Source: Deltaproteobacteria bacterium (GTDB lineage Bacteria; Myxococcota_A; Polyangia; Haliangiales; Haliangiaceae). Taken from it: DNA of 30,219 bases. Below are positions 1-30,219 of the stretch, piece after piece. The notes under the pieces are model-generated. The model made no database searches, had not been told where the DNA came from, and saw nothing but the letters and a program-made list of their open reading frames with translations. The DNA is taken from NCBI GenBank assembly GCA_041691735.1, contig JBEPUF010000004.1, forward strand, positions 1-30,219, given 5' to 3'. Positions within the stretch are counted from its first letter, which is position 1. Every line of letters starts with the position of its first letter. The translations under genes and the position numbers were made by a program.

Positions 1-2
1 GC

Positions 3-227
3 CCCCCCCGGGGCCGGGCGCCAGGGGCGCCCGGGCCGGCGCTCGCGGCGTCCGCGCCGGCCGCCGCAAACCTGCGCGACGCTGTCGACGACTTCACGCG
101 GTCGCTGATCGCGCGAACGGTCGCCGACTGCGGCGACAACTGGGCTGAGGCCGCGCGCCGCCTCGGCATGCAGCGTGGCAATCTGCACCGCCTCGCGACC
201 CGTCTCGGCCTGCGCGTGAGCCGATGA
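3..227 (+). CDS. norR: 3' end (partial) of a NorR-like sigma54-dependent activator, C-terminal HTH
   Basis: Frame 3 reads ANLRDAVDDFTRSLIARTVADCGDNWAEAARRLGMQRGNLHRLATRLGLRVSR* (TGA 225-227). The NWA..AR.L....NLHRLA.RLGL pattern is the NorR-type HTH. The 5' part is outside the window and the first ~60 nt look low-complexity. Confidence 0.75.
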   Translation, partial: PPRGRAPGAPGPALAASAPAAANLRDAVDDFTRSLIARTVADCGDNWAEAARRLGMQRGNLHRLATRLGLRVSR

Positions 228-273
228 GCGAGCTCCGGCCCGGCGCGCTCACGGCCTTCGCAGGCTGGAACCC

Positions 274-289
274 TGGCGCGCCCCTTGCT
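274..289 (+). promoter_or_regulatory. sigma54 -24/-12 promoter upstream of yeaO-like gene
   Basis: TGGCGCGCCCCTTGCT matches TGGCACG-N4-TTGCW with exact GG-N10-GC spacing. Confidence 0.7.
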
Positions 290-354
290 CCACTCGCGGC
301 AAGAAGCACATGACCGAACGCATCCTTCGAGCGCCGGCGCACGATCTTGCCGCG

Positions 355-720
355 ATGAGGATCGCCGTGAAGCGGGCCTACGAAGTGCCGAGCAGGGCGG
401 ACGGACGCCGCGTGCTGATCGATCGCATCTGGCCTCGTGGTGTCTCGAGGGAGACGCTCCAGCTCCACGAGTGGTCCAAGGACGTCGCACCGAGCACGCG
501 GCTCCGGACCTGGTTCGCGCACGACCCTACGAAGTGGCACGAGTTCAAGCGTCGCTACTTCGAAGAGCTCGACGAACAGCCGGAGGCCGTCGCTCGGCTC
601 GTCGAGGCTGGCCGTGGGAGGAAACTGACGCTGGTCTTCGGCGCGAAGGATCTCCTGCACAACAACGCCGTGGCGCTGAAGGACTACCTGGACCAGCGGC
701 ACGCGACCCCGACCAAGTAG
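355..720 (+). CDS. yeaO: DUF488-family protein, YeaO type
   Basis: MRIAVKRAYE...DGRRVLIDRIWPRGVSRE...WSKDVAPSTRLRTWFAHDP.KW.EFKRRY..EL...TLVFGAKD..HNNAVALKDYL. Alternative ATG at 310. Confidence 0.9.
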   Translation: MRIAVKRAYEVPSRADGRRVLIDRIWPRGVSRETLQLHEWSKDVAPSTRLRTWFAHDPTKWHEFKRRYFEELDEQPEAVARLVEAGRGRKLTLVFGAKDLLHNNAVALKDYLDQRHATPTK

Positions 721-726
721 GCCGCC

Positions 727-1242
727 GTGGACGTCCTTCGTACGCTCTACCTCGTGTCGGTCTGGCTCCACATTCTCGCTGCGATGACCTGGATCGGCGG
801 CATGGCCTTCCTCGTGCTCGTCGTGGTTCCGTGGCTGCGACGCGGCGACCGGGTCAACGCCGCCGCGTTCCTCGCGGACACCGGGCGGCGCTTCCGCAAC
901 GTCGGCTGGTCGTGTTTCGGGATCGTGCTCGTCACCGGCACCTTCAACCTATGGGTGCGGGGTGTCCGACTGCCCGACTTCATGCACCCCGAGTGGCGGG
1001 CAACGCCGTTCGGCAGGGCCGTCTTGTGGAAGCTCGCGTTGTTCACTGCTGTGCTCGTCGTGAGCGCCTACCACGACTTCGTCATCGGGCCGCGGGCGAT
1101 CATCGCGATCCGCAGCGATCCGCGATCCGAGGCGGCCGAAGCGCTCCGGCGACGCGCCTCGCTGCTCGGTCGCCTCAACGCGCTCCTCGCTCTGTGCCTG
1201 GTAGCGATCGCCGTGTTCCTGGTGCGCGGATGGCCGTGGTGA
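727..1242 (+). CDS. Four-helix membrane protein, DUF4149/CopD-like
   Basis: WLHILAAMTWIGGMAFLVLVVVP N-terminal motif and four hydrophobic segments. Starts 6 nt after the yeaO stop. Confidence 0.7.
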   Translation: MDVLRTLYLVSVWLHILAAMTWIGGMAFLVLVVVPWLRRGDRVNAAAFLADTGRRFRNVGWSCFGIVLVTGTFNLWVRGVRLPDFMHPEWRATPFGRAVLWKLALFTAVLVVSAYHDFVIGPRAIIAIRSDPRSEAAEALRRRASLLGRLNALLALCLVAIAVFLVRGWPW

Positions 1243-1266
1243 CGACCGGCGCGGCGCGGGCGCCGA

Positions 1267-1560
1267 TCAGCGTCGGGTGACCTCGGCGCGCCAGACCTCC
1301 GGCCCGTGCGCGATCGTGCGGAACTCGAAGCTCCCCCCGGCTCGGTGGCCTCGAGCGCGCAGTACATGCAGCACGGATCGTGGTCGACGGTGAGGTGCAT
1401 CGTCGCCTCCGGGCCGAGCGCGTGAGACGCGCCGAGGATGGTCTCGAGCCGGTCCTTCGGTTCGACGTCACGCAGGTCGAGGTCGATGCGCCGCGCATCC
1501 TGGCCGTGGCCGTAGCCGGCGCTCGTCCGCGAGGTGGAGCCACCGGATCCACTGGGGCAG
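1267..1560 (-). pseudogene. DUF2249-domain gene, frameshifted and lacking a recognisable 5' end
   Basis: Minus strand reads IDLDLRDVEPKDRLETILGASHALGPEATMHLTVDHDPCCMYCALEATEPG. After a shift in the C6 run at 1333-1338 it continues SFEFRTIAHGPEVWRAEVTRR* (TGA at 1269-1267). This fits the DUF2249 pattern (LDvR...DHDP...GPEVWRV.I). The 5' boundary is approximate. Confidence 0.7.
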
Positions 1561-1571
1561 CCGCGCAGGCT

Positions 1572-1885
1572 CGCGAGCTGGAGCGCACGCTGCTGCGCGC
1601 CGCGCTGCGGGCCCCGGGCGGTCGGCGGCGGGAGCCGGTCGTCGTCGACGTGTTGAACCTGGAAATCGACACGCCGGCAGCGCTCGCACCGATGCACGCC
1701 GATCCCGCGACGGTCGCGGCCGCGGTGCCGCTCCGAGACGCCATCGACGACTTCACCCGGCAGGTGATCTCCCGAACGCTGGCAGACGCCGGTGGCACCT
1801 GGGCCGAGGCCGCGCGGCGACTCGGCCTCGGCGAGGCAACCTGCACCGCCTCGCCCATCGCCTCGGCCTCCAACCGCAGGGCTGA
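1572..1885 (+). pseudogene. norR: Second NorR-like activator 3' fragment (end of AAA+ domain plus HTH), 5'-truncated and frameshifted
   Basis: RELERTLLRAALRA...PLRDAIDDFTRQVISRTLADAGGTWAEAARRLGL. After a one-base loss at 1830-1831 it continues RGNLHRLAHRLGLQPQG* (TGA 1883-1885). Clear paralogue of 3..227. Confidence 0.75.
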
Positions 1886-1892
1886 GCCGCTC

Positions 1893-1908
1893 GGGCGCGC
1901 CCCTTGCT
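1893..1908 (+). promoter_or_regulatory. sigma54 -24/-12 promoter upstream of usp
   Basis: GGGCGCGCCCCTTGCT, 15/16 identical to the 274-289 site, with GG-N10-GC spacing. Confidence 0.6.
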
Positions 1909-1930
1909 TTGCGACGTGTCGAGGCCTCGC

Positions 1931-2818
1931 ATGCCGCCGCGTTTTCCGACCATCGTCGTCGCCACCGACCTCGGCCCCGCCTCTGACGACGCGCTTCGTC
2001 GAGCGCACGCACTCGCACCGAGCACACTTGTCGTCTGCCACGTGCTCCCGGAGGAGATCGCTGACAATCCGATGTTCCCGCAGCGCGACCCGGCTGACGC
2101 ATTGCGCTCCGTGGATCTCCGAGCCTGGGCGATGCGCGCGGTGACGCGTCGGATGGCCGACGCCACGGAGCGTGCCCCTGGCACGTTCGAGGTCGTCATC
2201 CAGGAAGGAAGTCCACACGCCGAGATCGTGCGGCTTGCGGAGGTGCGTCGTGCCGATCTCGTCGTGGTCGGCAGCACCGGCGCGACAGGTCTGACGCGGC
2301 TCGTGCTGGGCAGCGTCGCGACCCGGGTGGCGCGCGCCGCGCACTGTCCCGTCCTCGTGGCTCGCCCATCGATTCCGGGCGGCCCCGTGCTCGCAGCGAC
2401 CGACCTCTCCGATCCATCAATCCCGCCGGTCTGCGCCGCCGCCGCCGAGGCACGCGCGACCGGCGCATCGCTCGTCACCCTCCATTGCGTCGAGCACCTG
2501 CCTCCGCCCGAGGGTGTGGGCCTGTTCGGAGGCCGGCCTTCCTCGCCAACGGAGGCGGCCGAGGACGCGCGGCGGATCGCCGGGCTACGTCTCGCGGAGG
2601 TCCTCACCCGCGAAGGTGTCGGCGGCGACCGCCTCGTCACCGTCGGCATCTCGGACGTCGAGATCGTGCGACTCGCCCGCGCGCTCGCGACCGACCTCGT
2701 CGTCGTCGGCACGCACGGCCGCACCGGGCTGTCGAGGCTGGTGCTTGGCAGCACCGCCGAGACCGTCCTCCGCGACGCACCGTTCTCGGTGATGGTGGTT
2801 CGGCTTGCGCATGCTTGA
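1931..2818 (+). CDS. Universal stress protein with tandem Usp domains
   Basis: Two repeats of (T/V)xAxxDLx...ADLVVVG(S/T)xGxTGLxRLVLGS(V/T)Ax.V.R.A.CPV/FSV. GAGG at 1921-1924 precedes ATG 1931. Confidence 0.92.
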   Translation: MPPRFPTIVVATDLGPASDDALRRAHALAPSTLVVCHVLPEEIADNPMFPQRDPADALRSVDLRAWAMRAVTRRMADATERAPGTFEVVIQEGSPHAEIVRLAEVRRADLVVVGSTGATGLTRLVLGSVATRVARAAHCPVLVARPSIPGGPVLAATDLSDPSIPPVCAAAAEARATGASLVTLHCVEHLPPPEGVGLFGGRPSSPTEAAEDARRIAGLRLAEVLTREGVGGDRLVTVGISDVEIVRLARALATDLVVVGTHGRTGLSRLVLGSTAETVLRDAPFSVMVVRLAHA

Positions 2819-2835
2819 ACGCGCGGGGGATCGGC

Positions 2836-3378
2836 ATGAGTCAGACGCCGCCAGCTTCGACGACGGCGCGCGCGGCCAGGCCGCCGGCGCCACGCAATGA
2901 CCTCCTTCGTTCTCCCAGCGCCGAAGCGAACGCACCGCATGTGCCAGCAAACTCGCCCTCACGAATGCCGGTTGCAGGTACGTGCTGCAAGTCATCGAAT
3001 CGAGAACACGCTCTCGAGATGAGTCGGTCGCGGCGCCGAGCCGCGCGAACCGGTGCTCCGGCGAGCGGCGCGCGACTTGCTCTCGCAACTTCTGCGTGTC
3101 CGTCATCGCCACGGCTTCCTGCTGGAACGATGCCCCCGCAGCAACCAGCGCGGCGCGGGGATCCTCGTCAACCTGCTCGAACACGAGCACGGCATGCCAT
3201 GCTCGCGCTCCGCGAGCTGCGTGGTCTCGTCCAGGCCGGCGTGGCGACCGCGCCGCGATCGTCGGGGAAGCTCGCCGCACGGCTTCGCGAGCTCGAGGTC
3301 GCGCTCGACGAGCACATCCGTCTCGAGAACTCCGTGTTGTTCCCACGCGCGCTCGTCGCCGACACCTCGCAGGCGTGA
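2836..3378 (+). pseudogene. Hemerythrin-like / Ric(ScdA/YtfE)-type di-iron protein, multiply frameshifted
   Basis: The C-terminus LRELEVALDEHIRLENSVLFPRAL matches the Ric HxxLENxxLFP motif. LLEHEHG joins HAMLALRELRGL if one C is restored at ~3193. Further shifts lie upstream. The start (ATG 2836 after GGGGGA) is tentative. Confidence 0.6.
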
Positions 3379-3419
3379 CGCGCACGGTGCTTGCACCAAC
3401 CCCGGACAAGGAGCCCATC

Positions 3420-3824
3420 ATGCTGCAGACCTCGGATCTCCATCCCCGCACCCCAGGGGCGCTGTCCGTTCTCGATCTCGACGCCGCCGGCGCCCGGCTG
3501 CGCGAGCAGGCGCCGTGGCGCGTCCATGGTCACGCCGCCGCGACGTTGGTGCGCGAGCCCGACCTGCGGGTCGTCCTGGTCGAGCTCCGCGCGGGCGCAC
3601 GCATGCAGGAGCACCGCACCATCGCGCGAGTCTCGATCCAGGCGCTGCGCGGCCGCGTGCACCTGCGCGTCGGCGACCACACGGTGAACCTGGTGGCCGG
3701 CCAGCTGCTGTTCCTCGACGGCAACGTGGCTCATGACGTCCAGGCCGACGCCGACAGCGCGCTGCTGGTCACGCTCGCCTGGCACGCCGACGCCGCCTCC
3801 GACACTGACCGCTGGCTACCCTGA
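3420..3824 (+). CDS. Cupin-domain protein
   Basis: AGGAG RBS at 3409-3413. TLVREPDLRVVLVELRAGARMQEHR...GQLLFLDGNVAHDVQAxxDSALLVTL. Confidence 0.85.
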   Translation: MLQTSDLHPRTPGALSVLDLDAAGARLREQAPWRVHGHAAATLVREPDLRVVLVELRAGARMQEHRTIARVSIQALRGRVHLRVGDHTVNLVAGQLLFLDGNVAHDVQADADSALLVTLAWHADAASDTDRWLP

Positions 3825-3832
3825 GGGATCCC

Positions 3833-4294
3833 ATGAACGCGCAACGATCCATCCAGCAGTATCTCGACGATCAACACGCGCTGCTCGAGCTCGGACTCTC
3901 CGCGCAGGAGCGCTCGATCGCCGCGCACGACTTCTTCGACGCCCACCAGCGGCTCGACGGCTTCCGGGCCCACCTCGATCGCTACGTGCGCGGCGAGGAG
4001 CGAGTCCTGTTCCCGTTCTATGAACACCTGCCGTCGGTACGACACGAGCCGATCGCCCGCCTTCGCCAGGAGCACGGCCACCTGCGCCGGATGATCGCGG
4101 CGCTGGCGAAGGTGATCGATCAGCGGGACGCCTCGCGCGCCCTCGACGCGCTCGCGACCCTTCGCAGCGTGCTGCTCGTCCACGGCGCCAAGGAGGACTG
4201 GTTGATCTATCCGCGCGTGGTCGACGCGATGCCTCGGTGGACGCAGGACATGATGATCCGCGCCCTCCGCGACGGCGCGAGGTTCGCGTCGTGA
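3833..4294 (+). CDS. Hemerythrin (HHE) domain protein
   Basis: H...RGEERVLFP...EHGHL...HGAKEDWLIYP pattern of His/Glu ligands. Confidence 0.85.
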   Translation: MNAQRSIQQYLDDQHALLELGLSAQERSIAAHDFFDAHQRLDGFRAHLDRYVRGEERVLFPFYEHLPSVRHEPIARLRQEHGHLRRMIAALAKVIDQRDASRALDALATLRSVLLVHGAKEDWLIYPRVVDAMPRWTQDMMIRALRDGARFAS

Positions 4295-5295
4295 GCGACG
4301 TGTCGCGACGGCAGGTGGTGGAGTTGTTCGGCGGCGCCGCGGCGCTGGCCACGCTGGCCGCGGCGTGCTCGCGGCATGATCCGGAGGCGACGCCGGCGCC
4401 CGCGCCGGGCCCGCAAGCGCAGGCCCCGGCGACGCGTCCCGAGATGTCGCGCGGCAAGCCACCGAGCCCTGCCGACTTCATGACGCTCTCGCCGGCCGCG
4501 CCGTTCCGGCCCGGTCGCGTGGTCGACGTCACGCTGGTCGCGCGCGAGGGCGACGGCGAGCGGATCCAGATCGCGCCTGATCGCAGCTACTCGTCGATGA
4601 ACTTCGACGGCCAGGTGCCGGGCCCGACCCTTCGCGTGACCGAGGGCGACCGCGTCCGTACGACGCTCGTCAACCAGGGCATGCTCGCCCACTCCATCGA
4701 CATCCACGCCGCGCGCACACCGTGGAGTACGAGCTACCGCTCGATCCCGCCAGGGGAGCGGCTGACGTTCGAGTGGACCGCCGAGCACGCCGGCGTGTTC
4801 ATGTACCACTGCGGTACGGAGCCGGCGATCATGCACATCGCCGATGGGATGTACGGCGCGGTGATCGTCGCTCCGCGGAGGCCGCGCCCGCCGGCGCGCG
4901 AGCTCGTGATCGTGCAGGGCGAGTTCTACGGCGGTGGCCACGACACCGCCGCCATGCTCGACGGGGCTCCCGTGGTGGTCGCGTTCAACGGTGCGGCGTT
5001 CCGCTACCGCGATCAGCCGATCGCGGTGCGCCGCGGCGAGCTCGTCCGCTTCTTCGTCGTCGTCGCCGGACCGAACCACGCCTGTGCCTTCCACGTCGTC
5101 GGCGGGCTGTTCCACCATGTCGAGCTCGACGGCAACCCGGACAACGCCATGGGCATCCGGCAAACCGTCGACATCCCGCCCGGCGGCGGCGCGATGTGCG
5201 AGATCGTCTTCGACGAGCCCGGCAGCTACCCGTTCATGTCCCACCGCTTCGCCGACGCGACCCGCGGCGCGATGGGGATGCTGGAGGTCACCTGA
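4291..5295 (+). CDS. nirK: Copper-containing nitrite reductase (two-domain), predicted Tat lipoprotein
   Basis: GTG overlaps the upstream TGA. SRRQVV twin-Arg motif and LAAAC lipobox. HSIDIH (T1 His, catalytic Asp, T2 His), YHC, HIADGM, FHVVGG (catalytic His) and MSH (T2 His) are all present. Confidence 0.85.
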   Translation: MSDVSRRQVVELFGGAAALATLAAACSRHDPEATPAPAPGPQAQAPATRPEMSRGKPPSPADFMTLSPAAPFRPGRVVDVTLVAREGDGERIQIAPDRSYSSMNFDGQVPGPTLRVTEGDRVRTTLVNQGMLAHSIDIHAARTPWSTSYRSIPPGERLTFEWTAEHAGVFMYHCGTEPAIMHIADGMYGAVIVAPRRPRPPARELVIVQGEFYGGGHDTAAMLDGAPVVVAFNGAAFRYRDQPIAVRRGELVRFFVVVAGPNHACAFHVVGGLFHHVELDGNPDNAMGIRQTVDIPPGGGAMCEIVFDEPGSYPFMSHRFADATRGAMGMLEVT

Positions 5296-5788
5296 GCGTC
5301 GTCAGGCGGCGAGCCGCGAGCATGCGCGCGATGTGCTCGTGCACGCGCGGCTCGTCGACGTGATCGGAGACGCGCACCTGCGAGATCGCGTGCATCCTGA
5401 CGAGCACGTCGCCGATCTCGTGACCGGCGAGCTGCTCGCACAGGTCGTAGAGACCGTCCCGATCCTCTTCGAGCGGATCGTGCTCCGCGAGGATGGAGCG
5501 GATCGTGCCGAGGAGCGCGTGGGTCGGGCTCGGTACCAGCAGCGATGCGATCGCGGCGTGGTCCGCGTGGAGCTGTCGGGTGATCGGGAGGCGCTCGCCG
5601 CCGCGGCGCGTGCGCGCATCCGCGAACAGGACCTTCTCCTCCATCGCGATGTGACGCAGTAACCCGGCTCGAAACGCCTTGTACGCCGCGAGATCCACGC
5701 GCGCCGGATCGGCCATGGCCTTCACCAACAGCGCGCGGAGTCGCGCGTGGTCTCGCGAGAGGTCCTGGTGGATCGCGCCGCGGGTCAT
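5288..5788 (-). CDS. Hemerythrin (HHE) domain protein
   Basis: DHARL...RHIAMEEKVLF...DHAAI...EHDPLEE. Downstream of nnrS on the same strand. Confidence 0.85.
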   Translation of the reverse strand: MTRGAIHQDLSRDHARLRALLVKAMADPARVDLAAYKAFRAGLLRHIAMEEKVLFADARTRRGGERLPITRQLHADHAAIASLLVPSPTHALLGTIRSILAEHDPLEEDRDGLYDLCEQLAGHEIGDVLVRMHAISQVRVSDHVDEPRVHEHIARMLAARRLTTLR

Positions 5789-5798
5789 CTGGCGCCGA

Positions 5799-7055
5799 TC
5801 ACCCGGGCTTCTGATCGACGCGCGGCGTGAGATAGATGCGACCCAGCCGCGCGATCCACGGCCCGAACGCGACCAGCCAGCCGACGGCGGCGATCGCGAG
5901 CCATGCCGGCGGATCCGAGGTCTGGTCGGCGATGATCCGCGTGACCGCGACCAGCTGGATCGCGACGAACGTGAACCACGCGACGCCGGGCATGACGAGC
6001 GGCCGCCCCGAATGGCCCTGCGTCACGCGGGTGACCATCGCGACCAGCGCGCTCCCGAAGAAGCCGATGAACAGCGCGTGCGCCGGCGCGAGCCCGAGCC
6101 GGAATGCGCCGGCGCTCGCGTAGGCGATGCCGTCGATCGTGTGGAGCACCATCGCGATCGGCAGCCACGCCAGCGCGACGAACAGCACCGTGAGGAGCCC
6201 TGGCTTGGGGCCGCGCGGCCACCAGCGCCACCACGCGATCGAGGTCAACACGGCGAGCGCGCCGTCGGGGATCCACAGCCATCGCAGCCCCTCTGCCAGC
6301 GCGAGCGCCAGGTGGAGCAGCACCGCCGACCACACCGCCGCGAGCAGCCACATCGGCCGCCACGGCTGGTAGCCGGCGACCACACCGCCCGCGAAGAACG
6401 GAAACATCCGATGCGCGACGGTGAAGAACACCAGGAACAGCGTGCCGAACCCGCCGAGCACGATGCTCGCCGGCACCCAGGACGGCGATGCCCCGAGCAG
6501 GAACGCGCCGAACGTGATGATGCCGGCGTAGCCCAGCAAGAGCGCGCCCACACACGATCGCGCGTGCCACGTGGTGCCCTCTTCGCGCCACAGCATCGGT
6601 ATCAGCACCGCGAGCGCAGCGCTCCAGCCGGCGAGCGTCAGCGCCGCGCCGACGAGGATCAACGCGTGTGACCCGAGCGCGCCTGCGAGCGTCGCGAGCT
6701 GTCCACTCACGAGGGCGGCGCCGATGGGGACGAACCGTCGCGCCGCGACCTCGGGCTGCTTCGTCCACTTGGGAAACGTGGTCAGCAGGAACCCGAAGAT
6801 GAAGCTCGGCAGCATCTGGTACTGCATCACGAAGGCGTGCAGCCAGCGCGGAAACACCGGCGGGTACGGCAAGGCGACGACTTCGGGCCACCGCGAGTGA
6901 ACGAGCCACGCCGCCCACCACACCATCGCGAGCATCACGTTCATCGCGCCCGCGAAGAACATCAGGCGATGAGGAGCGGCGCCGAGTCGACGCGCCGAGA
7001 CCGTCCACGATCTCGCGCCAACCTGCGGTACGGTGTTCTCTCCCGCAGCGCCCAT
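5799..7055 (-). CDS. nnrS: NnrS family membrane protein (NO response)
   Basis: APHRLMFFAG...HxFxMxY...GFLLTxxPxW...HALFIGFFGSALVAMVTRVTQGHSGRPL, about 12 hydrophobic segments. Start chosen at ATG 7055; the ORF is open to 7208. Confidence 0.9.
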   Translation of the reverse strand: MGAAGENTVPQVGARSWTVSARRLGAAPHRLMFFAGAMNVMLAMVWWAAWLVHSRWPEVVALPYPPVFPRWLHAFVMQYQMLPSFIFGFLLTTFPKWTKQPEVAARRFVPIGAALVSGQLATLAGALGSHALILVGAALTLAGWSAALAVLIPMLWREEGTTWHARSCVGALLLGYAGIITFGAFLLGASPSWVPASIVLGGFGTLFLVFFTVAHRMFPFFAGGVVAGYQPWRPMWLLAAVWSAVLLHLALALAEGLRWLWIPDGALAVLTSIAWWRWWPRGPKPGLLTVLFVALAWLPIAMVLHTIDGIAYASAGAFRLGLAPAHALFIGFFGSALVAMVTRVTQGHSGRPLVMPGVAWFTFVAIQLVAVTRIIADQTSDPPAWLAIAAVGWLVAFGPWIARLGRIYLTPRVDQKPG

Positions 7056-7215
7056 GGGTCGAGGTCTACCCCGGTGCCGCGGCCGCGCCAGGGCCACACG
7101 TGTGTCTTGTTGTCGCGTGGATCCGGGATGGGCTGGCCGCGCGGCCGCGCGCTCGACGACGCGCTGCTGAGCGCGGCGCTTCTCCGCCCCTTCGCGTTGA
7201 GCGTCCACGATCCGG

Positions 7216-9489
7216 GTGCCAGACTGGACCGTGTCGCGCGAACCTGAACCGAGGGCGCCCCTCGGCCGTCACCTGGCGCTCGGCACCGCGTCGTTCGCCC
7301 TGAGCTTCGCAGCATGGGGGTTGATCAGCGCGTCGGCGACCATGTGGCGCGCGCGCTTCGCGCTCAGCGGGTCCGAGACCGGCCTCCTGATCGCAGCCCC
7401 GGTCCTGTTCGGCGCGATCGCGCGCATCCCGGTCGGCTTGCTCGCCGATCGGTTCGGTGCGAGGCGGGTGCTGGCGCTGCTCATGATCGGGTGCGCGGTG
7501 CCGATCGCGTACGTGCCGCACGTGGCCAGTTTCCGCGCGCTGGTCGCGAGCGCCTTGATGCTCGGTTTCGCCGGCGCCAGCTTCGCGGCCGGCGTCTCGT
7601 ATGTGTCGGGATGGGCGCCCCCAGCGCGCCGCGGCACCGCGCTCGGCGTGTTCGGCATCGGCAACGGCGGCCAATCGATCGCGATCTTCCTGGGACCGCT
7701 CGCCGCGCAGGCGGTCGGCTGGCCGACCGTCTTCCACGTCGTCGCCGCGATGCTGGTCGCGTGGGGACTGATCTTCGGCGTGGTCGCGCGCGACGCTCCG
7801 CGCACCGGACCGGCGCATGGGCTGGGCGAGATGCTCGGCGTGCTCCGCCGCGAGCCGCTGGCGTGGGCGCTCGCCGCGTTCTACTTCCTAACCTTCGGCG
7901 GCTTCGTCGCGTTCTCGGTCTACCTGCCGACCCTGCTCGTCGACAGCTTCCATCTGTCCGCGTCGGATGCCGGCATGCGCGCTGCCGGCTTCGTCGCCCT
8001 GGCGACCGGCGTGCGGCCGGTGGGCGGCTGGCTGGCCGATCGCCTCGGTGGCGCGCGTGTCCTGTCCGGGGCACTGCTCGGCATCGTGCCGTTCGCGCTG
8101 CTGCTCGCGTGGCCGTCGATCTTGCCGTTCACCGTCGGCGCGCTGGGGTGCGCCGCGCTGCTCGGCGTCGGCAACGGCGCCGTGTTTCAGCAAGTGCCGC
8201 GGCACTTCCCAGCCCACGCCGGCACCGTCACCGGCCTGGTCGGCGCGGCCGGTGGACTCGGCGGCTTCTTCCCGCCACTGCTCCTCGGCGCCGCGCACGA
8301 CACGCTCGGCGTCCTGTGGCCTGCGTTCATCCTGCTCGCGGTCACCGCGCTCGCGCTGCACCTCCTTGCGCGTTCGGTGCTGATCCCGCGCGACCACGCG
8401 CGTGCCGTCGCGGTTCCGGCCGCGTGGGAGCCCGCCGTCGAACGCATCCGCGCCGGCGCATGGGCGACGATCGTCACCGGGATGCTGGTGGCGTCGATCG
8501 TGGTCGGCTCGCGCAACCTCCAGTACTTCGATCCGGCGCTGGTCATCTATACGTTCGCGGTGGTGTTCGCGACCTGGGGCATCGTCTACCACTATCGCGT
8601 GTGGCTCTCGAAGCCGCCGACCGCGATGTACTGGCGCCGTGGCTGGCAGGCGCTCGCGCGCGGTCGCGGCCGCGCGGCCGCGCGTGCGGTGTCCCTGGTC
8701 GCGACCCGACTTCTCGCCCAGACCTTCATCCACCGCCGTTCGCCGCTGCGCTGGTGGACTCACCAGCTCATCTTTTGGGGATGCATCCTCGCGGCCGCGG
8801 TGACGTTTCCGCTCGTCTTCGGCTGGGTGAGCTTTGCCAGCGCCCCCGACGATCCTGGTCGCTACGTCGCGCACCTGTTCGGCTTCGCCGCCGGCAGCTT
8901 CGCGCTCGGCACGCCGATGGCGTGGACGATCTTCCACCTGCTCGACATCGCCGCGGTGCTCGTCCTCGCCGGCATCGCGCTCGCGCTGTGGCGCCGCCTG
9001 CGGGATCGCGGCGCGCTCGCGCTGCAATCGTTCGCGCGCGATCTGTTCCCGCTTTTCCTCCTGTTCGCGGTCTGCGTGACCGGACTGCTCTTGACGGTGT
9101 CGAGCATGTGGATGCGGGGCGAGGGCTATCAGTTCCTCGCGTACATTCACGCGGTCACCGTGATCGCGACGCTGCTCTTCCTCCCGTTCGGGAAGTTCTT
9201 CCACATCTTCCAGCGCCCGGCGCAGATCGGCGTGAAGCTCTACCTGGAGCAAGCCGAGCGCGGTGACACCGCCGCATGCGCGCGCTGCGGCGCGGCCTTC
9301 GCGAGCCGCGCGCAGATCGAGGATCTCGGCGCCGTGCTCGATCGGCTCGGCTTTGACTACCGCCTCGACGACACCGACGGTGCGCCGCGCTGGCAGGACG
9401 TGTGTCCGCCGTGCAAGCGCAAGCAGCTCGCGATCGCCCAGCTCGCGCTCCAGAAAGTGAGTCCCCGTGGCACGACCCCCGCGTCCTGA
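7216..9489 (+). CDS. Fusion: NarK-type nitrate/nitrite MFS transporter + NarI-like di-heme cytochrome b + C-terminal Cys4 tail
   Basis: N-terminal ~395 aa carry the nitrate-porter motifs ARIPVG, GIGNGG, VRPVGG, GNGAVF and GGLGGFF. His codons at 8731/8761 (10 aa apart) and 9148/9202 (18 aa apart) have the spacing of the NarI heme ligands. The tail has CARC...CPPC. Confidence 0.8.
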   Translation: MPDWTVSREPEPRAPLGRHLALGTASFALSFAAWGLISASATMWRARFALSGSETGLLIAAPVLFGAIARIPVGLLADRFGARRVLALLMIGCAVPIAYVPHVASFRALVASALMLGFAGASFAAGVSYVSGWAPPARRGTALGVFGIGNGGQSIAIFLGPLAAQAVGWPTVFHVVAAMLVAWGLIFGVVARDAPRTGPAHGLGEMLGVLRREPLAWALAAFYFLTFGGFVAFSVYLPTLLVDSFHLSASDAGMRAAGFVALATGVRPVGGWLADRLGGARVLSGALLGIVPFALLLAWPSILPFTVGALGCAALLGVGNGAVFQQVPRHFPAHAGTVTGLVGAAGGLGGFFPPLLLGAAHDTLGVLWPAFILLAVTALALHLLARSVLIPRDHARAVAVPAAWEPAVERIRAGAWATIVTGMLVASIVVGSRNLQYFDPALVIYTFAVVFATWGIVYHYRVWLSKPPTAMYWRRGWQALARGRGRAAARAVSLVATRLLAQTFIHRRSPLRWWTHQLIFWGCILAAAVTFPLVFGWVSFASAPDDPGRYVAHLFGFAAGSFALGTPMAWTIFHLLDIAAVLVLAGIALALWRRLRDRGALALQSFARDLFPLFLLFAVCVTGLLLTVSSMWMRGEGYQFLAYIHAVTVIATLLFLPFGKFFHIFQRPAQIGVKLYLEQAERGDTAACARCGAAFASRAQIEDLGAVLDRLGFDYRLDDTDGAPRWQDVCPPCKRKQLAIAQLALQKVSPRGTTPAS

Positions 9490-11695
9490 CGACGAGCTCG
9501 TCGCCGAGTTCGGACCGCATCCGGCGAACGAGCCGCCGGGCGGATGGCAGGGCCCGAGCGACGGCCCGCCGCCGGAGCTGGTCAAGACGCACTGCTGCTT
9601 CTGTGGCCAGCAGTGCGGCATCCAGCTCAAGGTGCAAGAGGGCCGCGTGGTCGGCTTCGAGCCGTGGGAGGAGTTCCCGTTCAATCGCGGCATGCTGTGC
9701 CCCAAGGGCGTGCGCCGCTATCTGCAGGACAACCACCGCGATCGCCTGCTCGCTCCGCTCGTGCGTGACGATGCCGGCTTTCGCCCGACGACGTGGGATG
9801 ACGCCCTCGCGCGCACCGTGCGCGGGTTGCAGGAGATCCAGGCCGCGCACGGCAAGGACGCGGTCGCCGTGCTCGGCGGCGCGTCGCTCACGACCGAGAA
9901 GTCGTACCTGGTCGGCAAGCTCGCGCGCGTCGCGCTCGGCACCCGCCACGTCGACTACAACGGACGCCTGTGCATGGTGTCGGCCGGCGTGCCGTACAAG
10001 CACACGTTCGGCGTCGATCGCTCGCCGAACCCGTGGAGCGACATTCCGAAGGCGCAGGTCCTGTTCGTGATCGGCGCCAACATCGGTGAGTGCGCGCCGA
10101 TCACCACCGACTACGTCTGGCGATGTCTCGACGCCGGCGGCACGCTGATCGTCGCCGATCCGCGCGCGACCCCGATCACGCGCAAGGCCGATCTCTACCT
10201 GCCGGTGCGGCCCGGCACCGATCTCGCGATGCTGCTCGCGATGCTCCACGTGGTCGTGCGCGACGGCCTCGAGAAGCGCGACTTCCTCGACGCCCACACC
10301 ACCGGCTGGGCCGAGGTCGCGGCCGAGGTCGCCGACTGGGACCCGGTGCGCGCCGCGCGCATCTGCGGCGTCAAGGCCGACGCGATCGAGCGCGCCGCCC
10401 ACCTGATCGCGAAGGCCGATCGCGCGATCGCGATGCACGCGCGCGGGCTCGAGCATCACTCGAAGGGCGTCGAGAACTGTCAGGCCGCGATCAATCTCAT
10501 GCTCGCGTGCGGCCACATCGGTCGCGAGGGCGCCGGCGTCCTCATGATCACCGGGCAAGGCAACGGCCAGGGCGGCCGCGAGCACGGGCAGAAGTGCGAC
10601 CAGCTGCCTGGCATGCGCCAGATCCAGGATCCCGCGGCGCGCGCCCATGTCGCCAAGGTGTGGGGCATCGCGCCCGAGGAGCTGCCAGGCGCCGGGCTGA
10701 CCGCGCTCGAGATCGTCGAGGCGATCCATCGCGGCGAGATCCGCGGGCTCCTGCTCCTCTGCTTCAACCCGATGGTGTCGCTGCCGGATGGCAACTACAT
10801 CCGCGAAGCTCTCGAGAAGCTCGAGCACTTCACGGTGATCGACTTCTTCCTGTCGGAGACCGCGTACCACGCCGATGTCGTGCTCCCCGGCAGCTTGCAA
10901 GAGGAAGAGGAGGGCGTGGTGTGCAGCACCGAGGGGCGCGTCTTGCACATTCGCCGCGCGGTGCCGCCGCCCGAGGGGGCGCGCGCCGACACCGACATCC
11001 TGTGCGAGCTCGGCCGTCGCCTGGGTGGGGAGCGGCGCGCGCACGCGTTCGCGTTCGCATCGCCGAACGAGGTCTTCGAGGAGCTGCGCCGCGCCTCCGC
11101 CGGCGGCGTCGCCGACTACGCCGGCATCACCTACGAGCGCCTCGATCGCGAGCTCGGCATCTTCTGGCCGTGCCCGAGCGAGGATCATCCAGGCACGCCG
11201 CGGCTGTTCGAGGACGGGCGCACCTATCACGCCGACGGCAAGATGCACCTGGAAGCGACGCCGTGGCGCGAAGGTGGAGATCCCCTCGACGACGACTTCC
11301 CGGTTCACCTCACGACCGGGCGCGTGGTCAGCCAGTACCTGTCGGGCACGCAGACGCGACGCATCGGTCCGCTCGTCGATTCGTATCCGGAGCCGCGGCT
11401 CGAGATCCATCCGAACCTCGCGGAGGCGCACGGCCTCGTCGACGGCGACTGGGTCGAGGTCGCCACGCGGCGGGGTGCGCTCACGTTTCGCGCGATGGTC
11501 GTCCGCACGATCCGGCCCGACACCGTGTTCGTGCCGTACCACTGGCCCGGCGCGAAGAGCATCAACCGGCTCACCCACCGGACCATGGATCCGCGCAGCA
11601 AGATCCCTGAGTTCAAGTCGTCGGCGTGTCGCCTGAAGAAGGCGGCGCCGCCGGCCGGCACGCGGCGCCATCTCCCGATCGCAGGTGCGCCATGA
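9467..11695 (+). CDS. Mo-bisPGD oxidoreductase catalytic subunit, Nas/NarB nitrate-reductase-like, cytoplasmic
   Basis: [4Fe-4S] motif [12 protein letters not shown]...LCPKG. Cys Mo ligand in [24 protein letters not shown] and LTTGR motifs. No signal peptide. Confidence 0.9.
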
Positions 11696-12270
11696 CCGAG
11701 TATCGCTTCATCGTCGATCCGTCGCGCTGCATCGGTTGCCGTTCGTGCGAGAGCGCGTGCGCCGAGTGCGAGACCCACCGCGGCCACTCGATGATCTCCG
11801 TCGACTACGTCGATCGCACGCGCGGGATCGAGACCGTGCCGACAGTGTGCATGCACTGCCACGATCCGACCTGCGCCGAGGTCTGCCCGGCCGACGCGAT
11901 CAAGCAGAACGAGGATGGCGTGGTGATGTCGTCGCTCAAGCCGCGCTGCATCGCGTGCTCGAACTGCGTGCTCGCCTGCCCTTTCGGCGTGCCGAAGATG
12001 ATGATCCGGTTCGAGCAGATGATGAAGTGCGACATGTGCCTCGACCGGACGTCGGAGGGGCTGCGCCCGATGTGCGCGACGGTCTGCCCCAGCCAGGCGC
12101 TCAGCTATCGCCCGGTCGGCGAGGTCGAGCGCGATCGGCGCGAGACGCCCGTCAACGAGTTCGCGTTCGGCCGGCAGGTCGTGACGACCAAGGTCTTCGT
12201 GATGGTGCCCGAGGGCACCGAACGCGTCGTCATCGACGTCGCCGACCACGTCTGGGAGGAGCCGTCATGA
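11692..12270 (+). CDS. 4x[4Fe-4S] electron-transfer subunit (DmsB/NrfC/FdnH-like)
   Basis: ATGA overlap with the upstream stop. [37 protein letters not shown] and CDMC...CATVCP. Confidence 0.92.
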
Positions 12271-12791
12271 ACGAGCCACCGCGTCCACGCCAGCTGTGGC
12301 GCGAGGAGGTCAGCGTCCGCGCCGCCGAGGAGCGCTACGTCAGCCGCCGCCAGCTCGGCAAGTTCCTCGTGCTGACCAGCTTCGGGATGCTGGTCGGCAA
12401 CGCGTGGATCCTCGTCAAGGCAGGGCTGCGCCGAGCTGCAGCGCGCCTGCTGCCCGCGAAGATCGCCGCGCCCGGCGAGCCGCCGACCGGTGAAGTGAAG
12501 CTGTTCGACTATCCGACTGCCGAAGATCGCTGCCTGCTGGTGCGCGCGCGCGACGGGAGCCTGCACGCGTTCACGCAGAAGTGCACGCACCTCTCGTGCG
12601 CGGTCATCTACTCGGCCGAGCGTGATCGCCTCGAGTGCCCGTGCCACGACGGGATCTTCTCGATCCGCACGGGCGCGGTCCTCGGCGGTCCGCCGCCGCG
12701 GCCGTTGCCGCGCATCGTCCTCGACGAGCGCGCCGACGGCGTCTGGGCGGTGGGAATCGACGATGGCGGGGCGGACGGCGAGGACGGATGA
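12267..12791 (+). CDS. Membrane-anchored Rieske [2Fe-2S] protein with twin-Arg motif
   Basis: ATGA overlap. SRRQLGKFL followed by a hydrophobic helix. Boxes CTHLSC and CPCHDGIF, and a GPPPRPL loop. Confidence 0.92.
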
Positions 12792-13027
12792 TGCGCCCGC
12801 CGCCCCCCGATCGCCGGCGCGCGCTGTCCGCGCTCGACGGCGTGATCGCGCTGCTCGTCGTGATCCTCATCGCGCAGATGTGGGTCCTGGGCGCCTCGCT
12901 CGAGGCGTTCCTCGCCGGCCACCCGTCAAGCGCGATCGCAGGGGCGATCGCCTCGGCCGTTCTGTTCGCAGGCGCGCTCGGCCTCTACCTCTTCCTTCGT
13001 CGCATCGATCGCGAGGCGAGTCGCTGA
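12788..13027 (+). CDS. Small two-TM protein (resembles DUF6755)
   Basis: ATGA overlap. ALLVVILIAQMWVLGASLEAFLAGH...LFAGALGLYLFLRR. The family name is from memory and unverified. Confidence 0.65.
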   Translation: MMRPPPPDRRRALSALDGVIALLVVILIAQMWVLGASLEAFLAGHPSSAIAGAIASAVLFAGALGLYLFLRRIDREASR

Positions 13028-13053
13028 CGCCTCGGCCGTTCGCGCCGTGATGG

Positions 13054-13461
13054 CTACTTGCCGAACGTGCGGATGATGCGGACGAGCGCCTCGACGACCT
13101 CCGGCTTCTCTTTGAGCTGCGGCTGCGCCGGCATCGCCGGGCTCTTGCCAACAGCCGCTCCGCCCATGAGGATCGTCTGCTTGATCTGATCGTCGGTGAC
13201 GCTGGCTTGCCACGCCTTGTCCGTGTAGTTGCGGGGCTTCGGGTTCAGCGCGGCCGCGCCCGGACCATCGCCGAGCCCGTCCTGGCCGTGGCAGGTCGCG
13301 CAGACCGACTGGAAGATCGTGCGCGCCTCCTCGGTCGGGCTGGGGCCGGTCGGTACGGTCGTGGCCGCACCTTGACTCGGTGAGGACTCCTGCGCGGAGT
13401 CCTTCTTGCCGCACGATGTCGCGAACACGAACGCGAGGACGAGGCACCAACAATTGCGCAT
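13054..13461 (-). CDS. Monoheme cytochrome c lipoprotein
   Basis: MRNCWCLVLAFVFATSC lipobox, CATCH heme-binding site, distal-ligand candidate in AMPA. Confidence 0.88.
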   Translation of the reverse strand: MRNCWCLVLAFVFATSCGKKDSAQESSPSQGAATTVPTGPSPTEEARTIFQSVCATCHGQDGLGDGPGAAALNPKPRNYTDKAWQASVTDDQIKQTILMGGAAVGKSPAMPAQPQLKEKPEVVEALVRIIRTFGK

Positions 13462-13474
13462 GTTCGACGCAGGC

Positions 13475-13490
13475 TGCAACGCACGCGCCA
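13475..13490 (-). promoter_or_regulatory. sigma54 promoter for cytochrome c gene
   Basis: Minus strand reads TGGCGCGTGCGTTGCA. Confidence 0.7.
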
Positions 13491-13523
13491 CCACCCACCA
13501 TCGGAGGATCGCAACGACCGAGC

Positions 13524-13570
13524 TGCGAACAATCTGCGTCGCAATCCTCGGTCGACGTAACCTGTTCGCG
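13524..13570. promoter_or_regulatory. Pair of 17-bp candidate activator sites between divergent sigma54 promoters
   Basis: TGCGAACAATCTGCGTC (13524-40) and CGCGAACAGGTTACGTC (reverse complement of 13554-70), centres 30 bp apart. Confidence 0.55.
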
Positions 13571-13621
13571 ATCAGGCTCGAGAGCGCGCGATGCCGCGGA
13601 GGCGCACGACTTGGATCGCGT

Positions 13622-13637
13622 TGGCGCGACCCGTGCT
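13622..13637 (+). promoter_or_regulatory. sigma54 promoter for CMD gene
   Basis: TGGCGCGACCCGTGCT with GG-N10-GC spacing. Confidence 0.6.
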
Positions 13638-13662
13638 TTCGTGTGCCGGGCATGGAGGCACC

Positions 13663-13992
13663 ATGACCGATTCCCTCTATCCGTTGCCGACGAGCGATCT
13701 GGCGAAGCGGCGCCGCGAGCTCGCACCTGACGTTGAAGCGGCGTTCCTGCAGTTCAGCCGCGCCGTCTTTCACGAAGGCGCCCTCTCACGCAAGACAAAG
13801 CAGCTCATCGCGGTCGCGGTGGCGCACGTGACGCAGTGTCCCTACTGCATCCGAGGGCACACGAAGGCCGCCACTGGCGAAGGCGCGACCGCCCAAGAAG
13901 TCATGGAGGCGATCTGGGTGGCTGCGGAGATGCGGGCGGGCGGCGCATTTGCCCATGCGGCAATCGCGATCGACGCCCTGCCCGAGCAGTGA
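13663..13992 (+). CDS. Carboxymuconolactone decarboxylase family, AhpD-like (CxxC)
   Basis: GGAGG RBS. LSRKTKQLIAVAVAHVTQCPYCIRGH...EVMEAIWVA. Confidence 0.9.
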   Translation: MTDSLYPLPTSDLAKRRRELAPDVEAAFLQFSRAVFHEGALSRKTKQLIAVAVAHVTQCPYCIRGHTKAATGEGATAQEVMEAIWVAAEMRAGGAFAHAAIAIDALPEQ

Positions 13993-14215
13993 CCCACGGC
14001 GCGGCGGAGGCTCGCTGCGCGTCGCCTTGTGTTCGCGACCTCGGCGCCGGCTCTGCTGTCGTGACGACGGGTGCGATCTACGTGAGGAACTCGGGTAGCA
14101 TTCCCAGTTGAGGCAACACGACCGGCAGAAGTAGTTGTCGCTCATCATGCGGGGATGGCTTGGTGAAGGCCGGACGCGGCGGTTGGCGCCGATCGGCGGC
14201 CGGTGAGCGCGATGT

Positions 14216-14623
14216 CTAGAGATGGAAGTCACCGTTCGCTTCGGGCTGGTAGCGAACGGCGACGACCGCGATGCGCCGCAGCCCGGTAGGGAACGGCCAC
14301 TCGATCTCCTGATCGACCTTGAGACCGAGGAGCGCGCTGCCGATCGGCGCGAGCACGGACACGTATCCGCGGCGCACGTCGGCGTCCCTGGGATATACGA
14401 CGCGAACGATGCGGCGAGCTCCGCTCGTGCAGTCCTTGTAGACCACATCGCTGTTCATCGTGACGACGTCCGCAGCGACGACATCGTGCTTGACGATCAA
14501 CGCACGTTGCAGTTCCCAGTCGAGTGACTCCGATACGAGCGTGTCGTAGCGATCGAGCACCGGAAGAAGGCGCCGCAGATCGAGGTCGGTGATGACGATG
14601 TCGTGCTCGAAGGTCGTGTTCAT
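14216..14623 (-). CDS. rnk: Rnk / GreA-GreB C-terminal-type RNA polymerase-binding factor
   Basis: IVITDLDLRRL...DVVTMNSDV.Y...VYPRDAD...G.VSVLAPIGSALLGL..DQEIEWP.P.G...I.V..V.YQPEA.GD. Confidence 0.9.
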   Translation of the reverse strand: MNTTFEHDIVITDLDLRRLLPVLDRYDTLVSESLDWELQRALIVKHDVVAADVVTMNSDVVYKDCTSGARRIVRVVYPRDADVRRGYVSVLAPIGSALLGLKVDQEIEWPFPTGLRRIAVVAVRYQPEANGDFHL

Positions 14624-14652
14624 GGGGATCTCCGGTTGGAAGGTGCCGGCGG

Positions 14653-14859
14653 TCAGCCGTCCGCCAGGTCGTCGAGTGCCGACAGCGTCTCGGCGGGCGC
14701 GCTCGGCAAGCGCGCTCGCCGCAGGAGCGCGAGCGCATGGTGGAGCTGTTCCTCGAGCGCGCTCGCGGAGACGCGAGCCGTTCGATCCAAGATCGTCCGC
14801 AGCTGGAGTAGCTCCAGGTCCGTGATGATGAGGGGTTTGCTCGAGCTCCGATGACTCAC
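14653..14859 (-). CDS. Small protein resembling the Rnk N-terminal hairpin only
   Basis: KPLIITDLELLQLRTILDR...LEEQLHHA aligns to HDIVITDLDLRRLLPVLDR...LDWELQRA of the downstream Rnk. GTG start at 14859 is inferred. Confidence 0.5.
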   Translation of the reverse strand: MSHRSSSKPLIITDLELLQLRTILDRTARVSASALEEQLHHALALLRRARLPSAPAETLSALDDLADG

Positions 14860-14871
14860 GGCGACATCAGA

Positions 14872-14887
14872 AGCAACCCACGTGCCG
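14872..14887 (-). promoter_or_regulatory. sigma54 promoter for the rnk locus
   Basis: Minus strand reads CGGCACGTGGGTTGCT. Confidence 0.7.
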
Positions 14888-14905
14888 ACCAACAGGCACT
14901 CGTCT

Positions 14906-14962
14906 CACGCACGATGTTCGCCCGCGGCGCGTTCCTTCCGCGACACGCGAAATGTCTTCGCG
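14906..14962. promoter_or_regulatory. Candidate activator sites upstream of the rnk promoter
   Basis: Palindrome CGCGAAATGTCTTCGCG at 14946-62, plus a weaker GGCGAACATCGTGCGTG (reverse complement of 14906-22). Confidence 0.55.
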
Positions 14963-14965
14963 CGG

Positions 14966-16393
<1,428 letters not shown>

Positions 16394-16466
16394 GGTCCAC
16401 CTTCAAGCGAGTTTCGCGCCACACGCATTGCCGACTGCCGAGCCGACGAGCTCGTGCGAGACGGCC

Positions 16467-18056
16467 CTAGGCGTCATTGTCGACACTTGCCCGCCCGGCG
16501 GGAAGGGTGACGGAAAAAACTGTTTGGCCCGGCTGACTTCGCACGTCGACCACACCGCCATGATCGGTCACGATCCGGTGCACGATTGGAAGGCCGAGCC
16601 CGGTGCCTGTCTCCTTGGTCGTGTAGAACGGCTCGAACAGCGGGGCGTCGACGGCTGCGAGGCCAGGTCCGCTGTCTTCCACCTCGAGCGTGGCGGTGTC
16701 GCCTCGAGACGTCACGCGGACGAGGACGTTCCCTCCCCCTGCGGTCGCCTCGATCGCATTCCGGATCAGGTTGAGCAGGACCTGCTTGATCTTCTCATCG
16801 TCATAAGCGGCGTGGATCGGGTCGACGTTGCTCTCGCACACGAGCGTGACTCCGGCGAGTTCGGCCTCCGGCCGCAACAGCGCGATGATGGCGTTGACGG
16901 TGATCCGCAGGTCTCCTGGCGTCGTCTGTAGCGCGTGAGGGCGCCCGAAGTCGAGGAACTCGCTGACCAGCACTGCGAGTCGCTTGATGTGCGAAGCCGC
17001 CAGACCGGCCGCTTCGCGAGCACCTGCGACGTCCGGCGTCGCCCGCGCGAGCTGACGTTCTACCAGTGCGAGCTGGAGGTGGGCGGCGTTGAGTGGGTTG
17101 CGGACCTCGTGCGCGAGCCCGGCCGCCATCGTCCCGAGCGAGGCGAGCCGCTCGGCCCGGCTGGTCCGCAACGCGAGCTGTTGTTGTTCGCTGACGTCGA
17201 GCCCGATCGCGCACACGAAGGACCGTCCCGGCTCGTGGAGGATCGTGTGGTGCCAGCGAATGCGGTGCTCGCGCCCTGCGCGATCGCGGACGGTGGTCTC
17301 GACGGTCGCAGTCGCCCCGCCCGCCAGAAGCTCGGCTTCGCGGTGCGCGACGCGGTCGCCGTCCCCGCCAAACAGCTCCGCCCAGGTTCGCTCGCGCGCT
17401 CGGTCGCGCGAGACTCCGGTCAGGTCCTCGCAACTCCGGTTGAACTGTACGATCCGCCCGCCGGGTTCCCAGGTCGCAATCAACGCCTCGCTGGTCTCGA
17501 CGATCCCGTGATAGCGGGCCTCGCTCAGCTCGAGACGCTGGAGGAGCGCGTCTTTCTCGGCGCGCGCGATGGCGGTGCGTCGGTCGACGAGCGTGTCGGC
17601 ATAGCTCTCCAGCATGACCGCCAGCTCGAGGTCGAGGATCTTGTCGACCGCGATGGCGATCCGGCGCTGTGGCCCCGCCCCTGCGATCGCATCGTGCGCG
17701 ATCTGCAACAGCGACAGACGGACGAGGCTCATCGCCCCGAACATGTAGCGCTGGGGCAACGCGATCCGGACGTGGGCTCGACCGATCTCTGCGCGATGTT
17801 GATAGTACCGCTCGTCCCAAGGTCCCGTGAGCAGGAGGCGCAGCCAGTCTCGGAGCGTCCGCTTGAGGCGCGCGCGCTGTGCGTCGTCCGCCAGGACCCG
17901 CCGCGCCTCCTCGTGCTGGTCGAGCCGTCGATAGAACTCGTCGGCGATGGACGCGAAGCGCGGCGCGGCGTGCGGGGCCAGCGTTCGCAACGCTTCCTCA
18001 TCCTCCGCACCGAAGGCGACATAGCGTCGCATCTCTTCGAAGAAGCTCTCCGCCAC
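16467..18056 (-). CDS. Globin-coupled sensor histidine kinase (globin-PAS-HisKA-HATPase)
   Basis: FFEEMRRYVAF...IADEFY...GPWDERYY...IGRAHVRIALPQRYMFGAM closely resembles the Anaeromyxobacter GcHK globin. A PAS-like middle region is followed by AHEVRNPL, NLIRNAIEA, DSGPG, EPFYTTK and GTGLGL. GTG 18056 start is inferred. Confidence 0.9.
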   Translation of the reverse strand: MAESFFEEMRRYVAFGAEDEEALRTLAPHAAPRFASIADEFYRRLDQHEEARRVLADDAQRARLKRTLRDWLRLLLTGPWDERYYQHRAEIGRAHVRIALPQRYMFGAMSLVRLSLLQIAHDAIAGAGPQRRIAIAVDKILDLELAVMLESYADTLVDRRTAIARAEKDALLQRLELSEARYHGIVETSEALIATWEPGGRIVQFNRSCEDLTGVSRDRARERTWAELFGGDGDRVAHREAELLAGGATATVETTVRDRAGREHRIRWHHTILHEPGRSFVCAIGLDVSEQQQLALRTSRAERLASLGTMAAGLAHEVRNPLNAAHLQLALVERQLARATPDVAGAREAAGLAASHIKRLAVLVSEFLDFGRPHALQTTPGDLRITVNAIIALLRPEAELAGVTLVCESNVDPIHAAYDDEKIKQVLLNLIRNAIEATAGGGNVLVRVTSRGDTATLEVEDSGPGLAAVDAPLFEPFYTTKETGTGLGLPIVHRIVTDHGGVVDVRSQPGQTVFSVTLPAGRASVDNDA

Positions 18057-18075
18057 GCCGCACCCTAGCACGCGG

Positions 18076-19206
18076 TCAGACGACGAACCCGTCGAGCCTC
18101 GCGACCCATCGCGCGACGTCGAGCGCCGTGATGATGCCCACGACCTCACCGTCATCGTCCACGATCGGCACCCGGTGGACCCCTTCGCAGGCCATCAAGG
18201 CGGCGGCCCTGGCGACGGTGGCGTCCGCTGGCAACGCGAAGGTCACGGGTGTCATGAGGTCCGCGGCGGTGACCGCGACGCGATCGTCGATGCGCTCCTG
18301 CGACCGGTCGTAGAAGTGCTGGAGCAGGTCCGTCTTCGAGACGACGCCGAGCGGACGACCATCGACGTCGATCACCGGGGCGCCGCTCATCCGATGTTCC
18401 AGGAGGAACTCGGTCACCGAGCTCGCACGGACATCGGCACGCACGCAGTACGGGGTGACGGTCATGATATCGGTGATCCGATCGGTGTCGAGCGATCGTC
18501 GCGCATCGAAGGCCATCGTCAGAACCTCGCCTGCGGCGTGCGTCGGCACGCTGAAACGGAAGACGCTACCGAGACCGAGATCGCTCTCGACCCATAGTCG
18601 GCCGCCGTGCGCGGCCACGATCTTCTGCGCGATGTAGAGACCGAGACCGCTGCCGCCGGTGCGTCGGGTCGCGCCCCCTTGCCAGTAACGATCGAAGACA
18701 TGGGGCAAGCCGTCCTCCGCGATGCCGGGGCCGTTGTCCTCCACGGCAAAGATGACCTCGTCGTCGCGCACCTGTGCCCGTAGGACCACCCGTCCACCCG
18801 CGGGCGTGAACTTGACCGCGTTGCCGACGAGGTTGCCGAACACCTGGAGGAGTCGCGAGCGGTCGGCGACCACGGCTCCATCGGTCGGCACCACTTCCAG
18901 GCTCAGCGACTTCGCCCGTGCCGCCGGTTCCATGAGCTCACGGATCTCCTCGAGCACGGAGTTGATCCGAAGCCGCTCGAGATCGAGCGTCAGTCGGCCG
19001 TCCACGATCCGCTGCGCATCGAGAAGGTCCTCGATGAGGATCTGCATCCGCTGTGCGGCCCGCTTGATGGCGCTCAGGGTCTTCTCGTCGCGCCCGCCTT
19101 CGAGGAGGCCGACCCCGAGGAGGATCGCACTGAGTGGGCTCCTCAGATCGTGCGCGACCATCGCCAGCACCTCGGCAGGGATTCCCATGTGCTCGATTTC
19201 CTTCAT
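18076..19206 (-). CDS. Sensor-less histidine kinase (HisKA-HATPase) in frame with a C-terminal CBS pair
   Basis: AHDLRSPL, NLVGNAVKFT, DNGPGI and GGSGLGL, then ITDIMT...SGAPVIDVDGRPLGVVSKTDLL...ADLMT...HRVPIVDDDGEVVGIITALDV. Confidence 0.85.
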   Translation of the reverse strand: MKEIEHMGIPAEVLAMVAHDLRSPLSAILLGVGLLEGGRDEKTLSAIKRAAQRMQILIEDLLDAQRIVDGRLTLDLERLRINSVLEEIRELMEPAARAKSLSLEVVPTDGAVVADRSRLLQVFGNLVGNAVKFTPAGGRVVLRAQVRDDEVIFAVEDNGPGIAEDGLPHVFDRYWQGGATRRTGGSGLGLYIAQKIVAAHGGRLWVESDLGLGSVFRFSVPTHAAGEVLTMAFDARRSLDTDRITDIMTVTPYCVRADVRASSVTEFLLEHRMSGAPVIDVDGRPLGVVSKTDLLQHFYDRSQERIDDRVAVTAADLMTPVTFALPADATVARAAALMACEGVHRVPIVDDDGEVVGIITALDVARWVARLDGFVV

Positions 19207-19235
19207 CGTGATTGCTCGCCTCCCTCGGCAGGCTC

Positions 19236-19251
19236 AGCAAACGGCGTTCCA
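19236..19251 (-). promoter_or_regulatory. sigma54 promoter for the kinase-CBS / globin kinase / NtrC operon
   Basis: Minus strand reads TGGAACGCCGTTTGCT. Confidence 0.7.
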
Positions 19252-19291
19252 TCGACAGCTCGCCTGCAACGCGACCGCTCCTTGCGGCTAC

Positions 19292-19338
19292 CGCGAACAA
19301 TTTTCGCGTGACTCGAATCGACCGGAAAGTTGTTCGCA
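19292..19338. promoter_or_regulatory. Pair of 17-bp candidate activator sites
   Basis: CGCGAACAATTTTCGCG (19292-308) and TGCGAACAACTTTCCGG (reverse complement of 19322-38), centres 30 bp apart as at 13524-70. Confidence 0.6.
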
Positions 19339-19351
19339 TGTGCGTCGAGGG

Positions 19352-19711
19352 TCAGCGCGACGAATGACCAAGCGTGAGCAGCACGGCGCAATCCGAGACT
19401 GCCTCGACGTCGTGCTGGATGCCGGGCTCCAGCACGAGCAGGCGACCGGCCGGTAGATCGACCGTGCGGTCTCGCAGCCGGAGGCGTGCGTCGCCACCGA
19501 TGGTGTGGATCGAGGCGTTCACGCTTGCACGATGCTCCGCAATTCGACTACCCGCCTTCATCACGATGAGCACCACGCGCAGATCGGCCTCGCGCACCAG
19601 CGTACGCGCCGAGTGCCCATCGCGTGCGTAGGCCTCCTCGAGCCGGACCTCACGCTCGATCGCTGCAAGGTCGAGCTCGACCCCATGTTCGGTGGACGGT
19701 GGCTTGTGCAT
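19352..19711 (-). CDS. Cupin-domain protein (paralogue of 3420..3824)
   Basis: [36 protein letters not shown]...[23 protein letters not shown]. Confidence 0.88.
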
Positions 19712-19788
19712 CTTGGGTTCCTCGAGGGGTAGGGATAGCTTGACGAGCCGCTCGTCGAGCGTGGTCACGCTGCTCCACCTTGCCGCGA

Positions 19789-19804
19789 TGCAAGGTTGCC
19801 GCCA
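19789..19804 (-). promoter_or_regulatory. sigma54 promoter for cupin gene
   Basis: Minus strand reads TGGCGGCAACCTTGCA. Confidence 0.6.
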
Positions 19805-19831
19805 TCTCGTCTCAAGGCACCGAGCTCCCGT

Positions 19832-19847
19832 TGGCCTGTCGCTTGCT
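19832..19847 (+). promoter_or_regulatory. sigma54 promoter for acnA
   Basis: TGGCCTGTCGCTTGCT with GG-N10-GC spacing. Confidence 0.6.
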
Positions 19848-19859
19848 CCACGACACGAG

Positions 19860-22673
19860 GTGATCGATCTACGACAGTCCCTGGAGCTCTCGTCCGGAAC
19901 GCGCTCCATCCACTCGCTCGCCCGGCTCGAGCAGGCGGGCCTGGCGAAGCTCGCGCGACTTCCGGTGAGCATCCGGATCCTCCTGGAGTCGGTGGCGCGC
20001 AACCTCGATGGCCACCGCGTTCGCGAAGAAGATCTCGAGGCGCTCGCCGGATGGCAGCCGAACGCCGCCCGGATCGCCGAGGTCCCATTCGTCGTCGGGC
20101 GCGTCTTGCTCCAGGACTTCACCGGCGTACCGCTGCTCGTCGACCTCGCTGCGATGCGCTCGGCGGTCGCCAAGCGCGGCGGCAACATCGCACGGGTGCA
20201 ACCATCGGTCCCGGTCGACCTGGTGATCGATCACTCGGTCCAGGTCGACTATTTCGGTCGAAGCGACGCGCTGCGCCTGAACATGGAAACGGAGCTCCGC
20301 CGCAACGACGAGCGCTACCGCTTCCTCAAGTGGGGCGCGCAGGCGTTCGACGACCTGCGGATCGTGCCTCCCGGGTTCGGCATCTGTCACCAGGTGAACC
20401 TCGAGTTCCTCGCCCGCGGCGTCAACGATCGGGACGGCGTGCTGTCCCCCGATACGCTGGTCGGCACCGATTCGCACACGACGATGATCAACGGGCTCGG
20501 CGTCGTCGGCTGGGGGGTGGGCGGCATCGAGGCGGAGGCCGCGATGCTCGGCCAGCCGGTCTACCTGCTGTTGCCCGACGTCGTCGGCGTGCATCTCCAC
20601 GGTCGGCTGCCCGAAGGTGCGACGGCGACGGATCTCGTCCTGCGGATCACGGAGCTCCTGCGGCATGCCCAGGTCGTCGGCAAGTTCGTCGAGTTTCACG
20701 GCGAGGGAGCCGCCGGCCTCTCGGTGCCCGATCGTGCGACCCTCGCGAACATGGCGCCGGAGTACGGCGCAACGATCGGGTTCTTTCCGGTCGACGAGCA
20801 GACCTGTCGATATCTCGAGATGACCGGCCGGGACGACGCCCACGTCGACACCGTGCGCCGCTACTTCCAGGCGCAAGGCCTGTTCGGCATGCCGGCGCGC
20901 GACCAGTGCGACTACACGACCGTGATCGACCTCGATCTCGCCTCGGTCGAGCCATCGGTCGCCGGCCCCAAGCGGCCTCAGGATCGGATCGCGCTCGGCC
21001 GGCTGAAAGATCGGTTCGGCGCGCTCCTCACGGACGCCAATGGGTACGGAAAGTTGCCGGCCGAGGTCGCGCGGCAGATCGAGGTGCGGCTGGGCGCCGG
21101 ACAGACGCCGCGGCCGGGTGGTGGCACGCAGTCGGATGCGCGGCTCCCAGACGAACGCGCGAACGACACCAACCCGATCACCGAGGCCGAGATGTTGAAC
21201 AACCGGCCGACCCCGAACCGGATCGAGGCCACGCCCTCACACGGCGTGACGACCTCGCTCGCGCACGGCGACGTCGTGATCGCGGCCATCACCTCGTGCA
21301 CGAACACGTCGAATCCAGCGGTGATGCTGGCCGCCGGGCTCTTGGCCAGAGAGGCGGTCGCTCGCGGGCTCCGCGTTCCGCCGTGGGTGAAGACCTCGCT
21401 CGCGCCCGGGTCACGGGTCGTGAGCGAGTATCTGACCCGGACCGGGCTGCAGTCGTACCTGGATCGGCTTGGCTTCCAGGTCGTGGGATTTGGGTGCACC
21501 ACGTGCATCGGCAACTCGGGGCCCCTCGATCGCGAGCTCGAGGAGGTCATCACGACGAACGATCTCGTCTGCGCCAGCGTGCTCTCGGGCAACCGCAACT
21601 TCGAGGCGCGCATCCACCAGAGCGTGAAGGCGAACTTCCTGATGAGCCCGCCGCTGGTGGTGGCATTCGCGATCGCGGGACGCGTCGACATCGATCTCAC
21701 GCGCGAGCCGCTCGGGGTCGTCAATGGACACGACGTCTACCTGCGCGACATCTGGCCGACGATGCAGGCGATCCAGGCCGTCCTCGCCGCGGCCGTCGAT
21801 CCCCTCGAATACCGGCGCGTCTACGCCGGCTTCGCCGACCAGAACCCGCTCTGGAACCAGATCCCCGCGGCCAGGGGGGACCTCTTTGCGTGGGACCCCG
21901 CATCCCTCTACATCCGCGAACCACCGTACTTCGCGCCCTCGATGGCGATGACCGGGTTTGCCGGCCTTCGCGCCGCGCGCGCGCTCGCGGTCTTCGGTGA
22001 TTCGATCACGACCGACCACATCAGCCCGGCCGGCGAGATCAAGGCGACGTCACCCGCCGGCAACTACCTGCACGATCACGGCGTCGCCGCGTCGGATTTC
22101 AACAGCTACGGCGCGCGTCGCGGCAACCACGAGGTCATGGTCCGCGGGACGTTCGCCAACGTCCGGATCCGGAATCTGATGGTGCCGGGCGTGGAGGGGA
22201 GCGTCACCTTGCACCTGCCGGACGGCGAGCGGATGGGGATCTACGAGGCGGCGGAGCGCTACCGCGCCGAGCGCGTGCCGCTGGTCGTGATCGCGGGGCA
22301 GGACTACGGAGGTGGCAGCTCGCGAGACTGGGCCGCCAAGGGCACGCGGCTGCTCGGCGTGCGCGCCGTCATCGCGCGCGGCTTCGAGCGGATCCATCGA
22401 TCGAACCTGGTCGGCATGGGCGTCCTGCCGTGCCAGCTGCCGGGCGGCGTGAGCGCGGAGTCCCTGGGGCTCGACGGCTCCGAACGCTTCGATCTCGATC
22501 TCGACGGCGAGCTCCGTCCGATGGGCACTGCCATCCTCCACATCGAGCGTCAAGATGGCCGGCGGGACCAGGTCTCGCTCGCGGTCCGGATCGACACACC
22601 GATCGAGGTCGCGCATTTCTCCGCCGGCGGCATCATGCCCTACGTGCTCGAGCAGATCCTCGCGCGGGCGTGA
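19860..22673 (+). CDS. acnA: Aconitate hydratase A
   Basis: [68 protein letters not shown] and [12 protein letters not shown] 19860 start is inferred from typical AcnA N-termini. Confidence 0.96.
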
Positions 22674-22679
22674 CCGATC

Positions 22680-24161
22680 GTGACGCGTGTGGATCAAGGC
22701 AAGGACTGGAAGGGCGCCCGGCTCTACACGATCGGGCACTCGTCGCGCACGCTCGACGAGCTGGTCGCGATCCTTCGCTCCTTCGACGTCACGGTGCTGG
22801 CCGACATCCGCACGATCCCGCGTTCGCGACACAACCCGCAGTTCAACGGCGACGCGCTTCGAGCGGCGTTGCGCTCGCGTCGGATCCGGTACGTCCACCT
22901 TCCGGAACTGGGCGGCCTCCGACATGCGCGCAAGGACTCGCCGAACACCGCCTGGCGCAACGCGAGCTTCCGAGGCTACGCCGACTACATGTCGACCGCG
23001 GACTTCACGACCGGGCTTGCAGCGCTCGGCGCCCTGACCGAAAAGGGCAACGTCGTGATGATGTGCGCCGAGGCCGTGCCCTGGCGCTGTCATCGGTCGC
23101 TCGTCGCCGATGCGTTGACCGTGCGCGGCGCCCAGATCGAGCACATCATGGACGCTGCGCGCGCGCGCCCTCACCGCTTGACTCCCTTCGCCAAGGTGAC
23201 GGGCACCCGCGTGACCTATCCCGCCGAGGTCAGCGACGAGGCGGGCGCCACACGCCTGGTTACTCGGGCGCCGTTTCACCTCGAAGCGACCGTCCGCGTG
23301 TTGCAGCGGCGACCGACGAACCTGGTCGAGCGCTGGGAACGAGATCGGTACATCCGCGTGCTCGCGACACCCGGAGGTCTTGCGCTGGCGGAGGTGGAGA
23401 ATCGCGGGACGATCGATGCCCCGGACGTTCGGCTCACGGTCCGGCACGGCAAGGCCTCCGGGGTCGAACAGGTCCTGCGCACGAGCCTCGGTCTGGACGT
23501 GGACCCGAGGCCGCTGCGGCGCCTGGCCGAGGCCGAGCCCAGGCTCCGCCCCACCGCCATCGCGCTGCGCGGCATGCGACCGCCGCGGTTCACCGACCTG
23601 TTCGAGACCTTCGCGAACGTGGTGCCCTTTCAGCAGGTGAGCCTCGACGCCGGGATCGCGATCGTGGGCCGTATGGTCGAGCGCTTCGGCGAGCACGTCG
23701 AATACGACGACCGCCGGTTCCACGCGTTCCCGACCGCCGCTGCCATCGCGGATGCCCGCGTCGAGACGCTTCGAGCGTGTGGCTTGAGCCTTCGCAAGGC
23801 GCACGCGCTCCGTCAGGTGGCTCGAACGATCGCGTCGGGCGATCTGACGGCAGCGACGCTCTCCAGCCTGAGCACGAAGGATGCGCTCGTGACGCTGACG
23901 GAGCTGGTGGGCATCGGGCCGTGGAGCGCAGCACTGGTGCTGCTGCGTGGGCTCGGCCGCCTCGACGTGTTCCCGCCGGGTGACGTCGGCGCCGCGCGCG
24001 GGCTCGGTGCCGTGATGCACCTCCCGCCCGGAGCTCTCGCCTTCCAGCAGGTACTCGACCGCTTTGGTGATCGCCGCGGTTACCTCTACTTCTGCGCGCT
24101 CGGCGGCGCGCTGCTCGCCAGGGGGCTCATTCACGCAGCTCCGCAGCATCGGACGTCTTGA
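22680..24161 (+). CDS. DUF488 domain fused to AlkA-type DNA-3-methyladenine glycosylase (HhH-GPD)
   Basis: N-terminus: TIGHSSR...LADIRTIPRSRHNPQFN...ELGG.R...MCAEAVPWRCHRSLVAD. C-terminus: PFHL...QQVSL...FPT...GLSLRKA...L..LVGIGPWSA..VLLRGLGRLDVFPPGDVG. Confidence 0.9.
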   Translation: MTRVDQGKDWKGARLYTIGHSSRTLDELVAILRSFDVTVLADIRTIPRSRHNPQFNGDALRAALRSRRIRYVHLPELGGLRHARKDSPNTAWRNASFRGYADYMSTADFTTGLAALGALTEKGNVVMMCAEAVPWRCHRSLVADALTVRGAQIEHIMDAARARPHRLTPFAKVTGTRVTYPAEVSDEAGATRLVTRAPFHLEATVRVLQRRPTNLVERWERDRYIRVLATPGGLALAEVENRGTIDAPDVRLTVRHGKASGVEQVLRTSLGLDVDPRPLRRLAEAEPRLRPTAIALRGMRPPRFTDLFETFANVVPFQQVSLDAGIAIVGRMVERFGEHVEYDDRRFHAFPTAAAIADARVETLRACGLSLRKAHALRQVARTIASGDLTAATLSSLSTKDALVTLTELVGIGPWSAALVLLRGLGRLDVFPPGDVGAARGLGAVMHLPPGALAFQQVLDRFGDRRGYLYFCALGGALLARGLIHAAPQHRTS

Positions 24162-24519
24162 ATACAGCTCGCTCGACCCGAACTGGTCGAGCGGCGAAGG
24201 GAGCACCCACAGATGCTTCGAAGGCTGCTTGATACTGTCCGCGGGCTAAGACGTAGCGGGACCGCGAGTCCGTGGCGATCGCCCAAGAGATCGAGGCACA
24301 GCTTCAGCAGGCGATCGAATGCCGTGCACAGCATGCCGCAGTGGCTCGTGCGCTCATGGCGGACCCACTGGCACCGGCACGCGCTGACCGTGTGCCTCGG
24401 CGTCGTGCGCCTGCTGGGCGTCGAACTGGTTGCCCGCGCCGCCCTTGAGAACTTCCGACCCGCTACCTAACCCGCCACCGTATCGAGCACCGGATCTGCT
24501 CGCGACTTCTCCGCCACCC

Positions 24520-24563
24520 CAAACAGAACGCCCCCTATTCCTCGTCGAGGAACATGGGGCGTT
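24520..24563 (-). terminator. Probable intrinsic terminator of the sigma/IrrE operon
   Basis: Hairpin 24527-24563 with 15 of 17 stem positions paired and a 3-nt loop. On the minus strand it ends ...GGCGTT followed by CTGTTT, ~58 nt past the peptidase stop. Confidence 0.55.
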
Positions 24564-24620
24564 GGCAGCCGGACTTGGTGCGTTACCGGCTACCGGACTT
24601 CCCCGCGTCGCGAGGCTGCG

Positions 24621-25433
24621 TCACCACATGCCCAGGCGCCGCCCGGCCTGCTCTGGAGCCCAAAGCAACGAGAGCACGTGTCGATGCTCGGGCAGCACCG
24701 CCGAGTGCTCCACGATCTCGATGTCCTCCCTCTTGGTCTTGATCCAGGTCGAGGCCGGCACCGGCTGCGCACGATCGTCGAGGCCGCCGTTCGCGAAGTA
24801 GTCCCACGCGACGCTGCACGGCTCCACGCGCTTCCCCGCCGGGATGTCGCGCGTGAAGGTCGCACTCCGCACGGCCTTCTGCACGAACCCGCGCGACGAC
24901 CGCACGACGGCGCACCGCTCGCTCGTCAACTCGACGAACCGAACCGCGGCGCGCGGAAGGCTCACCTTGAACTCCTGCGCGAGCGCGCGCGGGATGTCCA
25001 GGCTGACGGGCGACACCTCGCAGCGAGCGCGCAGGAGGCGGTCCGGCATCAGCAACGCGTCAGCGAACGCGTCGGCCTCCTCCTCGTGGTTGGGTTCGTC
25101 GACGCACGCCAGCGCGCGAGCGGGCGACGCGGCGCAGAGCGTCGACGCTGGCCGGCTCGGATGGTCGAGGCCGAAGTGGCCCAGTTCGTGCGCGACGGTC
25201 CAGCGGCGGAGCGCACGGTCCGTGACGCGCTCGGGCACCAAGATCATCGAGCGATGAGCGTTGCGCGCGAACTGGCCCGCCGCGCCCTCGAGCGGCGCCA
25301 CGGCGATCCTGACCCCATACGACCGCGCGATCTTCTCGACCTGGATGTCGCACGCCGACGAGATGCCGAACCGCTGGACGATCTTTCTCGCCGCGGTCTC
25401 GGCTGCGCGCTTGCGCAAGATGCGATCGGTCAC
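24621..25433 (-). CDS. IrrE/ImmA (CapP-like) Zn metallopeptidase
   Basis: RWTVAHELGH (HExxH), EEEADAFADALLMP and LAQEFKVSL..AAVRFVEL, then a GAF-like C-terminal region. GGAGG RBS and a GTGA overlap with the upstream stop. Confidence 0.9.
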   Translation of the reverse strand: MTDRILRKRAAETAARKIVQRFGISSACDIQVEKIARSYGVRIAVAPLEGAAGQFARNAHRSMILVPERVTDRALRRWTVAHELGHFGLDHPSRPASTLCAASPARALACVDEPNHEEEADAFADALLMPDRLLRARCEVSPVSLDIPRALAQEFKVSLPRAAVRFVELTSERCAVVRSSRGFVQKAVRSATFTRDIPAGKRVEPCSVAWDYFANGGLDDRAQPVPASTWIKTKREDIEIVEHSAVLPEHRHVLSLLWAPEQAGRRLGMW

Positions 25434-25819
25434 GACGCCTCCTCGTCGTGGAGCGGATACTCCAACATCTGCACGAGGCGACGCAGATCGTTGTCGCTGA
25501 GACCCGACAGCTCCTGGTGCGCGTACCGCACCGCGCCCGGGTTGGTCTCGGCGATGGCGACGATGCGCGCGAGCAAGGCATCCCGCGTCCACAGCAAGAG
25601 CTTGGCCGGCAGCGCGCCGAGCGACATCGGCTCCGGCGTCGTCATCTCGTCGAGGTATCGCGCGCGCCGGGTCGCGGCGGTCATGGCGCGGACGGCTGCC
25701 AGGATGTCGCGCTCCTGGCGACGCTCCGCACGCGTGCTCACGCTGTCGGCTTCGGAAAGCGCCACTTCGTGAAATAGCAGGTCCAGCGCGTCGAGATCGT
25801 TTCGGGTGGTCATGGTCAT
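25430..25819 (-). CDS. Hypothetical helical protein (candidate anti-sigma / protease substrate)
   Basis: AGGAG RBS 6 nt before ATG 25819. Coupled on both sides. C-terminus YAHQELSGLSDNDLRRLVQML. Confidence 0.75.
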   Translation of the reverse strand: MTMTTRNDLDALDLLFHEVALSEADSVSTRAERRQERDILAAVRAMTAATRRARYLDEMTTPEPMSLGALPAKLLLWTRDALLARIVAIAETNPGAVRYAHQELSGLSDNDLRRLVQMLEYPLHDEEAS

Positions 25820-25830
25820 GGCTCTCTCCT

Positions 25831-26484
25831 TCACTTCATCCCCCGCGCCGCGCGGCGCAAGCTGTCGGGGAGTTGCTGGACGAGCGCGGTGAGGCGAACC
25901 CGTCCGGTGTGGTAGTCCTCGGGCGTCAGATCGGTCAGCGCGAGCACGTCGTCGCGCGTCGTCGCGCCCTGCTCGATGGCGCCGACGATCGGGAGCACCC
26001 GCGGGTCGTCCCCCGCGAGCGCCCGCAATGCGGCGAGCGTCTCGACGACGACGATGCGCAGCTCGGGGCTCGACTGAGGAGTCGAGCGCGCGAGCGCCTC
26101 CGACACCTCCCCTTCGATCGTGTCGTACTCGCCGGTCTCGCTCACGCGCTCGCCGTCGAGCACGACGTGCGGCAGGTGGAGCGCGCGGGCCAGATCGTTC
26201 TTCGTGCGGAAGCGCACCACGTCGAGCACGTGCGCCTCCAGCGTCTTCTCCTCGGGATCCCAGCGCAGATCGCCGGTGAACGTGCTCACCAGTGCTTCCT
26301 GCACCAGCTCGCGCACGTAGTCATCGTCCGCGCCGCGCCCTCCCACCTTCGCGATGCTGCGCGCGCGCGACTTGGCGTACCGACGAGCGCGACCAATCAG
26401 CCGCTCGTCGGCTTGCCTCTCGTACTCTGCGAGCCACTCTTCCGTCGGCTCGAACGGCTTCCTCTTCTGCTCGTACTTCTCCAT
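25831..26484 (-). CDS. Divergent ECF-like sigma70 factor
   Basis: Region-2-like RELVQEALVSTFTGDLRWDP...HVLDVVRFRTKN and region-4-like HTH GATTRDDVLALTDLTPEDYHTGRVRL. The length (217 aa) is typical of ECF sigma factors. Confidence 0.65.
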   Translation of the reverse strand: MEKYEQKRKPFEPTEEWLAEYERQADERLIGRARRYAKSRARSIAKVGGRGADDDYVRELVQEALVSTFTGDLRWDPEEKTLEAHVLDVVRFRTKNDLARALHLPHVVLDGERVSETGEYDTIEGEVSEALARSTPQSSPELRIVVVETLAALRALAGDDPRVLPIVGAIEQGATTRDDVLALTDLTPEDYHTGRVRLTALVQQLPDSLRRAARGMK

Positions 26485-26518
26485 GACGTCGAGTCCTTCG
26501 CTTCCTTCGTACGGGCGC

Positions 26519-26535
26519 GCGTGAACCGTTCACGC
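26519..26535. promoter_or_regulatory. Perfect palindrome in the divergent control region
   Basis: GCGTGAAC-C-GTTCACGC, 35 nt upstream of the sigma-like ATG. Confidence 0.45.
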
Positions 26536-26885
26536 AGTCGTCCCGTCACGCGCGGGGTATCGGCACGCCGCGGCGACGGATTCGCGAGGCTCGCGGGTGA
26601 ACCACTTGTATAAGACGTGGAGTTGCGGGCGATTGGCGCGGAGGCTTCCGGGCGACCCGATGGCGAAGGCTGGCAAGTTTCGCCAGAGCGCTTGGATCCG
26701 CTCGGTGTCGTTCGCGAGACCCGAGTTGCCTCATCGAGACGAAGTGGGGGCGTGCACGGTTCGCGTGCCCACCGTCGAGCAGTCGCCGACGGCGGCCTCA
26801 CCCCGCCACGTCGAGGCGTGAGACGCGTTGACCATGCCGCTGGTCTCCGCCTACGGTGCGGCCGGGCAGATCTGGGGAGGTGCGC

Positions 26886-29800
26886 GTGCGAGTCATCGTT
26901 GGACGAGTGGTCATCGCCGAGACGGGTGTCGGCGTTTCTGGGGTCGTGGTGGTCGCATTCGGGAGCCAAGCAGCGTCGCCGGGAGCGAGCACGCCAGGGG
27001 GCGTACCGCGGATAGGTTCCGTCCTCACCGACGAGACTGGCGCGTTCCGGATCGAGTACGGCATCGACGGGCCCACGGCGCCAACCGGGGTGCGCGTCGC
27101 GGTGTTCGCCGACGCTGCGACCACCGATATCTCGCACGCCCTGTACGCGGAGGCGACGCCGCGAAATCCGGCCGCCGCACTGGAGTCGTACGCGATTCGC
27201 GTTCCGCAGGATCAGCTCCTCAAGAATGCGCTGCCCGCGCCGGTGCAGGTCAACGATCCGTCCCTGCGCCTCGGCGCGCAGTACGCGCTCCGCGTTCAGC
27301 TTGGCGCGGCGACGAACACCCTCATTTCAGGAGCTGGACGTCCGATCATCGACGTTGCGCGGGCTCCTCTGGCACAGCTCGGCGACCAGGTCCGTGCGGA
27401 TCTACGGGTTCGTGGCCGCGCATTCCCGGGTAGCGCCGGAGGCACGGTCCAGACGCGACTGCTCGACGCCATCAAGCGCAGCATCACGAATCGGTTCGCG
27501 TCGGCCAACCGCCGAGTGCTCTTGCAGGCTGCAGCCTCCGAACAAGCCAAGCTGAAGGTCGGCACTCAACTGACCGAGGGCGACGCCACTCCGTTCGTGT
27601 TCGGCGCGAGCAGCCTCACGCAGCGGCAATACAACAGCCTCCTCACGCCGGCGTGCCGCGACGCCCGCCTCCCCGATTCGAAATGCCCCGAAGCCGGGAG
27701 CAATGGGGGATCGGGTGGTGGCAACGGGACACCACCGCCGACCCCAACGATCGAGGACTTGGTCTGGCGCGCGCTGTCGACATCGCCTGGACTCAACGAG
27801 TCGCGGCCCGCTCCCACCGATGTCGCCCGACGCGTCAGCGGCTTGCAACTCGCGTCCGGCCCCGCCGACGTCACCGCGCTCCACGACTTCGATGTTCTCC
27901 ACCTCGCGTTCGAGAACGTGTGGGACGATCTCGTGGACGAGCAAGTGGTCGATGCCGCGACGCGGCTCCATCAAGCTGTGCTCCGTGCGGGAGGCTCGCC
28001 CCCTGGGTCCCAGAGCGGAACGATCGCGTTCTCGTTGGGGGGCACGCTCGACGGCCTGCTCTCGGAGGCGCGGGCGCTGGTCACCACGCTGCTGGACACT
28101 GTCAGCAGCTTTCTCTCACCGGTCCGCAGTCGTGGCGCGGTAGACCAGCGAAGCAACGGCGGCGGAGTCTTTGCGGGCGGACCAACGGTCGATCGCAACG
28201 GGCATCCGATCACGCCGGGCGTGCCCCCGCAGCAACAGGACAACGTCGACAACCACCGTGTTCCGGATCCCGCGTCGGACGTCCAGGCCCTTCTCGCCGA
28301 GCTCGAGAAGCTGCTCGCCGAGCCGTATCGCTTCACTGTGTTCGCCGCCGACAACACGGGCGTAGCGATCAACTTCGGCCTCATCGTGACCTATCGCCAG
28401 CGCTGGCAGCCGGTCACCTATCAGGCCGGCAAGCTCGTCAGCACGATCACGCTCGCGCCGCGCGAGGAGCGGAGCTACTCGCGCAAGACCACGGTCACCA
28501 CGCGGAAGAAGCAAGACACGTCGGAGAAGTTCCGCAGCCTCAACAAGACCGAGGAGGACATCACCGACCGCGCCGTCCGGGACATCGTGCAATCGGCGCA
28601 GTCGAGCACCGGCCTGGACGTCACCTACAGCGGCGAGGCGGTGTCGGTGACCCTGTCCCACAACGACCAGCAGAGCTCGAGCGACACCAAGCAGTCGTTC
28701 CGTGAAGCGGTCCGCCGAGCCTCTGCGGAGTACGAGAGCCAGCGCTCGGTCCAGGTCTCCTTCGAGACCACGGTCGAGACGACGACCGAGGAGATGGGGA
28801 AGATCGTCAACCCGAACGCCGAGCTCGCGGTCACGTACCTCTTCTATCAGCTGCAGCGCCGGTTCTTGGTGTCGGAGCGCATCCAGAAGCTGACTCCGGT
28901 CGTGATGGTCGCCCAGCCCGTGCCGAAGCCGTCCGACCTCACGATCAAGTGGCTCCTTCAGTACGACTGGATCCTGCGCCGCGCGATTCTCGACCCCTCG
29001 TTCATCGGCGCGTTCGACTACGTCACGCAGGATCTCGTGGGCGAGGAGTTCACGCTCGCGGTCTTGAAGCAGAACGTCGACGCGCAGCAGAAGGTCGTCT
29101 CCGAGCTGAAGGACAACCTCGCCGCCGCGCGCAACGACCTCACCTCGCGCTACCAGGCGCTCCAGAGCGCGCTCGCGATGGCGCCGACGAGCGGCGGCGA
29201 CCTGTCATGGCTGTTCGGCCTCGCGGCCAAGCTCCTGGGCCCCGACTCTAACGCCGATGCGCAGAACGTCCAGCTGCGCGAACAGATCGCGCGCGACGCC
29301 TATGATCGTGCGGTCGATGCCGAACGCTCGCTGGAGGACCAACTCGCGAAGGAGGCGTCTCTGCTCACGGTGATGACAGACAAGTGGGTCGAGGCCCAGA
29401 AGGGCTTCTTCAACAAGACGGTCGAGGTCGACCGCCTCCGCCTGCACATCAAGCAGAACATCCTCTATTACATGCAAGCGATCTGGGACCACGAGCCACC
29501 CGACCAGCGCTACTTCCGGCTCCACCAGGTTCCGGTGCCGGTGCTAGCCGGGTCGCTCTCGTACACCGTCGTTGAGGACGAAACGACGATCCCGATGCCT
29601 CCCACCTGGACCAAGCCCACGGTGCTCCAGGCCCAGGCTTCGATCACCACGGATGGCACGACCGTGCCGCTGGTCGAGATCGCCGATCTCGACAACCCGC
29701 TCGGCTACAAGGGCAACTACATGATCTTTCCGCTCGTGGAGCCGAACGTGCTCACGAAGTTCATGATGGTGCCTTATGCGAACCGAGCCAGCGGCATCCA

Positions 29801-30206
29801 GGATCCCGATCAGCCCGGCAACCTGACCCGCGCCGAGTTAGATCAATACGTCTGCTGCTTGAAGAAGAACCTCGCGGCCGCCGATCTCAACGCCCTCCTG
29901 CCTGGCATCAACGAGGCGTACCAGTGGCTCCTGTCGGATCCGAATCCTAGCGAGGAGGAGATCATCGTGCCCACCGATTCCCTCTACATCGAGGCGTTGC
30001 CCGCCGCTCAACCCGTACTCGAGGACTACCAGCTCTTGCACCGCGCCGCCGACGTCGAGCGCGTACGGATCTCGAACGCCGGCAAGAACCTGGACAACGT
30101 GCGCCACGGCGCGCGAATCCTCGGCGGCGACCTCACGAGCGACTTCGACAAGAGCATCCTCGTGGAGGGCGCGAAGGGCGTGACCGTCGAGGACGGCGAG
30201 AAGTAG
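26886..30206 (+). CDS. Large (~1100 aa) hypothetical multidomain protein
   Basis: Uninterrupted ORF (open from 26856) with normal amino-acid composition. GGAGG lies 5 nt before GTG 26886. It has an N-terminal beta-sandwich-like region (IVGRVV..ETG.GVSG..V.AF...GSVLTDETGAFRIEY), a Ser/Thr-rich central region and long coiled-coil-like helices. Confidence 0.88.
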   Translation: MRVIVGRVVIAETGVGVSGVVVVAFGSQAASPGASTPGGVPRIGSVLTDETGAFRIEYGIDGPTAPTGVRVAVFADAATTDISHALYAEATPRNPAAALESYAIRVPQDQLLKNALPAPVQVNDPSLRLGAQYALRVQLGAATNTLISGAGRPIIDVARAPLAQLGDQVRADLRVRGRAFPGSAGGTVQTRLLDAIKRSITNRFASANRRVLLQAAASEQAKLKVGTQLTEGDATPFVFGASSLTQRQYNSLLTPACRDARLPDSKCPEAGSNGGSGGGNGTPPPTPTIEDLVWRALSTSPGLNESRPAPTDVARRVSGLQLASGPADVTALHDFDVLHLAFENVWDDLVDEQVVDAATRLHQAVLRAGGSPPGSQSGTIAFSLGGTLDGLLSEARALVTTLLDTVSSFLSPVRSRGAVDQRSNGGGVFAGGPTVDRNGHPITPGVPPQQQDNVDNHRVPDPASDVQALLAELEKLLAEPYRFTVFAADNTGVAINFGLIVTYRQRWQPVTYQAGKLVSTITLAPREERSYSRKTTVTTRKKQDTSEKFRSLNKTEEDITDRAVRDIVQSAQSSTGLDVTYSGEAVSVTLSHNDQQSSSDTKQSFREAVRRASAEYESQRSVQVSFETTVETTTEEMGKIVNPNAELAVTYLFYQLQRRFLVSERIQKLTPVVMVAQPVPKPSDLTIKWLLQYDWILRRAILDPSFIGAFDYVTQDLVGEEFTLAVLKQNVDAQQKVVSELKDNLAAARNDLTSRYQALQSALAMAPTSGGDLSWLFGLAAKLLGPDSNADAQNVQLREQIARDAYDRAVDAERSLEDQLAKEASLLTVMTDKWVEAQKGFFNKTVEVDRLRLHIKQNILYYMQAIWDHEPPDQRYFRLHQVPVPVLAGSLSYTVVEDETTIPMPPTWTKPTVLQAQASITTDGTTVPLVEIADLDNPLGYKGNYMIFPLVEPNVLTKFMMVPYANRASGIQDPDQPGNLTRAELDQYVCCLKKNLAAADLNALLPGINEAYQWLLSDPNPSEEEIIVPTDSLYIEALPAAQPVLEDYQLLHRAADVERVRISNAGKNLDNVRHGARILGGDLTSDFDKSILVEGAKGVTVEDGEK

Positions 30207-30208
30207 CC

Positions 30209-30219
30209 ATGCCAGACCC
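30209..30219 (+). CDS. Possible start of the next operon gene (partial)
   Basis: ATG 2 nt after the TAG of the large ORF. Only 3 codons are visible. Confidence 0.3.

Follow-up and report, generated by a model that had tools for sequence, protein, structure and literature searches.

The window (the whole 30,219-nucleotide stretch of DNA that was analyzed) carries an operon headed by a fusion gene at positions 7216 to 9489 of the forward strand, which encodes a protein of 757 amino acids. Frame reading shows one uninterrupted ORF and a single gene, as the preliminary description of this DNA had claimed. The window has a GC content of 69%, and its noncoding frames also yield ORFs of 600 to 838 amino acids, so the length of the fusion ORF alone is weak evidence. 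Third-position GC is about 0.9 (0.87 to 0.93 over positions 7150 to 9250), and the coding signal is even across the fusion junction. The 5′ end is either GTG 7216 or GTG 7231, an uncertainty of five codons. A divergent NnrS ORF, as listed, begins only 7 bp from the fusion start, so the true start of one gene or of both probably lies within the listed ORF.

The first half of the protein is a NarK/NNP-type porter of the major facilitator superfamily (MFS; positions 7267 to 8391, forward strand; residues 18 to 392). In a scan of the whole protein, Pfam MFS_1 spans residues 26 to 352 (E = 2e-42), with a subthreshold match to LacY_symp besides, and the AF2 model has 12 helices before residue 393. 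The closest solved structures are NarU (6e-16) and NarK (4e-14). Both Gly-rich nitrate-signature motifs are present, and R70 (codon at 7423 to 7425, forward strand) and R267 (8014 to 8016, forward strand) align with the substrate arginines of NarU and NarK (R89 and R305 in NarK). Both residues are invariant across 39 homologues, and the earlier claim of a complete NarK-type porter with both arginines is borne out. The score against the NarK subfamily model TIGR00886 is 191.3 bits, under the cutoff of 311.7, which on sequence grounds assigns the porter to a divergent NNP subgroup. NarK and NarU of Escherichia coli (PDB 4JR9, 4U4V, and 4IU8) share with it the 12-helix MFS fold, both substrate arginines, and both signature motifs, whereas the fusion porter is more compact, at about 375 residues, and carries a C-terminal fusion.

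A short cytoplasmic linker (8392 to 8418, forward strand; residues 393 to 401) runs from MFS helix 12 to the first cytochrome b helix in the AF2 model, and this region is contiguous in the 39 aligned homologues. The domain that follows (8419 to 9243, forward strand; residues 402 to 676) is a cytochrome b domain of the NarI superfamily with six transmembrane helices, modeled with a pLDDT of 95 and with a three-stranded periplasmic sheet at residues 538 to 563. With VIA-align, EtfD is the top match (Z = 11.3; rmsd, 4.1; 226 residues aligned), followed by NarI (Z = 10.2; rmsd, 4.5; 175 of 224 residues), and the next score is 7.8, in agreement with the NarI-like membrane fold first proposed for this domain. 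EtfD and NarI also lead, weakly, a Foldseek search of the PDB, in which NarI has a probability of 1.0 but an E value of 0.05 and nothing was found at an E value of 0.001 or below. A single-sequence search of the PDB with the C-terminal domain gave no meaningful match. A profile comparison with NarI reached an E value of 0.0028 and aligned the helix H645...PFGKFFH663 on NarI H187...H205. The HMM scan proposed at the outset, which recovered MFS_1 clearly, gave a marginal result for the second domain: Pfam PF02665 (NarI), whose cutoff is 22.9 bits, reaches 24.3 bits when the domain is scanned alone and is missing from the whole-protein scan at an E value of 0.01, and relatives score 16 to 18 bits. 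Among the NCBIfam models, the membrane domains of QmoC and TcuB matched weakly.

Four histidines are invariant in the 39 fused homologues: H516 (codon at 8761 to 8763), H574 (8935 to 8937), H645 (9148 to 9150), and H663 (9202 to 9204), all on the forward strand. The preliminary description had seen two pairs with NarI-like spacing. That of H645 and H663, which lie 18 residues apart and align with NarI H187 and H205, stands. The pair 10 residues apart, H506 and H516, does not, as H506 is variable in homologues (R, Y, or A) and position 526, the equivalent of NarI H66, is Ala. The conserved fourth histidine is H574, on the next helix, so that the distal ligand appears to reside on a different helix from that in NarI; H516 is plausibly the counterpart of NarI H56. 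In the wider family, H574 is often Asn, which suggests that the distal heme may be missing in such relatives. The termini of MFS proteins are cytoplasmic, as established for NarK. Together with the nine-residue linker, this places H516, H663, and the tail of the modeled protein on the cytoplasmic side and H574 and H645 on the periplasmic side.

NarI of E. coli (PDB 1Q16, chain C) shares the cytochrome b fold, a last helix with His-x17-His and PF(G/S)(K/R)xxH, and a cytoplasmic C terminus. Its gene likewise lies with genes for a Mo-bisPGD nitrate reductase and an FeS subunit of four clusters, and nitrate arrives via a NarK-type porter. However, NarI and NarK are separate proteins, whereas anchor and porter share one chain in the fusion, and the fusion anchor has six helices where NarI has five, an extra periplasmic sheet, a Cys4 tail, and no H66 equivalent. 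EtfD of Mycobacterium smegmatis (PDB 9OJN), the best fold match, is, like the fusion, a membrane cytochrome b joined in-chain to a cytoplasmic metal-binding part; its alignment covers the membrane part of the fusion only. EtfD and the HdrE/DsrM/QmoC/TcuB group carry or partner CCG/4Fe-4S (HdrD-like) domains, whereas no Fer4 or CCG family was detected in residues 400 to 757 of the fusion, even at an E value of 10. Furthermore, proteins of the EtfD group serve ETF, heterodisulfide, or sulfite pathways rather than a Mo enzyme, and none is known to be fused to a transporter.

The chain ends in a cytoplasmic Cys4 tail (9244 to 9486, forward strand; residues 677 to 757) in which CARC (residues 688 to 691) and CPPC (730 to 733) are separated by 38 residues. 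The tail motif is thus present as described earlier, and each of the four cysteines, C688 (codon at 9277 to 9279), C691 (9286 to 9288), C730 (9403 to 9405), and C733 (9412 to 9414; all forward strand), is at least 90% conserved in the wider family. VIA-align superposes the tail on the Cys4 region of HycF (7Z0T chain F, residues 112 to 165) with a Z score of 5.9, an rmsd of 1.8 Å over 52 residues, and 25% identity, and the tail profile matches HycF residues 116 to 163 (E = 7e-4). A C2H2 zinc finger was considered and rejected: profile matches of that kind cover the first CxxC knuckle only, repeated in tandem fingers, whereas the HycF match spans both CxxC pairs. In HycF, the site formed by Cys117, Cys120, Cys155, and Cys158 has one metal bound, and the extension contacts HycB and adjoins FdhF (PMC9474812). 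By analogy, this site offers a structural precedent for the suggestion that the tail may bind a metal and dock the soluble subunits. HycF, from the E. coli formate hydrogenlyase (PDB 7Z0S and 7Z0T), has the same CxxC-x34-38-CxxC motif and local fold, and the partners of its module, the four-cluster ferredoxin HycB and the Mo subunit FdhF, are of the types encoded in the fusion operon. In HycF, however, the module extends a two-cluster, NuoI-like ferredoxin that belongs to an enzyme of the complex I type, whereas here it extends a membrane cytochrome b.

The downstream genes, all on the forward strand, are translationally coupled and joined by ATGA-type overlaps. The first (9467 to 11695) encodes a cytoplasmic Nas-type Mo-bisPGD catalytic subunit of 742 amino acids without a Tat signal, identified by Pfam (Molybdop_Fe4S4, Molybdopterin, and Molydop_binding) and NCBIfam. 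It is FdhF/Nas-like, with the Mo ligand Cys169 in a Cys-Met motif, unlike the Cys/Sec-His of Fdh. Its best matches are the NasC/NarB models (NasC, 733 bits, below the cutoff of 1100), and its score against the NarG model is 38.8 bits (cutoff, 1084). The second gene (11692 to 12270), which overlaps the Mo gene by ATGA, encodes a four-cluster [4Fe-4S] ferredoxin of the DmsB/FdnH/HycB type (192 amino acids; no Tat signal; Pfam Fer4_11; NCBIfam DmsB, FDH-beta, and HybA; PDB relatives FdnH and HycB) with 16 invariant cysteines and 35.8 bits against the NarH model (cutoff, 524). NarG has about 1,250 amino acids and NarH about 510, and the notion that the partner enzyme is NarGH did not hold for this pair. 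The complex has two further subunits. One is a membrane-anchored bc-type Rieske protein (12267 to 12791; 174 amino acids; Pfam Rieske) with an invariant CTHLSC...CPCH, an invariant twin-Arg/KFL Tat-like motif (R27 R28), and a conserved pre-Tat motif; its closest PDB relatives are the Rieske protein of Thermus quinol:cytochrome c reductase, b6f, and AioB. The other is DUF6755 (12788 to 13027; 79 amino acids; Pfam PF20540, E = 3e-10), a small two-helix membrane protein that occupies this place in most loci. The order fusion, Mo subunit, Fer4_11, Rieske, (DUF6755) is kept in all loci with enough flank (about 60 of those retrieved) and also in a form that is only about 40% identical.

Modeling of the complex, which had been suggested with the downstream subunits, was carried out for the cytochrome b domain, the ferredoxin, the Rieske protein, and two hemes, with the Rieske protein as the scored partner, and points to a Rieske contact. 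The model scores 0.66, versus 0.00 for the best of three controls; 58 of 80 solved complexes and 2 of 110 mismatched pairs attain this mark, a calibration that is only rough because our own alignments were used and heme was included in the model. At least 90% of contacts recur between runs, and the partner pLDDT is at least 77. The prediction thus is that the Rieske protein touches the cytochrome b domain from the periplasm: in the model its cluster loops lie on the periplasmic sheet beside H574 and H645, and its N-terminal motif rests on the ferredoxin and, at the cytoplasmic rim, on the cytochrome b domain. The original view of a plain NarI-like quinol dehydrogenase is incomplete, as a Tat-type Rieske protein, predicted to lie on the periplasmic face, belongs to the system.

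We consider it fairly probable that the fusion is the membrane subunit of a quinol-linked nitrate reductase that has five subunits and faces the cytoplasm, with the substrate porter and the electron-input anchor in one chain. The NarK-type porter would bring nitrate in and probably take nitrite out, as its family membership suggests. The six-helix cytochrome b domain would carry electrons across the membrane, probably through two hemes, a proximal one held by H516 and H663 and a distal one held by H574 and H645. The electrons would most likely come from quinol oxidized at the periplasmic face, where the Tat-exported bc-type Rieske protein would form a cap, and would pass from the distal to the proximal heme, through the four [4Fe-4S] clusters, and to Mo for the reduction of nitrate to nitrite. 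By analogy with the HycF extension, to which it appears homologous, the Cys4 metal module may clamp the ferredoxin and the Mo subunit to the anchor. With the fusion, the substrate gate would lie next to the enzyme, at a fixed transporter:enzyme ratio of 1:1.

Several observations weigh against this proposal. The sequence similarity to NarI is marginal in Pfam, the H66 position is Ala, and H574 is often Asn in the wider family. The Mo subunit has its nearest relatives among the assimilatory NasC/NarB enzymes, soluble proteins that receive electrons from NAD(P)H or ferredoxin. A Rieske protein at the presumed quinol site is at odds with a simple NarI mechanism. The flanking genes, as called by a crude in-house gene caller, are mostly RIC/hemerythrin and sensor kinases and give no clear respiratory signal, and NO defense also accompanies assimilatory NasC in Bradyrhizobium, according to one report (PMC4724949).

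The placement of the Rieske protein allows a more elaborate form of quinol oxidation, which we regard as possible but rather unlikely. The Rieske protein and the distal heme would form a Qo-like bifurcating quinol site on a NarI-type rather than a bc-type scaffold, with one electron going via the hemes and ferredoxin to nitrate and the other via the Rieske protein to periplasmic carriers such as cytochrome c or NirK. If this were the case, the complex would be a complex III/nitrate reductase hybrid with a built-in porter, widespread in soil bacteria that are now scored as nitrate assimilators.

It is unlikely that the cytochrome b domain serves as a transmembrane electron wire, in which the Rieske protein would be reduced by soluble carriers of the periplasm (c-type cytochromes or cupredoxins) and would pass the electrons through the two hemes and the ferredoxin to Mo, while the fused porter delivered the nitrate. 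The Rieske protein is of the respiratory bc/b6f/AioB type, its Tat-like motif is invariant, and its cluster loops are placed by H574 and H645 in the roughly calibrated model. In the window, a NirK gene lies upstream of the operon and a convergent cytochrome c gene (13054 to 13773) directly follows it. However, these two neighbors are not conserved in other loci, and the operon lacks a c1-like partner. Furthermore, bc-type Rieske potentials are usually above those of NarI-type hemes, which would make the step from Rieske to heme uphill.

The enzyme could also be an ordinary assimilatory Nas with another electron donor, the C-terminal domain being mainly a tether beside the porter with little or no redox role; we find this quite doubtful. 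The Mo subunit does score best against NasC/NarB models, and the carriers are mostly aerobic soil lineages. A NirD-like Rieske gene lies upstream of one standalone variant of the cytochrome b-Cys4 gene (L095), which looks assimilatory and thus also counts against the quinol-linked reading. NarG (TIGR01580) was not found in the source genome, a MAG that is 90% complete, so that absence is not implied. Against the tether, four invariant histidines occupy the positions of a two-heme bundle, and a strictly cotranscribed four-cluster ferredoxin and Rieske protein would be left without a role. The operon encodes no partner that would bind NAD(P)H or ferredoxin, and neither a NirB or NirA nitrite reductase nor GlnA is among the 25 commonest neighbor families (149 flanking ORFs, about 42 loci).

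Operation in reverse is very improbable. The complex would then be a cytoplasm-facing nitrite oxidoreductase, with nitrite entering via the porter and a periplasmic acceptor receiving the electrons by way of the ferredoxin, the hemes, and the Rieske protein. In arsenite oxidase, a Rieske protein of this type is the electron donor to cytochrome c. Nitrate reductases of the Mo-bisPGD kind can in principle work in both directions, and the Nitrobacter-type NXR faces the cytoplasm and has a NarI-like anchor. However, typical Rieske and heme b centers have lower potentials than the nitrite/nitrate couple, the catalytic subunit is Nas-type rather than NxrA/NarG-type, and to our knowledge no carrier of the fusion is a known nitrite oxidizer.

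An artifact of assembly or a frameshift that joined two neighboring genes is effectively refuted for the family. In two long-read MAG contigs (L093 and L094), the reading frame changes between the halves at the linker, and an indel error and a true split are indistinguishable there. However, a single frame is kept through the junction in 39 aligned full-length homologues, 80 species loci, and more than 2,000 homologous protein clusters from independent assemblies, with members of 730 to 760 amino acids, and in the window third-position GC is unbroken across the junction (near 8400 to 8460). The transporter, the NarI-like domain, and the Cys4 tail thus form one conserved polypeptide, as first claimed.

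The fusion is found in at least 476 species-level genomes, mostly Acidobacteriota. The presence of the operon in hundreds of soil and freshwater species, chiefly of this phylum, matters for the annotation of the soil nitrogen cycle. Database labels give the fusion merely as “MFS transporter” and the Mo gene as “assimilatory nitrate reductase” (nasA/narB). A full-text literature search turned up no account of the fusion, of its operon, or of DUF6755, and the operon headed by the fusion is apparently a widespread but undescribed membrane-bound nitrate reductase operon. If the complex uses the quinol pool, some surveyed “nitrate assimilation” would be membrane-linked and possibly energy-conserving nitrate reduction. 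Substrate transporters of respiratory enzymes are normally separate proteins, and among NNP-family fusions we know of NarK-NarK tandems and of none to redox domains. A transporter linked covalently to an electron transfer anchor would allow substrate channeling and the transporter:enzyme stoichiometry of nitrate metabolism to be tested directly. The presence of a HycF-like Cys4 module suggests that FdhF/Nas-type Mo subunits and their ferredoxins share a docking device that can be reused.

Besides the abundant fused form and the ambiguous frame change in two contigs, the survey of fused and split homologues found standalone cytochrome b-Cys4 genes (L011, L095, and L096), each with a Mo subunit gene directly 3′. 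In a quick tree of the cytochrome b domain, two changes between the fused and split states are needed, and one is also compatible.

The frame at 7216-9489 (+) is open for 757 codons, in agreement with the single continuous ORF of the preliminary description, and we consider it fairly probable that its product serves a Nas-type nitrate reductase, bound to the membrane and facing the cytoplasm, both as porter and as anchor for electron input. ORF length alone is no evidence for a gene here, because noncoding frames in this window (69% GC) also give ORFs of 600 to 838 aa. The coding signal, unlike length, is evidence for this frame: third-position GC (GC3) stays at 0.87 to 0.93 throughout 7150-9250, with no break near 8400, and the frame of the next gene begins immediately afterward. 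The candidate starts are GTG 7216 and GTG 7231. A divergent NnrS ORF (-, within 5799-7268) has its listed start at 7208, leaving a 7-bp gap to 7216, so for one gene or both the listed start is probably internal. The NnrS gene probably starts further in (e.g., at ATG 7056), since GC3 falls between ~6850 and ~7150 and the Pfam NnrS match begins at residue 77 of the listed ORF. Such a start would leave a control region of ~160 bp between the divergent genes. On two related long-read MAG contigs (L093:4998-7053 and L094:4818-7032), the MFS half lies beside the cytochrome b half, with a change of frame at the linker that may represent a real split or a homopolymer indel error.

The porter half (residues 18-392, + strand) matches Pfam MFS_1 (E = 2e-42). 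The NarK subfamily is the best-scoring family, yet the match is under the curated cutoff (191 versus 311.7 bits); among solved structures, the half is closest to NarU and NarK. The substrate arginines of these two proteins correspond to R70 and R267 and both Gly-rich signature motifs align, as expected for the NarK-type porter that had been proposed; the two arginines are invariant among 39 homologues.

The cytochrome b domain (residues 402-676, + strand) is predicted to fold as six membrane helices and a three-stranded sheet (pLDDT 95). A structure search against representatives ranks Mycobacterium EtfD first (Z = 11.3, rmsd 4.1, 226 residues aligned) and E. coli NarI second (Z = 10.2, rmsd 4.5, 175 of 224), the following row having a Z of 7.8, and Foldseek again places EtfD and NarI as the top two, weakly. 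PF02665 is barely above threshold in a domain-only scan. A profile of 57 relatives searched against the PDB matches NarI at E = 0.0028, with the segment H645...PFGKFFH663 on NarI H187...H205.

The C-terminal part of the fusion contains seven histidines, and four of them (H516, H574, H645, and H663) are invariant in the fused clade; H574 is frequently Asn in the wider family. The NarI-like histidine spacing initially described holds for the pair 18 residues apart, H645/H663, which aligns with H187/H205. The pair 10 apart, which must be H506/H516, does not hold, as H506 varies and the position equivalent to NarI H66 is Ala. MFS porters end in the cytoplasm, and the linker between the halves has only nine residues; therefore, H516, H663, and the tail should be cytoplasmic and H574 and H645 periplasmic, the geometry expected for a predicted proximal and a predicted distal haem. 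In contrast to NarI, the distal ligand would be taken from another helix.

No narGH genes follow the fusion: family scans of the downstream partner ORFs give other subunit types. The genes of the operon downstream of the fusion have overlapping stop and start codons. The 742-aa Mo-bisPGD subunit is closest to NasC, although its 733 bits do not reach the cutoff of 1100. Its active site carries a Cys-Met motif like that of Nap/Nas, it lacks a Tat signal, and the nearest proteins of solved structure are FdhF-type enzymes and NapA. A mechanically called ORF of 368 aa (11685-12791, +) was rejected as a chimera of two genes by a GC3 switch: the ferredoxin is encoded at 11692-12270 (+) in a different frame, and the Rieske gene (+) does not begin before 12267. 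The 192-aa ferredoxin has 16 invariant cysteines, sufficient for four clusters, and its closest solved relatives include FdnH and HycB. A 79-aa membrane protein matching the DUF6755 family completes the operon.

The CARC-x38-CPPC tail was confirmed in the sequence, and its four cysteines are conserved. It superimposes on the C-terminal Cys4 module of HycF from E. coli formate hydrogenlyase (rmsd 1.8 Å, 52 residues, 25% identity), and a tail-only profile matches HycF 116-163 at E = 7e-4, covering both CxxC pairs. In the formate hydrogenlyase structure, HycF Cys117, Cys120, Cys155, and Cys158 bind one metal, tentatively iron, and this extension touches HycB, which is a four-cluster ferredoxin, and is turned toward FdhF, the Mo subunit (PMC9474812). 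The two soluble partners encoded in our operon are of just the HycB and FdhF types. By analogy only, the HycF precedent and the matching partner types support the suggested role of the tail as a metal-binding docking device.

The 174-aa Rieske subunit is, judged by its sequence, a respiratory-type protein. It is most closely related to the Rieske proteins of the Thermus quinol:cytochrome c reductase and b6f, SoxF, and AioB, and it carries disulfide-type motifs (CTHLSC...CPCH) and an invariant twin-arginine, after which come KFL and a hydrophobic helix. Before the twin-arginine, the Rieske alignment has a conserved motif with the consensus PLWREEFS...ERYV (12267-12340, +). When the cytochrome b domain, ferredoxin, Rieske protein, and two haems were folded together, the Rieske protein, as the scored partner, reached 0.66, compared with 0.00 for the best of three controls. 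Solved complexes attain that mark in 58 of 80 cases and mismatched pairs in 2 of 110, a calibration that is only rough here because the alignments were our own and the run also contained a small molecule. The runs share at least 90% of contacts, with a partner pLDDT of at least 77, and the model supports binding of the Rieske protein to the predicted anchor complex. Residues 7-23 are modelled on ferredoxin residues 59-79 and the cytoplasmic rim of the cytochrome b domain, residues 26-52 as a helix packing against the cytochrome b helices, and the cluster-binding loops (104-129 and 140-144) on the periplasmic sheet and loops beside H574 and H645. This placement agrees with Tat export and would put a bc-type Rieske center at the position of the NarI quinol site. 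Because the cytoplasmic stretch before the twin-arginine is modelled on the ferredoxin, the protein may bridge both sides of the membrane.

In the proposed enzyme, electrons, most likely from quinol, would cross the membrane via the two predicted haems to the ferredoxin, which the Cys4 module would hold at the anchor. The Rieske protein could form a bifurcating Qo-like site, serve as an entry point for a periplasmic carrier, or act as a relay.

Among 149 flanking ORFs from ~42 related loci, the commonest neighbors are RIC/YtfE-type proteins (Hemerythrin, 14; ScdA_N, 11), followed by PAS sensor kinases and response regulators, with Rrf2 regulators in two loci; the top 25 neighbor families include neither nitrite reductase nor GlnA families. 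The window operon itself has NnrS, a NirK-like multicopper gene (4237-5295, +), and two hemerythrin genes (3809-4294, +; 5288-5788, -) upstream, and a convergent cytochrome c gene (13054-13773, -). This set is specific to the window's genome, with NirK near just one other locus (L024). The neighbors point to nitrite/NO stress over assimilation. This signal is not decisive, because assimilatory NasC of Bradyrhizobium is likewise reported to be accompanied by NO defense (PMC4724949). The window's MAG (90% complete) yielded no NarG and has one NIR_SIR-type sulfite/nitrite reductase gene (contig C26:4859-6049; 610-aa frame).

The fused form is present in >2,000 clusters at 90% identity and in at least 476 species-representative genomes. 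Among the matches listed, carriers are mostly Acidobacteriota, with others in Verrucomicrobiota, Dormiibacterota, Acidimicrobiia, Planctomycetota, and Obscuribacterales; of 31 genomes related to that of the window, 3 have it. All fetched loci with enough downstream sequence keep the order fusion, Mo subunit, ferredoxin, Rieske, and usually DUF6755, as does an 829-aa fusion form that is only ~40% identical. Standalone cytochrome b-Cys4 proteins (340 to 390 aa) are also numerous and more diverse, and the Mo subunit gene lies directly 3' of their gene in all three placed cases. In a quick tree, the main fused clade and a second one (support 99 each) are separately nested among standalone forms; the tree requires two changes of state, and its well-supported branches are compatible with a single origin. 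At one of the three placed loci (L095:215-1626), a gene for a 106-aa NirD-like soluble Rieske protein precedes the standalone gene, with the Mo subunit gene after it, a context that looks assimilatory.

All parts of the fusion are of known kinds; the architecture itself is apparently undescribed, and full-text literature searches turned up no paper that describes the fusion or the operon. Source annotations label the fusion only as an MFS or NNP transporter, and some fragments as "nitrate reductase gamma subunit." A precomputed Pfam accession, PF27541.1, is assigned to two family fragments (P0360 and P0370) and may be a recent entry for the cytochrome b-Cys4 domain. At L093:10565-11566, DUF6755 is followed by a 333-aa Fer4_5 polyferredoxin-type membrane protein that is NapH/RdxA-like by Pfam.

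Follow-up and report, generated by a model that had tools for sequence, protein, structure and literature searches.

The NasC protein of Paracoccus works with a Rieske-type protein, NasG (PMC3475470), as the molybdenum subunit described here would. In Bacillus bataviensis, an iron-sulfur (FeS) protein and a Rieske-type protein are linked to a short, 729-aa NasC that lacks the C-terminal cluster; according to the authors, this gene cluster is shared by other Bacillus (PMC3475470). Heylen and Keltjens (2012) gave two sentences to this cluster, called the FeS protein HCP and read the system as assimilatory (PMC3475470). For haloarchaea, two reports describe a Rieske/cytochrome b pair, NarB/NarC, in the nitrate reductase operon, linked to pNarGH (PMC3509893, PMC2483277).

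The operon studied here is carried in the window (the whole stretch of DNA analyzed, 30,219 nucleotides). No paper characterizing it was found. The data support a conserved nitrate reductase architecture distinct from Nar, Nap and ordinary Nas, as had been suggested in a preliminary description of the locus.

Gene content and protein features

Five translationally coupled genes are present on the + strand at positions 7216-13027. They overlap as first described, by 23 nt between the first and second genes and by ATGA at the second/third, third/fourth and fourth/fifth junctions.

7216-9489, + strand: first gene, NarK-type transporter fused to a putative di-haem, NarI/EtfD-like cytochrome b with a Cys4 tail
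9467-11695, + strand: second gene, Nas-like Mo-bisPGD catalytic subunit, Cys-ligated, without signal peptide
11692-12270, + strand: third gene, four-cluster (16 Cys) ferredoxin subunit of the DmsB/FdnH/NarH superfamily, without signal peptide
12267-12791, + strand: fourth gene, bc-type Rieske [2Fe-2S] protein with a predicted twin-Arg signal anchor
12788-13027, + strand: fifth gene, DUF6755 two-helix membrane protein

The product of the first gene comprises the following regions.

7216-8415, + strand: N-terminal half (residues 1-400), NarK-type MFS nitrate/nitrite transporter domain (MFS_1, TIGR00886 and structure alignment)
8416-9276, + strand: C-terminal domain, six-helix, putative di-haem cytochrome b of the NarI/EtfD/QmoC kind (invariant His residues and fold matches)
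8761-8763, 8935-8937, 9148-9150 and 9202-9204, + strand: codons of the invariant H516, H574, H645 and H663, respectively
9277-9489, + strand: tail with CxxC...CxxC (C688, C691, C730, C733), predicted cytoplasmic (Cys conservation)

The transporter domain was matched by MFS_1 (Pfam, 2.4e-42) and, at 191 bits, by the NarK family model TIGR00886, whose cut-off of 311.7 was not reached. It could be aligned to the NarU/NarK structures 4iu8 and 4jr9 and keeps both substrate arginines; R70 and R267, equivalent to NarU R87 and R303 in the structure-based alignment, were invariant (n = 30 homologues).

The first gene had been taken to encode a NarI-like cytochrome b. This stood as regards the fold and the four invariant His residues (n = 30 homologues), of which two, H645 and H663, share a helix at a spacing of 18 residues, but the NarI Pfam model was not matched, and the protein, 757 aa long, begins with a NarK-type MFS domain of 400 aa, the cytochrome b being confined to the last 350 aa. 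The C-terminal part was matched by HMMs for QmoC (1.9e-7) and TcuB (2.3e-4). An AF2 model of the cytochrome b (pLDDT 86) gave EtfD (9ojn, Z 11.5), CybB (5oc0, Z 10.2) and NarI (1q16_C, Z 9.9) as best folds and no other match above Z 8; Z values of 10-11 are attainable by helical bundles through arrangement alone. The helices and the charges of the loops would place H574 and H645 near the outer face and H516 and H663 near the inner face. His pairs at both faces, together with the di-haem cytochrome b fold, suggest a transmembrane wire. A beta-hairpin loop on the outer face (T530-F557) is conserved and has no counterpart in NarI. The four Cys of the tail were invariant (n = 30 homologues) and are also present in the Brevibacillus copy.

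The molybdenum subunit (742 aa) contains three Mo-bisPGD Pfam domains only (Molybdop_Fe4S4, Molybdopterin and Molydop_binding); no extra C-terminal domain was found, in line with the reported lack of the NasA C-terminal [2Fe-2S] domain. HMM scores were 733 bits for NasC (cut-off 1100), 551 for Fdh-alpha, 240 for NapA, 140 for AioA (cut-off 359) and 38.8 for NarG (cut-off 1084), the last of these agreeing with the earlier assignment to the Cys-ligated Nas type and not the Asp-ligated NarG type. The motif [12 protein letters not shown] was invariant among orthologues. In a small tree of catalytic subunits, the orthologues formed a single clade (support 100/100) separate from nirBD-linked NasA. 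The proposed absence of an export signal was confirmed by a twin-Arg-free N-terminus in about 60 of about 65 orthologues, the others being truncated ORF calls. No twin-Arg signal was found in any orthologue examined of this subunit or of the ferredoxin, and both are predicted to be cytoplasmic; the conservation of the cytochrome b tail and of the Rieske N-tail, both predicted to lie on the inner side, points the same way.

The ferredoxin (192 aa) was matched by Fer4_11 (Pfam, 2.9e-20) and, below cut-off, by the DmsB model (96 bits), in keeping with its description as DmsB-like. All 16 Cys, in four complete groups, were invariant (n = 30 orthologues).

The Rieske protein begins with a conserved N-tail, predicted to be cytoplasmic, and continues with a twin-Arg motif (12345-12350), a single membrane helix and the cluster motifs (12582-12647); its sequence reads [11 protein letters not shown], then a hydrophobic helix, then CTHLSC...CPCHDGIF. 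It was matched by PF00355 (7.5e-12), and among solved chains the Thermus bc Rieske protein 1NYK is nearest. Among 30 aligned orthologues, R27, R28, C106, H108, C111, C124, C126 and H127 were invariant, as was the RRxFxKFL motif. Both disulfide Cys were invariant in the same set. The disulfide pair and the CPCHDGIF motif were correctly described; family-wide, the latter reads CPCHxGxF, i.e., the H-bond donors of CPCHGSxY are replaced. A location on the opposite membrane face, as originally proposed, is predicted from the invariant Tat motif, a textbook DRRGFMK signal in the copy of the Gram-positive Brevibacillus, and from the complex model (described below). The fifth protein was matched by DUF6755 (PF20540) with 40.5 bits (cut-off 27), and its residues Q30, W32, G44 and S56 were invariant.

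Conservation and genomic context

In the synteny survey, 62 loci were of sufficient length to be assessed. All of them have the first four genes in the same order, and in 54 a DUF6755 gene was seen to follow the Rieske gene. The fused NarK-cytochrome b gene is held by at least 476 species genomes. Versions with an unfused cytochrome b are more frequent still (the same core in 19/20 further loci), and nearly every version has a NarK, either fused or adjoining. The operon is widespread in soil and sediment bacteria; cultured carriers include Deinococcus wulumuqiensis NEB 479 and Brevibacillus laterosporus B9, the locus of B. laterosporus encoding the cytochrome b, Mo and FeS subunits, a Tat-Rieske protein and a small membrane protein.

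At the source locus the operon is accompanied by genes for NirK, two hemerythrins, NnrS and a cytochrome c, and no nirBD, nirA or narJ gene was found within the window, as noted before. Recurrent neighbours across loci were YtfE/RIC (21), Crp/Fnr (15), NnrS (13), hemerythrin (8) and Rrf2 (6). In the loci surveyed, genes for assimilatory nitrite reductases, glutamine synthetase or N-regulators did not recur, and no gene for a cytochrome c1-like or other periplasmic acceptor was conserved in or adjoining the operon.

In a phylum sample of 201 genomes, NrfA was found in 15 of 21 carriers and in 34 of 180 non-carriers; the counts come from related genomes and overstate independence. The nrfHA genes were adjacent in 5/20 loci, including an nrfH-nrfA-cytb-Mo-FeS run. 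NirB was found in only 2/21 carriers, and four of the 21 have none of NrfA, NarG and NirB. Since NarGHI is also present in 6/21 carriers, at times within 5-25 kb, the module is not simply a Nar substitute. The earlier proposal that nitrite is fed to NirK holds in part: NirK adjoins the operon in this genome, but it was found in none of the 21 carriers of the phylum sample, against 15 with NrfA. This metagenome-assembled genome (MAG) also has a NosZ. NarG, NapA, NrfA, NirA and NirB were not found in it, which is weak evidence because the MAG is 90% complete and in 1229 contigs. Neighbours and NrfA co-occurrence point to dissimilatory use.

Modelled complex and proposed function

A model of the complex, built from our own alignments, scored 0.80 (best control, 0.45) and so passed its controls; the mark was reached by 58/80 solved complexes and 2/110 mismatched pairs, a calibration that is only roughly valid for such a model. 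In the model, Rieske cluster loops 107-112 and 125-129 contact cytochrome b residues adjoining the distal-haem His, and the cluster tip lies on the outer face beside the distal haem. DUF6755 lies along the Rieske helix, and the ferredoxin contacts the Rieske N-tail upstream of the RR motif.

On balance, we think it probable that the operon encodes a membrane-anchored, cytoplasm-facing nitrate reductase used for dissimilatory nitrate reduction. Nitrate is the likely substrate, given a fused or adjacent NarK with an invariant Arg pair and a molybdenum subunit that scores best with NasC and lacks the Fdh His and Arg. The NarK domain would import nitrate and probably export nitrite. Menaquinol would be oxidized at the outer face of the fused cytochrome b, and the electrons would traverse the membrane via two haems. 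At the inner face they would enter the docked four-cluster ferredoxin, a step in which the Cys4 tail may help, and from there pass to the Cys-ligated Mo centre, where nitrate would be reduced to nitrite. Nitrite would then be processed outside the cell; NirK would do this in the present genome, and NrfA in most carriers from the Acidobacteriota. The Rieske protein would be Tat-inserted, with its N-tail inside against the ferredoxin and its helix packed on cytochrome b and DUF6755; the position of its cluster tip suggests a role in quinol oxidation or in electron exchange with periplasmic carriers. To our knowledge, the enzymes nearest to the molybdenum subunit are known solely as assimilatory, which counts against a dissimilatory reading. 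The operon probably encodes a respiratory enzyme, one counted as assimilatory in current gene surveys.

As a special case of this dissimilatory reading, and as first suggested for this locus, quinol electrons could be split as at a Qo site, one passing through the Rieske protein to a periplasmic cytochrome c, a cupredoxin, NirK or NrfA, and the other through the two haems to nitrate, i.e., a bc-type complex in which nitrate replaces the Qi site. The bc-type Rieske protein with its disulfide and Tat anchor, its modelled position beside the distal haem, the conserved outer loop absent from NarI and the co-occurrence of periplasmic nitrite reductases would all fit, and reduction of nitrate to half an N2O would take two cytoplasmic and two periplasmic electrons, consistent with a 1:1 split. 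Such splitting is nonetheless rather unlikely. A periplasmic acceptor is not conserved in or beside the surveyed loci, adjacent nrfA comes with its own quinol dehydrogenase NrfH, and one locus, though at a contig end, apparently has no Rieske gene. Given the established redox potentials, splitting is also energetically unnecessary for menaquinol to reduce nitrate.

An assimilatory enzyme, the reading implied by present annotation, running on quinol electrons and with biosynthetic ammonium made from nitrite by a protein whose gene lies elsewhere, would explain the NasC best match and NirB in 2/21 carriers, and NrfA-made ammonium could also be assimilated; the B. bataviensis cluster was read as an alternative assimilatory system (PMC3475470). 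We consider this improbable, since the neighbours are nitrosative-stress and Crp/Fnr/Rrf2 genes, without recurrent assimilatory nitrite reductase, glutamine synthetase or N-regulator genes, the only NIR_SIR protein of the MAG lies in a cysH/sat cluster, the NasC score is below cut-off and the clade is apart from nirBD-linked NasA. Export of the folded Mo and FeS subunits on the Rieske Tat signal, as of AioA by AioB, would leave the cytochrome b as a mere quinol dehydrogenase at the outer face. The Tat signal on the Rieske protein alone follows the arsenite oxidase pattern, and the protein also matches AioB models and chains, but a periplasmic enzyme is very improbable in view of the near-constant nitrate importer, the four His implying a trans-membrane wire, the Cys4 tail on the inner side, the AioA score below cut-off, and a conserved Rieske N-tail that would remain inside and that the modelled ferredoxin touches. 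There is scarcely any likelihood that the substrate is another one (chlorate, selenate, formate, or nitrite in oxidation) and the nitrate link indirect. In the small tree the clade adjoins FdhF references via a short branch, the closest solved relatives by sequence are formate dehydrogenases, and chlorate is known as a promiscuous substrate of Nap and Nas enzymes (PMC12769810); against this, the Fdh catalytic His and Arg are replaced (Cys-Met for Cys-His, Thr for Arg333), NarK is fused with its nitrate-binding Arg pair intact, and nitrite reductases and NO-stress genes are consistent company.

Comparison with described systems

The nasC, FeS and Rieske cluster of B. bataviensis is probably the same module; its account mentions neither a cytochrome b nor a transporter (PMC3475470), and the operon here has both. 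With NasC, NasA and NarB, the molybdenum subunit shares the N-terminal [4Fe-4S] cluster, a Cys ligand set in RLCM and the motif [12 protein letters not shown], and NasC is its best NCBIfam match, although below the NasC cut-off. The predicted partners differ, being membrane respiratory modules and not ferredoxin or NADH-NirB; the Rieske protein is of the Tat-anchored bc type with a disulfide, whereas the NirD/NasG type is soluble, and the operon is unlinked to assimilatory nitrite reductase genes.

As in bc1/b6f complexes, the Rieske protein would be Tat-inserted, has CTHLxC...CPCH and a disulfide (nearest, the Thermus menaquinol-type Rieske), and its cluster tip is modelled on the outer face of a di-haem cytochrome b. 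In contrast to these complexes, the cytochrome b is of the NarI/EtfD superfamily and not bc-type, cytochrome c1/f and a Qi site are absent, a Mo centre would be the end point of the low-potential chain, and CPCHxGxF replaces the H-bond donors of CPCHGSxY. EtfD (9ojn) is the best fold match to the cytochrome b (Z 11.5 over 239 residues, Foldseek probability 1.00), and the membrane parts of QmoC and TcuB are weak sequence matches. In EtfD, QmoC, TcuB and HdrE, as in the fusion protein, a Cys-rich cytoplasmic part is attached to the membrane part. That of the fusion protein, however, consists of no more than a four-Cys tail; its partner is a Mo enzyme, and an MFS transporter precedes the cytochrome b domain in the chain.

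NarGHI with NarK (E. coli type, 1Q16) follows the same logic: a di-haem cytochrome b that oxidizes quinol at the outer face carries a four-cluster FeS subunit and a Mo subunit turned to the cytoplasm, and a NarK transporter serves the enzyme. NarI and the cytochrome b are superposable (Z 9.9, 187/224 residues), but the latter has six helices, His on three helices, the Cys4 tail and the NarK fusion. The catalytic subunit is 742 aa, Cys-ligated and Nas-like, where NarG is 1240 aa and Asp-ligated; the FeS subunit has 192 aa against about 510 in NarGHI; and the operon has no NarJ and two extra subunits, the Tat-inserted Rieske protein and DUF6755.

Gene layout and genome context

The five genes of the operon (g1 to g5) lie contiguously at 7216-13027 of the forward strand, with one 23-nt overlap followed by three ATGA overlaps:

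g1, forward strand: 757 aa; NarK-type MFS domain (residues 1-400), then a membrane domain of roughly 350 aa
g2, forward strand: 742 aa; Mo-bisPGD enzyme (Mo subunit) with the three usual domains and nothing further
g3, forward strand: 192 aa; ferredoxin (FeS) with four complete Cys groups
g4, forward strand: 174 aa; Rieske protein with a twin-Arg motif and one hydrophobic helix
g5, forward strand: 79 aa; DUF6755 protein

Reading frames, overlaps and domain matches were re-checked, and the preliminary description of the sequence was correct on these points. The cytochrome b that it reported is present, but its fusion to the transporter had been omitted: it is the second half of g1. The window is a complete contig (30.2 kb) of a metagenome-assembled genome (MAG), which comprises 6.04 Mb in 1229 contigs (about 70% G+C, 90% completeness). 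A search of public runs for RNA evidence found DNA metagenomes only, the best match being a freshwater sediment sample.

NirK is encoded 2 kb upstream of the operon. The NnrS reading frame as listed (5799-7208, reverse strand) starts 7 nt from the start of g1 (7216, forward strand), on the opposite strand. The first 76 residues of this frame lie outside the NnrS Pfam match, so the true start is probably near 7055, which would leave about 160 nt for the promoters of both NnrS and g1. A sigma-54 -24/-12 pattern was sought upstream of g1 and no site was found in 7050-7215. Two further reading frames converge on the end of the operon:

13054-13773, reverse strand: mono-haem cytochrome c with a long N-terminal region ahead of the Cytochrom_C domain
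13786-14448, reverse strand: 220-aa reading frame without a Pfam match

A cytochrome c' occupies the equivalent place at locus L002; at the other loci, cytochrome c was not a conserved neighbour of the operon.

Distribution and gene order

The term module is used for the cytochrome b-Mo-FeS-Rieske core, with cytochrome b fused to NarK or unfused, and genomes having it are called carriers. More than 2900 full-length relatives of the fused g1 were present in the protein collection, and a scan of species genomes found the fused gene in at least 476, mostly from Acidobacteriota and also from Verrucomicrobiota, Dormibacterota, Acidimicrobiia, Planctomycetota and Obscuribacterales. The synteny survey proposed in the preliminary description was run: the order g1-g2-g3-g4 was kept in all 62 loci long enough to judge, g5 was detectable in 54, and the flanks varied from locus to locus.

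A sample of 201 genomes was drawn evenly from one phylum, that of the Bryobacterales MAG G041. The cytochrome b of the module was found in 21 of these, mostly unfused to the transporter, so that in Acidobacteriota about one genome in ten of the sample carries the module. The cytochrome b-Mo-FeS-Rieske set was complete in 19 of the 20 loci read from this sample, and a separate narK lay just downstream in five. A Rieske-less variant was considered for locus L093 (1-1200, contig C100 of genome G130), an nrfH-nrfA-cytb-Mo-FeS run with no Rieske or DUF6755 gene in the final 600 bases of the contig. It was not adopted: only 600 bases separate the FeS gene from the contig end, and a Rieske gene is present in the close relative L098. 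Among relatives of the MAG studied here the distribution was patchy (4 of 40).

No cultured carrier was present among the top protein matches. Cultured carriers were found in the plasmid collection only: Deinococcus wulumuqiensis NEB 479, Deinococcus sp. D7000, Deinococcus sp. NW-56, D. psychrotolerans and Brevibacillus laterosporus B9. The operon has the locus tags DVJ83_RS17035 to RS17010 on plasmid pDrdI of D. wulumuqiensis NEB 479 and HLB42_19780 to 19805 in Deinococcus sp. D7000. On the Deinococcus plasmids CP058536.1 (locus L112, 7889-9001) and NZ_CP031163.1 (locus L114, 8914-10026), the unfused 370-aa cytochrome b is named 'MFS transporter' in GenBank and RefSeq despite having no MFS domain; the name probably spread from fused homologues.

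Transporter and cytochrome b domains of g1

The NarK domain aligned to the NarU and NarK structures, with R70 and R267 corresponding to NarU R87 and R303; both substrate-binding Arg were invariant in 30 homologues of g1. The MFS fold and the GxGNxG and GGxGGFFxP motifs are kept, and the TIGR00886 score was 191 bits, under the cut-off of 311.7.

The cytochrome b domain had no Pfam match, including to the NarI model, and weakly matched the membrane parts of QmoC and TcuB. A sequence search of the PDB returned nothing below E = 1, and a Foldseek search of the PDB returned EtfD alone at E 5e-3, the other matches being GPCR-like noise. Four His are invariant in the homologue alignment (H516, H574, H645 and H663), of which H645 and H663 are 18 residues apart on one helix, like those of NarI helix V. 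From the six predicted helices and their strongly basic loops, H574 and H645 are placed close to the outer face of the membrane, and the other two, H516 and H663, close to the inner one. This arrangement is that of a two-haem transmembrane wire, and haem binding is predicted. In the AlphaFold model of the domain (pLDDT 86), the only folds above Z 8 were di-haem cytochromes b, namely EtfD (11.5), CybB (10.2) and NarI (1q16_C, 9.9), with b6 reaching only 7.3. For a helical bundle, Z values of this size are not proof of homology by themselves; taken with the His pattern, they make a di-haem assignment reasonable. An invariant CxxC...CxxC tail, predicted to lie on the inner side, closes the domain.

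Molybdenum subunit

The fold of g2 is that of NasC, NasA and NarB, with three Pfam domains, a [4Fe-4S] domain at the N-terminus and a Cys ligand that has Met as the next residue; the motif RLCMVSAG is invariant among orthologues. The NasC equivalog NF047855 matched g2 over its full length with 733 bits, under the cut-off of 1100. The narG model TIGR01580 gave 38.8 bits against a cut-off of 1084, and g2 has neither the Asp ligand nor the length of about 1240 aa of NarG. Nor does it fit Nap, in which the catalytic subunit has a twin-Arg signal and NapB/C/G/H partners: an RR motif was absent from the N-termini of the g2 orthologues, and the NapA model gave 240 bits (cut-off 904). A conserved 38-residue N-terminal extension lacking a twin-Arg motif was present in about 60 of about 65 orthologues, the remaining rows being truncated ORF calls.

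The Mo subunits of all module versions formed one clade (100/100 support) outside the pair formed by Ralstonia NasA and the nirBD-linked Nas of Rhodobacter, and apart from the NapA and FdhF references, in a tree with few references, without Bacillus NasC or cyanobacterial NarB, in which the NapA and Curtobacterium rows are long branches.

Rieske and DUF6755 proteins

The Rieske protein resembles that of bc1 and b6f complexes in its Tat signal anchor, CTHxxC...CPCH ligands and disulfide pair; the RR pair (within an RRxFxKFL motif) does not vary among the aligned orthologues, nor do the cluster ligands or the two extra Cys. Its nearest solved chains are bc/b6f Rieske proteins, the closest being the menaquinol-type Rieske of the Thermus bc complex. 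It differs family-wide in having CPCHxGxF in place of CPCHGSxY, and it scores under every NCBIfam Rieske equivalog cut-off (arsenite_ox_S, 32.9 bits against 95.65). Conservation extends to the segment upstream of RR (PLWREEFSV..ERYV), an uncommon feature in a signal peptide that suggests a cytoplasmic contact. The Brevibacillus copy has a textbook DRRGFMK Tat signal.

The g5 product passed the Pfam gathering threshold of DUF6755 (PF20540; 40.5 bits against 27), and the Deinococcus wulumuqiensis copy is named DUF6755 family protein by RefSeq. A literature search for 'DUF6755' gave zero matches.

Model of the complex

Prediction of the complex, a check put forward in the preliminary description, was carried out with the cytochrome b domain, g3, g5 and g4, the last being the partner under test. 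Three runs each scored 0.80; the controls gave 0.00, 0.00 and 0.45. The tool was calibrated on 80 solved complexes, of which 58 attained the 0.80 mark, and on 110 mismatched pairs, of which 2 did; the calibration is only rough for this model because our own alignments were supplied.

In the model the N-terminal tail of the Rieske protein (residues 7-24) contacts g3, and the helix of this protein lies alongside both g5 and helix 2 of the cytochrome b domain. The cluster-binding loops (107-112 and 125-129) contact residues 139-150, 164-173 and 226-242 of the cytochrome b domain, which correspond to a conserved outer-face hairpin and to the residues just ahead of the two distal-haem His. The model thus supports a topology in which the Rieske cluster would lie next to the distal haem at the outer face, and the ferredoxin at the inner face.

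Gene neighbourhood and genomic company

All flanking ORFs of about 65 loci were clustered. The recurrent neighbours listed here are the usual companions of nitrite and NO production at low oxygen.

Recurrent neighbours of the operon (about 65 loci)
YtfE/RIC (ScdA_N + hemerythrin): 21 loci, mostly immediately upstream in the same orientation
Crp/Fnr regulator: 15 loci
NnrS: 13 loci
Further hemerythrin: 8 loci
Rrf2: 6 loci
Sigma-54 response regulator: 6 loci

NarJ had no match among the window ORFs scanned against Pfam and was not recurrent in the annotated neighbour clusters.

Nitrogen-cycle genes in the phylum sample
NrfA: carriers 15/21; non-carriers 34/180
NarG: carriers 6/21; non-carriers 8/180
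NirB: carriers 2/21; non-carriers 1/180
NirK: carriers 0/21; non-carriers 5/180

The module keeps company with DNRA genes in Acidobacteriota. NrfA was associated with the module (Fisher test, p = 1.7e-6, a value that overstates independence since the genomes are related), and nrfA adjoins the module in five loci, usually with nrfH, one of them being an nrfH-nrfA-cytb-Mo-FeS run. In one Acidobacteriota subclade (loci L091, L092, L105, L107 and L108; genomes G156, G132, G198, G188 and G235), the contig with the unfused module also has a complete narG, 5-25 kb away, so that one island contains both nitrate reductases and neither replaces the other. Two carriers, the Acidobacteriota MAG G042 (C4:63172-65784) and the Verrucomicrobiia MAG G043 (C568:4352-6907), encode a NarG-like type II Mo enzyme of 930-980 aa that scored about 210-225 bits with the narG model, far under the cut-off. 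The full-length narG matches of G077, G132, G235 and G055, and several NrfA matches, all from Acidobacteriota, contain one in-frame TAG or TGA.

NarG, NapA and NrfA were not found in the MAG studied here (90% complete), which leaves the module as its one visible candidate nitrate reductase. Clade II NosZ is present, and the MAG looks like a denitrifier. Its sole sirohaem protein sits in a cysH/sat sulfate-assimilation cluster. Locus L090 (490-6211, contig C26 of genome G000) is such a cluster, with cysH, a fused sat/cysC and a NirA-family sirohaem reductase; judged by its context this enzyme is a sulfite reductase, though its best NCBIfam match would call it a nitrite reductase.

Proposed function and alternatives

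The module probably forms a Nar-like redox loop built from different parts. The NarK domain would import nitrate; quinol would be oxidised at the outer face, and electrons would cross the membrane through the two haems to the four-cluster protein and the Mo centre. Nitrite would then leave the cell for NirK or NrfA. Three other readings were judged less likely than this loop. A quinol-fed assimilatory enzyme is quite improbable: g2 shares its NasC-like fold with assimilatory enzymes, but a Nas system would imply linkage to an assimilatory nitrite reductase (NirBD, NasB/NasG or NirA) and a soluble electron donor, and no such reductase recurs among the neighbours of about 65 loci. Export of the whole Mo-FeS-Rieske unit by hitchhiking on the Tat signal of g4 is very unlikely. 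That the Mo enzyme acts on another substrate is less probable still. The Fdh-alpha model gave 551 bits; in the alignment with FdhF, g2 has Met for His and Thr for Arg333 (Cys-Met against the Cys/Sec-His of Fdh). The arsenite_ox_L model gave 139.7 bits against a cut-off of 359, and the Cys ligand sets g2 apart from AioAB.

The role of the Rieske protein within the redox loop was considered separately. A Qo-like split of the two quinol electrons between the Rieske protein and the Mo centre, as the preliminary description had proposed, agrees with the docking position of the Rieske protein in the model, but there is no conserved periplasmic acceptor and adjacent NrfA is accompanied by NrfH; the split is considered unlikely. 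Two further roles were weighed: the cluster could buffer one electron and return it to the distal haem, or it could admit electrons from the periplasm. It is correspondingly doubtful that the Rieske protein and the NarI-type cytochrome b form a new quinol-oxidising site, a Qo analogue on an unrelated cytochrome b sending one electron out to periplasmic nitrogen-oxide reductases and one in to nitrate. If they did, a single complex would link the half of denitrification or DNRA that takes place in the cytoplasm to the half in the periplasm.

Were the Nar-like loop respiratory and quinol-linked, metagenomes from soil, sediment and freshwater would contain a large share of 'narB/nasA' reads assigned to the wrong process, especially for Acidobacteriota, and many organisms lacking Nar or Nap, including this MAG, would gain an enzyme for the nitrate reduction with which their DNRA or denitrification starts. 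Deinococcus and Brevibacillus isolates that carry the operon make a direct test possible.

Comparison with known systems

Textbooks, like recent surveys of Mo enzymes, recognise three bacterial nitrate reductase systems and regard NasC/NasA-type subunits as exclusively assimilatory. We know of no earlier case of a Rieske protein paired with a NarI-superfamily cytochrome b; if true, this pairing would be the first known and would bear on the evolution of quinol-oxidising sites. A full-text literature search found no paper describing the module architecture. The nearest mention is two sentences on a nasC, FeS and Rieske cluster in Bacillus bataviensis, read as assimilatory (Heylen and Keltjens, 2012; PMC3475470), and NasC/NasA are treated as purely assimilatory in a 2023 survey of the Mo-enzyme superfamily (PMC10100899).

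The bc1 and b6f complexes combine a bc-type cytochrome b, with Qo and Qi sites, and a c-type cytochrome, whereas the operon has no cytochrome c gene and its cytochrome b has an EtfD/CybB/NarI-type fold; it is therefore not assigned to that class. The Nap-Rieske/cytochrome b cluster of Caldithrix (PMC5317091) is another system: it is periplasmic, and its cytochrome b is of the bc type. New here are the link of the module to NrfHA and nitrosative-stress genes, the complex model that passed together with the topology predicted from it, the predominance of the unfused form over the fusion in the phylum sample, and the cultured carriers. Among known systems, the module is rated as belonging with the membrane-bound quinol:nitrate oxidoreductases.

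Follow-up and report, generated by a model that had tools for sequence, protein, structure and literature searches.

The described routes by which DNA damage switches on bacterial immune operons are CapH/CapP, CapW and CapK/CapS, and all of them remove a repressor. The first of these, named 'controller of adjacent pathways', is kin to IrrE/DdrO and ImmA/ImmR. Activation by ssDNA and cleavage of the partner are known solely for the CapP of E. coli MS115-1, which cuts CapH at Phe82|Arg83; the R83A substitution blocks this cleavage, and the C-terminal domain of CapH has a role in oligomerisation and not in DNA contact (Lau et al. 2022, bioRxiv 10.1101/2022.04.27.489752). In Table S1 of the same study 24 CBASS systems are marked 'Sigma-70 present' beside capH and capP, and the gene numbering given there is consistent with sigma, 'capH', capP as the order (Lau et al. 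2022, bioRxiv 10.1101/2022.04.27.489752).

Two antiviral systems that include an ECF sigma factor are also relevant here. The protease CalpL, from type III CRISPR, cuts the anti-sigma CalpT, and the resulting fragment stays on the ECF sigma CalpS and is thought to be removed by ClpXP, by which the sigma is freed (bioRxiv 10.1101/2024.05.08.593092). In Myxococcus xanthus the ECF sigma/anti-sigma pair DdvS/DdvA governs a CBASS-CRISPR defence island (Sci Adv 2024, PMC11506125).

The window (the whole stretch of DNA analysed, 30,219 nt) contains a triad of minus-strand ORFs, 26484..24621, which is probably a counterpart of the CapH/CapP repressor switch that works by positive control, a version that the literature has mentioned only in passing. 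Gene A (25831..26484, minus strand, 217 aa) reads as a highly divergent ECF-like sigma factor. It is followed by gene B (25430..25819, minus strand, 129 aa), a soluble helical partner which reads as anti-sigma-like with a CapH-type C-terminal domain, and by gene C (24621..25433, minus strand, 270 aa), a CapP-family Zn metallopeptidase of the M78/IrrE fold. Genes B and C share 4 nt (GTGA). The gap between genes A and B is 11 nt if gene B starts at the ATG that has an AGGAGAG site ahead of it, and becomes a 4-nt overlap if gene B starts at an alternative GTG at 25834, which would give 134 aa and is the start used in the closest homologue. A terminator-like hairpin was found by folding 58 nt past the gene C stop (24527..24563, minus strand; a GC-rich 16-bp stem, then UCUGUUU), and the 116-nt stretch that was folded gave z = -2.95; a strict consensus terminator scan downstream of gene C found none. 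The initial annotation had described three translationally coupled genes closed by a terminator, of which the coupling holds and the terminator is supported by the folding but not by the strict scan. The same order of sigma, partner and CapP recurs in about 40 of the loci examined, and the arrangement is therefore not due to chance.

By its sequence gene C is a full-length CapP with intact catalytic residues. It matches the PADLOC capP profile at 5.9e-46 over positions 4-241 of 242 and Pfam Peptidase_M78 at 5.6e-14, and its residues 44-263 align to residues 58-280 of the solved Thauera CapP (PDB 7T5T). The HELGH motif (residues 82-86, 25190..25176) and the third Zn ligand, Glu117, both align to their 7T5T equivalents, and the candidate Cys-switch residue Cys100 aligns with the Cys found after HELGH in that structure (C113). 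These key residues fall in invariant columns of the alignment of relatives, and a Cys in the loop after HELGH is also present in the relatives that were read. An internal Cys-switch loop occurs in 33% of CBASS-linked CapP proteins. The full IrrE/CapP layout that had been read from the letters, with peptidase, HTH-like linker and C-terminal GAF region, is borne out by the near-complete profile coverage and by the 7T5T alignment. It had also been observed that no XRE/HTH repressor adjoins the protease, in agreement with the family searches, which returned no HTH or XRE match in gene A, gene B or the small intergenic ORFs.

The triad is not particular to this genome. Among the nearest 80 CapP loci about 30 have a sigma and partner triad (26 found automatically and 4 by eye) and 29 have an XRE CapH, the two never occurring together (0/80), and a CapH profile search of the triad loci found no match in any of them. 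The triads among these loci belong to Myxococcota, Verrucomicrobiota, Nitrospirota, Acidobacteriota, Bacteroidota, Chloroflexota and Pseudomonadota. In a quick tree of the proteases the type of partner is strongly clustered (5 changes vs 25.6 in shuffles), and the switch of partner may have had a single origin among the proteases. Related triads are placed divergently from CBASS (phospholipase, CD-NTase, E2), from Pycsar (PycC, PycTIR) and from an E1-E2-like operon, and beside CBASS and Pycsar this is the position taken by CapH/CapP. A survey of the neighbourhoods for defence cargo, proposed in the initial annotation, has in this way found several related triads back to back with CBASS or Pycsar. 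Moreover a second, paralogous triad is present in the same genome as the window.

Gene A is probably a very divergent ECF-type sigma factor, which would bind RNA polymerase core and direct initiation at specific promoters. No match to it was found in Pfam, NCBIfam or PADLOC, and in Pfam and NCBIfam this holds up to E = 1, Sigma70_r2 and Sigma70_r4_2 included. In the AF2 model (pLDDT 74.5) approximately residues 14-109 fold as a sigma2-like domain and approximately residues 137-215 as a sigma4-like one, which is the layout of ECF (group 4) sigmas, that is, sigma2 and sigma4 only in about 200 aa. The fold search was dominated by ECF sigmas; residues 14-109 matched SigH (Z 9.2) and RpoE-NepR (Z 8.4), and residues 137-215 matched sigmaE region 4, CnrH and SigD4. 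The structural Z-scores are middling overall (5.5-9.2), and the matches also include 5uxx, 3t0y and 4cxf, structures with small anti-sigmas of the NepR or CnrY kind. An exhaustive profile search placed at least 3,114 clusters in the gene A family, revising upward the size obtained from a word-indexed homologue search (just 7 sigma and 2 partner matches). Of the family members sampled, 4 of 51 match Pfam Sigma70_r2 (best 1.5e-6), and other relatives gave weak matches, one to r2 at 0.03 and another to r4_2 at 0.011. By eye, region 2 of gene A resembles that of sigmaE (LVQEAL...WDP...H..D..R). The family profile run against the PDB returned designed repeats plus one weak ECF match at 0.081 and nothing else, and tblastn of gene A against plasmid and phage collections gave no match.

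Gene B is probably an anti-sigma-like protein predicted to clamp gene A. In its AF2 model two N-terminal helices (6-24 and 30-58) are joined by a linker to a small C-terminal unit of helix-extended-helix form, which has a weak fold resemblance to SAP/LEM/Rho-N-like modules (Z 4.3-5.6). Neither an HTH nor a family match was obtained for gene B and its relatives (20-30 partners searched in Pfam and NCBIfam, and PADLOC for gene B). The known anti-sigma signatures (ASD/zinc HxxxCxxC, RskA and NepR families) are absent from 30 partners, and gene B has no Cys/His zinc motif. Faint Pfam hints of LEM and Ish1 were seen among the partner searches. In the predicted complex, residues 8-51 of gene B (25667..25798, minus strand), the putative sigma-binding helices, contact residues 18-104 of the sigma2-like and 138-202 of the sigma4-like domain of gene A, with an ipSAE of 0.85 over three runs, whereas the highest-scoring of three controls had 0.01. 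Of 80 solved complexes 58 attain this mark, as do 2 of 110 mismatched pairs, a calibration that is only roughly valid with the custom alignments used here. The first reading of the 217-aa protein as sigma-like is thus supported by the two modelled folds and by the reach of its family into Sigma70_r2, that of the 129-aa protein as helical and without HTH by the modelled helices and the empty profile searches, and the multimer prediction that had been suggested gave a confident gene A-gene B pair in which the partner sits between sigma2 and sigma4.

NepR and CnrY exemplify the short anti-sigmas of the cytoplasm: soluble, helical inhibitors that lack both a zinc motif and a membrane span and sit as a wedge between sigma2 and sigma4. 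Their inhibition is lifted through partner switching (PhyR) or membrane signalling. Gene B is predicted to be like them in its size, solubility, helices and wedging between sigma2 and sigma4. However, NepR and CnrY have no dedicated co-encoded M78 protease and no CapH-type C-terminal domain.

This domain of gene B includes a CapH-type motif at residues 97-120 (25460..25531, minus strand; VRYAHQELSGLSDNDLRRLVQML). Its consensus, [F/Y/H/W]-R-[D/N]-hydrophobic-x-x-[L/M]-[S/T]-x-x-D, shows identical spacing across 28 partners linked to a sigma and 17 CapH proteins of the canonical XRE type, and hhalign of the sigma-linked partner against CapH profiles gave E 2.9e-4 with a probability of 41% over 53 columns. 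Because the C-terminal motif matches with identical spacing, gene B looks like a CapH in which the HTH has been exchanged for sigma-binding helices. Cleavage by CapP can be inferred from the motif shared around the reported CapH cut site, with His101|Gln102 (codons 25519..25514, minus strand) as the predicted scissile bond, putatively mapped onto the motif. The P1' residue in the window is Gln vs Arg in 24 of the 28 relatives, and this is the position at which E. coli CapH requires its Arg. E. coli CapH (PDB C-terminal chain) could not be aligned to the motif by single sequence or by profile, so the mapping of the cut site rests on the published residue numbers. The shared motif offers a concrete, mutable, predicted cleavage site.

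With moderate confidence we favour the reading in which the triad is a CapP-controlled sigma/anti-sigma switch that activates genes by sigma release. Gene A would be a private, very divergent ECF-type sigma, kept inactive by the two N-terminal helices of gene B wedged between sigma2 and sigma4. Single-stranded DNA arising from DNA damage or phage activity would activate gene C, which would then cut gene B near His101|Gln102 in its CapH-type C-terminal module. Cleavage alone would not obviously free the sigma, because the predicted cut lies about 50 residues from the sigma-binding helices; the leftover N-terminal fragment may no longer oligomerise, or housekeeping proteases may degrade it, as has been proposed for CalpT and RseA. 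Once free, the sigma would guide RNA polymerase to cargo promoters as well as to its own. In this proposal the gene order, the identity of the protease and the motif come from sequence, and the sigma fold and the sigma-partner complex from prediction; we infer cleavage, activation by ssDNA, the subsequent degradation and which genes are regulated. The initial annotation had supposed an IrrE-type protease that frees a sigma by acting on an anti-sigma: the sigma folds, the predicted complex, the CapH-type motif and the related triads divergent from CBASS and Pycsar speak for it, the Gln at P1' speaks against it, and the divergent gene is an unproven target.

The triad has in common with CapH/CapP the family of the protease (HExxH, Cys switch, GAF region), the placing of the substrate gene directly upstream of it, often with a 4-nt overlap, the C-terminal motif, and the divergent position of its relatives beside CBASS or Pycsar. 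The difference is that its substrate has no XRE HTH and instead has an N-terminus predicted to bind the co-encoded sigma, and for this reason the logic would be activation by sigma release and not de-repression. Like the triad in the reading proposed here, CalpL/CalpT/CalpS is a soluble three-part antiviral module with a signal-activated protease and an anti-sigma substrate, but CalpL is a Lon-SAVED protease activated by cA4, whereas the protease of the triad is of the M78/GAF type and its signal is presumed to be ssDNA; moreover CalpT has 33 kDa and no sequence relationship to gene B was found. DdvS/DdvA is from the same phylum; its anti-sigma contacts sigma2 and sigma4, as predicted for gene B, and release proceeds via proteolysis, as proposed for the triad. 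Nevertheless DdvA is a zinc anti-sigma that spans the membrane, carries a TPR-CHAT domain in the periplasm and is processed by RseP. There is no CapP in this system, and the paper on this pair (PMC11506125) makes no mention of CapH and CapP.

If sigma release is true, a sigma-freeing CapP would be a positive, promoter-specific route to the activation of immune operons and would account for the 'Sigma-70 present' entries, which Lau et al. left without an explanation. As to whether the triad is undescribed, a point on which the initial annotation had been cautious, no characterised sigma-containing CapP version was found in the literature, although the presence of the sigma had already been listed by Lau et al. 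2022 (bioRxiv 10.1101/2022.04.27.489752).

A possible, though clearly less probable, alternative keeps the mechanism but takes the triad of the window as an orphan or remnant regulatory head of a Myxococcota integrative element, unlinked to the 1,106-aa gene that lies divergently from it, with a sigma that would serve only its own operon or act in trans upon genes of the element located on other contigs. The 1,106-aa gene (26886..30206, plus strand; 1,116 aa if it starts at GTG 26856) is a possible target of the triad. Its protein has no family match in Pfam, NCBIfam or PADLOC, belongs to a family of at least 606 members and in an atlas search reached 'hypothetical protein' clusters only. On three other contigs its homologues have a gene of about 590 aa behind them, with no triad near any of the three. 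In the window the contig ends 13 nt beyond the stop of the 1,106-aa gene, and the companion of about 590 aa was not found anywhere in this assembly, which is 90% complete. In Myxococcota what usually follows the triad is another, conserved operon, which begins with genes of about 305 and 333 aa and continues with more genes and then a cell-wall hydrolase, an HTH_17 gene and an integrase; searches of this operon with PHROGs and Pfam gave only M23, SLT and an HNH-like neighbour. The same genome bears a triad with the integrase-linked operon on contig C413, and more element genes on C257 and C279. These contexts speak against the divergent operon as the target assumed at first, and that target is unproven because the 1,106-aa gene has no link to a triad elsewhere.

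Against an orphan stand the three intact genes of the triad, the fact that CapH/CapP-type controllers are portable and lie beside many unrelated cargos, and two related, outward-facing motifs in the divergent intergenic region (26485..26885, between gene A and the 1,106-aa gene), one ahead of each gene. These are near-palindromes at 26517-26535 (GCGCGTGAACCGTTCACGC) and 26750-26768 (GCGTGCACGGTTCGCGTGC), and a half-site is located at 26592-26603. Read outward, each gives GTG[A/C]AC, 14-15 nt and CGT[A/C], which resembles an ECF-type -35/-10 pair. They are the sole two matches with at most 2 mismatches in the window, a result equalled by 13 of 100 shuffles, and from their sequence they are candidate twin promoters or operators.

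A broader idea, which we hold to be rather unlikely, is that the cleavable C-terminal module of CapH serves anew as a portable 'cut-here' handle, now attached to a sigma-binding peptide. This would have given rise to a family of positive controllers spread over many phyla, placed here before a widespread and wholly uncharacterised pair of genes (about 1,100 and 590 aa). If this were true, the two genes would make up a new defence or suicide system induced by DNA damage. As the triad is portable, it could help to point out unknown cargo, for example the 1,106-aa family and the Myxococcota integrase-linked operon.

It is very unlikely that gene B is instead a CapH-like DNA-binding repressor, acting through a SAP/HeH-like C-terminal unit or an undetected fold and removed from its operator by CapP, with the sigma-like protein as a separate activator or a passenger. 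Such a role could be suggested by the CapH-like C-terminal domain, by its weak resemblance to SAP, LEM and Rho-N modules together with the faint Pfam hints, and by the intergenic palindromes, which are typical of dimeric repressors. Nevertheless an HTH was found in 0 of 30 partners, the C-terminal domain of CapH oligomerises and makes no DNA contact, the N-terminus of gene B is confidently predicted between sigma2 and sigma4, and wherever the HTH is absent a sigma-like gene is always present. Least probable is a sigma-like protein that serves as a decoy or adaptor in signalling by partner switching, like the sigma-like domain of PhyR, which with NepR is among the structural matches of gene A (3t0y, Z 7.1): the extreme divergence of gene A and its lack of a Pfam match would suit such a role, but it has no receiver or other output domain, a stand-alone sigma2-sigma4 protein of 200-230 aa has the layout of an ECF sigma, and the sigmaE-like region 2 and the members that reach Sigma70_r2 and r4_2 point the same way.

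With regard to the promoters through which sigma release would act, no consistent sigma-type motif emerged across the loci. A sigma70-type promoter scan found none, a MAFFT alignment of the DNA upstream of the sigma genes contained no conserved element, and the closest homologue has no upstream DNA in common with gene A of the window. Enumeration of bipartite motifs gave nothing but GATCG repeats, upstream of the Myxococcota element operon. In an interval picked post hoc and not relied on here, 30-60 nt before the sigma start, a GAA-N1-3-TTC palindrome was present in 7 of 33 loci (1.6 vs 0.7 per kb overall).

The window covers the entire contig C4, which is part of a metagenome-assembled genome of 6.04 Mb (90% complete, about 70% G+C), and the nearest relatives of the window's proteins come from Kofleriaceae (Myxococcota). 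The three-gene arrangement on the minus strand was confirmed: gene A (26484..25831; 217 aa, sigma-like), gene B (25819..25430; the small partner, 129 aa, or 134 aa if it starts at the GTG at 25834) and gene C (25433..24621; 270 aa, the protease). This GTG overlaps the stop of gene A and is the start used in the closest homologue of gene B, and genes B and C overlap by a shared GTGA. The terminator said to close this triad was not found downstream of gene C by a strict terminator scan, although folding revealed a 16-bp hairpin, missed by the scan and followed by UCUGUUU (24563..24527, minus strand), 58 nt past gene C; the terminator is thus confirmed only in part. The next gene downstream, convergent on the triad, encodes a DUF488-AlkA_N-HhH-GPD fusion (22680-24161; Pfam) and lies 6 nt after the aconitase gene. 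The presence of this DNA-repair-type fusion beside a presumed DNA-damage sensor is probably a coincidence.

Gene A was not recognized by Pfam, NCBIfam or PADLOC. Its AF2 model, built from a 7-row alignment, shows two helical domains (pLDDT 74.5) and the best Foldseek matches, all with weak E-values, were the ECF sigma factors SigH, SigL, SigE-ChrR, AlgU-MucA, sigmaE-RseA and BldN. With an exhaustive structural aligner residues 14-109 matched SigH (Z 9.2) and RpoE-NepR (Z 8.4), and residues 137-215 matched sigma region-4 structures (sigmaE r4 on DNA, CnrH, SigD4 and SigR r4; Z 5.5-6.9). These Z-scores are middling, yet both domains agree on sigma. Moreover, the stretch ELVQEAL...WDP...LEAHV..V.R.RTKND resembles sigmaE region 2 by eye. 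A profile from 11 members, searched against 1.84 billion representatives, retrieved a family of 3,114 clusters (E up to 1e-3); Sigma70_r2 of Pfam was matched by 4 of 51 sampled members (best 1.5e-6), and two relatives weakly match r2 (0.03) and r4_2 (0.011). We conclude that gene A encodes a predicted, very divergent ECF-type sigma factor, as the initial annotation had supposed.

The protease matches Pfam Peptidase_M78 (5.6e-14) and, end to end, the PADLOC capP model (5.9e-46). Its sole solved relative is Thauera CapP 7T5T (6.9e-16), in an alignment that takes in HELGH, the loop Cys, the Glu ligand and a C-terminal region corresponding to the GAF domain of CapP, which bears out the full IrrE/CapP layout ascribed to it. 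The loop holding this Cys is the one termed the cysteine switch by Lau et al. (bioRxiv 10.1101/2022.04.27.489752). By every sequence criterion gene C is a CapP.

Family profile searches with gene B and 29 relatives found neither an HTH, as anticipated for this small helical protein, nor any known anti-sigma family. In its model gene B forms two helices (6-24 and 30-58), which a linker connects to a C-terminal helix-extended-helix unit; this unit weakly matches SAP/LEM/Rho-N-like structures. The proposed pairing with the sigma-like protein is supported by complex prediction, which gave 0.85 in each of three runs, the best of three controls reaching 0.01; the 0.85 mark was reached by 58/80 solved complexes and 2/110 mismatched pairs, counts that are only rough as our own alignments were used. 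In the predicted complex residues 8-51 of gene B contact both the sigma2-like and the sigma4-like domains of gene A, a predicted geometry that is the classical one for anti-sigma binding.

A CapP-alignment scan of GTDB species genomes yielded 80 loci, in which the gene just upstream of the protease was classified with profiles. A canonical XRE CapH, the repressor cleaved by CapP, was found in 29 loci (its profile matches the solved CapH HTH 7T5U as well as P22 C2, ImmR and DdrO), and a partner (gene B or its counterpart) and/or a sigma-like gene in 26, with four further triads identified by eye. None of the 80 carries both types. One C-terminal motif with identical spacing is common to CapH proteins (...L-F-R-D-F-x-x-L-S-x-x-D-R-E...) and partners (...A-H-R-D-L-x-G-L-S-D-x-D-L-R...). 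Profile-profile comparison aligned the motif regions (E 2.9e-4, probability 41%, 53 columns) and placed the partner helix 'TRDALLARL' on the last CapH HTH helix 'TTDYLLGR'. On this reading gene B would be a CapH whose DNA-binding head was exchanged for sigma-binding helices.

Lau et al. (bioRxiv 10.1101/2022.04.27.489752) located the CapP cut in E. coli CapH at Phe82|Arg83, within the helix that begins the C-terminal oligomerisation domain; the R83A protein was not cut. The invariant aromatic-Arg pair of our CapH alignment appears to fit this site; the E. coli sequence itself gave no alignment to the CapH motif. Given the shared motif and the described site, gene B is expected to be cut at His101|Gln102. 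Among 28 partners the residue after the predicted cut is Arg in 24, Lys in one, Leu in two and Gln in the window copy, which is a caveat on the predicted site; Gln also occurs in one further Kofleriaceae partner. Several proteobacterial partners (L080, L095 and L097) read ...T-M-A-A|R here, so cleavage would expose a C-terminus ending in -AA, like that of ssrA, which might act as an intrinsic degron in a second step.

The best-supported mechanism, which we regard as somewhat probable, is CapP-gated sigma release, in which CapP would cut gene B and so release the gene A sigma. Protease, substrate handle and genomic position are those of CapH/CapP. The output logic would be like that of DdvS/DdvA of Myxococcus (PMC11506125) and of CalpL/CalpT/CalpS; in the latter system the anti-sigma is cut by a signal-activated protease, and ClpXP is proposed to remove the fragment that is left (bioRxiv 10.1101/2024.05.08.593092). 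Full-text literature searches found no characterised CapP/IrrE/ImmA protease acting on an anti-sigma, and a 2026 paper on CapK/CapS names no previous controller families other than CapW and CapH+CapP. The system is nonetheless not wholly undescribed, since the sigma-containing version has one prior mention, a sentence and a table note in Lau et al. (bioRxiv 10.1101/2022.04.27.489752).

Triads occur in Myxococcota, Verrucomicrobiota, Nitrospirota, Acidobacteriota, Bacteroidota, Ignavibacteriota, Chloroflexota, Thermodesulfobacteriota and Alpha-, Beta- and Gammaproteobacteria. On a quick protease tree, rooted at the midpoint and with SH-aLRT support only, 5 changes account for the triad label, whereas shuffled labels require 25.6; a single origin is conceivable. 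At four triad loci outside Myxococcota checked with PADLOC, the divergent neighbours are a type II-short CBASS (phospholipase, CD-NTase and E2; L111), a CD-NTase (L040), PycC with PycTIR (L087) and an E1-E2-like protein (L041). This agrees with the 'Sigma-70 present' rows in Table S1 of Lau et al. (bioRxiv 10.1101/2022.04.27.489752), where, by the gene numbering, a single gene separates the cyclase from 'capH'.

In Myxococcota the triad is usually followed by a conserved unit, which comprises two overlapping genes (about 305 and 333 aa) and four to five small ones, along with genes for a cell-wall hydrolase of the M23 or SLT type, an excisionase-like HTH_17 protein and a tyrosine integrase (L025:10001-20657, L033, L042, L019-L021, L028 and, in the same genome as the window, C413, C257 and C279), C413 holding a triad together with a copy of the unit. 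Nearly all of this unit has no match in Pfam or PHROGs. The unit resembles a small integrative element of no familiar type, whose induction module would be the triad, a role that may be likened to that of ImmR/ImmA in ICEBs1. GATCG(C/G) repeats crowd the 220 nt in front of the ~305-aa gene, with 4-8 copies in each case (L019, L020, L021, L025, L028 and C413). Pairs of them with a spacing of 14-18 nt were seen in every one of the five operon leaders, while shuffles gave at most 4 sequences with such pairs. The repeats might serve as iterons or operators, or as sites of methylation. At another Myxococcota locus (L022:9202-10241) a sigma-like gene, whose frame continues into the partner gene, has no CapP behind the pair, which is either a decaying copy or protease-independent.

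The candidate target in the window is a 1,106-aa gene (26886-30206, plus strand) that runs opposite to the triad up to the contig end, across a 401-bp gap. The protein has no family match, and its N-terminus is CarboxypepD_reg-like by eye. Its family numbers at least 606 proteins in Myxococcota, Actinomycetota, Acidobacteriota and Gemmatimonadota, one of which adjoins Macro and SIR2 genes. In three other contigs the triad is absent near the homologue and a gene of ~590 aa (580-600), no copy of which was found in this assembly, comes next; the link between triad and 1,106-aa gene is therefore particular to this locus. The gap contains two related near-palindromes (26517-26535 and 26750-26768), the only matches in 30 kb, a result equalled by 13% of shuffles. 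Read outward, each gives GCGTG[A/C]ACGGTTC...CGT[A/C]GA, with 21/29 positions identical. As a lead only, they would suit a pair of ECF-type promoters serving the triad and the cargo respectively, in which the spacer falls 1-2 nt short of the usual length; comparison of the loci gave no shared promoter motif. In addition, an AT-rich island, CTTGTATAAGACG (26604-26616), lies beside the half-site CGCGGGTGAACC in this 70% G+C region and could be a housekeeping -10 element providing basal transcription in either direction.
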